Source: an uncultured Chloroflexia bacterium
GTDB taxonomy: Bacteria; Chloroflexota; Limnocylindria; Limnocylindrales; CSP1-4
Direction of reading: 5' to 3'
Assembly (NCBI GenBank): GCA_963763775.1
Contig: CAVXPZ010000002.1
Coordinates: forward strand, 64,001 to 128,000
Length of the DNA: 64,000 nt
How positions within the stretch are numbered: the first letter of the stretch is position 1; each line of letters starts with the position of its first letter. Both the position numbers and the translations under genes were made by a program. The notes under the pieces were generated by a model that was not told where the DNA came from, did no database searches, and worked only from the letters and a program-made list of their open reading frames with translations. Below, in pieces: positions 1-64,000 of the stretch.

Positions 1-485
1 AGGTCGGCCGCCATCCCGGTGCCGAAGAACGTCTGCAGTGTCGGGATCCCGAGATCCCGCGCGGCCGCCGCCGGGCCCGCCGTCGGCTCGATCCCCAGGA
101 CGGGGACACCCCGTTCCATCGCGTGGCGCAGCAGATAGCCGTCGTTGCTCGCGACCTCGACGAGCAGCTTGCCCGGCCCGAGCCGGCCCGTCGCGATCAG
201 CCCTTCGACGTGCTCGAGCGAGTGGGCCAGGAGGTCGTCGGAGTACGACGAGAAGTAGGGATACGCATCATCGAAGATCGCATCGGCCGGCAGCGCGTAC
301 GTGAGCTGCACGAGCGTGCAGGTCTCGCAGAACCCGACGGCGAGCGGGAACCGCGGCTCCTCGCGCGCAAGGTCGTCCTCGCCGAGCAGGGCGTTCGCGA
401 TCGGCGTGGCCCCCAGCGACAGGAACGGCCGCAGCTCGGGCGAGCCGCAGGAACGACAGGTCGCGACGCGAGCGCCCTCAGACAT
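1..485 (-). CDS. SAM-dependent (NDP-sugar C-)methyltransferase, N-terminal part (runs off window)
   Basis: Manual translation from ATG 485 (not in ORF track): MSEGARVATCRSCGSPELRPFLSLGATPIANALL...FCETCTLVQL...YPYFSSYS...VEVASNDGYLL. The Zn-binding CxxC pairs and E(V/I)ASNDG motif are typical of sugar C-methyltransferases. Confidence 0.88.
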   Translation of the reverse strand, partial: MSEGARVATCRSCGSPELRPFLSLGATPIANALLGEDDLAREEPRFPLAVGFCETCTLVQLTYALPADAIFDDAYPYFSSYSDDLLAHSLEHVEGLIATGRLGPGKLLVEVASNDGYLLRHAMERGVPVLGIEPTAGPAAAARDLGIPTLQTFFGTGMAAD

Positions 486-1549
486 CCGAACCCGCGCCCC
501 CCTGGACCGTCGCGACCTGGGGCGACGACACCCACCGGAGCTCCTCGTCGAGCCGGCCGGCTGCCTGGAGCTCGTTGATCCGGGCCAGCCGGGTGTAGCG
601 CGGCCCGTTCAGATCCTCGATCGTGAGGCCGCGGAGGCGATAGGCGTCGGCGAGCTCGCGGATGCCGGCGTCGACGGTCCAGGTGGGCGCGGCCGACGGC
701 ACGCGCTCGTGCAGCTTGGAGAAATCGACGCGGTAGTCCCGGGCGTCCGAGCCGGCGCCATCCGCGAACGTCACCTCGCTCCCGGGGATCGCCGCCTGGA
801 CCAGCTCCGCCACGGTGCGGATCTGCAGGTTCGTGTCGTCCCGGCCGACGTTGAAGGCCTCGTCGTGGATCGTCTCGCGATCGACATCGAGCATCGCGAT
901 GAAGGCGTTGGCGATGTCGCGGACGTGGACCAGCGGCCGCCACTGACGCCCGTCGCTCTGCAGCCGCACCTGCCCGGTCGCATGGGCCCAGCCCGTCAGG
1001 TTGTTGATGACGATGTCGCCCCGGAGGCGCGACGACACGCCGAACGCGGTCGCGTTCCGCAGATACGTCGGCGAGAACGACCGGTCGGCGAGCTCGTGGA
1101 TCGCCTGCTCCGCGAGGATCTTCGACTCGCCATAGGGCGTGACGGGATTGAAGGCCGCGTCCTCGTCGACCGGGGCGTCGCCCGCGGCACCGTACAGGCT
1201 GCACGACGACGAGAAGAGGAACCGCGTCACGCCGGCCGCCTTCGCGACGCGGGCGAGGTCGACCGAGGCGTGGGCGTTCACCGCGTAGGTGGAGGCCGGG
1301 TTCAGGTAGCCGATCGGGTCGTTCGAGATGGCCGCGAGGTGGATCACGGCGTCGATGCCGTCAAGGTCGGCGACGGTCGACGTCCCGGATGTCGCGCTCG
1401 ATCGACGGGATGGCGCCCGGCGCGGGGCCGAAGTCGCACCCGACGTAGAACCCCGTGTCGAGGCCGACGGCTTCGTGGCCCGCCGCAACCAGCATCGGGA
1501 CGAGCACGGCCCCGATATATCCCTCGTGTCCCGTCACGAGTACGCGCAC
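478..1549 (-). CDS. NAD-dependent epimerase/dehydratase (extended SDR), one frameshift near 1375-1385
   Basis: VRVLVTGHEGYIG Rossmann start in one frame; HLAAISNDP, SSSCSLYG and YGESK (YxxxK) continue in another frame. Confidence 0.88.
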
Positions 1550-1676
1550 GTCTGTCCCCCTGGCACGATGGCCCGTCGTCGATGGAACCGGCACACCTCG
1601 GCGCCGGTTGCCAACCATAGCGTCACGGGCCGATCCGGGGAATTGCCTTCGGTGTCACCGCGCACCGGGAAGCGCG

Positions 1677-2276
1677 TCAGCCTGCGGCGGGACCGCCTTC
1701 GGGCGGGGTGTCGCCGAACCACACGGCGAGCTGGTCGCGAAGATCCGCGAGCGCCGGCAGCCCGCGGTCGCGCTCGGAGAGGACCGTCGGCGCGATCGGC
1801 CACGGGATGGCCAGCTCCGGGTCATCCCAGGCCACGCCGACCTCGAGCGCCGGGGCGTACACCGCGTCGTGCTTGTAGCAGATGTCGGCCAGATCGGAGA
1901 GCACGAGGTAGCCGTGCGCACAGCCGGGCGGGACGAACAGCTCGTGGTGCTCCACGTCGTCAAGGAGCACGTGGTCCTGCACGAGGAACGTCGGCGACCA
2001 CGGGCGAAGGTCGACGACGGCCTCGAAGACCGTGCCGCGGGCGCACCGGACGAGCTTGCCCTCCCGGAGCTCGCGACGGCAGTGGAGGCCGCGCAGTGTC
2101 CCCCGGCCGGATCGTGACTGGTTCTCCTGGACGAAGGATGCGGGATCGATCCCGGCGGTCCTGGCCGTGGCGGCGTCGAACGTGCGGACGAAGAAGCCAC
2201 GCTCGTCGCGGATCGGCGCGGGCTCGATGTGCCACGACCCGAAGATGATGCCGGGGCGGATGACGGGCTCGGCCAT
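1677..2276 (-). CDS. rfbC: dTDP-4-dehydrorhamnose 3,5-epimerase family
   Basis: DERGFFVRTF, QENQSRS, TLRGLH, KLVRC, VDLR, VPPGCAHGY and WDDP cupin motifs. Confidence 0.92.
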   Translation of the reverse strand: MAEPVIRPGIIFGSWHIEPAPIRDERGFFVRTFDAATARTAGIDPASFVQENQSRSGRGTLRGLHCRRELREGKLVRCARGTVFEAVVDLRPWSPTFLVQDHVLLDDVEHHELFVPPGCAHGYLVLSDLADICYKHDAVYAPALEVGVAWDDPELAIPWPIAPTVLSERDRGLPALADLRDQLAVWFGDTPPEGGPAAG

Positions 2277-2282
2277 GCCGAT

Positions 2283-3590
2283 ATGATGCCGGATGTGCCC
2301 CACGCCGACGCTTCCCTGACGACCGACGAACTGGCGGCGCTCGCCGCCCGGCTGTACCCCATCCGGCGGAGTCTCACGGGTCCAGGCGTACGCGAGACCC
2401 TTGGCGTGATCGGCGAGGTCATCCCGCTCGACGTCCACGAGGTCCCGACCGGGACCCCGGCCCTGGACTGGACCGTCCCGAGGGAGTGGATCCTGCGCGA
2501 CGCCTGGGTCGAGGACCCGTCCGGCCGACGCGTCATCGATGTCGCCGACCATCCGCTGCATGTCGTCGGGTACAGCGTGCCGGTCGACCTCGAGGTCGAC
2601 CTGGCCGAGCTCCGCGAACACCTCCATGGGATCCCGGAGCGGCCGGACTGGATCCCCTATCGGACGTCCTACTACCGTGAGACGTGGGGGTTCTGCGCCA
2701 CCCAGCGGACGATCGACGCCCTGCCGGAGGGCCGGTATCGCGTCCGGATCGATGCCGACCTGATCGATGGCTCGCTGACCTACGGCGAGCTCGTGATCCC
2801 CGGCGCGAGTCCCGACGAAGTCGTGATCACCACGCACATCTGTCATCCGGCCATGGCCAATGACAACGCCTCGGGCATGACGGTGGCCACCGCGCTCGCC
2901 CACTGGCTTGCCACAGGATCGCGCCGCCTGACCTATCGGATCCTGTTCCTGCCGGGCACGATCGGCTCGCTGACCTGGCTCGGGCGCCACCGCGACGACC
3001 TCGGCCGGATCCGCCACGGCCTGACGCTCGCGGGGATCGGCGATCGCGGCGACCACACGTACAAGCAGACCGAGGCGGAGGGCGCGCCGATCGATCGGGC
3101 GGTCGCCCTGGCCCTGCGGGATGCCGGCGCGCCGTACCAGGTCCGGCCGTTCTCGCCGTGGGGGTATGACGAGCGACAGTTCAACTCCCCGGGGTTCCGG
3201 CTGCCGGTCGGGCTGCTGATGCGGACGCCGCACGGCACGTACCCCGAGTACCACACCTCCGCGGACGACCTCGGCTTCATCGACACGGACCAGCTCTCGG
3301 AGAGCGTCGCCGTGCTGCGGCAGGTCGTCGCGATCCTCGAGCGCGACCGGTCGGTCCGCAACCTGGAGCCGTTCGGCGAGCCACAGCTGGGTCGGCGAGG
3401 CCTGTACGGCATGGTCGGCGGCCGGAGCGGCGTGGCGCTGGACGAGCTGGCCATCCTGTGGGTCCTCAACCAGGGCGACGGACGGCATCGGCTCATCGAT
3501 ATCGCCGAGCGAAGCGACCTGCCGTTCGAACGCATCGCCGACGCGGCCGACGCCCTCGAGGCCGCCGGGTTGCTCGAGGCGACCTGGTGA
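2283..3590 (+). CDS. DUF4910 (M28 aminopeptidase-like plus C-terminal winged HTH) protein; start may be GTG 2295
   Basis: LYPIRRSLTGPGVRETL, DWTVPREW, IPYRTSYY, HICHPAMANDNASG, GYDERQF, YHTSADD, EPQLGRRGLY. Confidence 0.9.
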   Translation: MMPDVPHADASLTTDELAALAARLYPIRRSLTGPGVRETLGVIGEVIPLDVHEVPTGTPALDWTVPREWILRDAWVEDPSGRRVIDVADHPLHVVGYSVPVDLEVDLAELREHLHGIPERPDWIPYRTSYYRETWGFCATQRTIDALPEGRYRVRIDADLIDGSLTYGELVIPGASPDEVVITTHICHPAMANDNASGMTVATALAHWLATGSRRLTYRILFLPGTIGSLTWLGRHRDDLGRIRHGLTLAGIGDRGDHTYKQTEAEGAPIDRAVALALRDAGAPYQVRPFSPWGYDERQFNSPGFRLPVGLLMRTPHGTYPEYHTSADDLGFIDTDQLSESVAVLRQVVAILERDRSVRNLEPFGEPQLGRRGLYGMVGGRSGVALDELAILWVLNQGDGRHRLIDIAERSDLPFERIADAADALEAAGLLEATW

Positions 3591-3705
3591 TCCGACCGGT
3601 GCCGCCGGTCACCACCGAAGGCCCGGCGGGTCCCGCTCGCACCAGGACCTTTGGCACACTGGGGCCGAAGGACGGCGCGGTCGCCGTCGGCCGATGGGGG
3701 AATCC

Positions 3706-4497
3706 GTGAAGGTCGTCCTGTTCTGCGGGGGTCAGGGGCTCCGCCTGCGCGAGTACAGCGAGGCGATCCCGAAGCCCATGGTGCCCATCGGGACGCGCCC
3801 GATCCTGTGGCACGTCATGCGCTACTACGCCCATTTCGGCCATCGCGACTTCGTGCTGTGCCTCGGGTATCGCGCCGAGGTGGTGAAGGATTACTTCCTC
3901 CGGTACAACGAGGCGATCTCGAACGACTTCGTCCTGACCGAGGGCGGCCGGTCCCTGGAGCTGCTCAGCACGGATATCGACGATTGGCGGATCACCTTCG
4001 CGGACACGGGACTGCTGGCCAACATCGGGCAGCGGCTGCGGGCCGTCCGCCGGCATCTCGGCGACGACGACATGTTCCTCGCCAACTACGGCGACACCCT
4101 CACCGACGCGCCGCTCGACGAGCTGATCGAGACGTTCCGCCAGTCCGACAAGGTCGCGGCGTTCCTGGCGATCCGACCGACCTACAGCTTCCACCTCGTC
4201 GACACGGAGCAGGACGGCACCGTCCGCGGGATCGAGCACGTCCAGGAATCGGGCACGAGGATCAACGGCGGCTACTTCATCTTCCGCCGCGAGATCTTCG
4301 ACTACATCAACGACGGCGACGAGCTCGTGGAGGAGCCGTTCGTCCGACTCGTCGAGCAGCGAAAGCTGATGGCGTTCCGGTACGACGGGTTCTGGGCACC
4401 GATGGACACGCTCAAGGACAAGCAGGAACGCGACGCGGAATGGGACCAGGGCGACCCGCCGTGGGCGGTCTGGCGACGCGGGGACCAGGCGCCTTGA
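3706..4497 (+). CDS. rfbF: Glucose-1-phosphate cytidylyltransferase / sugar-phosphate nucleotidyltransferase
   Basis: VVLFCGGQGLRLRE, PKPMVPIG, CLGY, NYGD, INGGYF, FWAPMDTLKD. Confidence 0.9.
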   Translation: MKVVLFCGGQGLRLREYSEAIPKPMVPIGTRPILWHVMRYYAHFGHRDFVLCLGYRAEVVKDYFLRYNEAISNDFVLTEGGRSLELLSTDIDDWRITFADTGLLANIGQRLRAVRRHLGDDDMFLANYGDTLTDAPLDELIETFRQSDKVAAFLAIRPTYSFHLVDTEQDGTVRGIEHVQESGTRINGGYFIFRREIFDYINDGDELVEEPFVRLVEQRKLMAFRYDGFWAPMDTLKDKQERDAEWDQGDPPWAVWRRGDQAP

Positions 4498-5142
4498 TCC
4501 AACCGCTGGCATTGCCGGCCGCCCCGCTTCGTCTCCTGTGCATCGGCGCCCACCCGGACGACATCGAGATCGGGGCGGGCGGGACGATCGCACGGCTGGC
4601 CGGCGAAGGCCGTCTCGCCGAGGTCCATTGGCTCGTGCTCACCGGGTCAGATGCGCGAGCGGCGGAAGCGCGGGCGGGCGCGAAGGCCTTCCTCGAGGAC
4701 GGCCCGGCGGCCAGCCTGACGCTGCATGCGTTCCGCGACGGCTTCCTCCCGACGCAGCAGGCGGAGGTCAAGCTCGCGTTCGAGGCCCTGAAGGGCACGA
4801 TCGAGCCGGACCTCATCCTCACCCATCGTCGCGAGGACCTCCATCAGGACCATCGGCTCGTCGCCGAGCTGACGTGGAACACCTTCCGCGACCACCTGAT
4901 CCTCGAGTACGAGATCGCCAAGTACGAGGGTGACCTCGGCTCGCCGAACGTCTACGTCGCCCTCCCCGACGGCGGCATCGAGGCGAAGGTCGAACGACTG
5001 CTCCGGGTCTTCGGAAGCCAGCACGGCCGCGATTGGTTCGAGCCCGAGGTCTTCCGTGGCCTGGCGCGGATCCGTGGCATGGAATGCCGGGCCCCGAGCG
5101 GATACGCCGAGGCATTCACGGGCCGCAAGATCCGGACTCTGA
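4494..5142 (+). CDS. PIG-L/LmbE family deacetylase (stop probably displaced by a 1-nt insertion near 5136)
   Basis: GAHPDDIEIG and HQDH metal motifs, YEIAKYEGDLG, ends AEAFTGRKIR. A TGA at 5140-5142 overlaps the next ATG. Confidence 0.88.
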
Positions 5143-6083
5143 TGGCGCCCGTCAAGCTCGGGGCCCTGCTCTGGAGCCAGTACACCGGCTGGAACGAGCT
5201 CCTCGAGGCCGCGCAGCGCGCCGACCGACTCGGCTACGACACGTTGTGGACGTGGGACCACGTCATGCCGGTCGTCGGCGACCCGGACGGACCGATCTTC
5301 GAAGGATGGTCGACGCTCGCCGCCTGGGCCCACGCGACCGACCGCATCCGCCTCGGGCTCATGGTCGGCGCCAACACGTTCCGACCGCCGGGCCTGACGG
5401 CGAAACTGGTCACGACCCTGGACCATATCTCGAACGGCCGGGCGATCCTCGGGATCGGCTCAGCCTGGTTCGAACCCGAGCATCTCGCCTTCGGGATCCC
5501 GTTCGGGTCCGGGGCGCCGGAGCGTCTCCGATGGCTCGCCGAGGCCCTGCCGGTCATCCGGTCGATGCTCGATGGACGTCCGGCGACCTCATCCGGCCCC
5601 CGCTACGCGGTCCAGGGAGCCCGCAATGACCCCGTGCCGGTCCAGGCGCATCTCCCGATCCTCATCGGTGGGGGCGGGGTCGACGTGACCCTCAAGCTCG
5701 TCGCCCGGTACGGCGATGCGAACAACATCGGCGGGGGCGTGGAGAACGTGCGTCGGAAGGACGAGATCCTCGTCCGGCACTGCGAAGCCATCGGCCGGGA
5801 CCCGGCGGAGATCGAGCGCACGTCCGGCCTCGGCACCGTCGTCATCAGGGATTTGCGACGGGAGGCCGTCAAGGTCCAGCGCGAGATCTTCGAACGGCAA
5901 GGCCGCGCCGAGGTCTGGGCCGACCAGCCGGTCGGCACCCCCGAGGACGTCGCCGAGCGCATCCTCGCCTACATGGACATCGGGTATCGCCACCTGACCG
6001 CCGGGTTCCCTGGCCCGCACGACGAGGAGTCGATGGTCCGCCTCGCCGGTGAGGTCCGCGCGATGGTCGATCGAGCGGGCTAG
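5142..6083 (+). CDS. LLM-class (luciferase-like, possibly F420-dependent) oxidoreductase
   Basis: GYDTLWTWDH, EGWSTLAAWA, TLDHISNGRAILGIG, PILIGGGG. Confidence 0.9.
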   Translation: MAPVKLGALLWSQYTGWNELLEAAQRADRLGYDTLWTWDHVMPVVGDPDGPIFEGWSTLAAWAHATDRIRLGLMVGANTFRPPGLTAKLVTTLDHISNGRAILGIGSAWFEPEHLAFGIPFGSGAPERLRWLAEALPVIRSMLDGRPATSSGPRYAVQGARNDPVPVQAHLPILIGGGGVDVTLKLVARYGDANNIGGGVENVRRKDEILVRHCEAIGRDPAEIERTSGLGTVVIRDLRREAVKVQREIFERQGRAEVWADQPVGTPEDVAERILAYMDIGYRHLTAGFPGPHDEESMVRLAGEVRAMVDRAG

Positions 6084-9000
6084 CTACCGACCCCGGCGGT
6101 CCGATGGGCCGCCACCTGGGTGGCCGTCAGGACCTTCGCGTAGACCGCGACCTCGTCGAGGATCACGTTCCCGAACTTGGTGCCGTCGTTCCACCGGCCC
6201 ATCCACAGGTTGGTGGTCGACGTCGCGAGCGTCCGGTCGGTCACCGTGCCCGTCACGTCGGCGCCGTCCTTGTAGAGCTTCACGGCCGAACCGTTCTTGG
6301 TGAAGACCACGTGATGCCACGTCGTCGTGTCCGTGGTCGTCCCGGTCTCCGCCACGATGATCCCGCCGCCGTTCTTGCTCACGGTCAGCTTGTTCGTGGT
6401 GCCGGAGATGTCGATCTGGTAGGCGTTCGGCCCGTCGTCGAGGAGGGCCTGCATGCCGGTCGCCGTCTTGCGCTTGAACCAGAACTCGATCGAGAGCGGG
6501 CCGTTCCCGAGTGCCGGGACCGACGATCCCGGCACGCCGACATAGCCACTCGTCCCGTCGAGCGACACCGCGCCGTTGGCATCGCCGGTGATCGCCCCGG
6601 CGACACCGCGCGTCAGCGTCCCGCCATACCAGCCGGTCCGGGTCCCGACGGCGTCCGTGGCGATGATCCCGGTCGTGTCACCAAGACGCCAGTACGCGGA
6701 CGGGCCGTCGGCGATGACCGTGTCCTTGTACGAGGCGGTCGACCCGGACGACGCGTACGTGGCGGTGAACGTGGCAGCCGCCGCGGCGCTCACCTGGTGG
6801 CTGGCCGCGCCGGCGTCGGACCAGTTCGAGAACGTGTAGTTGGTCCCGGCAAGCGACTGCGGCGTCGGCGCGGTCACCGACACCACGCCGCCCTTGATCG
6901 CCGTGTGGTCGTAGGGGGTCGTATGCGACACGCCGGTCACGGTCACCGACAGCCCCGAGGGCACCGAGCGGAACGAGAGGACGACGGTCTTCGGGTCGAG
7001 ACGGAGGGTGGTCGACGCGGACACATTGGCCGAATTGGTCGCGGTCAGCGTGAGCTCGAGCCATGACGGGTAGTCGTGATCCGGCGCGGCGAACGACCCG
7101 GTCGCGACACCGGCGAACGTCTGGAGCTGGTGGGTGTGGCAATTGGATGGGCAGTGCTGGAGGACGAGCTGCCAGGACAACCTGGTCGCGGGCTCGGTGA
7201 CATCCTCGGTGTCGGTCGCGTGGCCGGTGAAGGAGATCTGGTCGCCGACCGCCCAGGTCGTCCCGGTCAGGGGCGTGTCGATGACGGGGACCGGCGGGTT
7301 GTTCGACGCGGTGCCCACGGAGATCTGGACGCTCGCGGTCGCGCTCGCACCACCGGTGTCCGTCACGCGCAGGCCGACCGTGACGATGCCGGCCGTCGTG
7401 TAGGTCCGGCTCGGGGTCGCGCTCGTCGAGTCGTTGTACTGGCCGTTGCCGTCGAGGTCCCACGCGTAGGTCAGGGCCGTGTTCTCCGGATCGGAGGACG
7501 TCGTGCCCGAGAAGGAGACCGCCAAGGGGGCCGTCCCGGATGTGGGGTTGGCGACGATCCGCGCCGTCGGCGGCTGATTGGTCGACGTGGACGTGATCCG
7601 GCGGATCGTCCCGCCGTCGAAGTCGACGTAGAAGATGTCGCCGCCCGGCCCGACCTCGAGCTTGACGGGATTGGCCGCCGGCGACGCGATCACGCGGATG
7701 TTCGCCGGGTCGGGCAGGCCGTTGGAGCCGGGCAGCATCGCCCAGATGCAGTCCCGGGAGTTGTCCGCGAAGAACAGGGCATTGCGGTACTCGGCCGGGT
7801 ACGACGTCCCGGTGTAGAACGCGATCCCCGCGATCGCCGAGCTCCCGACCGCGCACCCGTCGCCGTTGAGGACGCTCGACGCGTGGTTGTACGTGAAGTA
7901 CGGGGCCGTGACGGGGTTGGCGCTGTCGGCATAGAGGCTCGAGCAGATCGGTAGCGAGGCATAGCCCGGCTGCTGGCCGACCCCCTCGTAGCACGGCCAT
8001 CCGAAGTTGCGCAGCGAGGTGGTCGACGTGATCCGGTCGATCTCCTCCCAGTCGCTCCATCCGACGTCGCCGACCCAGATCTCGCTGGTGCCCGGACGGA
8101 ACGTGTATCGGAACGGGTTGCGCATGCCGTAAGCGATGATCCGGCGAGCATTCGCGTCGGTCGACGAGGCAAGGGGGTTCGTCGGCATCCCCGCGCCCGT
8201 GGCCGGGTCGATCCGGATGATCGAACCGTTCAACGCCACCGGGTCCGACGCGCCGCCGCCACTCCCGCCGGCGAGGCCGGCCTGGTAATGGGCGAGGGCC
8301 TTCGCGCCCGACAGGGCGGTCCCGTAGATCGCCACGTCGTCGAGCACGACGTTCGCGAAGGCCGTGCCGTCGTTCCACCGCCCCAGCCACAGGTTCGTCG
8401 TCGAGTTGGTGAGGGTGGCGTCGGTGCCCGGCGCGGTGACGTCCACGCCGTCTCGATAGATCTTGGTGGTGGCCCCGCTCTTGGTGATGACGAAGTGGTG
8501 GAACGTCGTGGTATCCGTCGTCGCCGTGGACTCCTTGGCCAGGATGGCACCGCCGTTCTTCGCCACGGTGAGCTTGCCGTCAGAGCCGGAGAAGGTGATC
8601 TGGTACGAGCCTGGCCCCCGATCAAGGATCGCCTGGTTGCCCGTCGTGCTCTTGCGCTTCACCCAGAACTCGACGCTGAACGGGCCGTTGGCGAGGTCGA
8701 GCGGGGTGTAGTCGGGCACGCCGACATAGCCCGACGTTCCGTCGAGCGACACCGCGCCGTCCGTGTCACCGACGATCGCGCCGGCGACGCCGCGCGTCGA
8801 GGTGCCGCCGTACCAGCCGGTCTGGGTCCCGATCTGGTCGTTGACGAGGATGCCCGTCGGCTCGCCGAGCCGCCAGTACACGAGCGGCGCGTCGGCCAGC
8901 ACCGTCGACCGGTAGCTCAGCCCCGAGCCGCCGCTGGACGGCATGGTGCGCAGGTCCTGCGCGCGAAGGGCGCCGCCCTCATTGTTGGGGTCACCGCACG

Positions 9001-9757
9001 GGTTCTTCGGGGTCTGGCTGCCGCTGCTGCCCCCGAACTGCCCCCAGTCCGCGTTCGTGAAGCTCGCCCCGTCACCGCCGGAGACGTACAGCGCACCGTC
9101 GCTGCCGAACTGCATATCGCCGATGGAGTGGCTCGGGAACTGCTGGCACCAGTCGTTGATCAGCACGGTCTCCGAGCCGGTCATCACGTTGCCGGCGGCC
9201 TGGAGCCGCGAGACGCGGCTGCTGACCACGCAGCCGTCGGTGTTCGGTCCCGGCGGGTTCGGGCAGGCGTCGTTCCAGACGGGGGCCGTGCCGTTGATCG
9301 GCGCGTCGTAGGTATAGGCGACGTAGACGTACGGATCGGTCGGGAAATTCGGGGCGAGCACCATCCCGAGGAGCCCGCGGTCCCAGTAGTCATCGACCTT
9401 CGTCCGCAGATCCGCGAAGACGGTCGAGGTGGTCGCGGAGAGCGAGGCGAAGACCTTGATGAGCCCGCTCTTCTCGGCCACGAACACGCGTCCGTCGGAG
9501 GCGAACCGGACGTTGGTCGGGAAGGTGAGCCCGGAGATCGTGGTCGTCTCCGCCAGGCCGGTCGCGATGGACTGGGTCGAGAACGACCCGACCGTCGCGC
9601 GATGGGTGCCCACGGCCGCCCCGGCGTCCTCGCCCAGGAACGGGCGCGCGCTCGGGTCCGCCGCCGCGGCCGGCGAGACCGGCCCGACCGCGACCCCAAG
9701 CAGGGCCATCAGGACGACGGCCGTGGTGGCCGACCGTCCCATCCGTAGACGCCGCAC
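6080..9757 (-). CDS. Secreted PQQ-dependent glucose/sorbosone dehydrogenase-like protein with two LamG domains and a PKD domain
   Basis: Signal peptide ending PAAAA|D, then DGRVFVAEK, DRGLLG, QQFPSHSIG, GMRNPFR, GDVGWSDWEEID. PKD: TAPLAVSFSG...YAWDLDG. Two YWRLG(E/D)...LD(D/E)VA(I/V)Y LamG repeats. RBS GGGAGG precedes GTG 9757. Confidence 0.88.
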   Translation of the reverse strand: MRRLRMGRSATTAVVLMALLGVAVGPVSPAAAADPSARPFLGEDAGAAVGTHRATVGSFSTQSIATGLAETTTISGLTFPTNVRFASDGRVFVAEKSGLIKVFASLSATTSTVFADLRTKVDDYWDRGLLGMVLAPNFPTDPYVYVAYTYDAPINGTAPVWNDACPNPPGPNTDGCVVSSRVSRLQAAGNVMTGSETVLINDWCQQFPSHSIGDMQFGSDGALYVSGGDGASFTNADWGQFGGSSGSQTPKNPCGDPNNEGGALRAQDLRTMPSSGGSGLSYRSTVLADAPLVYWRLGEPTGILVNDQIGTQTGWYGGTSTRGVAGAIVGDTDGAVSLDGTSGYVGVPDYTPLDLANGPFSVEFWVKRKSTTGNQAILDRGPGSYQITFSGSDGKLTVAKNGGAILAKESTATTDTTTFHHFVITKSGATTKIYRDGVDVTAPGTDATLTNSTTNLWLGRWNDGTAFANVVLDDVAIYGTALSGAKALAHYQAGLAGGSGGGASDPVALNGSIIRIDPATGAGMPTNPLASSTDANARRIIAYGMRNPFRYTFRPGTSEIWVGDVGWSDWEEIDRITSTTSLRNFGWPCYEGVGQQPGYASLPICSSLYADSANPVTAPYFTYNHASSVLNGDGCAVGSSAIAGIAFYTGTSYPAEYRNALFFADNSRDCIWAMLPGSNGLPDPANIRVIASPAANPVKLEVGPGGDIFYVDFDGGTIRRITSTSTNQPPTARIVANPTSGTAPLAVSFSGTTSSDPENTALTYAWDLDGNGQYNDSTSATPSRTYTTAGIVTVGLRVTDTGGASATASVQISVGTASNNPPVPVIDTPLTGTTWAVGDQISFTGHATDTEDVTEPATRLSWQLVLQHCPSNCHTHQLQTFAGVATGSFAAPDHDYPSWLELTLTATNSANVSASTTLRLDPKTVVLSFRSVPSGLSVTVTGVSHTTPYDHTAIKGGVVSVTAPTPQSLAGTNYTFSNWSDAGAASHQVSAAAAATFTATYASSGSTASYKDTVIADGPSAYWRLGDTTGIIATDAVGTRTGWYGGTLTRGVAGAITGDANGAVSLDGTSGYVGVPGSSVPALGNGPLSIEFWFKRKTATGMQALLDDGPNAYQIDISGTTNKLTVSKNGGGIIVAETGTTTDTTTWHHVVFTKNGSAVKLYKDGADVTGTVTDRTLATSTTNLWMGRWNDGTKFGNVILDEVAVYAKVLTATQVAAHRTAGVGS

Positions 9758-9884
9758 GTGACCCTCCCCCGGCACCCTTCGACCCACGCATCCGCGGCGG
9801 AAGACGACCCGTTGGTGCTCGGGTCGCGAACCGACCCGGACCGCCGGTTTCCTGGGGATCCGCGCGCTGTGTGGTTGAGGTGGA

Positions 9885-9914
9885 GACTAGGCCGGTCCGG
9901 TGGGGTGCGTCAAC
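9885..9914 (-). promoter_or_regulatory. Sigma70-like promoter for the dehydrogenase gene (TTGACG-N18-TAGTCT)
   Basis: The minus strand reads ttgacg caccccaccggaccggcc tagtct about 130 nt upstream of the start. Confidence 0.5.
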
Positions 9915-9954
9915 CAGAATCCGGTGCACCCAGGCACCTGCCGCCCGGCCGGCC

Positions 9955-10881
9955 TCAGGGCGTGTAGGTGACGCTGACGGCCACGTAGTCGAGCTGGAAC
10001 TGCTTCGTGGTCAGCGTCGAGGCGTCGACGATCCGGACCCGGAAGTTCGTGGTGCTCAGCTGGGCGGCCGTCCAGGTGCGGCCCCACGTGTCCGACGTCG
10101 AGCCGAACGTGTACGTGGTCTCCGCCGCGGCCGGGATCGCCACGCTCTTGAGGGACGTCCAGGTCGTCCCGCCGTCCCAGGAGAGCTGGGCGCAGAGGTT
10201 CGTCGTGCCGCTCGCATTGTTCAACGCGAGGTCGGCCCGGACCCGGATGCCGTTGATGGACGTCACGGTGCCGGGCAGCCCGAGGACGTACCCCCAGAAC
10301 CGGTGTTGGTCCTTCGTCGTGTCGGGCGTCGCGCCGGTGCCGCACGACTGCGTCCCGCCGGTGCCGCTGTTCGCGTCGGTCGCGAACGACGAGTCGTCGA
10401 CGCAGGCGCGGGCCGGGTTGCCCTCGTAGCCGTTGTTGTCGCCGGCACTCGTCGTCTGGGCCCCGTTCGAGACGCACGGTTGATACAGCGTCGTCCCGTC
10501 GACGGCAGTGACCGTGTTGCTGTCGACGCTCTCCCAGCTCTGGAACACCGCCCGCAGCCGATACCAGAACGTCCCGCTGCCGGGGTCGTCGACGGTCGTC
10601 GTCGTGGTCCGGCCGGCGATCGCCGCGACCAGGGTGTACGTCCCGCCCGAGCTCGTCGCCCGATACAGGTTGTAGCCCGTCGCATAGGTGTCCGACGTCG
10701 CGGTCCAGCTCAGCGTGATCGAGGCGCCGCCCGCGGCGGTGAGCGTCGTCGGCGGCTGGAGGGTGTCCGACCCGACCGAGCCGGTGGACGTGGCGGCGTC
10801 GGTGTAGCGAGCCAGGGACCATGGCGCGGGAACGCCGATGACCAGGAGGGCCAGGACGAGCGGCACCGAGCGTCGGAGCAT
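9955..10881 (-). CDS. Secreted SipW-type signal-peptide protein with FN3-like and Cys-containing beta domains (TapA-like accessory)
   Basis: Hydrophobic leader then SLA|RYTD...GSVGSDTL, matching SipW-type (A|xF/YTD) cleavage. ITLSW...GYNLYR...WYRLRA is FN3-like. Confidence 0.75.
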   Translation of the reverse strand: MLRRSVPLVLALLVIGVPAPWSLARYTDAATSTGSVGSDTLQPPTTLTAAGGASITLSWTATSDTYATGYNLYRATSSGGTYTLVAAIAGRTTTTTVDDPGSGTFWYRLRAVFQSWESVDSNTVTAVDGTTLYQPCVSNGAQTTSAGDNNGYEGNPARACVDDSSFATDANSGTGGTQSCGTGATPDTTKDQHRFWGYVLGLPGTVTSINGIRVRADLALNNASGTTNLCAQLSWDGGTTWTSLKSVAIPAAAETTYTFGSTSDTWGRTWTAAQLSTTNFRVRIVDASTLTTKQFQLDYVAVSVTYTP

Positions 10882-10884
10882 CGG

Positions 10885-11478
10885 TCAGGCGACCGGGTCG
10901 GGCGTCCGGCCGTCGTCGGCCCACGCCACGCCGGCGTCGGACCCTTCGGCCTCGGCGGGGTCCCGATCGAGTGCCCACGAGCCCACCAGCAGGACGATCC
11001 CAAGCGCGATGACGAACAGGATCCCGCTCGGGATCGACAGGAGCGCGACAAGGAAGCCCGCGTACGGGATGACGAGGACCTCGCGGCCGAGGACGGCGGT
11101 CGCCGGGGTGATCGACGGATCGGGCGCGTCGTTGGCGTCGCCCTTCGTCTCCAGCCACGGCTGGCCGTCCCGTGCGGCGATGCGGATGATCCGATGCGTG
11201 AAGACCGCCCGCTGCGGTCCGCTGCGCAGGCTGACCACGTCGCCGACCGCGAGCTCGCCCGCGGCGACCGGCCTGACGACCACGGCGGCGCCGAGCGGGA
11301 TCGTCGGCTCCATCGAACCGCCGGCGACCACGAACGTGGAAGCGCCGAAGAGCGGCACGACGCGGCCGAGGACCACGCCGAACAGCGCGACCACGACGAC
11401 ACCGATCAGCGCGAGGTCAAGCGCGCGTCGCAGCCAGGTGGTCCCCCGTCGTTGCCGATCCATGGTTGGCATCTCCAT
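10885..11478 (-). CDS. sipW: Signal peptidase I, SipW (ER/archaeal Ser-His type)
   Basis: GGSMEPTI, GDVV, FTHRII, TKGDAN..D, IPYAG, with flanking TM helices. Start uncertain. Confidence 0.9.
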   Translation of the reverse strand: MEMPTMDRQRRGTTWLRRALDLALIGVVVVALFGVVLGRVVPLFGASTFVVAGGSMEPTIPLGAAVVVRPVAAGELAVGDVVSLRSGPQRAVFTHRIIRIAARDGQPWLETKGDANDAPDPSITPATAVLGREVLVIPYAGFLVALLSIPSGILFVIALGIVLLVGSWALDRDPAEAEGSDAGVAWADDGRTPDPVA

Positions 11479-11534
11479 GCTGCGACGGACCGCCACCCCG
11501 GGTGGGGCGACGGCGTCCACCGGCACGAATCGGG

Positions 11535-12125
11535 TTACGGGTTGTTGGCGGTCTGCTCGGCGTCGAACGTGAACGTCACGGCCGACGTGAGGCCCTGGAG
11601 CGTGTTCCCGCTGGTGAGCGGGAGGCTCACCCGGAAGCAGAGGACCTCGTTGCTCGCCGCCGCCAGCGTCCGGTCGCCGGCCTGGGCGCCCTGGGTGTTG
11701 CTGCCGATCGCGGCGCCGCTGAGCGCCGTGGCCGCCAGGACGGTCGTGCCGTCGAACGCGGCGCAACTGGTGCCCTGCGTCTTCACGGTCAGCTGGAGGG
11801 CCGCGCCGAGCGCGGTGGTCGCGGTCGTCGACATCGCGTAGCGGAGCGGCGCGGTGCCGGCGTTGGCGATCGTCATCGTGGCCGTGTTCGCGTCGCCGGG
11901 CATCATCGCCGCGACGTTGAACGCGACGGCCGGGCTCGATGTGATGTCGATGGTCCCGCTGGCGAACGACCCCGTCGACGCGGCGGTGTCGGTGAAGATC
12001 GCCAGGGAGAAAGCCCCGGCGCCCAGCCCGACCACGGTCAGGCCAAGCAGGGCAGCGAGGATCGGGCGGCGGTGGATGCGACGTTGCGCGCTCGGCATCC
12101 GGGTGAGGAGGTTGGACTCCTGCAC
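11535..12125 (-). CDS. TasA/CalY (camelysin)-family fibre subunit
   Basis: Leader then SLA|IFTDTAASTGSFASGTIDI, MMPGD, IANAGT, and C-terminal NTLQGLTSAVTFTFDAEQ. RBS-like AAAGGGG precedes GTG. Confidence 0.85.
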   Translation of the reverse strand: MQESNLLTRMPSAQRRIHRRPILAALLGLTVVGLGAGAFSLAIFTDTAASTGSFASGTIDITSSPAVAFNVAAMMPGDANTATMTIANAGTAPLRYAMSTTATTALGAALQLTVKTQGTSCAAFDGTTVLAATALSGAAIGSNTQGAQAGDRTLAAASNEVLCFRVSLPLTSGNTLQGLTSAVTFTFDAEQTANNP

Positions 12126-12330
12126 GGGGTGAACCCCTTTCGCTATGCAGCGGCCGGGCATGGCCGCGTTGTCCCCCCGGATCCCACAGGCGTGGAGACC
12201 CCGACGCTCTGTGCCTCCGGGATGGCATCGCGATCCGGTGAAGTGGCGTCTGGTGCATTCAAGCCGCCGCCGGTGCGTCGCCGCCACGGGACCGATGGGT
12301 CAGTGCGGGCGGTACCTTCGTCCGCCGCGC

Positions 12331-13191
12331 TCAGTCGGGTGGTGCCGCCCGCCCGCTCTCGGCCAGCCGCTCGTCGTAGCGCCGGTCGCGCCACGCCAAT
12401 GCGGCCTTGAGCCCGTCGCGCCGCACGATCTCGTCCCACTCGCGCTGTTCGGGGGTGTCGGCCGCGTTGATGATCGCGCCGAGGTCCAGGCCGGCCTCGA
12501 CCGCCATCCGGAACCCGGCCGCGTCCATCGCGCGGTTCAACATCATCTTCGTGGGACCCATGACCTCGGGCGGGGTCCGCGCGAGCCGGTCCGCCAGGGC
12601 GTCGACCTCCGCCGCCAGCCGGTCGGCCGGGACGACCCGGTTGATGAGCCCGATCCGTTCGGCCTCGACCGCGTCGATGAGGTCGCCGGTCAGCAGCAGC
12701 TCCCGGGTCTTCTTCTGGCCGATCAGGTACGGCATGAGGAGGGTGACCGGCGCCGAGCCATACCGGATCTCCGGTTCGCCGAGCTTGGTCCCCTCAGCGG
12801 CGACCACGAGGTCGCAGGCCATGGCGATCTCGAGGCCCCCCGCGAGCGCGTACCCGTGCACCTGGGCGATGACCGGCTTCGCGAGATCGAGGATCCGCAG
12901 CGTCGCCGCGACGTCGGCCGCAAGGAGCTCGCGCCAGCGGACCGGTCCCTCGATCCCGCCGTCGACCTCCTCGGCGAGGTCGTAGCCCGCCGAGAACGCC
13001 CGCCCGGCGCCCTCCAGCACCACCACCCGCACGCTCGGGTCCGCGGCCGCCGCGTCCAGGGCCGCGACGAGCGCTTCGACGAGCGGGCCCGAGAGCGCAT
13101 TCAGCTTGGCCGGACGGTTCAGGGTCAGGCGGACGCCCCACGGCGTCGACGTCGTCAGGACGAGGGCCGTCCCGTCGTCAGGTGCCGGCAT
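12331..13191 (-). CDS. Enoyl-CoA hydratase/isomerase family protein
   Basis: LNRPAKLNALS, AFSAGYDL, KPVIAQVHGYALAGGLE, PEIRYG. Confidence 0.92.
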   Translation of the reverse strand: MPAPDDGTALVLTTSTPWGVRLTLNRPAKLNALSGPLVEALVAALDAAAADPSVRVVVLEGAGRAFSAGYDLAEEVDGGIEGPVRWRELLAADVAATLRILDLAKPVIAQVHGYALAGGLEIAMACDLVVAAEGTKLGEPEIRYGSAPVTLLMPYLIGQKKTRELLLTGDLIDAVEAERIGLINRVVPADRLAAEVDALADRLARTPPEVMGPTKMMLNRAMDAAGFRMAVEAGLDLGAIINAADTPEQREWDEIVRRDGLKAALAWRDRRYDERLAESGRAAPPD

Positions 13192-15385
13192 CCCGTCCCT
13201 CCTCGAGCACGACCAGGGCGTCGACGGCGATCGCGCCGGTCGCCGACGCGATGACCGGATTGAGGTCGACCTCGAGCACGTCCGGTCGATCGGCACCGAG
13301 CCGGCCCAGGGCGACGAGCATCGCCGCGACCGCGGACCGGTCCACCGGCGGGCGTCCTCGGACGCCGTCGAGCAGCGCGCGGCCGCGCAGGTCGTCGAGC
13401 ATCGCCATCGCCGCTCGAGGGGTGACCGGGGCCAGGCGGATCGCGACGTCGTCGAGGACCTCGGCGAGGATGCCGCCCAGGCCGACGAGGACCGCGGGTC
13501 CGAACTGCGGGTCGCGCTGGAGCCCGACGATCAGCTCCACCCCCGGGTCCGCCATCGGCTCCACGAGCAGGCCTCGGACCTCGAGCCCGGACACCCGGGC
13601 CGCGTCGAGCATCCGCTCGGCCGCCGTGCGGACCGCCTCGTCGCCGACGAGCCCCAGGGCCACGCCGCCGACCTCGGTCTTGTGCCACACGCCCGCGGCA
13701 TCGAGCTTGATCGCCACGGCGCCGCCGATCCCGCGGGCCGCATCGACCGCCTCCCCGGCGTCGGCCGCCGGCACGGGACGGACGACCTCGATCCCGGCCG
13801 CCCCGAGGAACGCGAGGCTCTCGCGTTCCGCGAGCGGACGCCCATGGCCCGCCGGTCTCGGCATGGGCTCGCGGTCCGCGCCGTACGACGTGCGGTCCGC
13901 GGCCAGCGCCGGCCAACCGCCCCGCCAGGGTCCCACGGCGTGGCGGTGGTCCCGCCGGGTGGTCCAGCGGGCGGTCTTGGCGATCGCCGTGAACGCTTCG
14001 ACGCCACCGCGCAGCAACGGCGCGCCGCCGCCCTTCGTGTCCAGCAGCGCCTTCGTCTCGGCCGGTGGCTCGCCCGACGTCAGGGAGACGTAGACGGGCA
14101 GGATCGAGGGGCGGTCGGCGGTGGCCTCGAGCAGCTGGAAGGACACGTCGTTCGCCGTCCCCACCTCGGAGGGCAGTGACCGGTAGGGGAAGTCGTGCAC
14201 GATCGCGAGCACGTCGTAGGCCCCGGAGGCCGCCATCGCCTCGAAGGCGGCCCCGTAGGCGACGGCCGGGTCGTCGGCGCCCCACGGATCGAGGGGGTTG
14301 CCGACGTAGCCCATCGTGGGCAGAGCGGCCAGGATCGCGGCGCGCGCGGCGTCGGGGATCGGCGGAAGGTCCACGCCGGTCTGCGGCACCTGGTCGGCGA
14401 TGAGCGAGGCCTCCCCGGTCGACACCGTCACGACCCCGGTCCGCCCGCGCCCGACGGAGCGCCCGGTCCGCCGCATCCCCTCGACGAGCTCGGCCGTCTC
14501 GAGCAGCTCGTCGAGGTCGGCACAGCGGATGACGCCGGCCGCGTCGAGCGCCGCGTCGGTGATCCGGGCCTCCCCGGCGAGCGAGCCGGAGTGCGCGACG
14601 GCGGCCTGCTGCGCCTGGGGGCTGCGGCCGACCTTGACCGCCATGATCGGCTTGCCCAGCTCGAGGGCGCGGTCCGCGAGCGCGAGGAACCGCTCGGGCC
14701 GCTTGAAGCCCTCGACGAAGAGGATGACCGAGGTGGTCTCCGGGTCGTCGAGGCAGAACGCGAGGTAGTCGCAGACGTCGAGGACCACCTCGGAGCCGCA
14801 CGAGATGATCCGGCTGAACCCGACGCGCGAGCCCGAGTGGACGTACGCGTCGGTGACCGAACCCGATTGCGCGATCCCGGCGACGCCGCCGCGCGGCAGG
14901 TACGGCGAGACGTCGCCGATGTACGTCGCGGCGTTCGCCACGAGGTCGATGACGCCCATGCAGTTCGGTCCGAGGAGCGCGATCCCGTGCTCCCGCGCGA
15001 TGCGGGCCACCTCGGCCTGCATGGCCGCCGCAGCCGGACCGCCTTCCACGACCCCACCGCCCGGGATGATCACCGCGGGCACGCCCGCCGCCGCCGCCGC
15101 CTCGGTCACGGACGCCGCCCGCAGCGGATTGAGGGCGACGACGGCGATGTCCGGCCGCTCGGGCAGCGCCTCGAGGCTCGGGTAGCACGGCTGACCGTGC
15201 AGCTCGTCGTACTTGGGGTTGACGAAGTGGCAGCGCGTCGCGCTGCCCATGGTCCGCAGGTTGTCGCGGACGGTCTCGGCGATCCAGCTCCGCGGCGAGG
15301 CGCCGACCACCGCGACCGACCGCGGCGCGAAGAGCGGGCGGAGGTCGATCTCGCCGGTGGCGCGCACCGCGGCCGGGTCGGTCAT
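13178..15385 (-). CDS. Acetate/acyl-CoA ligase (ADP-forming), fused alpha-beta type
   Basis: PRSVAVVGAS, GPNCMG, QSG, AHSGSLAG (phospho-His), NPLD, HKTEVGGV, DPQFGP, DLNP. Confidence 0.9.
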   Translation of the reverse strand: MTDPAAVRATGEIDLRPLFAPRSVAVVGASPRSWIAETVRDNLRTMGSATRCHFVNPKYDELHGQPCYPSLEALPERPDIAVVALNPLRAASVTEAAAAAGVPAVIIPGGGVVEGGPAAAAMQAEVARIAREHGIALLGPNCMGVIDLVANAATYIGDVSPYLPRGGVAGIAQSGSVTDAYVHSGSRVGFSRIISCGSEVVLDVCDYLAFCLDDPETTSVILFVEGFKRPERFLALADRALELGKPIMAVKVGRSPQAQQAAVAHSGSLAGEARITDAALDAAGVIRCADLDELLETAELVEGMRRTGRSVGRGRTGVVTVSTGEASLIADQVPQTGVDLPPIPDAARAAILAALPTMGYVGNPLDPWGADDPAVAYGAAFEAMAASGAYDVLAIVHDFPYRSLPSEVGTANDVSFQLLEATADRPSILPVYVSLTSGEPPAETKALLDTKGGGAPLLRGGVEAFTAIAKTARWTTRRDHRHAVGPWRGGWPALAADRTSYGADREPMPRPAGHGRPLAERESLAFLGAAGIEVVRPVPAADAGEAVDAARGIGGAVAIKLDAAGVWHKTEVGGVALGLVGDEAVRTAAERMLDAARVSGLEVRGLLVEPMADPGVELIVGLQRDPQFGPAVLVGLGGILAEVLDDVAIRLAPVTPRAAMAMLDDLRGRALLDGVRGRPPVDRSAVAAMLVALGRLGADRPDVLEVDLNPVIASATGAIAVDALVVLEEGRDAGT

Positions 15386-16557
15386 CCGACCACCCGGCCG
15401 ACGCCGCGCTTCTCGAGGGCGCGGGCGACGATCAGCCGCTGGATCTCCGAGGTCCCCTCCCAGATCCGGTCGACGCGCAGCTCGCGGAAGAACCGCTCCG
15501 CCGGGTACTCGCGCATGTAGCCGCGGCCCCCGAAGACCTGGACGACGCGGTCGGCGCATCGGAATGCCGCCTCCGAGGCGAACAGCTTGGCGAGCGAGGC
15601 CTTCGCGTGGACCACCTTCGGGTCGGCGCCGGTATCGGCCAGCCAGGCGCACTCGCGGGTGAGCAGGCGCGCCGCGGACGCGTCGGCGGCGGAGTCGGCC
15701 AGCGGGAACGACACGCCCTGGAAGTCGTAGATCCGCTCACCGAACTGGATCCGCTCCGTCGCCCACTCGACGGCGAGCGTGAGGAGGCGCTCCATCGCGC
15801 CGCTGCAGCGCGCGCCGATGTGGATGCGCTCCTCGACGAACCACTCGTTCGTGAGCTCGTCCGCGCGGCCGACGCCGCCGAGCACGGCGCTCGCCGGGAC
15901 GCGCACGCCGGACAGCACGAACTGGGGATGCCGGTCCGCGAAGGTGTGCATGTAGTCGGGGTCGTGGTTGACCCGGACGCCGGGAACGTCGTAGTCGACG
16001 AGGAACAGCGTGGGCAGGCGGCGGTCGCCGTCGACGACGTTGGCCTGGAAGATCATGAAGTCCGTGTCGTCCGGGCCCGTCACGAACCACTTCTCGCCAT
16101 CGAGGATGTAATCGCCGGTGGCGGTGTCGCGGACCGCCGTCGCACGGATCGCGCGCGCGTCGGAGCCGGCCCCGTCCTCCGTGACCGCGTAGCTGCCGGA
16201 GCGCTCGCCGCGCATCGATGGGTCGAAGTACCGGCGTTTCTGCTCCGCATCGCCGTGGACGAGCACGTTGTACGGGCCCGGGATGTACGACCACAGGCCG
16301 CCGGTCACCTGGCCGAGCTGCTCGTGGACGAGCACCTGCTCGAAGACCGACCAGCCCTGGCCGCCGAGTCCCACGGGGAAGTTGCCCCCGTGCAGCCGGG
16401 CCTCGATGGCGGCCCGACGGATCGGGTCACCCCAATCGCGCGGCACCTTGCCGCCGGCACGCTCGAACTCCTGCTCCTTCGGCTGGAGCACGTCGTGAAC
16501 GAACGCGCGCGCTCGCGCCTGGAGCTCGAGCTGGGCGTCGGTGAGCGTCAGGTCCAT
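15382..16557 (-). CDS. Acyl-CoA dehydrogenase
   Basis: AVTEDGAGSD, GEKWFVT, RIQFG, QVFGGRGY, RIWEGTSEIQR. Confidence 0.93.
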   Translation of the reverse strand: MDLTLTDAQLELQARARAFVHDVLQPKEQEFERAGGKVPRDWGDPIRRAAIEARLHGGNFPVGLGGQGWSVFEQVLVHEQLGQVTGGLWSYIPGPYNVLVHGDAEQKRRYFDPSMRGERSGSYAVTEDGAGSDARAIRATAVRDTATGDYILDGEKWFVTGPDDTDFMIFQANVVDGDRRLPTLFLVDYDVPGVRVNHDPDYMHTFADRHPQFVLSGVRVPASAVLGGVGRADELTNEWFVEERIHIGARCSGAMERLLTLAVEWATERIQFGERIYDFQGVSFPLADSAADASAARLLTRECAWLADTGADPKVVHAKASLAKLFASEAAFRCADRVVQVFGGRGYMREYPAERFFRELRVDRIWEGTSEIQRLIVARALEKRGVGRVVG

Positions 16558-16617
16558 GGGCGCCAGTCTGGCGTACGCGGCGGGCGGCTCACGGGTCCCG
16601 TCGCGGGCCTCGGGACG

Positions 16618-18063
16618 TCAACCCGGCTGGGCGAGCACCATGATCCGGATCTCGGTCATGTCCTCCATCGCCCAGCGCAGCCCCTCGCGGCCGAGCCCGG
16701 AGTCCTTGACCCCGCCGTAGGGCATGTGGTCGATGCGGTAGGTCGGGATGTCGTTGACGATGACCCCGCCCACCTCGAGCTCGCCGAACGCCCGCCAGGC
16801 GCCCGCCAGGTCGTTGGTGAAGACGCCCGTCTGCAGCCCGAACATGCTGTCGTTGACCTTGGCGATGGCCTCGTCCATGGTCCGGAACGGGGCGGCCACC
16901 ACGAGCGGGGCGAAGGCCTCGTTCGAGCAGACCTGGGCCGTCGTCGGGACGCCGGTCAGGACCGTCGGCGGGAAGAACGTGCCGTCGGCCGTGCCACCCG
17001 CGAGGAGCGTGCCGCCCAGGGCGACCGCCTCGTCGACCCAGCGCTGGGTCCGCGCCGCCGCGGCGCCATCGACCATCGGCCCGACGTCGGTCGCCGGGTC
17101 GAGCGGGTCACCGAGCTTGAGCGACTTCACGCCCTCGACGAAGCGGGACATGAACGCGTCCCAGACATCCTCGTGGATGAACGCCCGCTGCACGCTGATG
17201 CAGACCTGGCCGGCATACGCGAAGCCGCCGATCAGGATCCGCTTGACGGCCCACTCGAGGTCCGCGCTCTTGTCGACGATGACGCCGGCGTTGCCGCCGA
17301 GCTCGAGGACGACCTTCTTCTTGCCGGCGCGCTCCTTCATGCGCCAGCCGACGCTCGGGCTGCCGGTGAACGTCAGGAGCTTGAAGCGCTCGTCCGCGAC
17401 CATCCGGTCGCCGAGCTCGCGGGTCATCGGCAGGATCGAGACCGACCCGGCCGGCGCGCCCGCCGCCTCGACGATCTCGGCGACGGCCAGCATCACCAGC
17501 GGGTCCTTGGACGGCGGCTTGAGCACGATCGGATTGCCCGTCGCGATCGCCGGCGCGAGCTTGTGCGCGGCGAGGTTCAGCGGGAAGTTGAACGGGCTGA
17601 TCGCGGCGATCGGGCCGATCGGGAACCGGCGCGTGATCCCGACGCGGTCCTTCGACGACGGCATGAGGTCGAGCGGGATGAGCTCGCCGGTCATCCGCTC
17701 GGCCTCCTCGGCGCCGAGGCGGAAGGTCAGCGTGGCGCGGTCGACCTCGACGAGCGCGTCGCGGATCGGCTTGCCGGCCTCGAGCGCGATGAGCCGGCCG
17801 AGCTCCTCGCGACGGTCCTTGATCCCCGCGCTGATCTCGCGCAGGATCCGCCCGCGCTCGTAGGCCGGCAGGTGACGCGTGACCTCGAAGGCGGCCACGG
17901 CCGCCTCGACGGCCGCCTCGTACTGGGCCTCGCTGGCATGGAACGTCGACCCGGCCGGGGTCGTGGGGTCCGCCGGATTGGCGACGACGAGCGGCTCGTC
18001 GGACTCGACCCAGCGGCCGGCCAGGAAGATGGGATGGGGCTTGGTGCCGGCGACGATGGCCAT
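16618..18063 (-). CDS. Aldehyde dehydrogenase
   Basis: SPFNFP, FTGS, LELGGN, GQVCIS, EAFAP, PYGGVKDSGLGREG. Confidence 0.94.
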   Translation of the reverse strand: MAIVAGTKPHPIFLAGRWVESDEPLVVANPADPTTPAGSTFHASEAQYEAAVEAAVAAFEVTRHLPAYERGRILREISAGIKDRREELGRLIALEAGKPIRDALVEVDRATLTFRLGAEEAERMTGELIPLDLMPSSKDRVGITRRFPIGPIAAISPFNFPLNLAAHKLAPAIATGNPIVLKPPSKDPLVMLAVAEIVEAAGAPAGSVSILPMTRELGDRMVADERFKLLTFTGSPSVGWRMKERAGKKKVVLELGGNAGVIVDKSADLEWAVKRILIGGFAYAGQVCISVQRAFIHEDVWDAFMSRFVEGVKSLKLGDPLDPATDVGPMVDGAAAARTQRWVDEAVALGGTLLAGGTADGTFFPPTVLTGVPTTAQVCSNEAFAPLVVAAPFRTMDEAIAKVNDSMFGLQTGVFTNDLAGAWRAFGELEVGGVIVNDIPTYRIDHMPYGGVKDSGLGREGLRWAMEDMTEIRIMVLAQPG

Positions 18064-18150
18064 CGGGAGGGGCTCCTGGGGCAAGCGGGTTGCGGTACCG
18101 TCGCATCGTACAACCCGGACCCACGGACCCGACGCTCAGGAGGCCGCCAG

Positions 18151-18974
18151 ATGGGCAACGGCACCGACCTGCGAGACGCGCTGCGCGTCCGACCCGGCTC
18201 CCGCATCCACCTCGAGAAGCTCGACCCCGCCGCTACCCACGGGCGCGACAAGGCCTCGGCGGCCGAGGCGACCGCGAAGCAGCTCGTGCGGCTCGGCGAG
18301 CTGCAGGACCGGTTCTGGGCCGAGGCGAAGCACTCGGTGCTCGTGGTCCTCCAGGGCATCGATGCCGCCGGCAAGGACGGGACGATCAACAAGGTGATGG
18401 AGGCCTTCAACCCGCAGGGGTGCCCGGTCACCAGCTTCAAGGTCCCGAGCAGCGACGAGCTGGCCCACGACTACCTGTGGCGGGTGCACAAGGCGGTCCC
18501 GCGCAAGGGCGAGATCGGGATCTTCAACCGCTCGCACTACGAGGATGTCCTGATCGTCCGGGTCCACGACCTCGTGCCCAAGCGTGTGTGGTCCAAGCGG
18601 TTCCACCAGATCAACGAGTTCGAGCGCACCCTCGCCGAGAACGGCACCACCATCGTGAAGTTCTTCCTGTCGATCTCGAAGGACGAGCAGCGCGAGCGGT
18701 TCCAGGCGCGCTACGACGACCCCACGAAGCGCTGGAAGTTCTCGATGGCCGACCTGTCCGAGCGCGAGCGGTGGGACGACTACCAGGTCGCCTTCGACGA
18801 CGCGATCTCGAAGACCTCGACCGACTGGGCACCGTGGTACGTCATCCCGGCCGAACCGCAAGTGGTTCCGCAACCTCGCGGTCGCGACGATCCTCGCCGA
18901 CACGATGGCCGGGCTCCGTCCCGCGTACCCGGCGGTCGCGGCGGACGTCCCCGCGGATCCTCGAGATCACCTAG
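18151..18974 (+). CDS. ppk2: Polyphosphate kinase 2 family protein; two apparent +1 frameshifts (~18855, ~18960)
   Basis: QGIDAAGKDG Walker A, NPQG, FNRSHYEDVL, KFFLSISK, WKFS, APWYVIPA. Continues D-RKWFRNLAVA in a shifted frame. Confidence 0.92.
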
Positions 18975-19983
18975 GCGCGGGCGCCCGCGGCGGGACCAGC
19001 GTCCCCAGGGTCTCCGCCGTCGCCCGTTCGAACCCGCCCATCGCATCGGGCTCGAGACCTCGCACGGCGCGTTCCCAGGCGGCCGCCTTGGCGATCGGCG
19101 CCAGCCGGATGGCGCGGTCGGCGACCTCCGCCAGGGCTCGGGACGGGAGCCGGTCCGTCCACGCCTCGAGGTACGCGTCGCGCAAGCGGACGATCCCCGG
19201 CGCCGCGGTCGTCGTCCCGGTCCGGCGGGCGATGGAGGCCAGCGTCTGCGCGAGCGTCTGGAACGGGTGCGCCAGGGTCGCATCGCCCCAGTCGAAGAGG
19301 CGGAACCCGGCCCCGTCGACCAGCACGTTCCCGCCGTGCAGGTCGCCGTGGTCGATCGAGTCGGGGATCCCTGCGGCGGCGAGATCCGCCGCCGCGGCCT
19401 CCGCCATCCCGAGCCGCGACCGCAGCCGTCGGCGCGTCGCCGCCGCGCCGGCCCGCGCCCAGGGGGCCTCGTCGTCGAGCAGGCTCGCGAGGATCGTCGG
19501 CAGGCGGGCGGGTCGGGCATCCGGGATCCCGGTCGTGGCGAGGCTCGCGGCCCATGGCTCGGCGGCACGCTGCATCGCGGCGTAGCCCCGGAGCACACGC
19601 TCCCACGCCCCGAGGTCGCGGTCCCCGGACCCGTCCGGTCCACGAGCACGGAGGGTCGGCCCGCCATCGTCGAAGAGCAGCCAGGCGCGACCGTGGTCGG
19701 CGGCCAGCGGGTAGAGCACGTGCGCCACCCCGTGCTCGGCCAAGGCGGCGAGCAGGGGGCCTTCGTAGGCCGGTCCGGGACCCGTCGCCTTCGACCAGGC
19801 CACGCCGCGGTCGGTCGGGATCCGAAAGGCGGTCGACCATGGCGTCAGGTGGGGCTGGTCCACCGTCCCGGCCACGTGCCGGCCGGCGGCGGCGAGCTCG
19901 GCCTCGGCCCAGGCCAGGTGTCCGGCTCGCCACGCTGGGTCGGTCCAGGTCGCCGTCCCGGTGGGGATGCCGCCGTCCGCCAT
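18967..19983 (-). CDS. Aminoglycoside-phosphotransferase/choline-kinase-like protein
   Basis: PWSTAFR, HGDLHGGNV, FDWGD, HPF. Confidence 0.85.
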   Translation of the reverse strand: MADGGIPTGTATWTDPAWRAGHLAWAEAELAAAGRHVAGTVDQPHLTPWSTAFRIPTDRGVAWSKATGPGPAYEGPLLAALAEHGVAHVLYPLAADHGRAWLLFDDGGPTLRARGPDGSGDRDLGAWERVLRGYAAMQRAAEPWAASLATTGIPDARPARLPTILASLLDDEAPWARAGAAATRRRLRSRLGMAEAAAADLAAAGIPDSIDHGDLHGGNVLVDGAGFRLFDWGDATLAHPFQTLAQTLASIARRTGTTTAAPGIVRLRDAYLEAWTDRLPSRALAEVADRAIRLAPIAKAAAWERAVRGLEPDAMGGFERATAETLGTLVPPRAPAPR

Positions 19984-19997
19984 GCGAGGGCTGCCGC

Positions 19998-21675
19998 CTA
20001 CTTCGACTTGCCGCCGCCGAAGAGCGTCCCGAACACGCCGCGGATGATGTCCTGACCGAGGCGCGAGGAGACCACCTTCCCCCCGGTGCGGATGGCCGTG
20101 TCGATGGTCTTCTGCTGGGCCTTCGCGGCCTCGCGCTGCGCCTTGACCTCGGCCTGCTGCTGGCGCGTGCGCCTCGCGGGCGGCCTTGGCCTGCGCGGCC
20201 TCGATGGCCTTCTGCTGGCGGGCCAGCTCGCGTTCCTGCTGCGCCGGGGTCATCGTGTTCATCCCGGCCGCCGTGGTCGGGTCCACGCCGGCTCGCACCG
20301 CCGCGTCCGTGGCGGCCTGTCTCGCGGCGGCGATCTTCGCCGTGATCCGCTCGTACGCACTGTCCCGGTCGATGGTCTGGCCGTATTTCGCCTGGAGCGG
20401 GCTCATCGCGATGTGGCCGCGGAAGACGACCTCCTCGACGGGCGCCATCAACGAGTCCGGCGGCAGCAGCCGGGTCGCCGCGAGCGGGGTCGGGACGCCC
20501 TTGGGCGAGAGGACCGTGACCAGCGCCTCGCCCGTCCCGAGCGAGGTGATCGTCTTCTCCACGTCGTAGAAGTCCGTCATCGGGAACGTGCGCGCGGTCT
20601 TGCGGAGCGCGTCGGCATCGACGGGGGTGAAGACGCGAAGCGCGTGCTGGATGCGGTTGCCCAGCTGGGCCAGGACCGGCGACGGCACGTCGGTGGGCGT
20701 CTGCGTGACGAAGTACACCCCCACGCCCTTCGAGCGGATGAGCCGAGCGGTCCGCTCGATCTGGTCGAGCAGCGCCTGCGACGCATCGTCGAAGAGCAGG
20801 TGCGCCTCGTCGAAGAAGAAGCACAGCTTGGGCTTCGGGAGGTCGCCTGCCTCGGGGAGGTTCTCGTACAGCTGCGCCAGCATCCACAGCATGAACGTGG
20901 AGAACAGCGCCGGCTTGTCCATGACGTCCGACAGCTCCAGGACGCTGATGATCCCGGCCCCTTCGGGCGTCGACCGCATCAGGTCCGCGACCTCGAACTC
21001 GGGCTCGCCGAAGAAGACGTCCGCGCCCTGCTGCTCCAGCACGACGATCGACCGCTGGAGCACGCCGACCGAGGCCGGCGACATCCCGCCGTAGTCGGCG
21101 AGGTTCGCCTTCCCGTCGTCCGACGCGAGGTACTTGAGGGTCGCGGTCAGGTCCTTGAGGTCGAGCAGCGGGAGGTCGTTGTCGTCGCAGTACTTGAAGA
21201 TCAGCGCGAGGATGCTGGTCTGCGTGTCGTTGAGCCCCAGGACCTTGCCGAGCAGCAGCGGTCCGAACGAGTGGACCGTGGCCCGCACCTGCGACCCGAG
21301 CTTGCCCGAGAGCGAGAGGAACTCGACCGGGTGTCCGGCGGCCTGGAAGGTCCATGCCATGGACGCCGCCCGCTCGACGACCTTCGGGTTCGCGGCATCC
21401 CCCGGCGCGGCCAGACCCGTCAGGTCGCCCTTGATATCGGCCACGAACACCGGCACGCCGGCCTGGGACAGCTGACCGGCGAGGAGCTGGAGCGTCTTGG
21501 TCTTGCCGGTCCCGGTCGCGCCGGCGATCAGGCCGTGGCGGTTCATCATCGAGAGCGCGACGGCCACGCGGGTGTCGTTGAACAACTCGCCGTCGCGCAT
21601 CGCGCTGCCGATGGTCAGGCTCGGTTCCGTGAGCGAGTAGCCGGCCGTCATGGCGTCGCGGAACGCCTGGTCCAT
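19998..21675 (-). CDS. HerA-like ATPase DUF853 (YjgR family); frameshift near 20170
   Basis: NRHGLIAGATGTGKT, FFDEAHLLF, RSKGVG, LGNRIQHALR. C-terminal ...IIRGVFGTLFGGGKSK* lies in a shifted frame. Confidence 0.92.
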
Positions 21676-21775
21676 GGGTCCCTCCGGGAGCGCGAACGGG
21701 TCGTTCAGGGGAGGTCGCAAGCGTATCATCGGGCCGAACGCGTGCCATGTCGGTGACGGTCAGGGAGGACGGACG

Positions 21776-22183
21776 TTGGGAAGCATCGATGATGTCGAGG
21801 GCATCGGCCCCACGTATGCCGGGAAGCTCGCCGCGGCGGGAGTGAAGACCACGGACGACCTGCTCGCCGCCGGCGCCAAGCCGTCGGGCCGCACCTCGCT
21901 CGCAGGATCCACGGGCATCGACCAGGCGCTCATCCTCGAGTGGGTGAACCACGCCGACCTCATGCGTATCAAGGGCGTCGGCTCGGAGTACTCCGACCTG
22001 CTCGAGGCCGCCGGCGTCGACTCACCGGCCGAGCTCGCGCAGCGCAATGCCGCGAACCTGGCGATCACGTTCCAGGAGGTCGTCGCCGCCCGACCGGGCA
22101 TCGTCCGACGCGTCCCGAGCGAGAGCGAGGTCGCCGGCTGGATCGATCAGTCGAAGGGCCTCGACAAGGTCGTCGAGCACTGA
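21776..22183 (+). CDS. DUF4332 helix-hairpin-helix protein
   Basis: VEGIGP, WVNHADLMRIKGVG, LLEAAGVD, ELAQRNA. RBS GGAGG precedes TTG. Confidence 0.88.
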   Translation: MGSIDDVEGIGPTYAGKLAAAGVKTTDDLLAAGAKPSGRTSLAGSTGIDQALILEWVNHADLMRIKGVGSEYSDLLEAAGVDSPAELAQRNAANLAITFQEVVAARPGIVRRVPSESEVAGWIDQSKGLDKVVEH

Positions 22184-22208
22184 TCGCTCGGCACGGGAGG
22201 TCCTGCCG

Positions 22209-22580
22209 ATGGGTGGGTTCCGCGAGTTCCTGACCAAGAGCAACGCCCTGGCCCTGGCCATCGGCGTGATCATCGGCGCGGCGCTCGGCAGCGTGGTCAA
22301 CACGCTCGTCAACAGCGTGATCATGCCGCCGATCGGCTACGTGCTGGGCGGCGTGGACTTCGCCTCCATGAAGACGGTCCTCGGGCACGACAGCAAGGGC
22401 GCCGAGATCTCGATCGGCTGGGGACTGCTGATCAACTCACTGATCGTCTTCGTCATCGTGATGCTGGTCGCGTACGTGCTCAGCAAGATGTTCATCAAGG
22501 AGGGCCCTCCGCCCGGTCCGTCCCCGGAGGAGACCCTGCTGACCGAGATCCGCGACGAGTTGCGCAAGCGACCCGCCTGA
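22209..22580 (+). CDS. mscL: Large-conductance mechanosensitive channel
   Basis: FREFL..NALALAIGVIIGAA, IMPPIG, LLTEIRDEL. Confidence 0.92.
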   Translation: MGGFREFLTKSNALALAIGVIIGAALGSVVNTLVNSVIMPPIGYVLGGVDFASMKTVLGHDSKGAEISIGWGLLINSLIVFVIVMLVAYVLSKMFIKEGPPPGPSPEETLLTEIRDELRKRPA

Positions 22581-22608
22581 CCGGCCCGACGAACCCGATC
22601 GCGCGACC

Positions 22609-22634
22609 ATGGCCCGCCGGCGACGGCGGGCCAT
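22609..22634. terminator. GC hairpin between convergent genes
   Basis: ATGGCCCGCCG-GCGA-CGGCGGGCCAT is an 11-bp perfect stem with a GNRA loop. Confidence 0.7.
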
Positions 22635-22640
22635 CGCGAT

Positions 22641-23327
22641 TCAGGGCGGCGCGCCACGCCTCGGGATCTCGACTCGGGCAAGGAGGGTGGTCCGCCGGTC
22701 CGACATCGTCCGATTGGTCGAGACGAGCTCGACGGCCTCCGGGCTGAACCCGGCATGACGGACGCGCCGGACCCGCTGGACGGCGTCGAAGAGCTCGCGG
22801 GACGGGGGCCGCGTGAACCGGATGAGGTTCGCCCAGAGCAGACGGCCGGCGACGATGCCGCCGATCCCGCCGCGGCCGGCGACCGCCCATCGACGCGCAA
22901 GTTCTCGCCGGGCACCCCGGAGATCGAGGTCGACCTCGTCGAGTGCCGCGAAGACCGAGGTATCACCCACCCCGATCCGGACCACCTTCAGGGACCCGCC
23001 GACGAGCCTCGGCGCGACCGCCAGCAGGTCCGAGATCGCCACGGCCGTCGTCTGCCCGTCGGGTACGTGGATGGGACCACAGACCGTGACGTGGATCGTC
23101 CGAGCCGGGCACACGTACTGTCCGGGCTGCGCCTGGGCGATCGTCTCGGCCACCGCCTCGAGCCGGGTCGCAAGGCCTGCCGGCAACCGGATGACGCTCG
23201 TGGCGAACGAGGCCGGCGCGTCCGGGTCGGCACCGTCCGGGTCCAGGCGATCTCGCCGGAGGCCGAGGCCGGTGCGTCGACGCACCATCCAGTCGGCATC
23301 GATGACGGCGGTCGTCAGCGACGTCAC
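22641..23327 (-). CDS. 2H-phosphoesterase (2'-5' RNA ligase)-like protein, second motif degenerate
   Basis: QPGQY..P..IHVTV first HxT motif; LLWANLIRF sits at the second motif position; VELV follows. Confidence 0.55.
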   Translation of the reverse strand: MTSLTTAVIDADWMVRRRTGLGLRRDRLDPDGADPDAPASFATSVIRLPAGLATRLEAVAETIAQAQPGQYVCPARTIHVTVCGPIHVPDGQTTAVAISDLLAVAPRLVGGSLKVVRIGVGDTSVFAALDEVDLDLRGARRELARRWAVAGRGGIGGIVAGRLLWANLIRFTRPPSRELFDAVQRVRRVRHAGFSPEAVELVSTNRTMSDRRTTLLARVEIPRRGAPP

Positions 23328-23340
23328 GCGGGTCGGCGAC

Positions 23341-24186
23341 TCACGCGTCCCGCGCGCAGGGGTACGAGCCGAGGACCCGCCACATCGTCGTGACGGCCCC
23401 GAGGTCCTCGAGCGCCGCCGCTGTCTCCGGCCGCGCGACGTCCGCATCGAGGTCCACCCAGAACACGTACTCCCAGGCTCGCTCGCGGCTGGGCCGCGAC
23501 TCGAGCTTGTGCATGTTCAGCTCGTGGGCGGCGAAGACTCGCAGGACCGCGAGGAGCGTTCCCGGCTCGTTGCGGACCGCGACCACGAGGGTCGTCCGGT
23601 GCGCCGGTCCGGCGCCGATGACGGACGGTGGCGGTTCCCCGGCTCGGGCGAGGACCACGAAGCGGGTCCGGTTGCCCGGCAGGTCGCCGATCCCGTCGGC
23701 GAGCACCTCGAGACCGAAGAGGCCGGCCGCGCGGGGCGAGAGCACCGCCGCCGCGCCGCGCTCACCGCGATCCGCGATGGACTTGCCCGCACCGGCGGTG
23801 TTGTAGGTCGACAGCAGTTGCCACGGTCGCGACCGCAGGAACGTCTCGGCCTGGCCAAGGGCCTGGATGTGCGAGTAGACCCGCTCGACATCCTCGATGC
23901 GCTGGCCTGGCAGCGCCGCCAGGCACAGGCTCACCGGGACCACGACCTCGCCGACGATGATCAGCTCGTACTCGATCAACAGGTCGTAGTTCTCGCGGAC
24001 CGTCCCGTTGATGACGTTCTCGATCGGCACGACACCCGTCGCGGCCTCGCCGCTCGCCACGGCGTCGAACACGGCCCTGAAGCTGCCCAGCGGCGTCCGC
24101 GGCACGTCCCCGAAGGCCGCCAGCACGGCATCCTCGGCAAAGGCGCCGGGTTCCCCGGCGTAGGCCACGATCGTCGGTTCGCGCAT
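23341..24186 (-). CDS. pheA: Prephenate dehydratase
   Basis: GEPGAF, PIEN..G, SHIQALGQ, NRTRF, and ACT domain NEPGTL...KLESRP...YVFWVD. Confidence 0.93.
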   Translation of the reverse strand: MREPTIVAYAGEPGAFAEDAVLAAFGDVPRTPLGSFRAVFDAVASGEAATGVVPIENVINGTVRENYDLLIEYELIIVGEVVVPVSLCLAALPGQRIEDVERVYSHIQALGQAETFLRSRPWQLLSTYNTAGAGKSIADRGERGAAAVLSPRAAGLFGLEVLADGIGDLPGNRTRFVVLARAGEPPPSVIGAGPAHRTTLVVAVRNEPGTLLAVLRVFAAHELNMHKLESRPSRERAWEYVFWVDLDADVARPETAAALEDLGAVTTMWRVLGSYPCARDA

Positions 24187-24236
24187 CGTGCCGATGAGTC
24201 TATCCGGGCGGGACCGCGGGTCGGCCCCGAGGACCG

Positions 24237-24782
24237 CTAGCGCTCGAACCAGGCCGTGGTGTCGTGCTGGCCTTCGTCCTCGTCGATGGCGGCGCGCCGT
24301 TCCCGCGCGACGCCGGCCGGGACCGGTGACCCCGGCCGCGCCTCCGAGCCCGTGGCGGCCGCGGCTTCCGGGGCGCCGGCCCACTGCGTCTCGGCGAGCA
24401 TCGCGTTGAGGGCGTTGAGGTAGGCCTCGACGGACGCGGCGATGATGTTGTCGCTCCTGGCCTCGCCCGTGTACTCGCCCGCGCCGCGGGCCCCGCCGAC
24501 GTCCGGCGGTGCGACACGGACGGTCACGGCGCCTTCCGTGTCGGTCCCCTCGCCGAGCGCATGGATGTCGTAGGCGAGCAATCGCGGGTGGCCGGCCAGG
24601 ATCTCCGACAGCGCCCGGTCGACCGCGAGGTAGAGCGCGTCGATGGCCCCGGTCCCGTCGGCCGAGGCCCGCCACTGGTGGTCGCCGGCCTCGATGACCA
24701 CGGCGCCGCGGCTGCGGGCGTTGCTGCCGGACGTGACCGTCCAGCGAGTCAGACGGATCGTGGGGGACGAGTCGTCGGGCAT
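24237..24782 (-). CDS. Stand-alone LeuA/CimA allosteric (regulatory) domain protein
   Basis: GTGAIDALYLAVDRAL...LLAYDIHALGEGTD...NIIAASVEAYLNALN aligns with the LeuA C-terminus in this window. Own RBS GGAGG. Confidence 0.85.
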   Translation of the reverse strand: MPDDSSPTIRLTRWTVTSGSNARSRGAVVIEAGDHQWRASADGTGAIDALYLAVDRALSEILAGHPRLLAYDIHALGEGTDTEGAVTVRVAPPDVGGARGAGEYTGEARSDNIIAASVEAYLNALNAMLAETQWAGAPEAAAATGSEARPGSPVPAGVARERRAAIDEDEGQHDTTAWFER

Positions 24783-24787
24783 CCGGG

Positions 24788-26476
24788 CTACCTCCGAGGC
24801 GTCGCGGTCGGGTGGACGGCCGCGGACCGCGGTTCCGACGGCCGCGCGGTGGTGAAGTGGCGCTCGTCGCGCCGCCGAAGCTCGGCTCCGGACTTCCAGA
24901 TGGCGTACTCGATCGAGTCCGCGAGCGCCGCGGCCGAGGCCGCGATGATGTTCGTGTCGCTGCCCATCGTCGACCAGGTCCGGGCACCGTCCTGCGAGTC
25001 GATGATCACCCGGGTGCGGGCGGCCGTCGCGGCGCCGCCATCGATGATGCGGACCTTGTAGTCGACAAGGTGGACGTCGTCGAGGCCGGGGTAGAACGCC
25101 CCCAGCGCCTTGCGCAGGGCGGCGTCCAGGGCGTTGACCGGGCCGTTCCCGTCGGCGGCGGTGTGCAGGACCTCGCCGTCGACCTCGACCTTGACGGTCG
25201 CCTCCGCGAGGAGCTCGCGGCCATCCCGCTGCTCGACGAGACACGTGTAGTCGACGATCCGGAACGGCGCGGCGTAGTCGGTCGCGTGGCGGCGGATGAG
25301 CAGCTCGAACGAGGCCTCGGCGCCCTCGAAGGCGAGCCCTTCCGACTCGAGCTGCTTGATGAGCGTCGAGAGCTCGCGCGGGTCCACGACGCCCTCGAGC
25401 TCGTGGCCGAGCTGCTGCGCCCGGATCGAGGTGTTGGCCCGCCCGCCGAGCTCCGACACGACCAGGCGGCCGGCATTCCCGACCGAGCCCGGATCGACGT
25501 GCTGGTAGCTCCGCTCGACCTTCGCCACGGCCGCGCCGTGCACGCCGCCCTTGTGCGCGAAGGCGGACCGCCCGACGTACGGCTGGTAATCGGAAGGATT
25601 GACGTTCGCGATCTCCGCGACCGAGCGCGAGAGGTCCGTCAGACCGGCAAGGTCGCCACCGCCCGCCGGCACGAGACCGTGGCTCGTCTTGAGCGCGAGG
25701 TTCGCGAGGATGCTGACCATGTTCGCGTTCCCGCAGCGCTCACCGTAGCCGTTGATCGTGGCCTGGACGTGCCGGATCCCGGACGCCACGGCGGCCATCG
25801 AGTTCGCGACCGCCAGCTCCGCGTCGTTATGCGTGTGGATGCCCCAGGTCACGGTCGGGGCGTCCGGCTCCCCCTCCAGGGTGCCGCGGACGTCGCCGAT
25901 GATCGCCACGAGCTCGTCGGTCAACGTGCCGCCGTTCGTGTCGCACAGGACGAGCGTCCTGGCCCCGGCCTGGCGGGCCATCCGCAGGGTCGAGAGGGCG
26001 TACTCGCGGTCCGCCTTGTAGCCGTCGAAGAAGTGCTCGGCGTCGTAGACGGCCTCGCGCCCCCGGTCCACGACGAAGCCGACCGAGTCCGCGATCATGT
26101 CGAGGTTCTCCGTCGGCGTCGCGCCGAGGACCTCGATGACGTGCAGCAGCCACGACTTCCCGAAGATCGTGACGACCGGCGTCTCGGCCGCGACGAGCTC
26201 GCGCAGGTTCGGGTCGTCCGCCGGGGCGTTGGCGCGGTGCCGCGTGGACCCGAAGGCCGCGAGCTTGGCGCGCTCCCAGCGCATCGTCCGGGCCGCCGCG
26301 AAGAACTCGATGTCCTTGGGGTTCGAGCCGGGCCAGCCGCCCTCGATGAACGGCATCCCGAACTCGTCGAGCATGCGGGCCACGCGCAGCTTGTCGGCGA
26401 GCGAGAGCGTGATGTTCTCGCCCTGCGTGCCGTCGCGCAGCGTCGTGTCGTAGAGGATGACCGGCTGGTCGCTCAT
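24788..26476 (-). CDS. cimA: Citramalate synthase
   Basis: YDTTLRDGTQGE, EGGWPGSNPKD, FGKSW, DAEHFFDG, LCDTNGG, AFAHKGG. Confidence 0.93.
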   Translation of the reverse strand: MSDQPVILYDTTLRDGTQGENITLSLADKLRVARMLDEFGMPFIEGGWPGSNPKDIEFFAAARTMRWERAKLAAFGSTRHRANAPADDPNLRELVAAETPVVTIFGKSWLLHVIEVLGATPTENLDMIADSVGFVVDRGREAVYDAEHFFDGYKADREYALSTLRMARQAGARTLVLCDTNGGTLTDELVAIIGDVRGTLEGEPDAPTVTWGIHTHNDAELAVANSMAAVASGIRHVQATINGYGERCGNANMVSILANLALKTSHGLVPAGGGDLAGLTDLSRSVAEIANVNPSDYQPYVGRSAFAHKGGVHGAAVAKVERSYQHVDPGSVGNAGRLVVSELGGRANTSIRAQQLGHELEGVVDPRELSTLIKQLESEGLAFEGAEASFELLIRRHATDYAAPFRIVDYTCLVEQRDGRELLAEATVKVEVDGEVLHTAADGNGPVNALDAALRKALGAFYPGLDDVHLVDYKVRIIDGGAATAARTRVIIDSQDGARTWSTMGSDTNIIAASAAALADSIEYAIWKSGAELRRRDERHFTTARPSEPRSAAVHPTATPRR

Positions 26477-27603
26477 GCCGGCACCGCGGCGCCGAGGGCC
26501 TCGACGACCGCGGTCGCGAAGGCCGTCGTCCCGACGACGACGAACCCGTCCTGGAGGTTCGCCGGATCCGCCAGGTCGCCCGTCCGCCAGCCGGCATCGA
26601 GCGCGCCCGCCACGGCCGCTTCGACGGCCGACGCCGCGTCGTCGCGGCCGAGCGACATCCGCAGCAGCATCGCGGCCGACAGGATGGTGCCGATGGGATT
26701 GGCCTTGTCCTGCCCGGCGATATCCGGCGCGGATCCGTGGATCGGCTCGTAGAGGCCGAACGTGCCGTGGGCCGTCCGACGCGTGCCGAGCGACGCGGAC
26801 GGGAGCATCCCGAGGCTGCCGGCGAGGACCGCCGCCTCGTCGGAGAGGATGTCCCCGAACAGGTTCTCGGTCACGATCACGTCGAAGTCCGAGGGATGCC
26901 GCACGAGCAGCATCGCGCACGAATCCACGAGCTGGTGGTTGAGCGTGACGGCCGGGAAGTCGGCCGCGACCTCGTCGGCGATGGTCCGCCACAGCCGTGA
27001 GGTCGCCAGGACGTTCGCCTTGTCCACCGACGTGACGCGCCCTCGACGGGCGGACGCCAGCTCGAAGGCGAGCTTGACGATCCGGCGCACCTCGGCCTCG
27101 GCGTACGGCAGGGTGTCGAGCGCCGAACGCTCCCCCACCGGGCCGGACGCCTCGCGCCGTTCGCCGAAGTAGATCCCGCCGGTCAGCTCGCGGACGATGA
27201 GCAGGTCGACGCCGTCGAGCAGCTCGGGCCGGAGGGGCGACGAGGCCACCAGCGCCGGGTGGACGCTGACCGGTCGCAGGTTGGCGTACAGGCCGAGCCC
27301 GCCGCGGAGCGCGAACAGCGCCTGCTCGGGGCGGACGGCCGCACCCGGGTCGGACCACTTCGGGCCGCCGACGGCGCCCAGGAGGATCGCGTCGGCCTCG
27401 CCGCACGCGGTCACGTCCTCGGGGCGGATCGCGACGCCGTACGCGTCGATCGCGATGCCCCCGACGAGGTACTCCGGCCAGGAGACGTGGAACCCGAAGG
27501 CCGCGCCCGCCGCGTCGACGACCCGCCGCGCGGCATCCACCACCTCGGGGCCGACACCGTCGCCCGGGATGACGGCGACGCGGTAGGTCCGGCTCGCGGT
27601 CAC
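26473..27603 (-). CDS. leuB: 3-isopropylmalate dehydrogenase
   Basis: PGDGVGPE, GAVGGPKW, RELTGGIYFG, DKANVL, NLFGDILSD, EPIHGSAPDIAG. Confidence 0.95.
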   Translation of the reverse strand: MTASRTYRVAVIPGDGVGPEVVDAARRVVDAAGAAFGFHVSWPEYLVGGIAIDAYGVAIRPEDVTACGEADAILLGAVGGPKWSDPGAAVRPEQALFALRGGLGLYANLRPVSVHPALVASSPLRPELLDGVDLLIVRELTGGIYFGERREASGPVGERSALDTLPYAEAEVRRIVKLAFELASARRGRVTSVDKANVLATSRLWRTIADEVAADFPAVTLNHQLVDSCAMLLVRHPSDFDVIVTENLFGDILSDEAAVLAGSLGMLPSASLGTRRTAHGTFGLYEPIHGSAPDIAGQDKANPIGTILSAAMLLRMSLGRDDAASAVEAAVAGALDAGWRTGDLADPANLQDGFVVVGTTAFATAVVEALGAAVPA

Positions 27604-29240
27604 GGCAGCCCCTCTTCGCTGCGCGGGGCCACGAACGCGACCTTGACGCCGTTGATCTCGGCGCCGTGGAGCTTGTTGACCGCCACGAGATAGGCGTCGA
27701 GCGACGCCTCGATGATGTTCGTGGATAACCCGTGCCCGGACACGACGAGCGCGCCCGGACCCTCGTCCGAGGACCGCCGGCAGCGCACGAGCACCTGGCC
27801 CTGGGCATCCTCGCCGGCCGACACGGCCTTGATCTCGTACTCGGCAAGCGTCGGGTGCCAGCCGAGGATCGGCTGGAGGGCCTCGTCGACCGCGCCGAAG
27901 AGCGCGTTGACCGGTCCGTTCCCGGTGGTCTCGGCCGTCCGCTCGGCGCCTTCGACGGTGAGGGTGACCGTGCCGGTGGCGTTCCCGCCATGCGACGATG
28001 TCACGCTCCAGCCCACGAGCGCGACACTCGCGGGGACTTCGGCCGCCCGCTGCTCCATGAGGGCCATGAGGTCGGCGTCGGTGACTTCCTTCTTCGCGTC
28101 GGCGAGGGCCACGGCCTGGCGATACATCTCGTCGAGGGCCTCGCCCTCGAGCTCGTAGCCGAGCTCCTTGAGCTTGCCCTGAAGGCCACGCCGCCCCGAC
28201 AGCTTGCCGATCGTCAGCTGGCTGCCCGAGAGCCCGACCGACTGCGGGGTCATGATCTCGTAGGTCAGCGGGTTCTTGATGACGCCGTCCTGGTGGATCC
28301 CCGACTCGTGCGCGAACGCGTTGCTGCCGACGATCGCCTTGTTCGGCTGGACCGTGAACCCGGTCAGGTAGCTCACGAGGCGACTCGCCGCGGTGATCTG
28401 CTCGGTCGCGATCCCGGAACCGCCTTGCTCGAACTGCGTCGGGCGGGTCCGGAGCGCCATGACCACTTCCTCGAGGGACGCGTTCCCGGCTCGCTCGCCG
28501 AGGCCGTTGATGGTCACCTCGACCTGGCGCGCACCCGCCTGGACCGCCGCGAGCGTGTTGGCCGTCGCGAGACCCAGGTCGTTGTGGCAATGCACGCTGA
28601 CGGTCGCCTGGTCGCCCACGAGGTCGACGACCCGCTTGGTGAGCGTCCCGAACTCGGCGGGGATGGCATACCCGACCGTGTCGGGGATGTTCACGGTGGA
28701 CGCCCCGGCCTCCACGACGGCCTCGTAGATCTGCAGCAGGTAGTCGATGTCGGTGCGCGAGGCGTCCTCGGCGCTGAACTCGATCTCGGCGTCGCGGCCC
28801 AACTGCTCGCGGCCGTAGCGCACCCAGCGGACGGCCTCGGCGAGGGCCGTCTCGCGGTCGATGCGGAGCTTGTGCTTGAGGTGGATGTCGGACGTCGCGA
28901 TGAAGACGTGGAGGTGCGGACGCTCCGCGACCTTGATGGCCTCGATCGCGCGCTGCGGGTCGCCGTCCTTGCAGCGGGCGAGTGCCGCGACGGCGATCCC
29001 GCCCCGTGTCTCCTGGGCGATCCGCCGGACCGCCTCGAAGTCGCCGGGCGAGGCGGCCGGGAACCCGGCCTCGATGACGTCGACCTTCAGCCGCACGAGC
29101 TGGCGGGCGACCTCGAGCTTCTCGGCCGCGGTCAGCCCGGCGCCGGGCGCCTGCTCCCCGTCGCGCAGGGTGGTATCGAAGATGCGGATGCTTCCCGCGG
29201 GCACGAACGGTCCCGCGGGCCGGGGTACGGCGGCGCTCAT
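27600..29240 (-). CDS. leuA: 2-isopropylmalate synthase
   Basis: [45 protein letters not shown]. Confidence 0.95.
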
Positions 29241-30289
29241 CGCGACGCGCCGGGCGTCGTGGCGGCGGCCTGGGCCTGACCGGCCTGGACCTCGACCGGA
29301 TCGAGGAACGGCATCTGGCCGCGGAGGCGTCCGCCGACGCGCTCGATGAGGTGGTCGTGGTCCGCCTGACGCAGCCGTTCGAATTCCGCGCGACCCGACT
29401 CGTTCTCGGCGATCCAGCGATCGGCGAACGTCCCGTCCTGGATCTCGCGGAGGACCTGCTGCATCGTCTCGCGGACGTGGCCGTCGATGATCCGGGGCCC
29501 GCTGACGTAGTCGCCGTACTCCGCGGTATCGCTGACGCTGAAGCGCATGAAGTTGAGCCCGCCGCGGTACATCAGATCGACGATGAGCTTGAGCTCGTGC
29601 ATCGTCTCGAAGTACGCGAGCTCCGGCTGGTAGCCGGCCTCGACGAGCGTCTCGAACGCCATCTTCACGAGGGCCGCCGTGCCGCCGCACAGGACCGCCT
29701 GCTCGCCGAACAGGTCGGTCTCGGTCTCCTCGGCGAACGTGGTCTCGAGGACGCCGGCGCGCGTGGACCCGATCGCCCGCGCATAGGCCAGGGTCCGTGC
29801 CCGGGCCGTGCCCGACGCGTCGTTCTGGACCGCGAACAGTGCCGGGACGCCGCCGCCGGCCCGGTACACGCTGCGGAGCAGGTGCCCAGGGCCCTTGGGG
29901 GCCACCATGCCGACGTCGACGATGGCCGGCGGATCGATGCGCCCGAACCGGATGTTGAACCCGTGGGCGAACATGAGGAGCTGTCCCGGTCGCAGGCTCG
30001 GCGCGATCTCCTCGTCGTAGACCGCCTTCTGGGCGGTGTCGGGGACGAGGATCATGATCACGTCCGCCGCCTTCACCGCGTCCGCGACGTCCATGACCTT
30101 CAGGCCGGCGTCGGCGGCCAGGGCCCGGCTCTTCGACCCGGATGCGAGCCCGACGACGACGTCGACACCGGACTCGTGCAGGTTCAGCGCGTGCGCGTGG
30201 CCCTGCGACCCATAGCCGATGATCGCGACCGTCTGGCCGGCGAGCGCCGACGGGTCCGCGTCATCGTCGTAGTACATCGTGGCGGTCAT
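29237..30289 (-). CDS. ilvC: Ketol-acid reductoisomerase
   Basis: [38 protein letters not shown]. Confidence 0.96.
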
Positions 30290-30900
30290 CGCTTGAGTGC
30301 CTCCTCGATCGATCCCGAACCCCGGGCCATGACGACCGCGCCGGTACGGACGGATTCCTTGATGCCATACGTGCGGACCAGCGAGATGAACGTGTCGATC
30401 TCACCCTCCGAGCCGGTGACCTCGACGACCACCGAGCCGTCGGCCACGTCGAGGACACGCCCGCGCGACAGTTCGACGAGCCGGAGCACCTCGGCCCGGT
30501 TCGACTCGGTCGCGCGGATCTTCACGAGCGCGAGCTCGTGCTCGACGGTGGGCTCCGAGGTGACGTCCTGCACCTTGAGGACGTCGATCAGCCGGTAGAG
30601 CTGCTTGGCGGCCTGCTCGACGGCCACGTCATCGCCATGGAGCGTGATCGTCATGCGGCTCACATCGGGCTGGTCGGTATGGCTGACGGCCAGCGAGTCG
30701 ATGTTGAAGTTGCGGGCGCGCATGAGGCTCGCGACGCGGTTGAGCACGCCGGGCTTGTTCAACACGATGGCGATCAGCACGTGCCGGCGGTGCTCGCCGC
30801 CGCCCGGCAGGGCCCGCGGCGGCGGTGCGGCGTGGGCTGGGCCAGCCGTGCCGGCCTCGGTGCCGGGCAGCTGCCCGTTCGAGTTCGCGTCGGCGGTCAT
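30286..30900 (-). CDS. ilvN: Acetolactate synthase small subunit
   Basis: [38 protein letters not shown]. Confidence 0.93.
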
Positions 30901-32761
30901 TCGTCCGGACCGTCCCACTTCTCGATCAGGTCGGACAGGCCCTTGCCGGCCGGCATCATCGGGAAGACGTTCTGCTCCTCGGCGATCTCGAACCAGATGA
31001 GCGCCGGACCGTCGACGGCCTGCGCCGCCGCGATCGCCGCGTCCACCTCGTCGGGCGTCCGCGCGCGGAACGCCGGGATCCCGTACGCGTCCGCGAGCTT
31101 CGCGAAGTCCGGGCCGGGCAGGTTCGATGAGTGGTAGTTGCCCGCGTAGATGATCTCCTGCCACTGGCGGATCATCCCGAGCTTCTTGTTGTCGAGCAGG
31201 GCGATCTTCACCGGGATGTGGTCCGCGACCAGGGTCATCAGCTCCTGCGAGGTCATCTGGAACCCGCCGTCGCCGGTGATCGCCCAGGTCTCGCGATCGG
31301 GGCGTCCGAGGGCCGCGCCCATCGCCGCCGGGACGCTGAAGCCCATGGTGCCGAGCCCGCCGGAGCTGACATGGCTGTTCGGGTGGCGGAAGCCGGTGTA
31401 CCGGGCGAGCCACATCTGGTTCTGGCCGACATCGGCGACGTAGGTCGCGTCGTGGTTCGTCAGCTCGCCGATGCGCTCCACCACGTAGTCGGCGGAGAGC
31501 AGGCCGTCGCGCCAGGCACCGGATCCGTGCCAGCTGGAGGCCACCGAATCGGTCTTCCACTCGGCCAGCTGCTCGAAGTAGCCGGCGCGCGTCGCCGGGT
31601 CGACGGCCGGGGACAGCCGGAGCAGCTCCGCGAGGACGCGCCTGGCATCGCCGACGATCGGCACCTCGACCGCGACGTTCTTCCCGATCTCGGCCGGGTC
31701 GATGTCCGCGTGGATGATCCGCGCGTAGGGTGCGTACGTCCGGACGTTGCCGGTCACCCGGTCGTCGAAGCGCATCCCGATCGCGATCAGCAGGTCGGCG
31801 GTCTGGATCGCGCGGTTCACGTGCTTCCAGCCGTGCATCCCCATGTAGCCGTAGGCCAGGGGGTGCGTCTCGTCGATCGCCCCGATCCCGAGCAGCGTCC
31901 ACGCGACGGGGATCTGGGCCTTCTCGGCGAACGCCTTGAGCTCGTCCCAGGCCTCGGCATGGAGGACGCCGTGACCGGCGAGGATCACCGGTCGCTGGGC
32001 CTTCGCGATCTCCGCGGCGGCGAGCTTCAACTGGCGAGGGTGGCCGTCGACGTTGGGGCGGAACCCGGGCAGCCCGGCGACGACCTCCGCCTCGGTCGGG
32101 TGCTGCGGCCCGCGTCTCCTGCTGGAGCGCGTCCTTGGTGATGTCGATGTGGACCGGTCCCGGGACGCCCGGTCCGCGCGATGTGGAAGGCCTCGGCGAC
32201 GACCCGCGGCAGGTCGTCGGCGTCGCGGACCAGGTAGTTGTGCTTGGTCATCGGCAGGGTGATGCCGTTGATGTCGATCTCCTGGAACGCGTCCTTGCCG
32301 ATGAGGACGCCGGGGACGTTGCCGGTGATCGCGACCATCGGGATCGAGTCCAGCAGGGCGGTCCCGATCCCCGTGACGAGGTTCGTCGCGCCGGGTCCCG
32401 ACGTGCCCATGCAGACCCCGACCCGGCCGGTCACCCGCGCGTACCCGTCGGCCGCGTGCGCACCGCCCTGCTCATGGCGCACGAGGATGTGGCGCAATTC
32501 CGGATAGTCGCCGAGGACGTCGTACAGCGGGAGGATGACGCCGCCCGGGTAGCTGAAGAAGACGTCCACGCCCTGGTTGAGCAGCGCCTCGCACAGGACG
32601 TCCGCCCCGATGCGGGTCCGCTTGAGGTCGCGGCCGTCGTGGAGCATCTCCTTGCGGGCCTTCTCGACCGCGGCCGCCTCGGCCGTCCCGTCGCCGGGCA
32701 CGTGGCTGCGCCGGGCCGGGCCGGGACTGGGCGGTTTCGCCGTATCGGTCTTCGTCGTCAT
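30897..32761 (-). CDS. ilvB: Acetolactate synthase large subunit; two apparent +1 frameshifts (~32105, ~32162)
   Basis: [27 protein letters not shown]; second segment [27 protein letters not shown]. Confidence 0.94.
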
Positions 32762-32796
32762 CGGGGTCCCCTACAGCTGACTGGTCGAGATCGGCT

Positions 32797-32831
32797 GGAA
32801 ATACGAAGACCCTCGCCTCCCGGCGAGGGTC
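32797..32831 (-). terminator. Attenuator terminator upstream of ilvB
   Basis: The minus strand reads GACCCTCGCC-GGGA-GGCGAGGGTC followed by TTCGTATTT. Confidence 0.8.
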
Positions 32832-32857
32832 CCTTCGGTCTTCGGTGGTGTCGGGCG

Positions 32858-32995
32858 CTACTGGCGCTCGTCCCTCCGCGTCCCTTGGTCCCGCCGGGAG
32901 CCGGTAATGAGGCCAAGAAGGCCATCAAGCCCCAGAAGCGAGCGAAGAAGAGCGAGGGGGGATACGTCGGCGAGGCCGGCCGGTTCGATGGGCAT
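32858..32995 (-). CDS. Leu-rich leader peptide of the ilv-leu operon attenuator (45 aa)
   Basis: MPIEPAGLADVSPLALLRSLLGLDGLLGLITGSRRDQGTRRDERQ has 10 Leu, six of them CTT, plus GTA and ATT codons that are atypical for this DNA. Ends 26 nt before the terminator stem. Confidence 0.82.
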   Translation of the reverse strand: MPIEPAGLADVSPLALLRSLLGLDGLLGLITGSRRDQGTRRDERQ

Positions 32996-33156
32996 GTGGA
33001 CGCGTCGTCCGTCCGACGTCACCACGATGGCGACGCGGCGGCGATCCTGCCGATCGAAATGGCCCAAGGTGGCCTCCTGATGACGCCTCATCCCCGCCTG
33101 AACGGGCGATGTGGGGCGCAGTCTACGAGGCGAGGGGCCATCGCGCAACTGCCAGA

Positions 33157-34728
33157 TCATGTCGGCATGGTCCGCAGGCGCTCGATGAGCCAGTCGGCGC
33201 CCTTCGCGAGCGCCGTCAGATCGAGCGATTCGGTCGACGGGCGGTCCGTCGGACGGCCCAGCAGGTAGCCCTGGCCGGCGCCGATCCCGAGCGACCGGAC
33301 GACGTCGAGCTGCTGCGGCGTCTCGATGCCCTCGGCGATGACCAGCGCGCCCCAGCGGTCGGCCAGGTCGCGCAGCGTCTTGAGGATCTCGAGCGAGGTC
33401 TCGCGGACGGCGCCGCCCTGGACGAGCGAGAGGTCGATCTTGACGATGTCGAATCGGAGCTGGCTCAGGAGGCGCAGGCCGGCGTTCCCCGCGCCGACGT
33501 CGTCGGCGGCGAGCCGGATGCCGGCGACCCGACACGACTCCACGGCCTGGCGCAACCGGTCCAGATCCTCGACGGCCTCGCGCTCGGTCAACTCGAGCAC
33601 GATGTTGCGGGGGTCCAGCCCGTGGCGGACGATCATCCGCAGCAGGGCGTGGACGCTGAAGTCGTCGCGTTCGAGCGTTCGCGGCGAGAGGTTGACGGTC
33701 AGGGACCCTGGAAGGCGCAGGCGCGCGGCGGTCTCCATCACGGTGTTGAGGCAGGCGATGTCCAGCTCACCGGTGCGCCCGGTGGCCTCGGCCGCCTCGA
33801 AGAGCGCGCCGGGGTCGGCGAACCCGCTGTCCGGCAGCGGTCGGACGAGGCCCTCGTACCCGCGCGGTGCGCCGGTCGAGAGGTCGTAGATGGGCTGGAA
33901 GACCGCGCGGATCGCGCCGGTGGCGGCGACCTGGGCCACGGCGGCGGACAGCTCGGCCGGCGGGCGTTCCGCGGCCGGTCCGTCGTGGCGGGCCGGGTCG
34001 TAGATCGTCACGCAGGTCCGGCCGTGGCGCTTGCTCCAGTACAACGCGGCATCGGCCTGCCGATACAGGGCCTCGCGATCGCGCGCCGGCGCCGGTCCGG
34101 CGCTGATCCCGGCCGAGAACGAGATCGTGTGCTCGAAGCCGCGACCGGACTCGCCGTCGAGACAGGCAGCGAGCAACCGGCGGACCATCACCTGTGCCTG
34201 GTCGACGTCCGTGTCCGGGAGGATCAGGGCGAACTCGTCGCCGCCGACGCGGAACGCCCGGTCCGAGCGCCGGACGAACGAGGCGATGGTCGTGGCCGCC
34301 TGGCGCAGCACCTGGTCGCCCGCGGCATGGCCGCTCGAGTCGTTGATCCGCTTGAAGTCGTCGAGGTCGACGATCGCCAGCGCCACGGACCGGCCGGAGC
34401 GGGTGGCGAGCGACCACTGCCGCTCGACCTCCTCCTGGAACGCCCGGTGGTTCCCGAGCCCGGTCAGGGTGTCGCGCAGGGCCTCGGCTCGGGCGCGGTC
34501 GTACGCGTCCTCGAGGATGCGCCGGGCCTCCTCCAGACGCTCGGCGGGCTCGAGGACCCGGCGCGCGAGCCAGACGGTCAGGAGGCCGAGGACGAAGGAG
34601 AGCGCGAGGATCGCCAGGGTCGGGACGGCGATCGAGGCGCCGTGGCCGGACGTGAACGCGTAGATGAACGGCGCCGCGATCAGGATCGGGATCGCGAACA
34701 TCGTGACGAGGGCAAGGAACAGCCGCAA
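33157..34728 (-). CDS. Membrane-anchored GGDEF-EAL diguanylate cyclase/phosphodiesterase (start may be further upstream)
   Basis: Two TM helices, DTLTGLGN, DLDDFKRIND..GH, RxxD plus GGDEF, FQPI, EGL, ELTE, DDVG, KID, AEGIE, QGY. Confidence 0.92.
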   Translation of the reverse strand: MRLFLALVTMFAIPILIAAPFIYAFTSGHGASIAVPTLAILALSFVLGLLTVWLARRVLEPAERLEEARRILEDAYDRARAEALRDTLTGLGNHRAFQEEVERQWSLATRSGRSVALAIVDLDDFKRINDSSGHAAGDQVLRQAATTIASFVRRSDRAFRVGGDEFALILPDTDVDQAQVMVRRLLAACLDGESGRGFEHTISFSAGISAGPAPARDREALYRQADAALYWSKRHGRTCVTIYDPARHDGPAAERPPAELSAAVAQVAATGAIRAVFQPIYDLSTGAPRGYEGLVRPLPDSGFADPGALFEAAEATGRTGELDIACLNTVMETAARLRLPGSLTVNLSPRTLERDDFSVHALLRMIVRHGLDPRNIVLELTEREAVEDLDRLRQAVESCRVAGIRLAADDVGAGNAGLRLLSQLRFDIVKIDLSLVQGGAVRETSLEILKTLRDLADRWGALVIAEGIETPQQLDVVRSLGIGAGQGYLLGRPTDRPSTESLDLTALAKGADWLIERLRTMPT

Positions 34729-35053
34729 TCGGACGAGTCGAAGATTCGTGGACTCGCCGAGGAAGCTGCCGGAGCGCTCCTGATCGTCGCGGATGAGCCG
34801 TGGCCTCCCTTGGTGGGAGGTTGGTTATAGTCCGTTGGGGTCCTCACCGGGAATGTGCCCTTGGTACCGCACCTCATAGGACCTCCGGTGTTGCGACCGG
34901 TCCACGAGGCGTCGGATCGCGGTGAGCGGGCGGCTCGGACCGAGCCGATGTCGCGAGCGCGCCCACGCCGGCGCGTGAGTGCCTGAGGCGAGCGCCGAGC
35001 CGCCCGATCACCGCCCCTGCGACCTTCCGGGGAGGGCTGGTACGCTGCGTCGC

Positions 35054-36493
35054 ATGACCGAACCGCGCACCATCGTCGCCAAGATCTGGGACGACCACGT
35101 CGTCACGCAGGACCCGGGGGCACCCGCCGTCCTGGCCGTGGACCTGCATCTCGTCCACGAAGTCACGAGCCCCCAGGCGTTCTCCGGGCTCCGCGCCCGC
35201 GGCCTCCGGGTCCGCCACCCCGGCCAGACCGTGGCCACCGCGGACCACTCGATCCCGACGACGCCGCGGAGCCTGCCGATCCTCGACGCGATGGCCGCCG
35301 CGCAGATCACGCAGCTCGAGACGAACTGCGCCGAGTTCGGCATCCCGCTCCACGGGATCGGCTCGCCGAGCCAGGGCATCGTCCACGTCATCGGCCCGCA
35401 GCTCGGCCTCACCCAGCCAGGCATGACGATCGTGTGCGGCGACTCGCACACCAGCACGCACGGGGCGTTCGGCGCGTTGGCCTTCGGGATCGGCACCAGC
35501 GAGGTCGAGATGGTCCTCGCGACCCAGACGCTGCTGCAGCGCGACCCGAAGACCTACGAGGTGCGGGTCGACGGCCGGCTGGCGCCCGGGGTCAGCAGCA
35601 AGGACATCATCCTCGCCCTGATCGCCCGGATCGGCGTCGGCGGCGGCACGGGCCATGTCTTCGAATACCGCGGCGAGGCCATCCGGGCCCTGACGATGGA
35701 ACAGCGGATGACCATCTGCAACATGAGCATCGAGGGCGGCGCGCGCGCCGGGCTGATCGCCCCGGACGACACCACGTTCGAGTACGTCCACGGCCGCGAG
35801 CACGCCCCGAAAGGCGCGGACTGGGACGCGGCGGTCACCCGCTGGCGGACGCTCCCGACCGACGACGGCGCCACGTTCGACAAGACGATCACGATCGATG
35901 CGAACGCTCTCGAGCCCATGATCACCTACGGGACCAACCCCGGCATGGGGATCCCGATCACGTCCCGCGTCCCGTCTCCCGAGGACGAGCCGGACGCCCA
36001 GTCGAAGCGGGCACTCGAGCACGCCCTCGCCTACATGGACCTGCGCCCGGGGCAGCCGATCATCGGCCAGAAGGTCGACGTGGTCTTCGTCGGGTCGTGC
36101 ACGAACGGGCGTATCTCGGACCTGCGCCTCGCGGCCGCCGCGCTCGAGGGTCGGCACATCGCCGACGGGGTCCGCCTGATGGTGACGCCCGGCAGCGACG
36201 AGGTGAAGCGCGAGGCCGAGGCCGAGGGCCTCTCGGAGATCTTCAAGGCCGCGGGCGCCGACTGGCGCGAGTCGGGGTGCTCGATGTGCATCGCGATGAA
36301 CGGCGACCAGCTGACGCCGGGGCAGTACGCCGTGAGCACGAGCAACCGCAACTTCGAGGGTCGGCAGGGCAAGGGTGGCCGGACGTTCCTGGCGTCGCCG
36401 CTCACCGCGGCGGCGAGCGCGATCAGCGGCGTCGTCACCGATCCGCGGACGCTGCCCGGCATCGAGCACCTCGCCGCCGTGGGAGGGCGCTGA
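35054..36493 (+). CDS. leuC: 3-isopropylmalate dehydratase large subunit
   Basis: [46 protein letters not shown]. Confidence 0.96.
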
Positions 36494-36496
36494 CCG

Positions 36497-37120
36497 ATGG
36501 CGGAGCCGTTCACGATGTTCACGAGCAAGGTCGTGCCGCTCGACGCCGAGAACGTCGACACGGACCAGGTCGTCCCCGCTCGCTATCTCAAGGTGACCGA
36601 CAAGGAGGGCCTCGCCGATGCCCTCTTCCGCGACTGGCGATTCGATGAGGACGGAGCGCTGAAGGACCCGCCGTTCATCCTCGACCAGCCCGGGATGGCC
36701 GGCCGCCGCATCCTGCTCGTGGGGGACAACTTCGGCGCCGGGTCGTCGCGGGAGCACGCGCCATGGGCCCTGACCGCGTGGGGCATCCGCGCGATCCTCT
36801 CGACGGGCTTCGCCGACATCTTCTCGAGCAACAGCCTCAAGAACGGGCTGCTGCCCATCGTCGTCCCCCCGGACGTGCATCAGCGACTGTGGTCGTTGAT
36901 CGAGGCGGACCCGGACGCCCAGCTCACCATCGACCTGGCCGAGGAAGGCGTGCTGCTTCCGGACGGGTCCACGATCGACTTCACGATCGATCCCTTCGCG
37001 AAGCACATGCTGCTCGCGGGCACGGACGAGCTCGGCTACCTCCTCTCGAAGGCCGCGGAGCTCGAGACGTGGGAAGCGGCACATCCGTCACGCGTGGATA
37101 CCCTCGCCGGGGCGCGCTGA
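36497..37120 (+). CDS. leuD: 3-isopropylmalate dehydratase small subunit
   Basis: NVDTDQVVPARYL, NFGAGSSREHA, FADIF..N..KNGLLP. Confidence 0.95.
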   Translation: MAEPFTMFTSKVVPLDAENVDTDQVVPARYLKVTDKEGLADALFRDWRFDEDGALKDPPFILDQPGMAGRRILLVGDNFGAGSSREHAPWALTAWGIRAILSTGFADIFSSNSLKNGLLPIVVPPDVHQRLWSLIEADPDAQLTIDLAEEGVLLPDGSTIDFTIDPFAKHMLLAGTDELGYLLSKAAELETWEAAHPSRVDTLAGAR

Positions 37121-37155
37121 CGGAACCCGCCGACGAGGCGCATCGTCTCGCGGCC

Positions 37156-37666
37156 ATGCAGACCCTTCGCCGCCTCACCGGCCTCCTGTCCGTCGTCGTC
37201 CTCGCCGCAGCCTGCTCGGGAGGGGCCGCGTCCGCGCCGCCGACCGCGGTCCCGTCGCCCGACCCGAACACGCCGGTGACGAACGTCCCGGGTGACAGCG
37301 GTAGGTGATGATGGCGCCCCGGTGGACGGCAGCGGTCTCGTCGTGCCGAAGCCCGGACAGCTCGACGTCCATGCCATCCCGATGACCGGCATCTCGGCCA
37401 CGGTCGACGGCCGGCACGTCGTGGTCACGACCGCCTGGACCAGTGGCGTGGAGCCGTGCAACGTGCTCGACAGCATCGTCGTCGCGCGCGGTGACCACGC
37501 GTTCACGCTCACCATCCGCGAGGGCCACGGCCCCGAGAAGGTGGCCTGCATCGAGATCGCCCAGCTCAAGCAGGCGAAGGTCGACCTCGGCGACCTCGAC
37601 CCCGGCACCTACACGATCGCCGACAGCGAGTCCGGCGCGACGCCGATCGAGGTCGTCGTCCCCTGA
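37156..37666 (+). CDS. Lipoprotein of unknown function; frameshift near 37303
   Basis: Lipobox LAAAC after a hydrophobic leader, Pro linker, then a domain with WTSGVEPC...ACIEIA in a shifted frame. Confidence 0.7.
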
Positions 37667-37720
37667 CCCTCGGGCGCCCGCCGGCGCCGGATCGCGACGA
37701 CCTGTGCGACGATCGACGTC

Positions 37721-38908
37721 GTGAATCCGCTCGATCTGATCGCGATCCTGCTCATCGTCATCGGGGCGGTGCTGGGATTCCGGTCGGGGGCGTTGCCGCA
37801 GATCGGCGGGCTCGCCGGCGCGATCGGCGGGGCCGCGCTCGTCGTGCTCGTCGCCCTGCCGCTCGCCACGGACCAACTCGGCGCGATCGACCCCGGGCTC
37901 CGGCCGTTCGTGGTGCTCGGCGGCCTGCTGATCGTGGTGGCCCTCGGCGAGTCGGTCGGCTCCACGTTCGGTCGACGGATCGCGACGTCCCTCGGGACGG
38001 GCGTCCTCAGCGCCGCGGACCGGGTCGCGGGCGCGTTCGTCGGCATCGCCCAGGGCCTGCTCATCATCTGGCTCGTCGGCGGCCTCCTGGCACTCGCACC
38101 GGTCCTGCGGCTGACCGAGGCCGCGCAGACCTCGAAGGCGATCCGGGCCCTCAACGCGGTCCTGCCGGCGCCGGGCGACTTCGCGATGGGCCTCGGCCGG
38201 ATGCTCGACTCGACCGGCCTGCCCGCCGTCTTCGTCGGGTTCGAGCCGCTGCCGCAGGCCCCGGTCGACCTGCCCGGCGACCCGATCGTGCAGCGGCTTG
38301 CGAAGGCCGCGCTCTCGAGCACGGTCAAGGTCTCGGCGGGCGCCTGCGGTTTCACCTCCGTCGGGACCGGCTTCGCGATCGCCGGCGACTACGTGGTCAC
38401 GAACGCGCACGTGGTGGCGGGGGCGGGACGCGGGGACACGAAGGTCCGCGATGCGAACGACGACCTGCATGACGCGGTGACCGTGCTGTTCGACCCGTCG
38501 CTCGACGTCGCCGTCCTGCACGTGCCCGGCCTGGGCGCGAATGCCCTGCGATTCACCACTCGGGACCCGGGTCGCGGCGCGATCGGCGCCACCATCGGGT
38601 ACCCGGGTGGCGGGAACGTGCAGGTGCTGCCGGCCGCGGTGGCGGGGGAGTACCCGGCCGTCGGCCGGGACATCTACGACCAGGACCGCGTCAGCCGCCA
38701 GATCCTCGAGCTCCACGCGGCGATCGACCGCGGCGACAGCGGCGGACCGTTCGTGCTCGTGGACGGGACCGTGGGAGGCGTGGTGTTCGCGGAGGCGCGG
38801 ACGGACGACTCGGTGGGCTATGCGCTCTCGCCGACCGCCGTCTCCACCCGGGTCAGCCCGGCCCTCGGACGCACGTCGGCCGTCGACACCGGGGACTGCA
38901 TCCGCTGA
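37721..38908 (+). CDS. MarP-family serine protease (CvpA membrane domain plus trypsin-like domain)
   Basis: N-terminal TMs with DRVAG, VTNAHVVAG, DVAVL, GYP, GDSGGP. Confidence 0.9.
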   Translation: MNPLDLIAILLIVIGAVLGFRSGALPQIGGLAGAIGGAALVVLVALPLATDQLGAIDPGLRPFVVLGGLLIVVALGESVGSTFGRRIATSLGTGVLSAADRVAGAFVGIAQGLLIIWLVGGLLALAPVLRLTEAAQTSKAIRALNAVLPAPGDFAMGLGRMLDSTGLPAVFVGFEPLPQAPVDLPGDPIVQRLAKAALSSTVKVSAGACGFTSVGTGFAIAGDYVVTNAHVVAGAGRGDTKVRDANDDLHDAVTVLFDPSLDVAVLHVPGLGANALRFTTRDPGRGAIGATIGYPGGGNVQVLPAAVAGEYPAVGRDIYDQDRVSRQILELHAAIDRGDSGGPFVLVDGTVGGVVFAEARTDDSVGYALSPTAVSTRVSPALGRTSAVDTGDCIR

Positions 38909-38917
38909 CCCGGAGGG

Positions 38918-39331
38918 TCACTCCTCGGGCGACCCCGTCGTTCGGATCCGCTTCGCGAGGGCGAGCATGACCTCGCCCTGGATCTCGGGGTGGGCGCTCA
39001 GCAGCGACTTGAACTCCCGGGTCCCCATGACGAGCAGTCGCGTCGGGGTCGTCGCCGTCGCGGTCGCCGTGCGGTGCCCGTGGTCGACCAGGGCGATCTC
39101 GCCGAGGAACTCGTTGGCCCCCATGGTGCGCAGCGTCGCGCCGCCGGCCGTGATCTCGACGGATCCGTCGAGGATGACGAAGAACTCGCTGCCGGGGGTG
39201 TCCTCGCGCATCAGGACGTAGCCCGCGGGGACGTCGACCTCGTCGCAGAGCTGGCCGACCTCCGTGAGCTGCTTCTGGTCGAGGCCCGAGAGCAGCGGCA
39301 CCTTCGCCAGCACGGCGAGCTTCTGGTCCAT
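38918..39331 (-). CDS. Stand-alone cyclic-nucleotide-binding domain protein
   Basis: [22 protein letters not shown]...RTATA phosphate-binding cassette. Confidence 0.9.
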
Positions 39332-39472
39332 GGTCGGTCCTCTCCTCCGTTGCCTACCCGATGGTCGCAGCAGCATACGCAATGGCGTCGGCGTCGCAAG
39401 CGGCCTCGCGAGCCGGATCCGGGTCTCGGGACACTACACTTGACGCCCCGCAGCCCTCGAAGGAAACCCTCG

Positions 39473-41215
39473 ATGCCCGAGTCCACGCACCCCTACGACC
39501 GCCCGAGCGACCCCGCCAAGCGCCACTCGGCCGCACTCACCGACGGCCCGGACCGGGCCGCGGCCCGGGCGATGCTCAAGGCGATCGGCTTCACGGACGA
39601 CGACCTGGCCAAGCCCCTCGTCGGCGTCGCGACGACGTGGATCGAGACGATGCCGTGCAACTACAACCAGCGGCGACTGGCCGAGCACGTGAAGGACGGG
39701 ATCCGGGCGGCGGGTGGCACGCCGATGGAGTTCAACACGGTCTCGGTCAGCGACGGCGTCTCGATGGGCACCGAGGGCATGAAGGCCTCGCTGATCAGCC
39801 GCGAGGTCGTCGCCGACTCGATCGAGCTCGTCGTGCGCGGCCACCTCCTGGACGGGGTCGTCTGCCTCGTCGGCTGCGACAAGACGCTCCCGGGCGCCGC
39901 GATGGCGCTCGGACGCCTCGATGTCCCGGGGCTCGTGCTCTACAACGGGACGATCTACCCGGGCGTGTACAAGGGCCAGCGCAACGCCACCGTCGTCACC
40001 GTCTTCGAGGCGATCGGCGCGTACCGGGCGGGCAAGATCACGCTCGACGAGCTGTACGAGGTGGAGAACGTCGCGTGCCCGGGCCCGGGCGCCTGCGGCG
40101 GCCAGTACACGGCGAACACGATGGCCATGGTCCTCGAGTTCATGGGCCTGTCACCGGCTGGCCTGAACGGCATCCCGGCCGAGGACCCCGCGAAGGACGC
40201 GGCCGCCCGACGGTCCGGCGAGCTCGTGATGGACCTGGTGCGGGACGATCTCCGGCCGTCACGCTACGTGACCCGGGCCGCGCTCGAGAACGGGATCGCC
40301 TCGGTCGCGGCCACGGGTGGCTCGACGAACGGCGTGCTGCACCTGCTGGCGATCGCCCACGACTTCGGGATCCCACTCGACATCGACGAGTTCGGGGCGG
40401 TGGCGGACCGGACGCCCATCGTGGCGGACATGGTCCCTGGCGGCCGCTACACGGCCGCCGACATGTACGACGCCGGCGGTCTCAGCCTGGTCATGCGCGA
40501 ACTCCTGAAGCGGCCGGGGCTGCTCCACGGGGATTCGCCCACGGTCGACGGCCGCACGATCGCCGAGATCGCGGCCGCGGCCGTCGAGACACCCGGTCAG
40601 CAGGTGGTCGTGCCCCTCGAGACCCCGCTCAAGCCGACCGGTGGCCTGGCGATCCTGCACGGCTCGCTCGCGCCCGAGGGGTGCGTCGTCAAGCTCGCCG
40701 GCCACGAGCGCCGGCTCCATCGCGGGCCCGCCCGCGTCTTCGAGTCCGAGGCGGACTGCTACGCGGCCGTCCGCGACCGGCGGATCGTGGCGGGTGACGT
40801 GGTGGTGATCCGCAACGAGGGACCGGTCGGTGGGCCGGGCATGCAGGAGATGCTCAGCGTGACCGCGGCACTCGTCGGCGAGGGCCTCGGTGACGAGGTC
40901 GCACTCATCACCGACGGACGGTTCTCCGGCGGCACGCACGGGCTGATGATCGGCCACATCGCGCCGGAGGCGGCCCTGGGCGGGCCGATCGCCGCCGTGC
41001 GCGAGGGCGACAGCATCGTCATCGACGTGGATCGGAAGGCGCTCGACCTGGAGGTCCCCGACGACGAGATCGCCCGCCGGCTCGCGGCCTGGTCGCCGCC
41101 GGCGCCGCGCTACACGCGTGGCGTGATGGCCAAGTACGCCGCCCTGGTCGGGTCGGCGTCGGACGGTGCGGTGACGACCGGCCCACGCATGCAGGCAAAT
41201 CTGGGGCGCCGATGA
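39473..41215 (+). CDS. ilvD: Dihydroxy-acid dehydratase
   Basis: [43 protein letters not shown]. Confidence 0.96.
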
Positions 41216-42115
41216 GCGGCCGCATCTCGATCGGGATCAAGACCTCGCCCCAGGGCGTCGACTGGGCCACGCTCGATGGCGCCTGGGGCCGGATCGGCGA
41301 GCACGACGTCTTCGAGTCCGTGTGGATGAACGACCATCTGACGGACATCGGTCAGGAGCGTGCAGGCCCGTCGTGGGAGGCGCTGACGACACTGACGGCG
41401 CTGATCCATCACGTCCCCGGCAAGCACGTCGGGCATGCCGTGCTGTCGGCGACGTTCCGGCATCCCTCCGTGCTGGCGAAGGCCGCGACCGTGCTGGACC
41501 ATGCCACGGGCGGCCGGTTCATCGTCGGCCTGGGTGCCGGCTGGTTCGAACCGGAGCACACGCCCTTCGGCATCCCCTACCCCGAGATGCCGGAGCGATT
41601 CGACCGGTTCGAATCGGCCGTCCGCGTCCTGCGAGCGCATGGGCTCGGCCGAGGCCGCCACGGCGGCCGGGGTCACCCGACCCGACCCGTTCTATCCCCT
41701 CGACGGCGCCACCAACGACCCGCCGCCGCGCACGCCCGGCGGTCCGCCCATCTGGCTCGGCGGCCAGAAGCGCCGCGGGCTCGCGCTGGCCGCGGAAGTC
41801 GCCCAGGGATGGCTGCTGCCGGCGGTGACGCCCGACAAGAACCCCACGAACATGACGTACTTCGCGGGTCGGCGGGAAGCCTTGCTCGCGGCCCTCGAAG
41901 CCGCCGGACGAGACCCGGACGGGTTCGCCATCGTCGCGCAGGTGCCGGCGGGCGGCACGGCCGAGACTCGCCGGCTCTGCCTCGAGAGCGCCGTCGAGGC
42001 GGTGTCCATCGGGGCGACGCACGTGATCATCGGCATGCCGCCGGCGCTCGGCGCGTCGGGCGTGGACGATGTCGCGCGGGAGGTCGCCGAGCCGCTGCGG
42101 GACGCGATCGGATGA
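41212..42115 (+). CDS. LLM-class flavin-dependent oxidoreductase; frameshift near 41635
   Basis: [32 protein letters not shown]; PPIWLGG in the second frame. Confidence 0.85.
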
Positions 42116-43071
42116 CCGTCGAGGTCCGGCCGGCGTCCACCGCGCCCGACGACCTCGTGACCATCGCCCGGATCATCAACTCCGCACGCCCCGACGATCC
42201 GACAACGGTCGACGAGCTGCGCTGGGCCGATACCGACGTATCCGGGGGGCCGACGGTTCATCGCCGCGCTCGACGGCCGCGACGTCGGTGTCGGGACCAT
42301 CGGGCGGATCTACGTCTATCCGCCGACGTTCGATGGCCTGTGGGCGACGGTCGACGTCCTGGCTGACCTGAGGCGGCGGGGCGTCGGGGCGGCGCTGCTC
42401 GAGACGATCCGGGCGGCGGCCGTCGATGCTCGGAAAGTCGACGTTGCACATCCCGGCCTCGGACGGGCGGCCGGAGGGCGTCGCGTTCCTGCGTCCATCG
42501 CGGATTCACGGAGTACGAGCGCGCGGCCATGGTCGAGCTGCGGCTCACCGGACTGGCACCCCTGACGATCGAGCCGTCGGCGGGCGTGCGACTCGTGACC
42601 CTCGAGGCCCGACCCGATCTCGTGCCGGGCGTGCATGCCGTGGCGATGGAGACGTTCGACGACATCCCGGGCGCGGACGACCCGATGGCCGCGGGGGACC
42701 TCGCCGAGTTCCGTGCCCGCGACGTCGACCGCGACGTCATCCCGCGTTGGGGCTTCGTTCTCGCGTTGGACGACGCCACCGACGACGTGGTCGGCTACGC
42801 GTCACTCGCGTTCGACCCAGGCTCATCGACCGTCGCGTATCACGACATGACGGCGGTCCGACGCGCCTGGCGCGGACGGGGTGTCGCGACGGCCCTCAAG
42901 GCCGCCACCATCGCCGCTGCCATCGACCACGGCCTCGAGCGGCTGTACACCGGCAACGACGTCGACAACGCGCCGATGCGTGCGGTGAACGCCCGACTCG
43001 GCTACCGGCCCCTCCCCGATTCGCTGACGCTGCGAGGCCCGGCGACGCCCCCGACACGGCCACCGGCGTGA
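42112..43071 (+). CDS. Tandem GNAT acetyltransferase; several frameshifts 42235-42500
   Basis: RRRGVG in the first half; MTAVRRAWRGRGVATALK and TGNDVDNAPMRAVNARLGY in the second half. Confidence 0.82.
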
Positions 43072-43088
43072 CGCGGCATCATGGACGG

Positions 43089-43349
43089 GTGACCGATCCG
43101 TCCGTGGCCGCGCCACCACCCCACGACCCCCTCGCACCGGACCCGGACCTGTACGACGACCCGCGGAACGTCCGCGCTCGGGCCAAAGGCCTCCCGGCGC
43201 CGTACATCGCGGGCGGCGAGGACCCGGATCCGGCCAAGGGTCTCGCCGACGACCGCAAGTACGGCCGCTGGCTCATCTACATGGTGGTCGGGCTCATCCT
43301 CGTCGGGTTCGTCGTCGGGATCGCGATCGCCCTGGCGGTCAGGGTGTGA
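43089..43349 (+). CDS. Small single-TM protein
   Basis: RARAKGLPAPYIAGGEDPDP followed by a hydrophobic C-terminal helix. Stop overlaps the next GTG. Confidence 0.7.
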   Translation: MTDPSVAAPPPHDPLAPDPDLYDDPRNVRARAKGLPAPYIAGGEDPDPAKGLADDRKYGRWLIYMVVGLILVGFVVGIAIALAVRV

Positions 43350-44779
43350 CCGCGATCGCCGAACGACCGTCCGACCGCGTGTCGGCCGTGACCTGGGAGC
43401 GGGCGCACGAACAGCTCCTCGAGACGCTGCGCGACCTGATCCGCATCCGGTCGATCAACCCGCCCGAGCCGGGGCACCCCGATGGCGAGCTCGTCGCCGC
43501 GAACGCCATCGCCGAGATGCTGCGAGCCGCGGGTCTCGTCCCGGAGGTGGTGGAGCCGGTCCCGGGCCGCGGTTCGGTGCACGCGCGGCTGCGCGGCGAC
43601 GGGACCGGCGGGGCGCCGTTCCTCCTCTTCTCGCATCTCGACGTGGTCCCCGCGCCCCCGGAGCGCTGGACCCACGACCCGTTCGCGGCCGACGTCGCCG
43701 ATGGGTATGTCTACGGTCGGGGCGCCGTCGACATGAAGGACATGATCGCGATGGAGCTCGGGGTCGTCCGATTGCTGGCGGCGGAGGCCCGCGCGGCCGG
43801 GCTCGACCCGGCGCATGACCCCATCCCCGGACTCCGTCGGGACGTCCTGTTCACCTGCACGGCCGACGAGGAGGCCGGCGGCGACGCCGGGGCGCGGTGG
43901 ATCGCCCTGCACCGGCCCGCCTGGTTCGAGGCCGCCGGAGCCGTCAACGAGAGCGGCGGCGTCTCGGTGACCGTGGCCGGCCGACGCCTCTACCCCATCC
44001 AGGTCGCCGAGAAGGGGTTCGCGCCGTTCCGGATCCGCGTCCGCGGGACCTGGGGGCACGGATCCATGCCGCGCGACGACAACGCGGCGGTGATGGCCGC
44101 CACGATCATCGAGCGCCTCGCCGTCCCGGGGCCGATCCGCCTGACACCGGTGATGGAACGGTTCCTGCTCGCCCTGGCCGAGGTGCTGCCGCGCGACGCC
44201 GCCCGCATCGTCCGGGGCATCGCGGCCGGGGACACCGCCGCCGAGGCCGCCCTCGACCGGGTCTGCGAGCCGATGTACGCGCGGGTCGTCCGCGCGCTCA
44301 TCCGCGACACGCTGAGCCCCGACGTGGTCCACGCCGGGGTCAAGTACAACGTCATCCCGGGCGACGCGGTGATCGAGGTGGACTGCCGGGTCCTCCCGGG
44401 GTCCACCGAGGCGGACGCCCGTGCCGAGGTGGAGCGGCGGATCGGGCCGGACCTGCTGCCGGCGTGCGAGATCGAGGCGCTCGCCTGGGGCGAGCCGGTC
44501 GAGTCGCCGGCCGAAGGCCCGCTCTGGGACATCATGGTCGCGACCCTCATCGACCACGACCCGGAAGCGGTGCCGCTGCCGATCATGGCGCCGTTCGGCA
44601 CGGACGCGAAGAGCACGATCCCGATGGGGGTCCCCACGTACGGGTTCTCGCCGCTCCGGCTGGAGCCGGGCGAGCCGTACCTCGAGCGGTACCACGGGGT
44701 CGATGAGCGCATGTCGCTCGACGCGCTGCGGTTCGGCCTGCCGGTCCTCTACGACGTCGTGCGCCGCTTCTGCGGTTGA
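43346..44779 (+). CDS. M20/M25/M40 metallohydrolase
   Basis: SHLDVVP, GRGAVDMK, DEE, GHGS, NVIP, GTD, HGVDER. Confidence 0.93.
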   Translation: MTAIAERPSDRVSAVTWERAHEQLLETLRDLIRIRSINPPEPGHPDGELVAANAIAEMLRAAGLVPEVVEPVPGRGSVHARLRGDGTGGAPFLLFSHLDVVPAPPERWTHDPFAADVADGYVYGRGAVDMKDMIAMELGVVRLLAAEARAAGLDPAHDPIPGLRRDVLFTCTADEEAGGDAGARWIALHRPAWFEAAGAVNESGGVSVTVAGRRLYPIQVAEKGFAPFRIRVRGTWGHGSMPRDDNAAVMAATIIERLAVPGPIRLTPVMERFLLALAEVLPRDAARIVRGIAAGDTAAEAALDRVCEPMYARVVRALIRDTLSPDVVHAGVKYNVIPGDAVIEVDCRVLPGSTEADARAEVERRIGPDLLPACEIEALAWGEPVESPAEGPLWDIMVATLIDHDPEAVPLPIMAPFGTDAKSTIPMGVPTYGFSPLRLEPGEPYLERYHGVDERMSLDALRFGLPVLYDVVRRFCG

Positions 44780-44801
44780 CGCCCGGTCTACCGGGCCCGG
44801 G

Positions 44802-45029
44802 TCAGCCGCCCGAGTGCGCTGCCCCGCCCGACGGATACCGGACGCGGACCTGCTCGTCACAGGACGGACAGGCGAAGACATCGCCGCCGGCCCACCCGGC
44901 CTCGGGGTCGCTCGACGCCGGGTCGTGGTGCGACGGTCGCGGCTCGAGCCGTTCCCACCTGCCGTCGTTGTGCCGATGCTCCAGGCGGTACAGGGTCTCC
45001 GCCATCCGACTCTGATCCACGAACGTCAC
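44802..45029 (-). CDS. Small His/Cys-containing protein (possible Zn ribbon)
   Basis: RBS AGGAG; LEHRH, HHD, FACPSCDEQVRV. Confidence 0.7.
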   Translation of the reverse strand: MTFVDQSRMAETLYRLEHRHNDGRWERLEPRPSHHDPASSDPEAGWAGGDVFACPSCDEQVRVRYPSGGAAHSGG

Positions 45030-45044
45030 CTCCTGACGGGAAGG

Positions 45045-45629
45045 CTACTCCGGCGTCCAGTCCCGCGGCGCCTTGATGAGGCGTCCGCGGCGGTTGATCG
45101 CGTGGGTCGCCAGCGCGGCGACGCCCATCGCCACGATCGCGCGCTCCGCGGTCGGCAGCGGCCGCACCGCATTCAGGAACTGGTCGGCCCGCGAGCGGTC
45201 CACGACGCGAAGGACCGCGTGGCCGCGCTGCGTGAGACGCAAGGTCCGCTGGCGACGGTCTTCGGGCTCCTGGTGGCGCTCCACGAGACGTCGGCGGACG
45301 AGCCCGTCGATCAAGCGGCTGGTGGCCGAGGGCGACCGGCCGATCTCCTCCGCCAGCTCCCCGACGGTCATCGTGCTGCCGTCGGCGAGCACGTAGAGCG
45401 CCGCGAGCTGGGTGAACCCGAGCCGCAGCTCGCCCAGCTGGCTCGCGAACCCGATCACGAGCTCGCGCCACAGGGCCCGGCCCATCGCGACGCGCTCGCT
45501 GATCTGACGGACGTTCGGCAGCCGGTTGCCGGCCGCGAGGACCGGTGCGGACAGGTCGGCCTCGAACTGGCGGGCGACCGCCCGCCGGGGCACCGGATGA
45601 CGTCGCGCGGAGGGGAACGGGTCGGACAC
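45045..45629 (-). CDS. MarR-family transcriptional regulator
   Basis: TVGELAEEIGRSPSATSRLIDGLVRRRLVER..EDRRQRTLRLT..G. Confidence 0.9.
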   Translation of the reverse strand: MSDPFPSARRHPVPRRAVARQFEADLSAPVLAAGNRLPNVRQISERVAMGRALWRELVIGFASQLGELRLGFTQLAALYVLADGSTMTVGELAEEIGRSPSATSRLIDGLVRRRLVERHQEPEDRRQRTLRLTQRGHAVLRVVDRSRADQFLNAVRPLPTAERAIVAMGVAALATHAINRRGRLIKAPRDWTPE

Positions 45630-45717
45630 GGCTGAATCGTAGGTCCGCGGGGACTTCCATGCAACCGTGCACGCGAATCGGCCATGTCGGCCTCTGGCGG
45701 CACTACGCTCTGCCTCG

Positions 45718-46677
45718 ATGTCGACGTTCGCCTTCGTCTTTCCCGGCCAGGGCTCGCAGTCGGTCGGGATGGGACGCACGATCGCGGAGGTCTCGCCCGG
45801 CGCGGCCGCGGCCTTCGCGACCGCGGATTCCACGCTTGGTGAGGGGATCACCGCCCTCGCGTGGGACGGCCCCGCGGATCAGCTTGACCGCACCGAGAAC
45901 GCCCAGCCGGCCCTGCTCGCCGCCTCGATGGCGATCCTCGCGGCGATGCGCGAGCGATGGGCAGCCGCCGGTCTGCCCGCACCCGAACCCGCCTTCGCCG
46001 CCGGCCACTCGATGGGGCAGTATTCCGCCCTCGTCGCCGCCGGCACCCTCTCCCTCGAGGACGGCGTCCGGCTCGTGCGCGAGCGCGGCCGCCTGATGCA
46101 GGCGTCGGGTGGCGGCCGGGATGGGGCGATGGCCGCGCTCATCGGCCTCGACGACACGCGGCTCCCGGAGCTCGTGTCCCGGGCCTCGGCACATGGCATC
46201 TTCGTCGTGGCGAACCGGAATGCCCCGGGCCAGGTCGTGGTCTCCGGGGAGCGCCCGGCCATCGAGGCCGGCGCCGAGATCGCCAAGGAGCTGGGCGCGA
46301 AGCGCGCGATCGTGCTGCCCGTCTCGGTCGCGGCCCATTCGCCGCTGATGGCGGAAGCCGCCGAGGGGATGCGGACCGCCCTCGCCGACGTGACGTTCTC
46401 CGACCCGCACCCGGCCCTCCTCGCCAACGCGGACGCACGGCTCCTCACGACGGGCGACGCATGCCGCGACGAGCTCATCGACCACCTCACGGCCGGCGTC
46501 GACTGGGTCGGCGCGGTCGGCCGCATGACCGAGGCCGGCGTCACGACGTTCGTGGAGGTCGGACCCGGCAAGGTGCTGACCGGCCTCATCCGTCGCATCG
46601 CCCCCGACGCCGAAGTCATCGCCGCGGACGACGCGTCGTCCGTCGACCGCCTGCTCGAACTCGCCATCACCGCCTGA
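45718..46677 (+). CDS. fabD: Malonyl-CoA:ACP transacylase
   Basis: FPGQGSQ, AQPA, GHSMG, RGRLMQ, AAHS, EVGPGKVL. Confidence 0.95.
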   Translation: MSTFAFVFPGQGSQSVGMGRTIAEVSPGAAAAFATADSTLGEGITALAWDGPADQLDRTENAQPALLAASMAILAAMRERWAAAGLPAPEPAFAAGHSMGQYSALVAAGTLSLEDGVRLVRERGRLMQASGGGRDGAMAALIGLDDTRLPELVSRASAHGIFVVANRNAPGQVVVSGERPAIEAGAEIAKELGAKRAIVLPVSVAAHSPLMAEAAEGMRTALADVTFSDPHPALLANADARLLTTGDACRDELIDHLTAGVDWVGAVGRMTEAGVTTFVEVGPGKVLTGLIRRIAPDAEVIAADDASSVDRLLELAITA

Positions 46678-46716
46678 TCCCTCGAACCCCCGAGATCACC
46701 GAAGGAGCACACGAAC

Positions 46717-47991
46717 TTGCGACCGCCCGACTACAACCGCCGCGTCGTCGTCACCGGCCTCGGCGTCATCAGCTCGATCGGCAACGATGTCGACACGGCC
46801 TGGACGAACCTCGTCGAGGGCCGGTCCGGCCTCGACGTCATCACGAAGTTCGACCCATCCCCGTACGCCGCCCAGTGGGCCGGCGAGGTCCGCGACTTCG
46901 AGGCGTCGGACTGGATGGACCCCAAGGCCGCGCGTCGGAGCGAGTCGAGCCTTCATTTCGGTGTCGCGGCGGCCAAGCAGGCCCTCGCCGACTCCGGGTT
47001 CGAGCTCGATGACGAGAACCGGACCGAGGTCGGCGTGATCTTCGGCTCGGGTGCCGGCGGCCAGTCGCTGATGATCGACAACTACATCGCGCTCCACGAT
47101 CGCGGCCCGCGCACCGTCGGCCCGACGTTCATCGCGAACGCCCTCGTCGACAGCTGCTCGGGGATGATCGCGATCGAGACCGGCGCCATCGGCCACAACG
47201 TCTGCATGGTGTCGGCCTGCGCCACCGGCACGCACAACGTCGGCGAGGCCGCCGAGGCGATCCGCCGCGGCGACTGCATCGCCGTCATCTCGGGCTCGAC
47301 CGAGGCACCGCTCCTCGAGATCGGCCACGCGTCGTTCTCGAACATGCGCGGCATGGGCCTGCCGCGACCCGACGAGCCGTTCACGACCCTGTCGCGGCCG
47401 TTCGACCTGACCCGGAACGGGTTCGTGCTCGGCGAGGGTGCCGGGTCCCTGTTCCTCGAGGACCTCGAGCTCGCCAAGGCGCGCGGCGCCCGCATCTACG
47501 CCGAGGTCGTGGGCTACGGGTCCGCCGCCGACGGCTGGGACATGGTCCAGCCGGTCGACGCGGGCGCCGGCTCGGCCCGCGCCATGAAGATGGCCCTCGA
47601 CCGCCGCGGCGTCCCCGCCGACGAGGTCGACATGATCAATCCGCACGGCACGTCGACGCCCCTGGGCGACAAGCGCGAGACCGAGGCCATCTGGTCGGTC
47701 TTCGGGCCGCGTTCGTCGGGCAAGGAGCACTCGCTGGCGATCAGCGCGACCAAGTCGATGACCGGCCACATGATGGGCGCCGCCGGCGCTTTCGAGGCCT
47801 TCGCGACGGTCAAGGCGATCGCCGAGCAGTGCTCGCCGGGCACGATCAACTACCGCGACGCCGACCCGGAGTGCGACCTCTGGGTCCTCCCCGAGACGAC
47901 CGCGATGCCGATCCGGTACGCGCTGTCGAACAACATCGGCCTCGGAGGCCACAACGGCGCCGTCATCTTCAAGCGGTACGACGGCGACTGA
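46717..47991 (+). CDS. fabF: Beta-ketoacyl-ACP synthase II
   Basis: RVVVTGLG, SACATG, SRPFD, HGTST, KSMTGH; Cys-His-His intact. Confidence 0.92.
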   Translation: MRPPDYNRRVVVTGLGVISSIGNDVDTAWTNLVEGRSGLDVITKFDPSPYAAQWAGEVRDFEASDWMDPKAARRSESSLHFGVAAAKQALADSGFELDDENRTEVGVIFGSGAGGQSLMIDNYIALHDRGPRTVGPTFIANALVDSCSGMIAIETGAIGHNVCMVSACATGTHNVGEAAEAIRRGDCIAVISGSTEAPLLEIGHASFSNMRGMGLPRPDEPFTTLSRPFDLTRNGFVLGEGAGSLFLEDLELAKARGARIYAEVVGYGSAADGWDMVQPVDAGAGSARAMKMALDRRGVPADEVDMINPHGTSTPLGDKRETEAIWSVFGPRSSGKEHSLAISATKSMTGHMMGAAGAFEAFATVKAIAEQCSPGTINYRDADPECDLWVLPETTAMPIRYALSNNIGLGGHNGAVIFKRYDGD

Positions 47992-48006
47992 CGCCTTCAG
48001 CCTCGA

Positions 48007-48197
48007 CCTCCCGCACTCGCGCACCTGCGTGGGCGCGCTCGCGAGGTCGGCTCGGCCGAAGCCGCCAGTCGCCGGTATCAATCTCAGCGAATGGCTGGAC
48101 TGGGGGCGGTGGCCGCGTTCGGGCGGGTGGATGGCGGGGCGACGGACGCGCCGACCTCGCGAGCGGGCGCCACGAAGCGCCCGACGAGTGCGGGAGG
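48007..48197. repeat. ~190-nt element bounded by nested inverted repeats (structured RNA or MITE-like)
   Basis: 48007-48019 pairs perfectly with 48185-48197 (13 bp) and 48036-48051 with 48150-48165 (16 bp). A further imperfect inner stem is present. Confidence 0.75.
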
Positions 48198-48278
48198 CGG
48201 GGCAGTCGCGCCGCCAGCCGTCACCCGCCCCAGCCACGCAACTACAATCTGACCGCAGCCCAACCGTGAGGAACCCCT

Positions 48279-49544
48279 GTGCCTGAACGAGACCCAGCGC
48301 GCCGCGCGGTCGTGACCGGCCTCGGCGCCGTGATGCCGATCGGGAACGACTTCCCGACCTACTGGTCCAACCTCGTCAAGGGCGTGACCGGGACGCGACG
48401 GATCCAGAGCTTCGACCCGTCCGCCTTCGAGGTCCAGATCGCCGCCGAGGTGCTCGACTTCGACCCGACGAAGGCCATGGAGCCCAAGATGGCCCGGCGG
48501 ATGAGCCGGTTCATCCACTTCGCGATGGCCGCGGGCAAGGAGGCGGTCGAGGACTCGGGGATCGATTTCGCCTCGATGTCCCAGGAGGAGCGCGACCGGG
48601 TGGGCGTCGTCGTGAACACCGGCGGCGGCGGGATCGAGCAGATCATCGACGGCACGCACGTCCACGACACGAAGGGCCCGCGGTTCGTCTCGGCGTTCGC
48701 GATCCCGGCCCTCTCCGGTTCGATGGGCGCCGCGATGCTGTCGATGCAGTACGGGCTGACCGGTCCGGTCATGACCCAGGTCGCCGCCTGCGCGACCTCG
48801 GTCATCGCGTTCCACGACGCGCTGCGGCTCATCCGGTCCGGCGAGTGCGACGTCGTGCTCGCGGGCGGGTCCGAGGCCCCGGTCTGGCCGATGGGCGTGG
48901 CCGCCCTCTCGAACATGGGCGCGCTCTCGAAGCGCAACGACTCCCCGGAGACCGCGTCACGGCCGTTCGATGCGACCCGCGACGGCTTCGTCCTCGGCGA
49001 GGGCGGCGGCGTGGTCGTGGTCGAGTCGCTCGAGCACGCCCGCAACCGCGGCGCGACGCCGATCGCCGAGATCATCGGCGGCGCCCTGACCGCGGACGCG
49101 TTCCACATCAGCGCCCCGGAACCCACCGGCCGCGGCCAGGCCCGGGCCATGACCCAGGCCCTCCGCCACGCCGAGGTGACCACGGACGAGGTCGACTACA
49201 TCGTCGCGCACGGCACGTCGACGTCGCTCAACGACGTGACGGAGACGCGCGCGATCAAGGCGGCCTACGGCGATCGCGCCTACAAGGTCGCCATCAGCTC
49301 GCCGAAGTCGATGATCGGCCACCTCGTCGGGGCGGCGGGGATCGCCAGCGCGCTCGCGGCGATCGGCGCGATCCGCGACCAGGTCATCCCGCCGACCGCG
49401 AACCTGCACACGCCGGACCCCGAGTGCGACCTGGACTACGTCCCGCTCGTCGCCCGCAAGGCCAAGGTCGAGACGGTCAGCGTCAATGGCTTCGGCTTCG
49501 GCGGCCAGAACGCGGTGGCGGTGTTCCGCACGGTCGTCGACTAG
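48279..49544 (+). CDS. fabF: Beta-ketoacyl-ACP synthase II (second paralog)
   Basis: RAVVTGLG, AACATS, SRPFD, HGTST, KSMIGH, NGFGFGGQN. Confidence 0.92.
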   Translation: MPERDPARRAVVTGLGAVMPIGNDFPTYWSNLVKGVTGTRRIQSFDPSAFEVQIAAEVLDFDPTKAMEPKMARRMSRFIHFAMAAGKEAVEDSGIDFASMSQEERDRVGVVVNTGGGGIEQIIDGTHVHDTKGPRFVSAFAIPALSGSMGAAMLSMQYGLTGPVMTQVAACATSVIAFHDALRLIRSGECDVVLAGGSEAPVWPMGVAALSNMGALSKRNDSPETASRPFDATRDGFVLGEGGGVVVVESLEHARNRGATPIAEIIGGALTADAFHISAPEPTGRGQARAMTQALRHAEVTTDEVDYIVAHGTSTSLNDVTETRAIKAAYGDRAYKVAISSPKSMIGHLVGAAGIASALAAIGAIRDQVIPPTANLHTPDPECDLDYVPLVARKAKVETVSVNGFGFGGQNAVAVFRTVVD

Positions 49545-49610
49545 CGATCGGACGCGGCTCGGCCGGTCGACCGGAGCCCGGAGCCCGTAGCCCGGAGCGC
49601 GAGGGACGGC

Positions 49611-50115
49611 TCAGTTCACCGGCCGGAGCGTGTGGCCCTCGTAGGCCTCGATCGCGGCGACATGCGCCGGCGACAGCGGGACCGCCGCGGCGGACGCGTA
49701 GTCGTAGCGGACCAGGACCGATTCGCTCGACGGCCACCAGGCGGCGCTCCCCACCGGGGACGGACGCCAGCAGCCGATGCTGGAGCGTGAACGACGAGCG
49801 CCCGATCCGGCTCGTGCGCGACTCCACGGTGACGACCTCGCCGTGGAAGACCTGGGCGCGGTACGTGATCCGCGCCTCGGCGAGGATCAGGCTCTCCGGA
49901 TGCTCCGCCCCATGGCCGATGGGCTCGCCGGTCACGTCCGTCCAATACTGGATCCGAGCGACCTCGCAGTACGTGAGGTAGACGGCGTTGTTGACGTGGA
50001 CCATCGCATCGGTGTCGCCGAAGCGGACCGGGATCTCGACCACGTGCCGGAAGGCGCCCGTGAGATCGCGCGGGTCCGCGCCCGGGCCGGTGTGATGGTG
50101 ATGATCGTGCGTCAC
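49611..50115 (-). CDS. Acyl-CoA thioesterase (4HBT/YbgC hot-dog family); frameshift near 49725
   Basis: VRFGDTDAMVHVNNAVYLTYCEVAR, IGRSSF; C-terminus VLVRYDY..AVPL in a shifted frame. Confidence 0.88.
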
Positions 50116-50125
50116 GGGCGCGAGT

Positions 50126-52448
50126 CTACGCGGCTCGGTGGAACCCGCGCAGGCGCAGCGAGTTGGTGACGACGATGACCGACGAGATCGCCATCGCCCC
50201 CGCGGCGAGCGCCGGGCTCAACGTGATCCCGAACGCGGGGTACAGGACGCCCATCGCGACCGGGATCAGCAGGACGTTGTAGGCGAAGGCCCAGAACAGG
50301 TTCTGCCGGACGACGGTCATCGTGGCCCGCGAGAGTTCGAGCGCCGTCGCCACCGAGCGCGGGTCGCCGCCCACGAGCGTGACGTCCGACGCCTCGATCG
50401 CCACATCGGCTCCGGTCCCGATCGCGATCCCCAGGTCGGCCGATGCCAGCGCGGGCGCGTCGTTGAGGCCGTCGCCGACCATCGCGACGGTGCGCCCGCC
50501 GGCCCGGAGCCGCTCGACCAGGGCCGTCTTGTCGGCCGGGCGCGCATCGGCGAGGACGTGCTCCGGCAGGATGCCGACCGCGGCCGCGACCGTCTCCGCG
50601 GTCGACCGGCCGTCGCCGGTGGCCAGCCACGTCTCGATGCCGGCGCGGCTGAGCGCCCCGACCGCCGGGGCGGCCTCCGCTTTCACCGGATCGGTGATCG
50701 CGATGGCCCCGATCGCGCGGCCGTCCATCGCGACGAACGCCACCGTCCGGGCCCCCGCCGCCGCGCTCGCCAGCAGCCCGGCCATCGGCGTGAGGTCGAC
50801 GCCGCGCTCACGCACCCAGCGCTCGTTGCCGACGAGGACGACCCGCGGGCCGGTATCGGTCGTCACGGTCGCCTCGATGCCACCGCCGACACTCGCGACG
50901 AACCCCGTCGCGGGCAGGAACTCCCAACTCGTCCTGACGAGCCCGCGCCACGATCGCGGCGGCGAGTGGATGCTCGCTCCCCTTCTCCGCCGAGGCCGCG
51001 AGGTCGAGCACCGTCGCGATGCTGACGCCCGGCACCGTCAGCACGCCGTCGACGACCGGCCGGCCGAGCGTGAGCGTGCCGGTCTTGTCGAGGACGACCA
51101 CCGACACCTTGTGGGCGGTCTCGAGCGCCTCGCCGCCACGGATGAGGATCCCCGCCTCGGCGCCACGCCCCGTCCCGACCATGATCGCGGTCGGGGTGGC
51201 GAGGCCCATCGCGCACGGGCAGGCGATCACAAGCACCGTGATCGAGGCCACCAGCGCATACGTCAGCCGCGGTTCCGGCCCGAACGCCATCCACACCGCG
51301 AACGTGACGGCCGACAGCACCAGGACCAGCGGGACGAAGACCTCGGCGATCCGGTCGGCGAGCCGGGCGATGGGCGCCTTCGAGCCCTGGGCGCGCTCGA
51401 CGAGGGCGATGATCCGCGCGAGTGCGGTGTCGAGCCCGACATGCGTGGCACGCATGACGAACGACCCGGTCGTGTTGAGCGTGGCGCCGATCACCTCGTC
51501 GCCCGGACCCTTGGCGGCCGGGATGGGCTCGCCGGTCAGCAACGCCTCGTCGACGGCCGACGCGCCCTCGACGACCACGCCGTCGACCGGCACCTTGTCA
51601 CCGGGCCGGACCCGCAGGAGGTCGCCGACGACCACGGCCTCGAGCGGCACCTCGATGTCGCGGCCGCCGTCGACGCGGATGGCCGACGTCGCGCTGAGCG
51701 CGGCGAGACGCCGGATCGCGCTCACGGTGCGGACCTTGGCGCGGGCCTCGAGCCACCGCCCGAGCAGCACGAGGCCGATGATGATCGACGCGCTGTCGAA
51801 GTAGGTCAGCGGCTCCAGGCCGGCCGCCTGCACGACGGACGGGAAGAGCGTGACCACGACGCTATACGCCCAGGCCGCGGTCGTCCCGATCGCGACGAGG
51901 GTGTCCATGTTGCTGGTGCCGTGTCGCGCGGTGCGCCAGGCGGACCGATAGAACCGGCGACCCGCCCAGAACTGGATGACCGTGGCCGGCACCAGCGCGA
52001 TGAGATTCCGCTGCTCCATCCCGAGCCCCTCGGCCGGGATCGCCATCAGGACCATGATCCCGAACGCGACGGCGATCGATGCGACCGCCTGGACGAGCAG
52101 CCGGTCCGCGGCTCGGGCCCGGTCGGCGTCCTCGGCGGTGCGCTCCGAGGCCAGGTCCGATGGCGTGATCGGCGTGATCGCGACGGGGCGCGGGGCGCGA
52201 ACCTCGTACCCGGCGGCCTCGACCGCGCCCACGAGATCCGACCTCGTCGCCACGTCGGGCAGGTAGTGGATCGTCGCGATCTCGGTGGCGAGGTTGACGC
52301 TGGCGTCCTGGACGCCCGGCGTGTTGCGCAGGAATCGCTCGATGCGGTTCACGCAGGACGCGCAGGTCATCCCTTCGACCGGGAGGGCGAGCTCGGCGGC
52401 TGACCCGGGCCCGGTCGGTGGGATGGCGAGGACGATGGACTCAGACAT
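50126..52448 (-). CDS. copA: Cu(I)-type heavy-metal P1B ATPase; frameshift(s) near 50905-50930
   Basis: [32 protein letters not shown]...P...AM..SS. Confidence 0.92.
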
Positions 52449-52463
52449 ACTCCCTGGGAGTAT
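52447..52463. promoter_or_regulatory. CsoR-like operator overlapping the copA promoter/start
   Basis: Perfect palindrome ATACTCCC-T-GGGAGTAT overlapping a minus-strand TATACT -10 and the copA ATG. Confidence 0.72.
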
Positions 52464-52488
52464 ACCACCCGCGTACCATGGCGGACCC

Positions 52489-53076
52489 ATGCCGACCCCC
52501 ATCGACGCCGACGTCGTCGTCCGGACCATCGCCGGTCCGTGGGGGCCGCTCCATGTCGCGGCGTCGGTCCGGGGCATCGTCGCGGCCGAGTCCGCGGTGA
52601 CGGACGAGGCCTTCCGGTCCGGCCTGCGGCGCCGACTCGGCGACCCCGGGGCGACCCGGTCGACCGCCGTCGCCCCCGACGACCTGCGGCTCGCCCTGCT
52701 CGATCGTGCGGAGACCGCGATCGGCGAGCTCCTGGCGGGCGGACCACCGCACGACGACGTCCCGGTGGACCTCGCGGACCGTCCGGTCTGGGATCAGCGA
52801 GTGTTGGCGGCCGTCCGGGCGGTGCCGTGGGGACGGACCGCGAGCTACGGCGAGATCGCCCGGCGGATCGGCGCGCCGCGGGCGGCCCGCGCGGTCGGCG
52901 GGGCGCTGGGCCGGAACCCGGTCACGCTCCTGATCCCGTGCCACCGGGTGATCGCCGCCGACGGCACCATCGGCGGGTACGGCGGCGACGGGTGGGGTGG
53001 GCGCGAGGCTGCCCTCGAGCGAAAGCGATCGCTGCTCGCGCGCGAGGGCGTCACGGTGGCCCAGCCGGACGGCTAG
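52489..53076 (+). CDS. ogt: Methylated-DNA--protein-cysteine methyltransferase
   Basis: [20 protein letters not shown]...IPCHRVI. Confidence 0.92.
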
Positions 53077-53120
53077 ACTCCGCGCCACGTCGGCCGGGAC
53101 GCCGACCTCGCGGAGGACCC

Positions 53121-54929
53121 ATGGCGATCGCGGCGGCCCCAGCCCCCTCCATGTTCGCGGTCTTCCGCCGGCGCGACTTCTCGCTGCTGTGGATGGCGCA
53201 GCTCATCTCGACCGCCGGGTCGGCGCTGACCGACCTCGCCGCGGGCATCTGGGTCTACCGGGAGACCGGGTCCGCGCTCGCGGTCGGACTCACGCTCATG
53301 GCGACGGCGATCCCGAGCCTCATCGTGGGTCTGCTGGCCGGGGTGTACGTCGACCGCCACGACCGCAAGCGGATCATGATCATCACCTGCCTCGTCCAGG
53401 CGGTCGTGGTCGCCTGCATCGCGTTCGTCGTGCAGGCCGACATCATCGTCGGCCTGTATGCGCTGCTGCTCCTGAACGCAGGCGTGAAGCAGTTCTTCGA
53501 CCCGGCGCACGACAGCCTGATCCCGGAGCTCGCGAGCGACGAGGAGCTGGCCTCGGCGAACGCGTTCCTGTCGATCGCCTCGTTCGGCTCCACCGCGATC
53601 GGGTTCGCCGGCGCCGGGCTGCTGGCCAGCACGATCGGGCTCACGTGGGCCTTCATCATCGATGCCGCCTCGTTCGTGGTCGGCGCGGTCCTGATCGGGC
53701 TCATGGGCCACTACACCATGCCGCCGCCCGAGGAGGACGCGACGGTCGCGGTGATCATGGAGAACCTGCGCTCCGGGCTCTCGACGCTGTTCGGGACGCC
53801 GATCATCCGCTCGCTGTTCATCGTCGGCGCGTTCATGTTCGTCGCGTTCGGCCTCTGGAACGTGCTCCTGCTCCCGTTCTCGATCACCGTGCTCGGCGCG
53901 ACCGAGTTCGAGTACGGCCTGCAGGAGGGCCTCACGTCCGTCGGGTTCGTGATCGGCTCGCTGCTGATGGCCCGATTCGCGAACCGGCTGCCGGAACCGG
54001 CGTGGATCGTCGTCTCGCTGGTCGGCATGGGCCTCGCCGGCCTGCTGTACGCCACCGCGACCAGCGTGCCGTTCGCCATCCTCGTGGTGACCATCAGCGG
54101 GCTGCTCCAGCCGCCGTCCTCGGTGTCGCGAGCGGTCCTGCTCCAGCGGAACACCCCGCGCGAGATGCGCGGTCGCGTGTTCTCCGCGTTCTACGTCATG
54201 CGCGACGTCATCTTCCTCATCGGCATGGCCGGCGCGGGGCTCGCGGACATCATCGACATCCGGGTGCTCATCGTGGTCGCCTCGTGCCTGCTGTTCGTGT
54301 CCGCCGGGTTCACGCTGGTCGCCCCGGGGCTCGGTATCCGCACCTGGGGCGCCGCCGCCGCGCGGCTTCGCGCCGCAGCTGCGGCGCCGGGCATCGCGGG
54401 GGCACCGAGGCGCGTCGCGACCATGGCGGACTTCGACCGGCTCGCCGGCCGGACCAGCGCGTTCGCGAACCTGTCGCCGACGCAGCGCGAGGCGTTCATC
54501 GCCGACGCCAGCGTCCACGACATCGAGGCCGGCACGCGAGTCCTCGAGCATGGCGACGCGGCGACGAGCGCCTATTTCATCCTCGAAGGGTCGACGACGG
54601 CCGGCGTCCCCACCGAGGGCGGTTACCGCGGACTCTCGACGATGGCCGCCGGCGACTTCTTCGGGGAGATCGCGGCGCTGACCGGCAGCGTGCGGACGGC
54701 CGACGTCGTGGCGGACACGAACGCCGTCCTGCTCGAGGTGCCGGCCGAGGCGCTTCGCGGGGCGATGGCGGTCCCGGAGGTCGACCGTCTGGTGATGTCG
54801 ACCCTGAACAGCCGGATCCAGCGGACCGAGAACGCCGACCTGCCGAGGCTCGCGGGCGTCGACCAGGCATCACTCAAGGACCTGCGGACGTCGCACGTCG
54901 AGGCCGACGCCGAGGCCGCCGCGTCCTGA
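53121..54929 (+). CDS. MFS transporter with C-terminal cyclic-nucleotide-binding domain
   Basis: RDFSLLWMAQLIS, AGVYVDRHDRK (motif A), about 12 hydrophobic segments, MRGRVFS, then AYFILEG...FFGEIAAL...RTADV. Confidence 0.9.
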   Translation: MAIAAAPAPSMFAVFRRRDFSLLWMAQLISTAGSALTDLAAGIWVYRETGSALAVGLTLMATAIPSLIVGLLAGVYVDRHDRKRIMIITCLVQAVVVACIAFVVQADIIVGLYALLLLNAGVKQFFDPAHDSLIPELASDEELASANAFLSIASFGSTAIGFAGAGLLASTIGLTWAFIIDAASFVVGAVLIGLMGHYTMPPPEEDATVAVIMENLRSGLSTLFGTPIIRSLFIVGAFMFVAFGLWNVLLLPFSITVLGATEFEYGLQEGLTSVGFVIGSLLMARFANRLPEPAWIVVSLVGMGLAGLLYATATSVPFAILVVTISGLLQPPSSVSRAVLLQRNTPREMRGRVFSAFYVMRDVIFLIGMAGAGLADIIDIRVLIVVASCLLFVSAGFTLVAPGLGIRTWGAAAARLRAAAAAPGIAGAPRRVATMADFDRLAGRTSAFANLSPTQREAFIADASVHDIEAGTRVLEHGDAATSAYFILEGSTTAGVPTEGGYRGLSTMAAGDFFGEIAALTGSVRTADVVADTNAVLLEVPAEALRGAMAVPEVDRLVMSTLNSRIQRTENADLPRLAGVDQASLKDLRTSHVEADAEAAAS

Positions 54930-54942
54930 CCCACGCTCGGGC

Positions 54943-55008
54943 TGTCGGGCAGCTGACAGCGGCAGGGTCGCAGGTGGACTTCACCGAGCCCCGACCGTGG
55001 CCTAAGGT
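54943..55008 (+). promoter_or_regulatory. Candidate Crp/CooA-type site (TGTCG-N6-TGACA) plus TTCACC-N17-TAAGGT promoter for the peptide gene
   Basis: Palindrome at 54943-54958; -35 at 54980-54985; -10 at 55003-55008. Confidence 0.45.
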
Positions 55009-55041
55009 TCGGTCATCCAGGAAGGACGAAGGAGGCGCGAG

Positions 55042-55245
55042 ATGCAGAAGAAGATCCAGCTCCCGAAGGAAGCCGGCGTCGGACCCGAGGATGCGACCAA
55101 GCGGCACACCGCGCTCGACGAGGACGATGTCGAGGGCCACCGCGTCGCCACGAAGAACCCCGAGCCCTTCTCCCCGCACCTCCCCTCGACGGGCGGCGAG
55201 CTGACGGACGACGCCCCCGGCAGCGAGGACCTCGCCAAGCGCTAG
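55042..55245 (+). CDS. 67-aa acidic peptide of unknown function (DDVEGH motif)
   Basis: Strong RBS AAGGAGG, GC3-rich codons, and a hairpin downstream. Confidence 0.8.
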   Translation: MQKKIQLPKEAGVGPEDATKRHTALDEDDVEGHRVATKNPEPFSPHLPSTGGELTDDAPGSEDLAKR

Positions 55246-55268
55246 GTTCGCGCATCGAGCGCCGATCG

Positions 55269-55302
55269 GAGACCGTCCCGTCCGACTGGACCGGACGGTC
55301 TC
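55269..55302. terminator. Hairpin between the convergent peptide and S8 peptidase genes
   Basis: GAGACCGTCC...GGACGGTCTC 10-bp stem plus inner GTCC/GGAC. Confidence 0.7.
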
Positions 55303-55303
55303 T

Positions 55304-56140
55304 TCACGTCCGGGTCTCGCCGGGGTCGTTCGCCGTCGCGGCGAGGAGGCTCTTGATCTCGAACGGGCTCGCGTCCGGATACCGGCTGCAGAGGCGCGCC
55401 GCCTGGCCCGCGAGATGCGGGGCCGCGAACGAGTTCCCGGTGACGCGGATCCGGGTCCCGCCGAGCCAGGCCACGTCCACATCGACGCCGTGCGCCCCGA
55501 ACTCGACCGGCGGCGCGGGGTTGTAGAACCAGATCGACGGGTCGCCGAGGTCGTGGGCGGCCGTCGAGATGACCGTCGCGAAGAGCGAGGGGTACGACGG
55601 CCCCAGGACGTTGTTCGCGGCACTCACGAAGAGGGTGTTCGCGAAGTAGGCGCGGTCCGCCGTCTCGTGGAAGAGTCCGTGCAGGGCCTCGCTCCGCGAC
55701 GACAGGCTCAGGTTCACGACCCGGATGCCCTCGTCGATCGCCCAGTCGAGGGCGGTCAGGAACGCGAGCCCCTTGCCGCGGTTGTCCGGTCCGAGGACCC
55801 GCACCGACACGAGCGACGCCGCCGGCGCGATGGCGTGGATGATCCCGGCGCACGCCGTGCCGTGGCCGACGACGTCGACGCCGGCGGGGTCGTCGGCGAT
55901 CGTGGCGTCCTCGCCGTCGATCTCGACGCGGACACTCCGAACGAGCCGGCCGCCGACCGCCGGGTGGTCGCGCTCCACCCCTGAATCGATGATGGCGACC
56001 GTGACACCGTCACCGTCGCTCTCGCCGAAGACCGCATCACGCTCCAGGCGGCCGAACGGCCGCTCGCGGGTCAGGGTGGACCGGCGACCGGCCGCGAACG
56101 GCTCGCTCCAGGCTGGGAGCGGCAGGTCCGCCTCGGTCAC
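55304..56140 (-). CDS. Compact S8 (subtilisin-like) serine peptidase lacking a signal peptide
   Basis: AIIDSG (Asp), GHGTACAG (His), AANN (oxyanion Asn), TGNSFAAP (Ser). Confidence 0.92.
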   Translation of the reverse strand: MTEADLPLPAWSEPFAAGRRSTLTRERPFGRLERDAVFGESDGDGVTVAIIDSGVERDHPAVGGRLVRSVRVEIDGEDATIADDPAGVDVVGHGTACAGIIHAIAPAASLVSVRVLGPDNRGKGLAFLTALDWAIDEGIRVVNLSLSSRSEALHGLFHETADRAYFANTLFVSAANNVLGPSYPSLFATVISTAAHDLGDPSIWFYNPAPPVEFGAHGVDVDVAWLGGTRIRVTGNSFAAPHLAGQAARLCSRYPDASPFEIKSLLAATANDPGETRT

Positions 56141-56955
56141 GACCGCGACGGCCGATGCGGACCGCGGCGGGCGTTGCGCCGCAGGACCGCGTCGAGGATG
56201 TCGACGACGAGGTCGGCGTCGTCCGCATCGATCGCCCGCAGCCGCGCGAGCCGGTCCGCGATCCGCCAGACCGGCGCGTCCTCGGTGGCCTCGCCGGTGA
56301 ACGCGGCACCGACCAATGCCTCGATCGCGGCGTCGTCGAGCGCGCCGGGCGCGGCCGCCGCGACCGAGATCAGCGCGTCGCGGAGGAGATGCGCCCCGTG
56401 CCGCTCGAGGCGCGTCGCCTGGATCGCGACACTCGCCTGTCGGGCGAACACCGTCGCGAGCTCGATGTCGCGCAGGCCGAAGGTCGTCCCGTCGAGTCGG
56501 TCGAGGATCTCGAGGACGCCGATGACGTCCGCATCGGCGACGAGCGGCACCGCCAGCAGCGACCGCGGGACGTAGCCGGTCCGTTCCGCGGCGTCACGGC
56601 CGAACCGCGGATCGGCGGCCACGTCGCCGATCACCAGCGGAGAGCCGGTCGCGAACACATATCCGGCGACGCCCTCGCCGGGCTCGATGCTGAGGCCGAT
56701 GACGCCCTCGCCTCGGGCGCCGGCCGCGACGCGAAAGACGAGTCGGTCCGTCGAGGGATCGTGGAGGGCCAGCGACGCCGCCTCGGACCCGAACATCGCG
56801 ACCGTGGCCTCGACGATGCTCCGCAGCACGGCCTCGCCACCGGGCGGCTCGAGCCGGCTCGCCGCATCGAGTCGGCGGGCGACGGCCGTCAGTGCCCCGA
56901 GGGCCGCCGCCAGGTCGGCGGAGGAGCCCGCGCCCGGGTCTCGGGGCTCGCTCAC
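56137..56955 (-). CDS. Stand-alone GAF-domain protein
   Basis: AASLALHD, GEGVAGYVFATG.P..I.DVAADPRF, SLLAVPL...VIGVLE, F...D.ELA..FA. GTG overlaps the Crp stop. Confidence 0.88.
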   Translation of the reverse strand: MSEPRDPGAGSSADLAAALGALTAVARRLDAASRLEPPGGEAVLRSIVEATVAMFGSEAASLALHDPSTDRLVFRVAAGARGEGVIGLSIEPGEGVAGYVFATGSPLVIGDVAADPRFGRDAAERTGYVPRSLLAVPLVADADVIGVLEILDRLDGTTFGLRDIELATVFARQASVAIQATRLERHGAHLLRDALISVAAAAPGALDDAAIEALVGAAFTGEATEDAPVWRIADRLARLRAIDADDADLVVDILDAVLRRNARRGPHRPSRS

Positions 56956-57669
56956 CGACGCACCGCATCCGCCAGGCGTCCGGGGTCCGGGACCACCAGC
57001 ACGTCCCCGTCGAAACGCAGCACGTCGTCGGCGACCAGCTCGGCCAGCAGCCGGTTGACCGACTGGCGTGACCCGCCGATCATCCCCGCGAGCTCGGCCT
57101 GGGTATACGGCCACGGCGAGCTGCGCCCCACCGGCCGGCCACCCGTCGTCGCCATCGCCGCCGATCGACCGGAGGATGTGCTTGGCGAGGCGCCCCGACA
57201 GGTCGAGGAAGTGCAGGTCTTCGACCTGGGCGGTCAGCCGACGGACCTCGGTCGCGAGCGAAGCGAGCAGCGCCCGGCGCATCCCCGACTCCTGGTCGAG
57301 CAGCCGGTCGAACGCCTCGCGACGCAGGATGAGGACGATGGTCTCCTCGAGCGACTCGACCGTCGCCGATCGTGGCGCGCCGTCCAGCAGCGACAGCTCC
57401 CCGAAGAAGCCGCCCGGACCGATGGTCGCGAGGATGGCGGGCTCGGCGCCGTCGTCGGACGGGAGGACGACCTTGACCGAGCCGCTGACGACGACGAAGA
57501 GGGCGTCCGCCGGATCGCCGACGTGGAAGATGACCTCACCGCGGCGCGACCTTCGCTGTCGCATGGCGTCGACGCAGAGGTCGACGGAGCGTTCGTCGAG
57601 GTCCGCGAACAGCCGGCAGGCGCGCAGCGCGTCGTGGCCGATCGAGCGGTCGAATGCCGTGAGCACCAT
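56952..57669 (-). CDS. Crp/Fnr family transcriptional regulator; +1 frameshift near 57117
   Basis: FHVGD, SGSVKV, FFGELSLLDGAPRSA, RLAK; HTH TQAELAGMIGGSRQSVNRLL in the adjacent frame. Confidence 0.9.
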
Positions 57670-57696
57670 GCACGCCATCGTACGGCGTGCGGACCG

Positions 57697-58377
57697 CTAC
57701 GGGCGCGGCACCGGGCGCATCGGGTAGACGCCGATCACGACGGGCGTCCGGGGGTCGAGCGAGAGCTCGTAGCCGACCTCGCCGGCGCGGACCAGCTCGC
57801 CGAGCAACTGCCCCTCGCGGGCCGGCAGCCCGACGAAGATGCGCCCGGGATCGAGGTCGATCGGGCTGACGTCGTCGTCGCCGGTGTCGATCGCGAACCG
57901 ACGCCGCAGCTCGTGCATCGGCACGTAGGGACGGCTCTTGATGAAGCGGCGCAGCTGCGGGGCGGTGCACGCCGTGCCGCGGTCCCCGCCGTTCATCGGC
58001 CGATCCTGAGGGCCGGAGGGCGGCCCGTGGCCCGGCGCGGGCATCGGGCCGGACGGACGCGAGGGCGGCACGACCGAGGGAGCCGGTCGCTCGATGGGCG
58101 GGGCGTTCCCCGGCGCGGCGTTCCCGCCGGCGGGGGCGGGGGCGGCGCTCGGCGGGAGCGAGGCCGGCGTCGGGAGCGCGGGCTGCGCCGCGGACGCGGT
58201 CGGCGCAGCAGGCGCGGTCGGCGCGGATGGGGCCCCCGACGGCAGCGCGGGCTTCTCCGCCGGGATCGCGGGCAGCTCGGCAGCCTGGACGGCGCGAGGC
58301 TCGCCCGGCTGGCCCGGACGTGGTCCGGGCTGGCGGGCGCGCTCGTGGTGGTGCGCGCGACCGCGGCGCCGGCTCAT
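57697..58377 (-). CDS. Hypothetical protein with Pro/Ala-rich N-terminus and compact C-terminal domain
   Basis: A low-complexity linker precedes CTAPQLRRFIKSRPYVPMHELRRRF...VGYELSLDP...IGVYPMR. Start uncertain. Confidence 0.65.
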   Translation of the reverse strand: MSRRRGRAHHHERARQPGPRPGQPGEPRAVQAAELPAIPAEKPALPSGAPSAPTAPAAPTASAAQPALPTPASLPPSAAPAPAGGNAAPGNAPPIERPAPSVVPPSRPSGPMPAPGHGPPSGPQDRPMNGGDRGTACTAPQLRRFIKSRPYVPMHELRRRFAIDTGDDDVSPIDLDPGRIFVGLPAREGQLLGELVRAGEVGYELSLDPRTPVVIGVYPMRPVPRP

Positions 58378-58527
58378 CGGTCGGTCGACCCGGGCTGGAC
58401 GGCTCGGATCGGTGCGGCGCCGCTGTGGCAGCGCTGGAAGGTCAGGTTCATCAGGTCTCGGAGGAGGGCGGCTCGATCAGGCAGGGCCGTCGCCCGATGA
58501 TACCGCACGCTCCGATGGGCGCCGGGC

Positions 58528-59685
58528 TCAGCCGTCGACGACGTACAGCTCCCGAGCGGCCTCGTTGAGCACGACCGGCCCGTCCGGGCCACACGCGACG
58601 ATGTCCTCGATCCGCGCCCCGTACTCGCCGACGAGGTAGATCCCGGGCTCCACGGAGAACGTCATGCCCTCGCGGAGCGCCAGCGCATTGCCCGCGACCA
58701 GGTAGGGGTCCTCGTGGCCGTCGAGGCCGATCCCGTGGCCCGTCCGATGGAAGAACGCCTCGCCGTAGCCCGCGGCGTCGATCGGCCGGCGAGCCGCCGC
58801 GTCGATGTCCTCGCACGCCTCGCCGGGCCGGACCGCGGCGGTGGCCGCCGCCTGGGCGGCGTACAGCACGCCGAAGAGCTGCTGGAACCCGTCGTCGGGC
58901 CCCTTGGCCGGGTCGCCGCCGGTCACCCACAGGGTCCTCGTGATGTCCGATCCGTACCCGCCGAGCACGCCGCCGATGTCGAGCACGATGGGCTCGCCCG
59001 CGCCGATGACGCGGTCCGACGCCTCGTGGTGCGGCGACGCCGAGTTCGGTCCGGAGGCGACGATCGCGAACAGCCCGACGTCGTGACCCTCCTCGATGAG
59101 GCGTGCCGTGACCTCGCTGGCGACGTCCGCCTCGGTCCGCCCGATCAGCCGGCCCGCGGCGATGCTCGCGACGACCCGGTCGGCGGCGTGGGCAGCGAGC
59201 GTCAGCAGGGCGATCTCGTCCGTGTCCTTGATCATCCGCAGGTCGCGCAGCACCGAGGACGCGAGCCGGAACGCCCCGTCGGGGAGTTCGCCCTGGAGTC
59301 GCAGCAGGTGCATGGCGATGAGCGTGTCCGAGACCGCGAATCGGCTCGCGTGGGGCCGGCGTGCCCGGACGTGGCCGGCGACGAGGGCGTAGGCATCCTC
59401 GGTCTCACCCCAGGTGAGGATGTCGACGTCCGTCCGGAGACCGCGCTCCGCCGCGCCACGCTCCAGTCGCGGGACGACGATCACCGGTTCGTGCCCCGGC
59501 ACCACGACGAGCATCGTCAGGCGCTCGAGCGGCATCGCCTCGTAGCCGGTGAGGTAGCGGAGATCAGATCCGACGCCGATGAGGAGCGCGTCGAGCCCGG
59601 CGGCGGCGGCCGCCTCGCCGGCCGCCGCGAGGCGTGCCGCGTAGCGAGTGCCGGGGATCGTCGGACGAGCCATGTCGATGGTCAT
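58528..59685 (-). CDS. M24 Xaa-Pro peptidase
   Basis: DLRYLTGY, LRMIK, GPNSASPHH, D..SDITRT, HRTGHGIG, EPGIY, RIED. Confidence 0.93.
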   Translation of the reverse strand: MTIDMARPTIPGTRYAARLAAAGEAAAAAGLDALLIGVGSDLRYLTGYEAMPLERLTMLVVVPGHEPVIVVPRLERGAAERGLRTDVDILTWGETEDAYALVAGHVRARRPHASRFAVSDTLIAMHLLRLQGELPDGAFRLASSVLRDLRMIKDTDEIALLTLAAHAADRVVASIAAGRLIGRTEADVASEVTARLIEEGHDVGLFAIVASGPNSASPHHEASDRVIGAGEPIVLDIGGVLGGYGSDITRTLWVTGGDPAKGPDDGFQQLFGVLYAAQAAATAAVRPGEACEDIDAAARRPIDAAGYGEAFFHRTGHGIGLDGHEDPYLVAGNALALREGMTFSVEPGIYLVGEYGARIEDIVACGPDGPVVLNEAARELYVVDG

Positions 59686-60110
59686 CGGGCCGTCGCGCCG
59701 GTCGGCGTCATCCATGCGGCCAGCTTGCCGGGGCCGTCCTCGAACAGGACGCGGTACGCGTAGACGCGGTCGGCCCCGGCCGCGATCGCGCGATCCCGGA
59801 GCTCGCGGTCGTCGTGTTGGCCGACCGCGAGGACGCGGACGCCCACCCGGGCGGCCAGCTCGATCGCGGCGATGCCGTCGTACGCCCGCGCGGTCAGGTC
59901 GACGACCGCGAACGCGACGCCTGCGAGGGCGGCTTCGAACCGCTGGAGCGAGGTGACCGTCGACGGGGCCGCACCGGCGGCGCGCGCCGCCCGGGCGAGC
60001 CGGTCGGCCCAGATGAGGTCGTCGGCGAGGATCAGGACGATCGGCGCTTCCGTCGGCAGGTCGGTGGCCACGTCCGCGGGGGCGTCGGCGGGCGCGGGCA
60101 CCTCGGTCAC
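59682..60110 (-). CDS. Receiver-like (atypical CheY-fold) small protein
   Basis: ILADDL, VVDL, LAVGQH, AAGAD; lacks the canonical Lys. Confidence 0.6.
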   Translation of the reverse strand: MTEVPAPADAPADVATDLPTEAPIVLILADDLIWADRLARAARAAGAAPSTVTSLQRFEAALAGVAFAVVDLTARAYDGIAAIELAARVGVRVLAVGQHDDRELRDRAIAAGADRVYAYRVLFEDGPGKLAAWMTPTGATAR

Positions 60111-60607
60111 GCGAAGCGCTCGGCCAGGTGGTGGAAGACGTCGCGCGCGGTCACGACACCGGTGGGACGACCGTCCTCGACGATCGGGATGTGCCGGAAT
60201 CCCCCGACGGCCATCTTGTGGATCGCGATGGCGATCGGGTCGTCGTGGCGGAGGACGACCGGGTCCGGCGTCATGAAGTCGCGCACGTGGAAGGCCTCGA
60301 GCCGCTTCCCGGCGGCCTTCACGACCGCGTCACGATCCGTGAAGATGCCGACGAGTCGGTCGCCGGCCATCACGAGCACGCAATCGACGGCGGACTGGTT
60401 CATCAGCGAGATCGCCACGTCGACCGGGGTGTCGGGGCCGACGGTGACCGGCGGCGGCGCGCCGAGGTCGTCGAGATGCTCGCCAAGGAGGCGACCATGG
60501 AACGACGAGAGCGCCTGGGGGACATCCGCGCCGGCGAGGTCCGCGCCGCAGTTGTCGCAGACCTCGGCCCCCATCAGGTTGTAGTGGCCACAGACCGGGC
60601 AGTCCAT
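60107..60607 (-). CDS. Zinc-ribbon plus CBS-pair protein
   Basis: CPVCGHYN...CDNCG, LVGIFTDRD, FMTPDP, FRHIPIV. Confidence 0.88.
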   Translation of the reverse strand: MDCPVCGHYNLMGAEVCDNCGADLAGADVPQALSSFHGRLLGEHLDDLGAPPPVTVGPDTPVDVAISLMNQSAVDCVLVMAGDRLVGIFTDRDAVVKAAGKRLEAFHVRDFMTPDPVVLRHDDPIAIAIHKMAVGGFRHIPIVEDGRPTGVVTARDVFHHLAERFA

Positions 60608-60626
60608 CTCGCCTTCCCTCCCCCTC

Positions 60627-61706
60627 TCAGTCGACCGTCCAGGTCTCCCCGCCGCGCAGGACACGCTCGAGGTCGCCGGGCCCGGACTTCGCGACCGCCG
60701 TGGCGAGCTGGTCCTCGATGAGCTGGTCGTGGGTCGGGCGGCTGACGGCTCGCAGGACGCCGACCGGGACCGGGAACTCCGGGTAGGCCATCCGCGAGAG
60801 CATCAGCGCGAGATACGGGTCCTCGGCGGTCTCGTCGTGGACGAGCAGGTCCGCCTCGGTGACGCCGTCCTCACCGATCGTGACGACCTCGGGGTGGAGA
60901 CCGTTGAGGCGGATCCCCTTGTCGCGGTCCTTGCCGAAGATCATCGGCTTGCCGTGCTCGAGCACGAGCATGCGGTCCTCACGGACCTCGCGATCGGTGA
61001 AGTCCCGCCAGGCGCCGTCATTGAAGATGTTGCAGTTCTGGAGGACCTCGACGAAGCACGAGCCCTTGTGCCGGCCGGCCCGCTCGAGCGTGCCCTGCAG
61101 GTGCTCGGTGTGGGTGTCCACGGACCGCGCGACGAAGCTTGCTTCGGCGGCGAGGGCGATCGTCAGCGGGATGATCGGCGTGTCGACCGAGCCGAGCGGC
61201 GTCGACTTCGTCCGCTTCCCGAACTCCGACGTCGGCGACGCCTGGCCCTTGGTCAGCCCGTAGATGCGGTTGTTGAACATGATCATGTTGATGTCGACGT
61301 TGCGCCGCATCGAGTGGATCACGTGGTTGCCACCGATCGAGAGCGCGTCGCCGTCGCCGGTGATGACCCAGACCATCAGATCGGGGCGCGCGGCCTTGAG
61401 GCCCGTGGCGAGCGTCGGCGCGCGACCGTGGATCGTGTGGAACCCGAAGGTGTTCATGTAGTACGGCAGCCGGCCGGAGCAGCCGATGCCCGAGATGAAG
61501 ACGATGTTCTCCCGCGGATACCCGAAGTCGGGCATCACCTTCTGGGTCTGCGCGAGGATCGAGTAATCACCGCAGCCGGGGCACCAACGGACCTCCTGGT
61601 CCGAGACGAAGTCCTTGCGCGTGAGCGCGATGACCTGGGCGTTCTCCGGGCTGAGCGGCGGCTGGGGCGGGACCACCGGGGTGGTCTGGCCGTTCGTGTC
61701 GGTCAT
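60627..61706 (-). CDS. 2-oxoacid:ferredoxin oxidoreductase beta subunit
   Basis: WCPGCGD, SGIGCS, HGRA, GDGD, YGLTKGQASPT. Confidence 0.95.
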   Translation of the reverse strand: MTDTNGQTTPVVPPQPPLSPENAQVIALTRKDFVSDQEVRWCPGCGDYSILAQTQKVMPDFGYPRENIVFISGIGCSGRLPYYMNTFGFHTIHGRAPTLATGLKAARPDLMVWVITGDGDALSIGGNHVIHSMRRNVDINMIMFNNRIYGLTKGQASPTSEFGKRTKSTPLGSVDTPIIPLTIALAAEASFVARSVDTHTEHLQGTLERAGRHKGSCFVEVLQNCNIFNDGAWRDFTDREVREDRMLVLEHGKPMIFGKDRDKGIRLNGLHPEVVTIGEDGVTEADLLVHDETAEDPYLALMLSRMAYPEFPVPVGVLRAVSRPTHDQLIEDQLATAVAKSGPGDLERVLRGGETWTVD

Positions 61707-63565
61707 GCGTGGGCCTCCGCGAGGATCCGCTCGGCTTCGTCGACGATCTCCGCGATGCGGAACGGCTTGCCCCGGACGCGGTCATAGCCGACCGCATCGA
61801 TGAGGTACTTCGCCCGCACGAGCATCAGGAGCTGCCCGAGATTGACCTCGGGGATGAGGACCTGCCGGTACGAACGCAGGACCGCCTCGGTGTTCGCGGG
61901 GAACGGGTTCAGATGGCGAAGATGGGCATGGGCGACCGGGCGGCCGTCGGCCTGCAACCGCTCGACCGCCGACCGGATGGCGCCGTAGGTGGAGCCCCAG
62001 CCCAGGATGAGCAGGTCGCCGGTCGCCGGGCCGTAGACGTCGAGGGGCGGGATGTCGTTCGCGATGCCGGCCACCTTCGCGGCCCGCAGCAGCTGCATCC
62101 GATGGTGGTTGTCCGGGTCGTAGCTGACATTGCCGGTCACATCGGCCTTCTCGAGGCCACCGATGCGGTGCTCGAGACCGGCCGTGCCGGGGACCGCCCA
62201 CGGGCGTGCGAGCGTCTCGGGGTCGCGGAGGTACGGGCGGAACGTCTCCTCGCCGCGCGTCGCGTTGCTGACGCGGATGTCCGGCAGCGTGGCGAGCTCG
62301 GGGATCCGCCACGGCTCCGAGCCGGTCGCGAGGAACGCATCGGAGAGGTACGCGACGGGCGTCATGTACTTGAGGGCGATCCGCCAGGCCTCGATCGCCA
62401 GGTCGAAGCACTCACCGGGCGTGGCGGGGGCCACGATCGGGATCGGCGAGTCGGAGTTGCGGCCGAACATCAGCTGCAGCAGGTCGGCCTGCTCGTTCTT
62501 CGTCGGCATCCCGGTGGACGGCCCGGCACGCTGGACGTCGATGACGACGAGGGGCAGCTCGACCATGACCGCGAGCCCCATCGCCTCGGTCTTGAGGGCG
62601 ATCCCGGGGCCGGACGACGCCGTCAGCCCGAGCGACCCGCCGTAGCTCGCCCCGATGGCGGCGCCGATCGCGGCGATCTCGTCCTCGGCCTGGAAGGTCT
62701 TGACGCCGAACGACTTGTACGTCGAGAGCTGGTGCAGGATGTCGCTCGCGGGGGTGATCGGGTAGCTGCCGTAGAACAACGGACGATCGGCCAGTTTCGA
62801 CGCGGCGAGGAAGCCGAGCGCCGCCGCCTCGTTACCCGTGATGTTCCGATACGTCCCCGACGGGAGGACCGCCGGGCGCACGCGGTAGTGCGTGTGGAAC
62901 ATCTCGGTCGTCTCGCCGAACGCGTAGCCAGCCTTGAGCGCGCGCTTGTTGGCTTCGGCGACGACCGGACGCGCCGAGAACTTCTGGTCGATCCACTCGA
63001 CCGTCGGCTCCATGCTCCGCTCGTAGAGCCAGAACATGATCCCGAGCGCGAAGAAGTTCTTGGTGAGGTCCTTCTGCTTGCTCGTCATGTCGAGGCCGTC
63101 GAGCGAGCGCTCGTTGAGCGTCGAGATCGGGATCTCGAACACCGTGAACGGGCTCAGCGAGCCGTCAGTCAGCGGGTTCGACGAATAGGCCGCCTTGTTG
63201 AGGTTCTGGGCGGTGAACGCGTCGCTGTTGACGATGAGGGCGCCGCCCGGCGGGAGGTCGATGACGTTCGTCTTGAGGGCGGCCGGGTTCATCGCGACGA
63301 GGACGTCCGGCTGGTCGCCTGGCGTGTGGATGTCGGTCGAGCTGAAGCTGATCTGGAAGCCCGAGACGCCCGGCAGTGACCCGGCCGGGGCGCGGATCTC
63401 GGCCGGGAAGTCCGGCAGGGTGCTGATGTCGTTGCCGAAGACGGCCGCGGTCCGCGTGAACTGGGTCCCGGTCAGCTGCATCCCGTCGCCGGAATCGCCA
63501 GCGAACCGGATCGTCACACGCTCGAGCTCGGAGATGAGCGGCTCGGGCTCCTTGGTGGTCGTCAC
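61703..63565 (-). CDS. 2-oxoacid:ferredoxin oxidoreductase alpha subunit
   Basis: AGDSGDGMQL, YPITPAS, EDEIAA, SSGPG, QRAGPSTG, GWGST. Confidence 0.95.
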   Translation of the reverse strand: MTTTKEPEPLISELERVTIRFAGDSGDGMQLTGTQFTRTAAVFGNDISTLPDFPAEIRAPAGSLPGVSGFQISFSSTDIHTPGDQPDVLVAMNPAALKTNVIDLPPGGALIVNSDAFTAQNLNKAAYSSNPLTDGSLSPFTVFEIPISTLNERSLDGLDMTSKQKDLTKNFFALGIMFWLYERSMEPTVEWIDQKFSARPVVAEANKRALKAGYAFGETTEMFHTHYRVRPAVLPSGTYRNITGNEAAALGFLAASKLADRPLFYGSYPITPASDILHQLSTYKSFGVKTFQAEDEIAAIGAAIGASYGGSLGLTASSGPGIALKTEAMGLAVMVELPLVVIDVQRAGPSTGMPTKNEQADLLQLMFGRNSDSPIPIVAPATPGECFDLAIEAWRIALKYMTPVAYLSDAFLATGSEPWRIPELATLPDIRVSNATRGEETFRPYLRDPETLARPWAVPGTAGLEHRIGGLEKADVTGNVSYDPDNHHRMQLLRAAKVAGIANDIPPLDVYGPATGDLLILGWGSTYGAIRSAVERLQADGRPVAHAHLRHLNPFPANTEAVLRSYRQVLIPEVNLGQLLMLVRAKYLIDAVGYDRVRGKPFRIAEIVDEAERILAEAHA

Positions 63566-64000
63566 GCGCCTTCCGGCTCCTTCATGCGCTGGTGTGGCCG
63601 GGGCGGGAGGTTGAGGAGCTCCTCCGGGAAAGACTCGGCCAGGTACTTGATGATGTCGGCCTGTCGGACCACGCCCACGAGCTGGCGGTGCTCGTCCACC
63701 AGCGGCACGTTCCGATACCGACCGGTCTGCATGAGCTCGATGGCGTCGCGGATGGTCTGATCCAGGTCGAGCGTCATCGGCTCGGTGGTCATGAGCGACT
63801 CGACGGGTCCGCTCAGGTCGACATGGCCCGCGACGATGCGCCCGAAGATGTCGCGCTCCGTCAGCACGCCCTGGAGGCGTCCGCCGGCATCGCAGACGAA
63901 GACCGAGTCGCCGGTGCCGGTGCGCTGGATCGTGCGCACGCAATCGGCGAGGGACGTGCCCGGTGCGACGGTCACCGGCTGACGGCGACTGAGCACGCGA
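63562..64000 (-). CDS. CBS-pair protein (5' end outside window)
   Basis: GVLTERD, LMT, RNVPLVD, LVGVV; C-terminal FPEELLNLPP tail. Confidence 0.88.
   Translation of the reverse strand, partial: RVLSRRQPVTVAPGTSLADCVRTIQRTGTGDSVFVCDAGGRLQGVLTERDIFGRIVAGHVDLSGPVESLMTTEPMTLDLDQTIRDAIELMQTGRYRNVPLVDEHRQLVGVVRQADIIKYLAESFPEELLNLPPRPHQRMKEPEGA

Follow-up and report, generated by a model that had tools for sequence, protein, structure and literature searches.

The Bacillus Phr/Rap systems signal through unmodified linear pentapeptides that subtilisin-type proteases cut out of small precursors; the Phr precursors are exported through Sec and cut outside the cell, and these systems contain no GAF, Crp or cNMP-gated MFS. 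In yeast, the alpha-factor precursor carries tandem short peptides with acidic spacers and is diced by the S8 kexin Kex2 into many identical products. QhpE, a subtilisin-like leader peptidase, acts in the maturation of QhpC, a subunit of quinohemoprotein amine dehydrogenase. According to a review (PMC10885120), the cyanobactin precursor PatE is a multi-core peptide with recognition sequences around variable cores and is cut by the S8 proteases PatA and PatG, AmyP, an S8 leader peptidase of class III lanthipeptides, recognises (T/S/A)EVE, and ElxP of class I is a cytoplasmic S8 leader peptidase.

The stretch of DNA analysed here (the window, 64,000 nucleotides) comes from a soil-dwelling member of the Candidatus Limnocylindria and contains a module made up of a small peptide gene (pep67), an S8 subtilase, a GAF protein, a Crp-type regulator and a cNMP-binding MFS transporter. 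ORF calls and Pfam searches confirmed the five contiguous genes reported in a first-pass annotation, and the GTGA overlaps described there were read from the sequence at the Crp stop and GAF start (56952-56955) and at the GAF stop and S8 start (56137-56140). No published description of this gene set was found in the literature.

The same set of genes was recovered at 95 related loci, indicating an association beyond chance, and the co-occurrence expected from the first-pass annotation was borne out. GAF lies directly upstream of S8 in all 95 loci, and of the 79 loci whose upstream flank extends 2.6 kb or more, 73 have the Crp N-terminal domain, which was not found in the other six. An MFS gene lies within 7 kb of S8 in 79/95 loci, in four arrangements, with a cNMP match in 74 of these 79; only two of the 16 loci without MFS have at least 4 kb on both sides. 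An ORF encoding a peptide with the acidic-[VT]EGH (DVEGH-type) motif occupies one of two set positions in 82/95 loci. Of 12 loci from other classes of Chloroflexota, 11 have GAF and S8 side by side, in either order, and three of these also carry DVEGH repeat ORFs. The spread is patchy: an orthologue-level S8 is present in 15 of 24 other genomes of the genus and, in a second draw at family level, in 3 of 15 genomes.

The conserved genes of the module are Crp, peptide, GAF, S8 and MFS only. The Limnocylindria loci examined share no conserved modifying enzyme, and the module's conserved genes lack the cluster-encoded modification beyond proteolysis by which a RiPP is strictly defined, although such an enzyme may be encoded elsewhere. 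The proposal of a circuit without modifying enzymes holds for these loci. In one other Chloroflexota genus the GAF-S8-MFS trio comes after a class III lanthipeptide synthetase. In two genomes of that genus (loci L114 and L124), a synthetase with RamC_N, Pkinase and LANC_like domains is followed by GAF, S8 and MFS; a tblastn search of all loci with the L114 synthetase as query recovered L114 and L124 only. The window module itself contains no LanKC synthetase and was rejected as a class III lanthipeptide cluster. Assignment to Pycsar or another anti-phage defence system was also rejected, as the PADLOC matches were generic only (the cNMP domain to PycTIR-type effectors, S8 to a generic subtilase model). 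Class III cyclase-domain matches number 19 in the genome, with no cyclase match on the window's contig. The named flanking genes encode Ogt, CopA, an M24 peptidase and a CBS protein.

The MFS gene (53121..54929, plus strand) encodes an EntS-like MFS_1/MFS_3 transporter with a C-terminal cNMP domain at residues 468-549 (Pfam E-values of 3e-41 for MFS_1, 3e-24 for MFS_3 and 1.1e-14 for cNMP_binding). Scores of 85.8 bits for PF05977 and 141.9 bits for PF07690 lie above cut-off and place it in the MFS_3/EntS-like group, and every match to the NCBIfam equivalogs (EntS, ryptide exporter, TIGR00900) falls below cut-off. Two MFS subtypes occur at the loci (54-83% and 25-30% identity), each fused to a cNMP domain.

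The S8 gene (55304..56140, minus strand) encodes a cytoplasmic subtilase of 278 residues with an invariant N-terminal PAWSEPF segment. The Peptidase_S8 match (PF00082, E 1.2e-28, 100.7 bits against a cut-off of 21.8) establishes membership of the S8 family. The full catalytic triad noted earlier is present as D52/H93/S237, and these residues and N177 are invariant in 40 S8 orthologues. The absence of a signal peptide and prodomain was likewise upheld, as the Pfam domain starts at residue 43 and the predicted structure matches that of mature subtilisin BPN' (Foldseek E 4e-18, TM 0.64-0.70, 240-260 aligned columns). The best NCBIfam match is QhpE (NF049966, E 9.3e-31), whose 106.9 bits fall below the 165-bit cut-off, so the protein is not QhpE proper. 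It was also rejected as a T7SS mycosin (TIGR03921, 104.7 bits against 278.75; no hydrophobic N- or C-terminus in the 278 residues) and as a PatA/PatG cyanobactin protease (TIGR03895, 24.2 bits against 421).

Both domains of the predicted Crp/Fnr regulator are present, but the gene is not intact in this assembly, a point that the first-pass annotation had overlooked. The N-terminal part (57116..57678, minus strand, in the frame of the ATG at 57678) contains the cNMP_binding domain at residues 42-129 (E 2.4e-25) with the usual FGE...PRSAT cassette, and the C-terminal part (56952..57155, minus strand) contains HTH_Crp_2 (E 2.9e-10) in a different frame. A 1-nt frame break lies at about 57113-57134, and the assembled long ORF is a read-through 513-aa cNMP...GAF product. 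Both domains are in one frame in all eight orthologues checked (for example, 236 aa in L106). Further breaks relative to orthologues were seen in a thioesterase-like gene (about 49727-49774) and in CopA (about 50857-50925). Three frame breaks in 15 kb make assembly indels the likelier cause, and the break in the Crp gene is probably one of these.

The peptide gene pep67 (55042..55245, plus strand) encodes 67 residues that include DEDDVEGH once, a PSTGGE motif and a second motif that has decayed, and is preceded by a Shine-Dalgarno sequence, AAGGAGG, 7 nt before the ATG. It belongs to no Pfam or NCBIfam family, and four homologues, all unnamed, were found among 5.8 billion proteins. A GC-rich hairpin at 55268..55303, between the convergent pep67 and S8 stops, is a candidate two-way terminator (-31.2 kcal/mol, z -3.2; 2 of 200 shuffles fold equally well). 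The small ORF, already called as a gene in the first-pass annotation, is a conserved component of the module: it lies between Crp and GAF in 38 loci and convergently after S8 in 44, a motif ORF is found elsewhere within 6 kb in six further loci, and four of the remaining seven carry variant motifs. The motif has 268 instances across the loci and was found only three times in a six-frame search of the 3.3-Mb genome.

Members of the peptide family often consist of a conserved leader followed by 2-8 tandem units, a repeat structure that the first-pass annotation had missed. Motif counts give 1 to 8 copies, and TRF gives up to 11.5. Sequence between the motifs is hypervariable: the units are short, variable and largely basic, each followed by an acidic spacer of the conserved type A-[TS]-(G)-DDDD-[TV]-EGH. 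In 32 of 36 ORFs located between Crp and GAF, the reading frame ends 4-9 residues past the last EGH, as though the last unit had no spacer. The window's pep67 is a short form that retains a single motif intact. One clade of the same genus has DEDDT[EA]GQ instead, with Gln in place of His in L023, L026 and L027, implying that the His is not essential.

A 16-bp palindrome, TGTCAGCTGCCCGACA (54943..54958, TGTCG-N6-CGACA with one mismatch), lies 83 nt before the pep67 ATG. The palindrome accompanies the peptide gene at whichever position that gene occupies: 67 of 94 loci have a copy 153-407 nt ahead of the first peptide motif, compared with a mean of 8.5 and a maximum of 16 loci in 500 trials of random placement; in the other 27 it was not found at up to one mismatch. 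Only two exact copies occur in the 3.3-Mb genome. Its CRP/FNR-like form makes it a candidate operator of the Crp-type regulator. The proposal that Crp induces the peptide thus gains indirect backing from the palindrome, in the window as at these loci, with binding by Crp itself still putative.

The GAF gene (56137..56955, minus strand) encodes 272 residues, comprising an N-terminal helix, a cNMP-type GAF domain (E 4e-20) and a C-terminal helical bundle. Its nearest solved relatives are cNMP-binding GAFs (4mcw at 3e-31, cAMP-bound 5w10 at TM 0.73, 1ykd and 2zmf), and PDE2/5/10 are also among its kin; both fold and kinship are those of cyclic-nucleotide-binding GAFs, with ligand binding putative. 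Modelling of the S8-GAF complex gave ipSAE values of 0.61, 0.61 and 0.64, compared with 0.01 for the best control, with at least 87% of contacts in common between runs and a partner pLDDT of at least 66; 116 of 157 solved complexes reached the mark used for such scores, as did 2 of 215 mismatched pairs. In the model, GAF contacts S8 at residues 53, 90-93, 116-121, 145-152, 174-178 and 229-237 and is predicted to sit over the active-site cleft. The earlier notion of a GAF-controlled protease is supported as far as this placement goes, and control itself is a prediction; a GAF over the active site would fit plain inhibition as well as gating.

Our preferred reading, which we judge to have an even chance of being correct, is that this conserved module produces ribosomal peptides, cleaves them and transports them out of the cell, all under the control of cyclic nucleotides, through a Crp-controlled precursor, GAF-gated S8 cleavage and MFS export. 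The Crp-family regulator would bind TGTCG-N6-CGACA upstream of the peptide gene and control that gene, and the precursor would comprise a conserved leader and one to many variable, mostly basic units, each followed by an acidic spacer. S8 would be active in the cytoplasm in complex with GAF, whose ligand-pocket face is predicted to lie over the catalytic cleft, where it would gate the protease or present the substrate; the GAF ligand is probably a cyclic nucleotide. Cleavage at or next to the conserved motif would release the units, and the MFS_3-type transporter with its own cNMP domain would export them. The products might serve in signalling, as antimicrobials or in binding metals. Against this reading, plain linear charged peptides are unusual as exported signals, the window peptide has one intact motif, the Crp gene is frame-broken and the module is patchy. 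A bolder version, which we offer tentatively and think somewhat likelier to be wrong than right, is a bacterial counterpart of prohormone processing, widespread in soil Chloroflexota: a cytoplasmic S8, capped by a GAF that senses cyclic nucleotides, would dice a polyprotein of leader and multiple units at DDDD[TV]EGH spacers into many copies of a short, species-specific basic peptide, a nucleotide-gated MFS would export them as signals, and Crp with a dedicated operator, which would also mark unlinked peptide genes, would switch the circuit, with no modifying enzymes involved.

The same predicted placement of GAF on the S8 active site could be that of a ligand-controlled lid in a regulated-proteolysis switch, in which the acidic peptide is an inhibitor or anti-activator of the Crp-type regulator or of the MFS cNMP domain, GAF-S8 destroys the peptide on cyclic-nucleotide binding and MFS is the regulated output. 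Three cNMP-type sensor domains in one module fit such a switch, and the candidate operator upstream of the peptide gene would permit a feedback loop. However, 1 to about 11 units and hypervariable segments would not be expected of a partner that binds stoichiometrically, the MFS is of the exporter-type MFS_3/EntS group, and the GAF-S8-MFS trio lies within a lanthipeptide cluster in L114 and L124; we consider the switch unlikely, though well worth keeping in mind. The GAF contacts on the prime side of the cleft and on the strand before the catalytic Ser (residues 229-237) would also suit a transpeptidase or macrocyclase, whose GAF lid would keep water from the acyl-enzyme while S8 cyclises or ligates the units. 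The PatG cap shields the acyl-enzyme from water, and a conserved follower-like motif stands after each repeat unit; nevertheless, the S8 hardly matches the PatA/PatG model (24 bits against a cut-off of 421), any cyclic products would be hypothetical and the units are very short, and we give this idea very little weight.

Only a shade less improbable is a role in metal handling, in which cleavage would yield Asp/His-rich metal-binding peptides that are exported as metallophores or for detoxification; a cut before E-G-H, if made, would leave an amino-terminal X-X-His copper/nickel site. The motif does combine an acidic run with His, the window has a copper P-type ATPase, CopA, only 0.5 kb away from the module, and EntS-like MFS proteins, by family name only, export siderophores. 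Yet Gln takes the place of His in L023, L026 and L027, the CopA neighbourhood is one clade's local synteny outside the module, and no metal-related gene is conserved with the module. Finally, a housekeeping protease, a regulator and a drug-efflux pump might have come together by accident beside a small ORF that is no gene; high GC yields many spurious ORFs, and the function of every part is a predicted one. We regard such an accident as barely credible. The set has survived four rearrangements and persists across classes, few copies of the motif occur in the whole genome, and the small ORF has a Shine-Dalgarno site, a candidate operator and a terminator-like hairpin; linkage counts, motif rarity, peptide-ORF placement and palindrome enrichment together contradict it.

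If the preferred reading, peptide production with export under cyclic-nucleotide control, is true, many uncultured soil Chloroflexota would possess a pathway overlooked by standard RiPP miners, since it includes no modifying enzyme and most of its precursor genes lack annotation. The pathway would tie cAMP-type signalling to peptide output at transcription, cleavage and export; its directly testable components are an operator of 16 bp, a complex of two proteins and a defined motif for cleavage, and the motif-specific protease might be useful as a tool enzyme. To our knowledge, regulation of a subtilase by a GAF sensor acting in trans would be without precedent.

Compared with the known systems, the module differs from Phr/Rap in that GAF, Crp and a cNMP-MFS belong to the module only. 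The alpha-factor/Kex2 pathway is eukaryotic, secretory and based on dibasic sites, whereas the module is bacterial and cytoplasmic, with a GAF partner and putative MFS export. Like QhpE, the module's protease is a small cytoplasmic S8 without a prodomain; its substrate is of another kind, and no qhp-type gene is among the named flanking genes. The cyanobactin system resembles the module in its multi-unit peptide with a conserved flanking motif and an S8 protease beside it, but the module has no heterocyclase or other pat gene and no macrocyclase insert was seen in its S8. With the AmyP/LanP-type peptidases (ElxP), as far as PMC10885120 describes them, the module shares a dedicated S8 encoded next to a ribosomal precursor and, putatively, cleavage at a short conserved motif. 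Unlike the clusters of AmyP, which was compared by its description, and ElxP, the 95 Limnocylindria loci have no lanthipeptide synthetase, and the module instead combines an obligate GAF, cNMP domains on both regulator and transporter, and a precursor whose multiple units are set apart by acidic spacers.

The module in the window comprises five genes. On the plus strand, an MFS_1/MFS_3 transporter gene with a C-terminal cNMP_binding domain (53121-54929) is followed by pep67, a 67-aa peptide ORF (55042-55245), and on the minus strand lie the genes for a 278-aa Peptidase_S8 protein (55304-56140), a GAF protein (56137-56955) and a frame-broken Crp-type regulator (56952-57678); all but pep67 were assigned by Pfam and NCBIfam. 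Reading of the sequence showed that both GTGA stop/start overlaps claimed in the first-pass annotation are present, and its description of the S8 protein as lacking a signal peptide and a prodomain was borne out, the Pfam domain beginning at residue 43. The window's genome (3.3 Mb, 4 contigs, 87% complete) has relatives labelled Candidatus Limnocylindria or Chloroflexota. Because the local GC content is 70-75%, ORF lists are full of spurious frames. No match was found in 52000-59000 with Rfam at the gathering threshold. An anti-phage defence system was considered and dropped, because PADLOC gave only generic cNMP and subtilase domain matches. Directly upstream of Crp lies a 226-aa ORF (57697-58377, minus strand), with a low-complexity Pro/Ala N-terminal half and ~100 conserved residues at its C-terminal end; the ORF is syntenic with an M24 peptidase gene and belongs to no Pfam or NCBIfam family, and Pfam gave nothing above cut-off for a 118-aa piece upstream.

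Both domains of the Crp/Fnr regulator proposed at first pass are encoded, but the gene is broken in the present assembly. Its cNMP and HTH_Crp_2 domains lie in different frames, with the break at about 57113-57134, and as assembled the long Crp ORF continues out of frame into the GAF gene to give 513 aa. A single-frame Crp of 225-247 aa was found in 8/8 orthologues checked. Two other genes of the same 15-kb stretch, one thioesterase-like (break at ~49727-49774) and one encoding a CopA copper ATPase (break at ~50857-50925), both in window positions 49483-52577, are split over two frames relative to their orthologues, which points to assembly indel errors in these genes. Given these two further frame-broken genes, the Crp break is also read as a probable assembly indel error rather than a pseudogene.

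Co-occurrence of the genes in other genomes, which the first-pass annotation had put forward as a check on its proposal, was examined by mapping the window's proteins with tblastn onto 95 loci (15 from other genomes of the genus and 80 from one-genome-per-species records). The results showed that the GAF-S8 pair, Crp and MFS recur across these loci. GAF is directly upstream of S8 in 95/95 loci, and among the 79 loci with at least 2.6 kb of upstream sequence the Crp N-domain was found in 73 and the Crp HTH in 72. An MFS gene lies within 7 kb in 79/95 loci, being convergent downstream in 32, on the same strand downstream in 25, on the same strand upstream in 15 and divergent upstream in seven, and a cNMP match was obtained on the nearby MFS in 74/79. 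No MFS match was obtained in 16 loci, and only L030 and L046 among these have at least 4 kb on both sides. Two groups of MFS proteins can be told apart, with 54-83% and 25-30% identity to that of the window, and the cNMP domain occurs in both; the MFS protein of locus L106, for example, matches MFS_3 and cNMP_binding (E 1.9e-23). The module is accessory: S8 is present at orthologue level (E 1e-98 or better) in 15/24 other genomes of the genus, while 5/24 gave weak matches only and 4/24 gave none. In a draw of 300 other phylum genomes, 34 had an S8 match at E 1e-40 or better, namely 15 of the 32 that belong to the same class and 19 from outside it; one unpublished genome (G184) enters this count and no other result. 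Of 12 loci from other classes, 11 have GAF and S8 side by side (GAF-S8 order in eight, S8-GAF order in three).

When pep67 was searched by tblastn, 22 matches in 20 loci were obtained, a seemingly weak conservation. A motif search recovered, in 44 loci, a small ORF in which [VTIA]EGH comes after an acidic run; as in the window, it is convergent with S8 and lies directly behind it. In 38 loci such an ORF occupies the Crp-GAF interval, on the same strand. The small DVEGH ORF claimed as a component thus recurs at one of the two positions in 82/95 loci. The ORF was found at another place within 6 kb in six further loci, for example in L039, L044 and L047, where it precedes Crp; among the seven loci left, tandem repeats with the variant DEDDT[EA]GQ were found by TRF upstream of MFS in L023, L026 and L027, the L014 peptide carries DVEAH, and L064 and L065 show further variants. 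Neither a motif ORF nor a variant was found in L025, L029 or L075, the last two of which are short of flank on one side. The consensus of 268 instances is D-D-D-D-[TV]-E-G-H with a small residue before it, and in the six frames of the 3.3-Mb genome [DE][DEN][VTI]EGH occurs only three times, one of these being pep67.

The ORFs between Crp and GAF share a conserved leader, patterned as RRRPPMEGFSRPGSLGGEA-x-DDD-x-VEGH, and behind it 1-8 units (median 4), each consisting of a variable, mostly basic segment and an acidic motif; TRF copy numbers reach 11.5. In 32/36 of these ORFs the end comes 4-9 residues past the last EGH, so the last unit seems to be without its spacer, and Arg or Lys is terminal in 21/32. 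This organisation is that of a multi-core precursor. pep67 is a short form with MxKKIxLPKE, one DDVEGH, a PSTGGE motif and a decayed second motif; AAGGAGG stands 7 nt before its ATG, and its stop codon is followed by a strong hairpin (-31.2 kcal/mol, z -3.2). A search of 5.8 billion predicted proteins gave only four homologues, of which one is labelled 'hypothetical protein' and none bears a functional name, and the best ESM Atlas score with pep67 was 0.77, under the level that counts. A second family was also observed, consisting of ~60-70-aa proteins with one DD[TV]EGH motif and a conserved helical tail (...ARER.IQ....EARPNK). Its members lie upstream of Crp in L031, L032, L033, L042 and L048 and on the opposite strand 2.5-5.5 kb upstream in L061, L068, L071, L072, L079, L084 and L085, and in L039 the tail is fused after four repeat units; Pfam gave nothing above cut-off for two members.

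A palindrome census yielded mostly GC-rich coding noise, from which TGTCG-N6-CGACA alone stood out. Among the 94 loci with a motif ORF under a relaxed pattern, 67 have this palindrome (at most one mismatch) on the correct side, at a distance of 153-407 nt (median 193) before the first motif; when the same number of sites per locus was placed at random, 500 trials averaged 8.5 loci and never exceeded 16. The palindrome shifts with the peptide gene, being located after S8 in the convergent form and between Crp and the peptide in the other form, and it stands at the operon head in L025-L027. In the window it reads TGTCAGCTGCCCGACA (54943-54958), 83 nt before the pep67 ATG. Its spacing and symmetry appear to resemble those of CRP/FNR-type sites, and the Crp of the module may bind this candidate operator. 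A sigma-70 promoter scan of 54850-55400 gave no site, and one terminator-like match was found in the same interval, inside pep67 on the minus strand. The whole genome contains only two exact copies of the palindrome, together with 117 single-mismatch sites. One of the exact copies precedes, by 97 nt, the ATG (129921) of an unlinked 76-aa DVEGH ORF (G000:C4:129921-130151), which suggests a small regulon of DVEGH-type peptides. The region of this ORF (G000:C4:129808-130151) is outside the window and divergent from a PadR-like gene. The other exact copy (G000:C1:1295258-1295273) is flanked by a membrane-protein gene and a regulator-like gene, ~2.3 kb from a gene for an 876-aa secreted-type S8 protein.

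The S8 model (pLDDT 87.5) aligns to mature subtilisin BPN' (E 4e-18, TM 0.64-0.70, 28-29% identity). In the GAF model (pLDDT 88.2) a GAF core (~residues 40-180) stands between a long N-terminal helix and a C-terminal helical bundle, and the nearest solved relatives of the protein by sequence profile and fold are cyclic-nucleotide GAFs, namely 4mcw (E 3e-31), 5w10, the Lcd1 GAF with cAMP (TM 0.73), CyaB2 (1ykd), PDE2, PDE5 and PDE10. Predictions of an S8-GAF complex, with alignments of 40 rows each, scored 0.61, 0.61 and 0.64 against 0.01 for the best control; the score mark is reached by 116/157 solved complexes and 2/215 mismatched pairs, counts that apply only roughly to our own alignments. 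The runs have at least 87% of contacts in common, with partner pLDDT of at least 66. The confident predicted interface takes in S8 residues 53, 90-93, 116-121, 145-152, 174-178 and 229-237, including the catalytic His, two substrate-binding strands, the oxyanion Asn and the strand before the catalytic Ser, and GAF residues 91-112, 136-144 and 158-168, which in our reading of the model would correspond to the helix-strand segment by which GAF domains close their ligand pocket. The model thus supports binding of GAF to S8. We know of no solved GAF-subtilase complex, and no entry so named is among the 31 PDB matches to the GAF profile.

In L023, L026 and L027, which belong to the window's genus, Gln replaces His in the peptide motif, and the idea of an amino-terminal X-X-His metal site is weakened by this clade. 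In the two members aligned (L023 and L026), S8 has ASNY in place of the consensus AANNV beside the oxyanion Asn, and these residues fall in the predicted S8-GAF interface. The apparent co-variation of motif and oxyanion segment, seen in a single lineage, is only a hint.

Taken as a whole, the module may encode a precursor peptide controlled by Crp, cleaved by S8 under gating by GAF and exported by MFS, a reading in which the operator binder, the S8 cut site, the GAF ligand and the MFS cargo are putative and on which our confidence is evenly balanced. The gene set with its conservation, the motif, the position of the palindrome and the kinships are observed, and the S8-GAF complex is a prediction. 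The main rival, a proteolytic switch with the peptide as inhibitor, appears rather improbable to us, as both the variable copy number of the peptide units and their hypervariability speak against it. A peptide-maturation role for the GAF-S8-MFS trio is supported by one low-GC Chloroflexota genus of another class. The locus L114 (41% GC, clean genes) has, in order, a 75-aa ORF, a RamC_N + Pkinase + LANC_like protein with the architecture of a class III lanthipeptide synthetase, GAF, S8, MFS_3 without cNMP and a cyclase-NB-ARC-TPR gene, and L124, of the same genus, has the same gene order. In L114 (2452-11555) and L124 the 75-aa ORF is a candidate precursor. A cyclase-STAND-TPR gene, 36% identical, also stands beside the module in L072. 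A lanthipeptide link was rejected as a general feature, because LanKC, sought in all loci, was found in L114 and L124 only.

No account of the module was found in the open full text of PMC (Creative Commons) and bioRxiv, and the string 'DVEGH' gave nothing relevant by title or abstract in the same open literature. The review PMC10885120 describes AmyP as an S8 protease for class III leaders with the motif (T/S/A)EVE, and ElxP as a cytoplasmic LanP. Systems that pair a precursor peptide with its own S8 protease and an exporter are of a known kind, from which the present module is set apart by its GAF partner, its cNMP wiring and its acidic-spacer multi-unit precursor.
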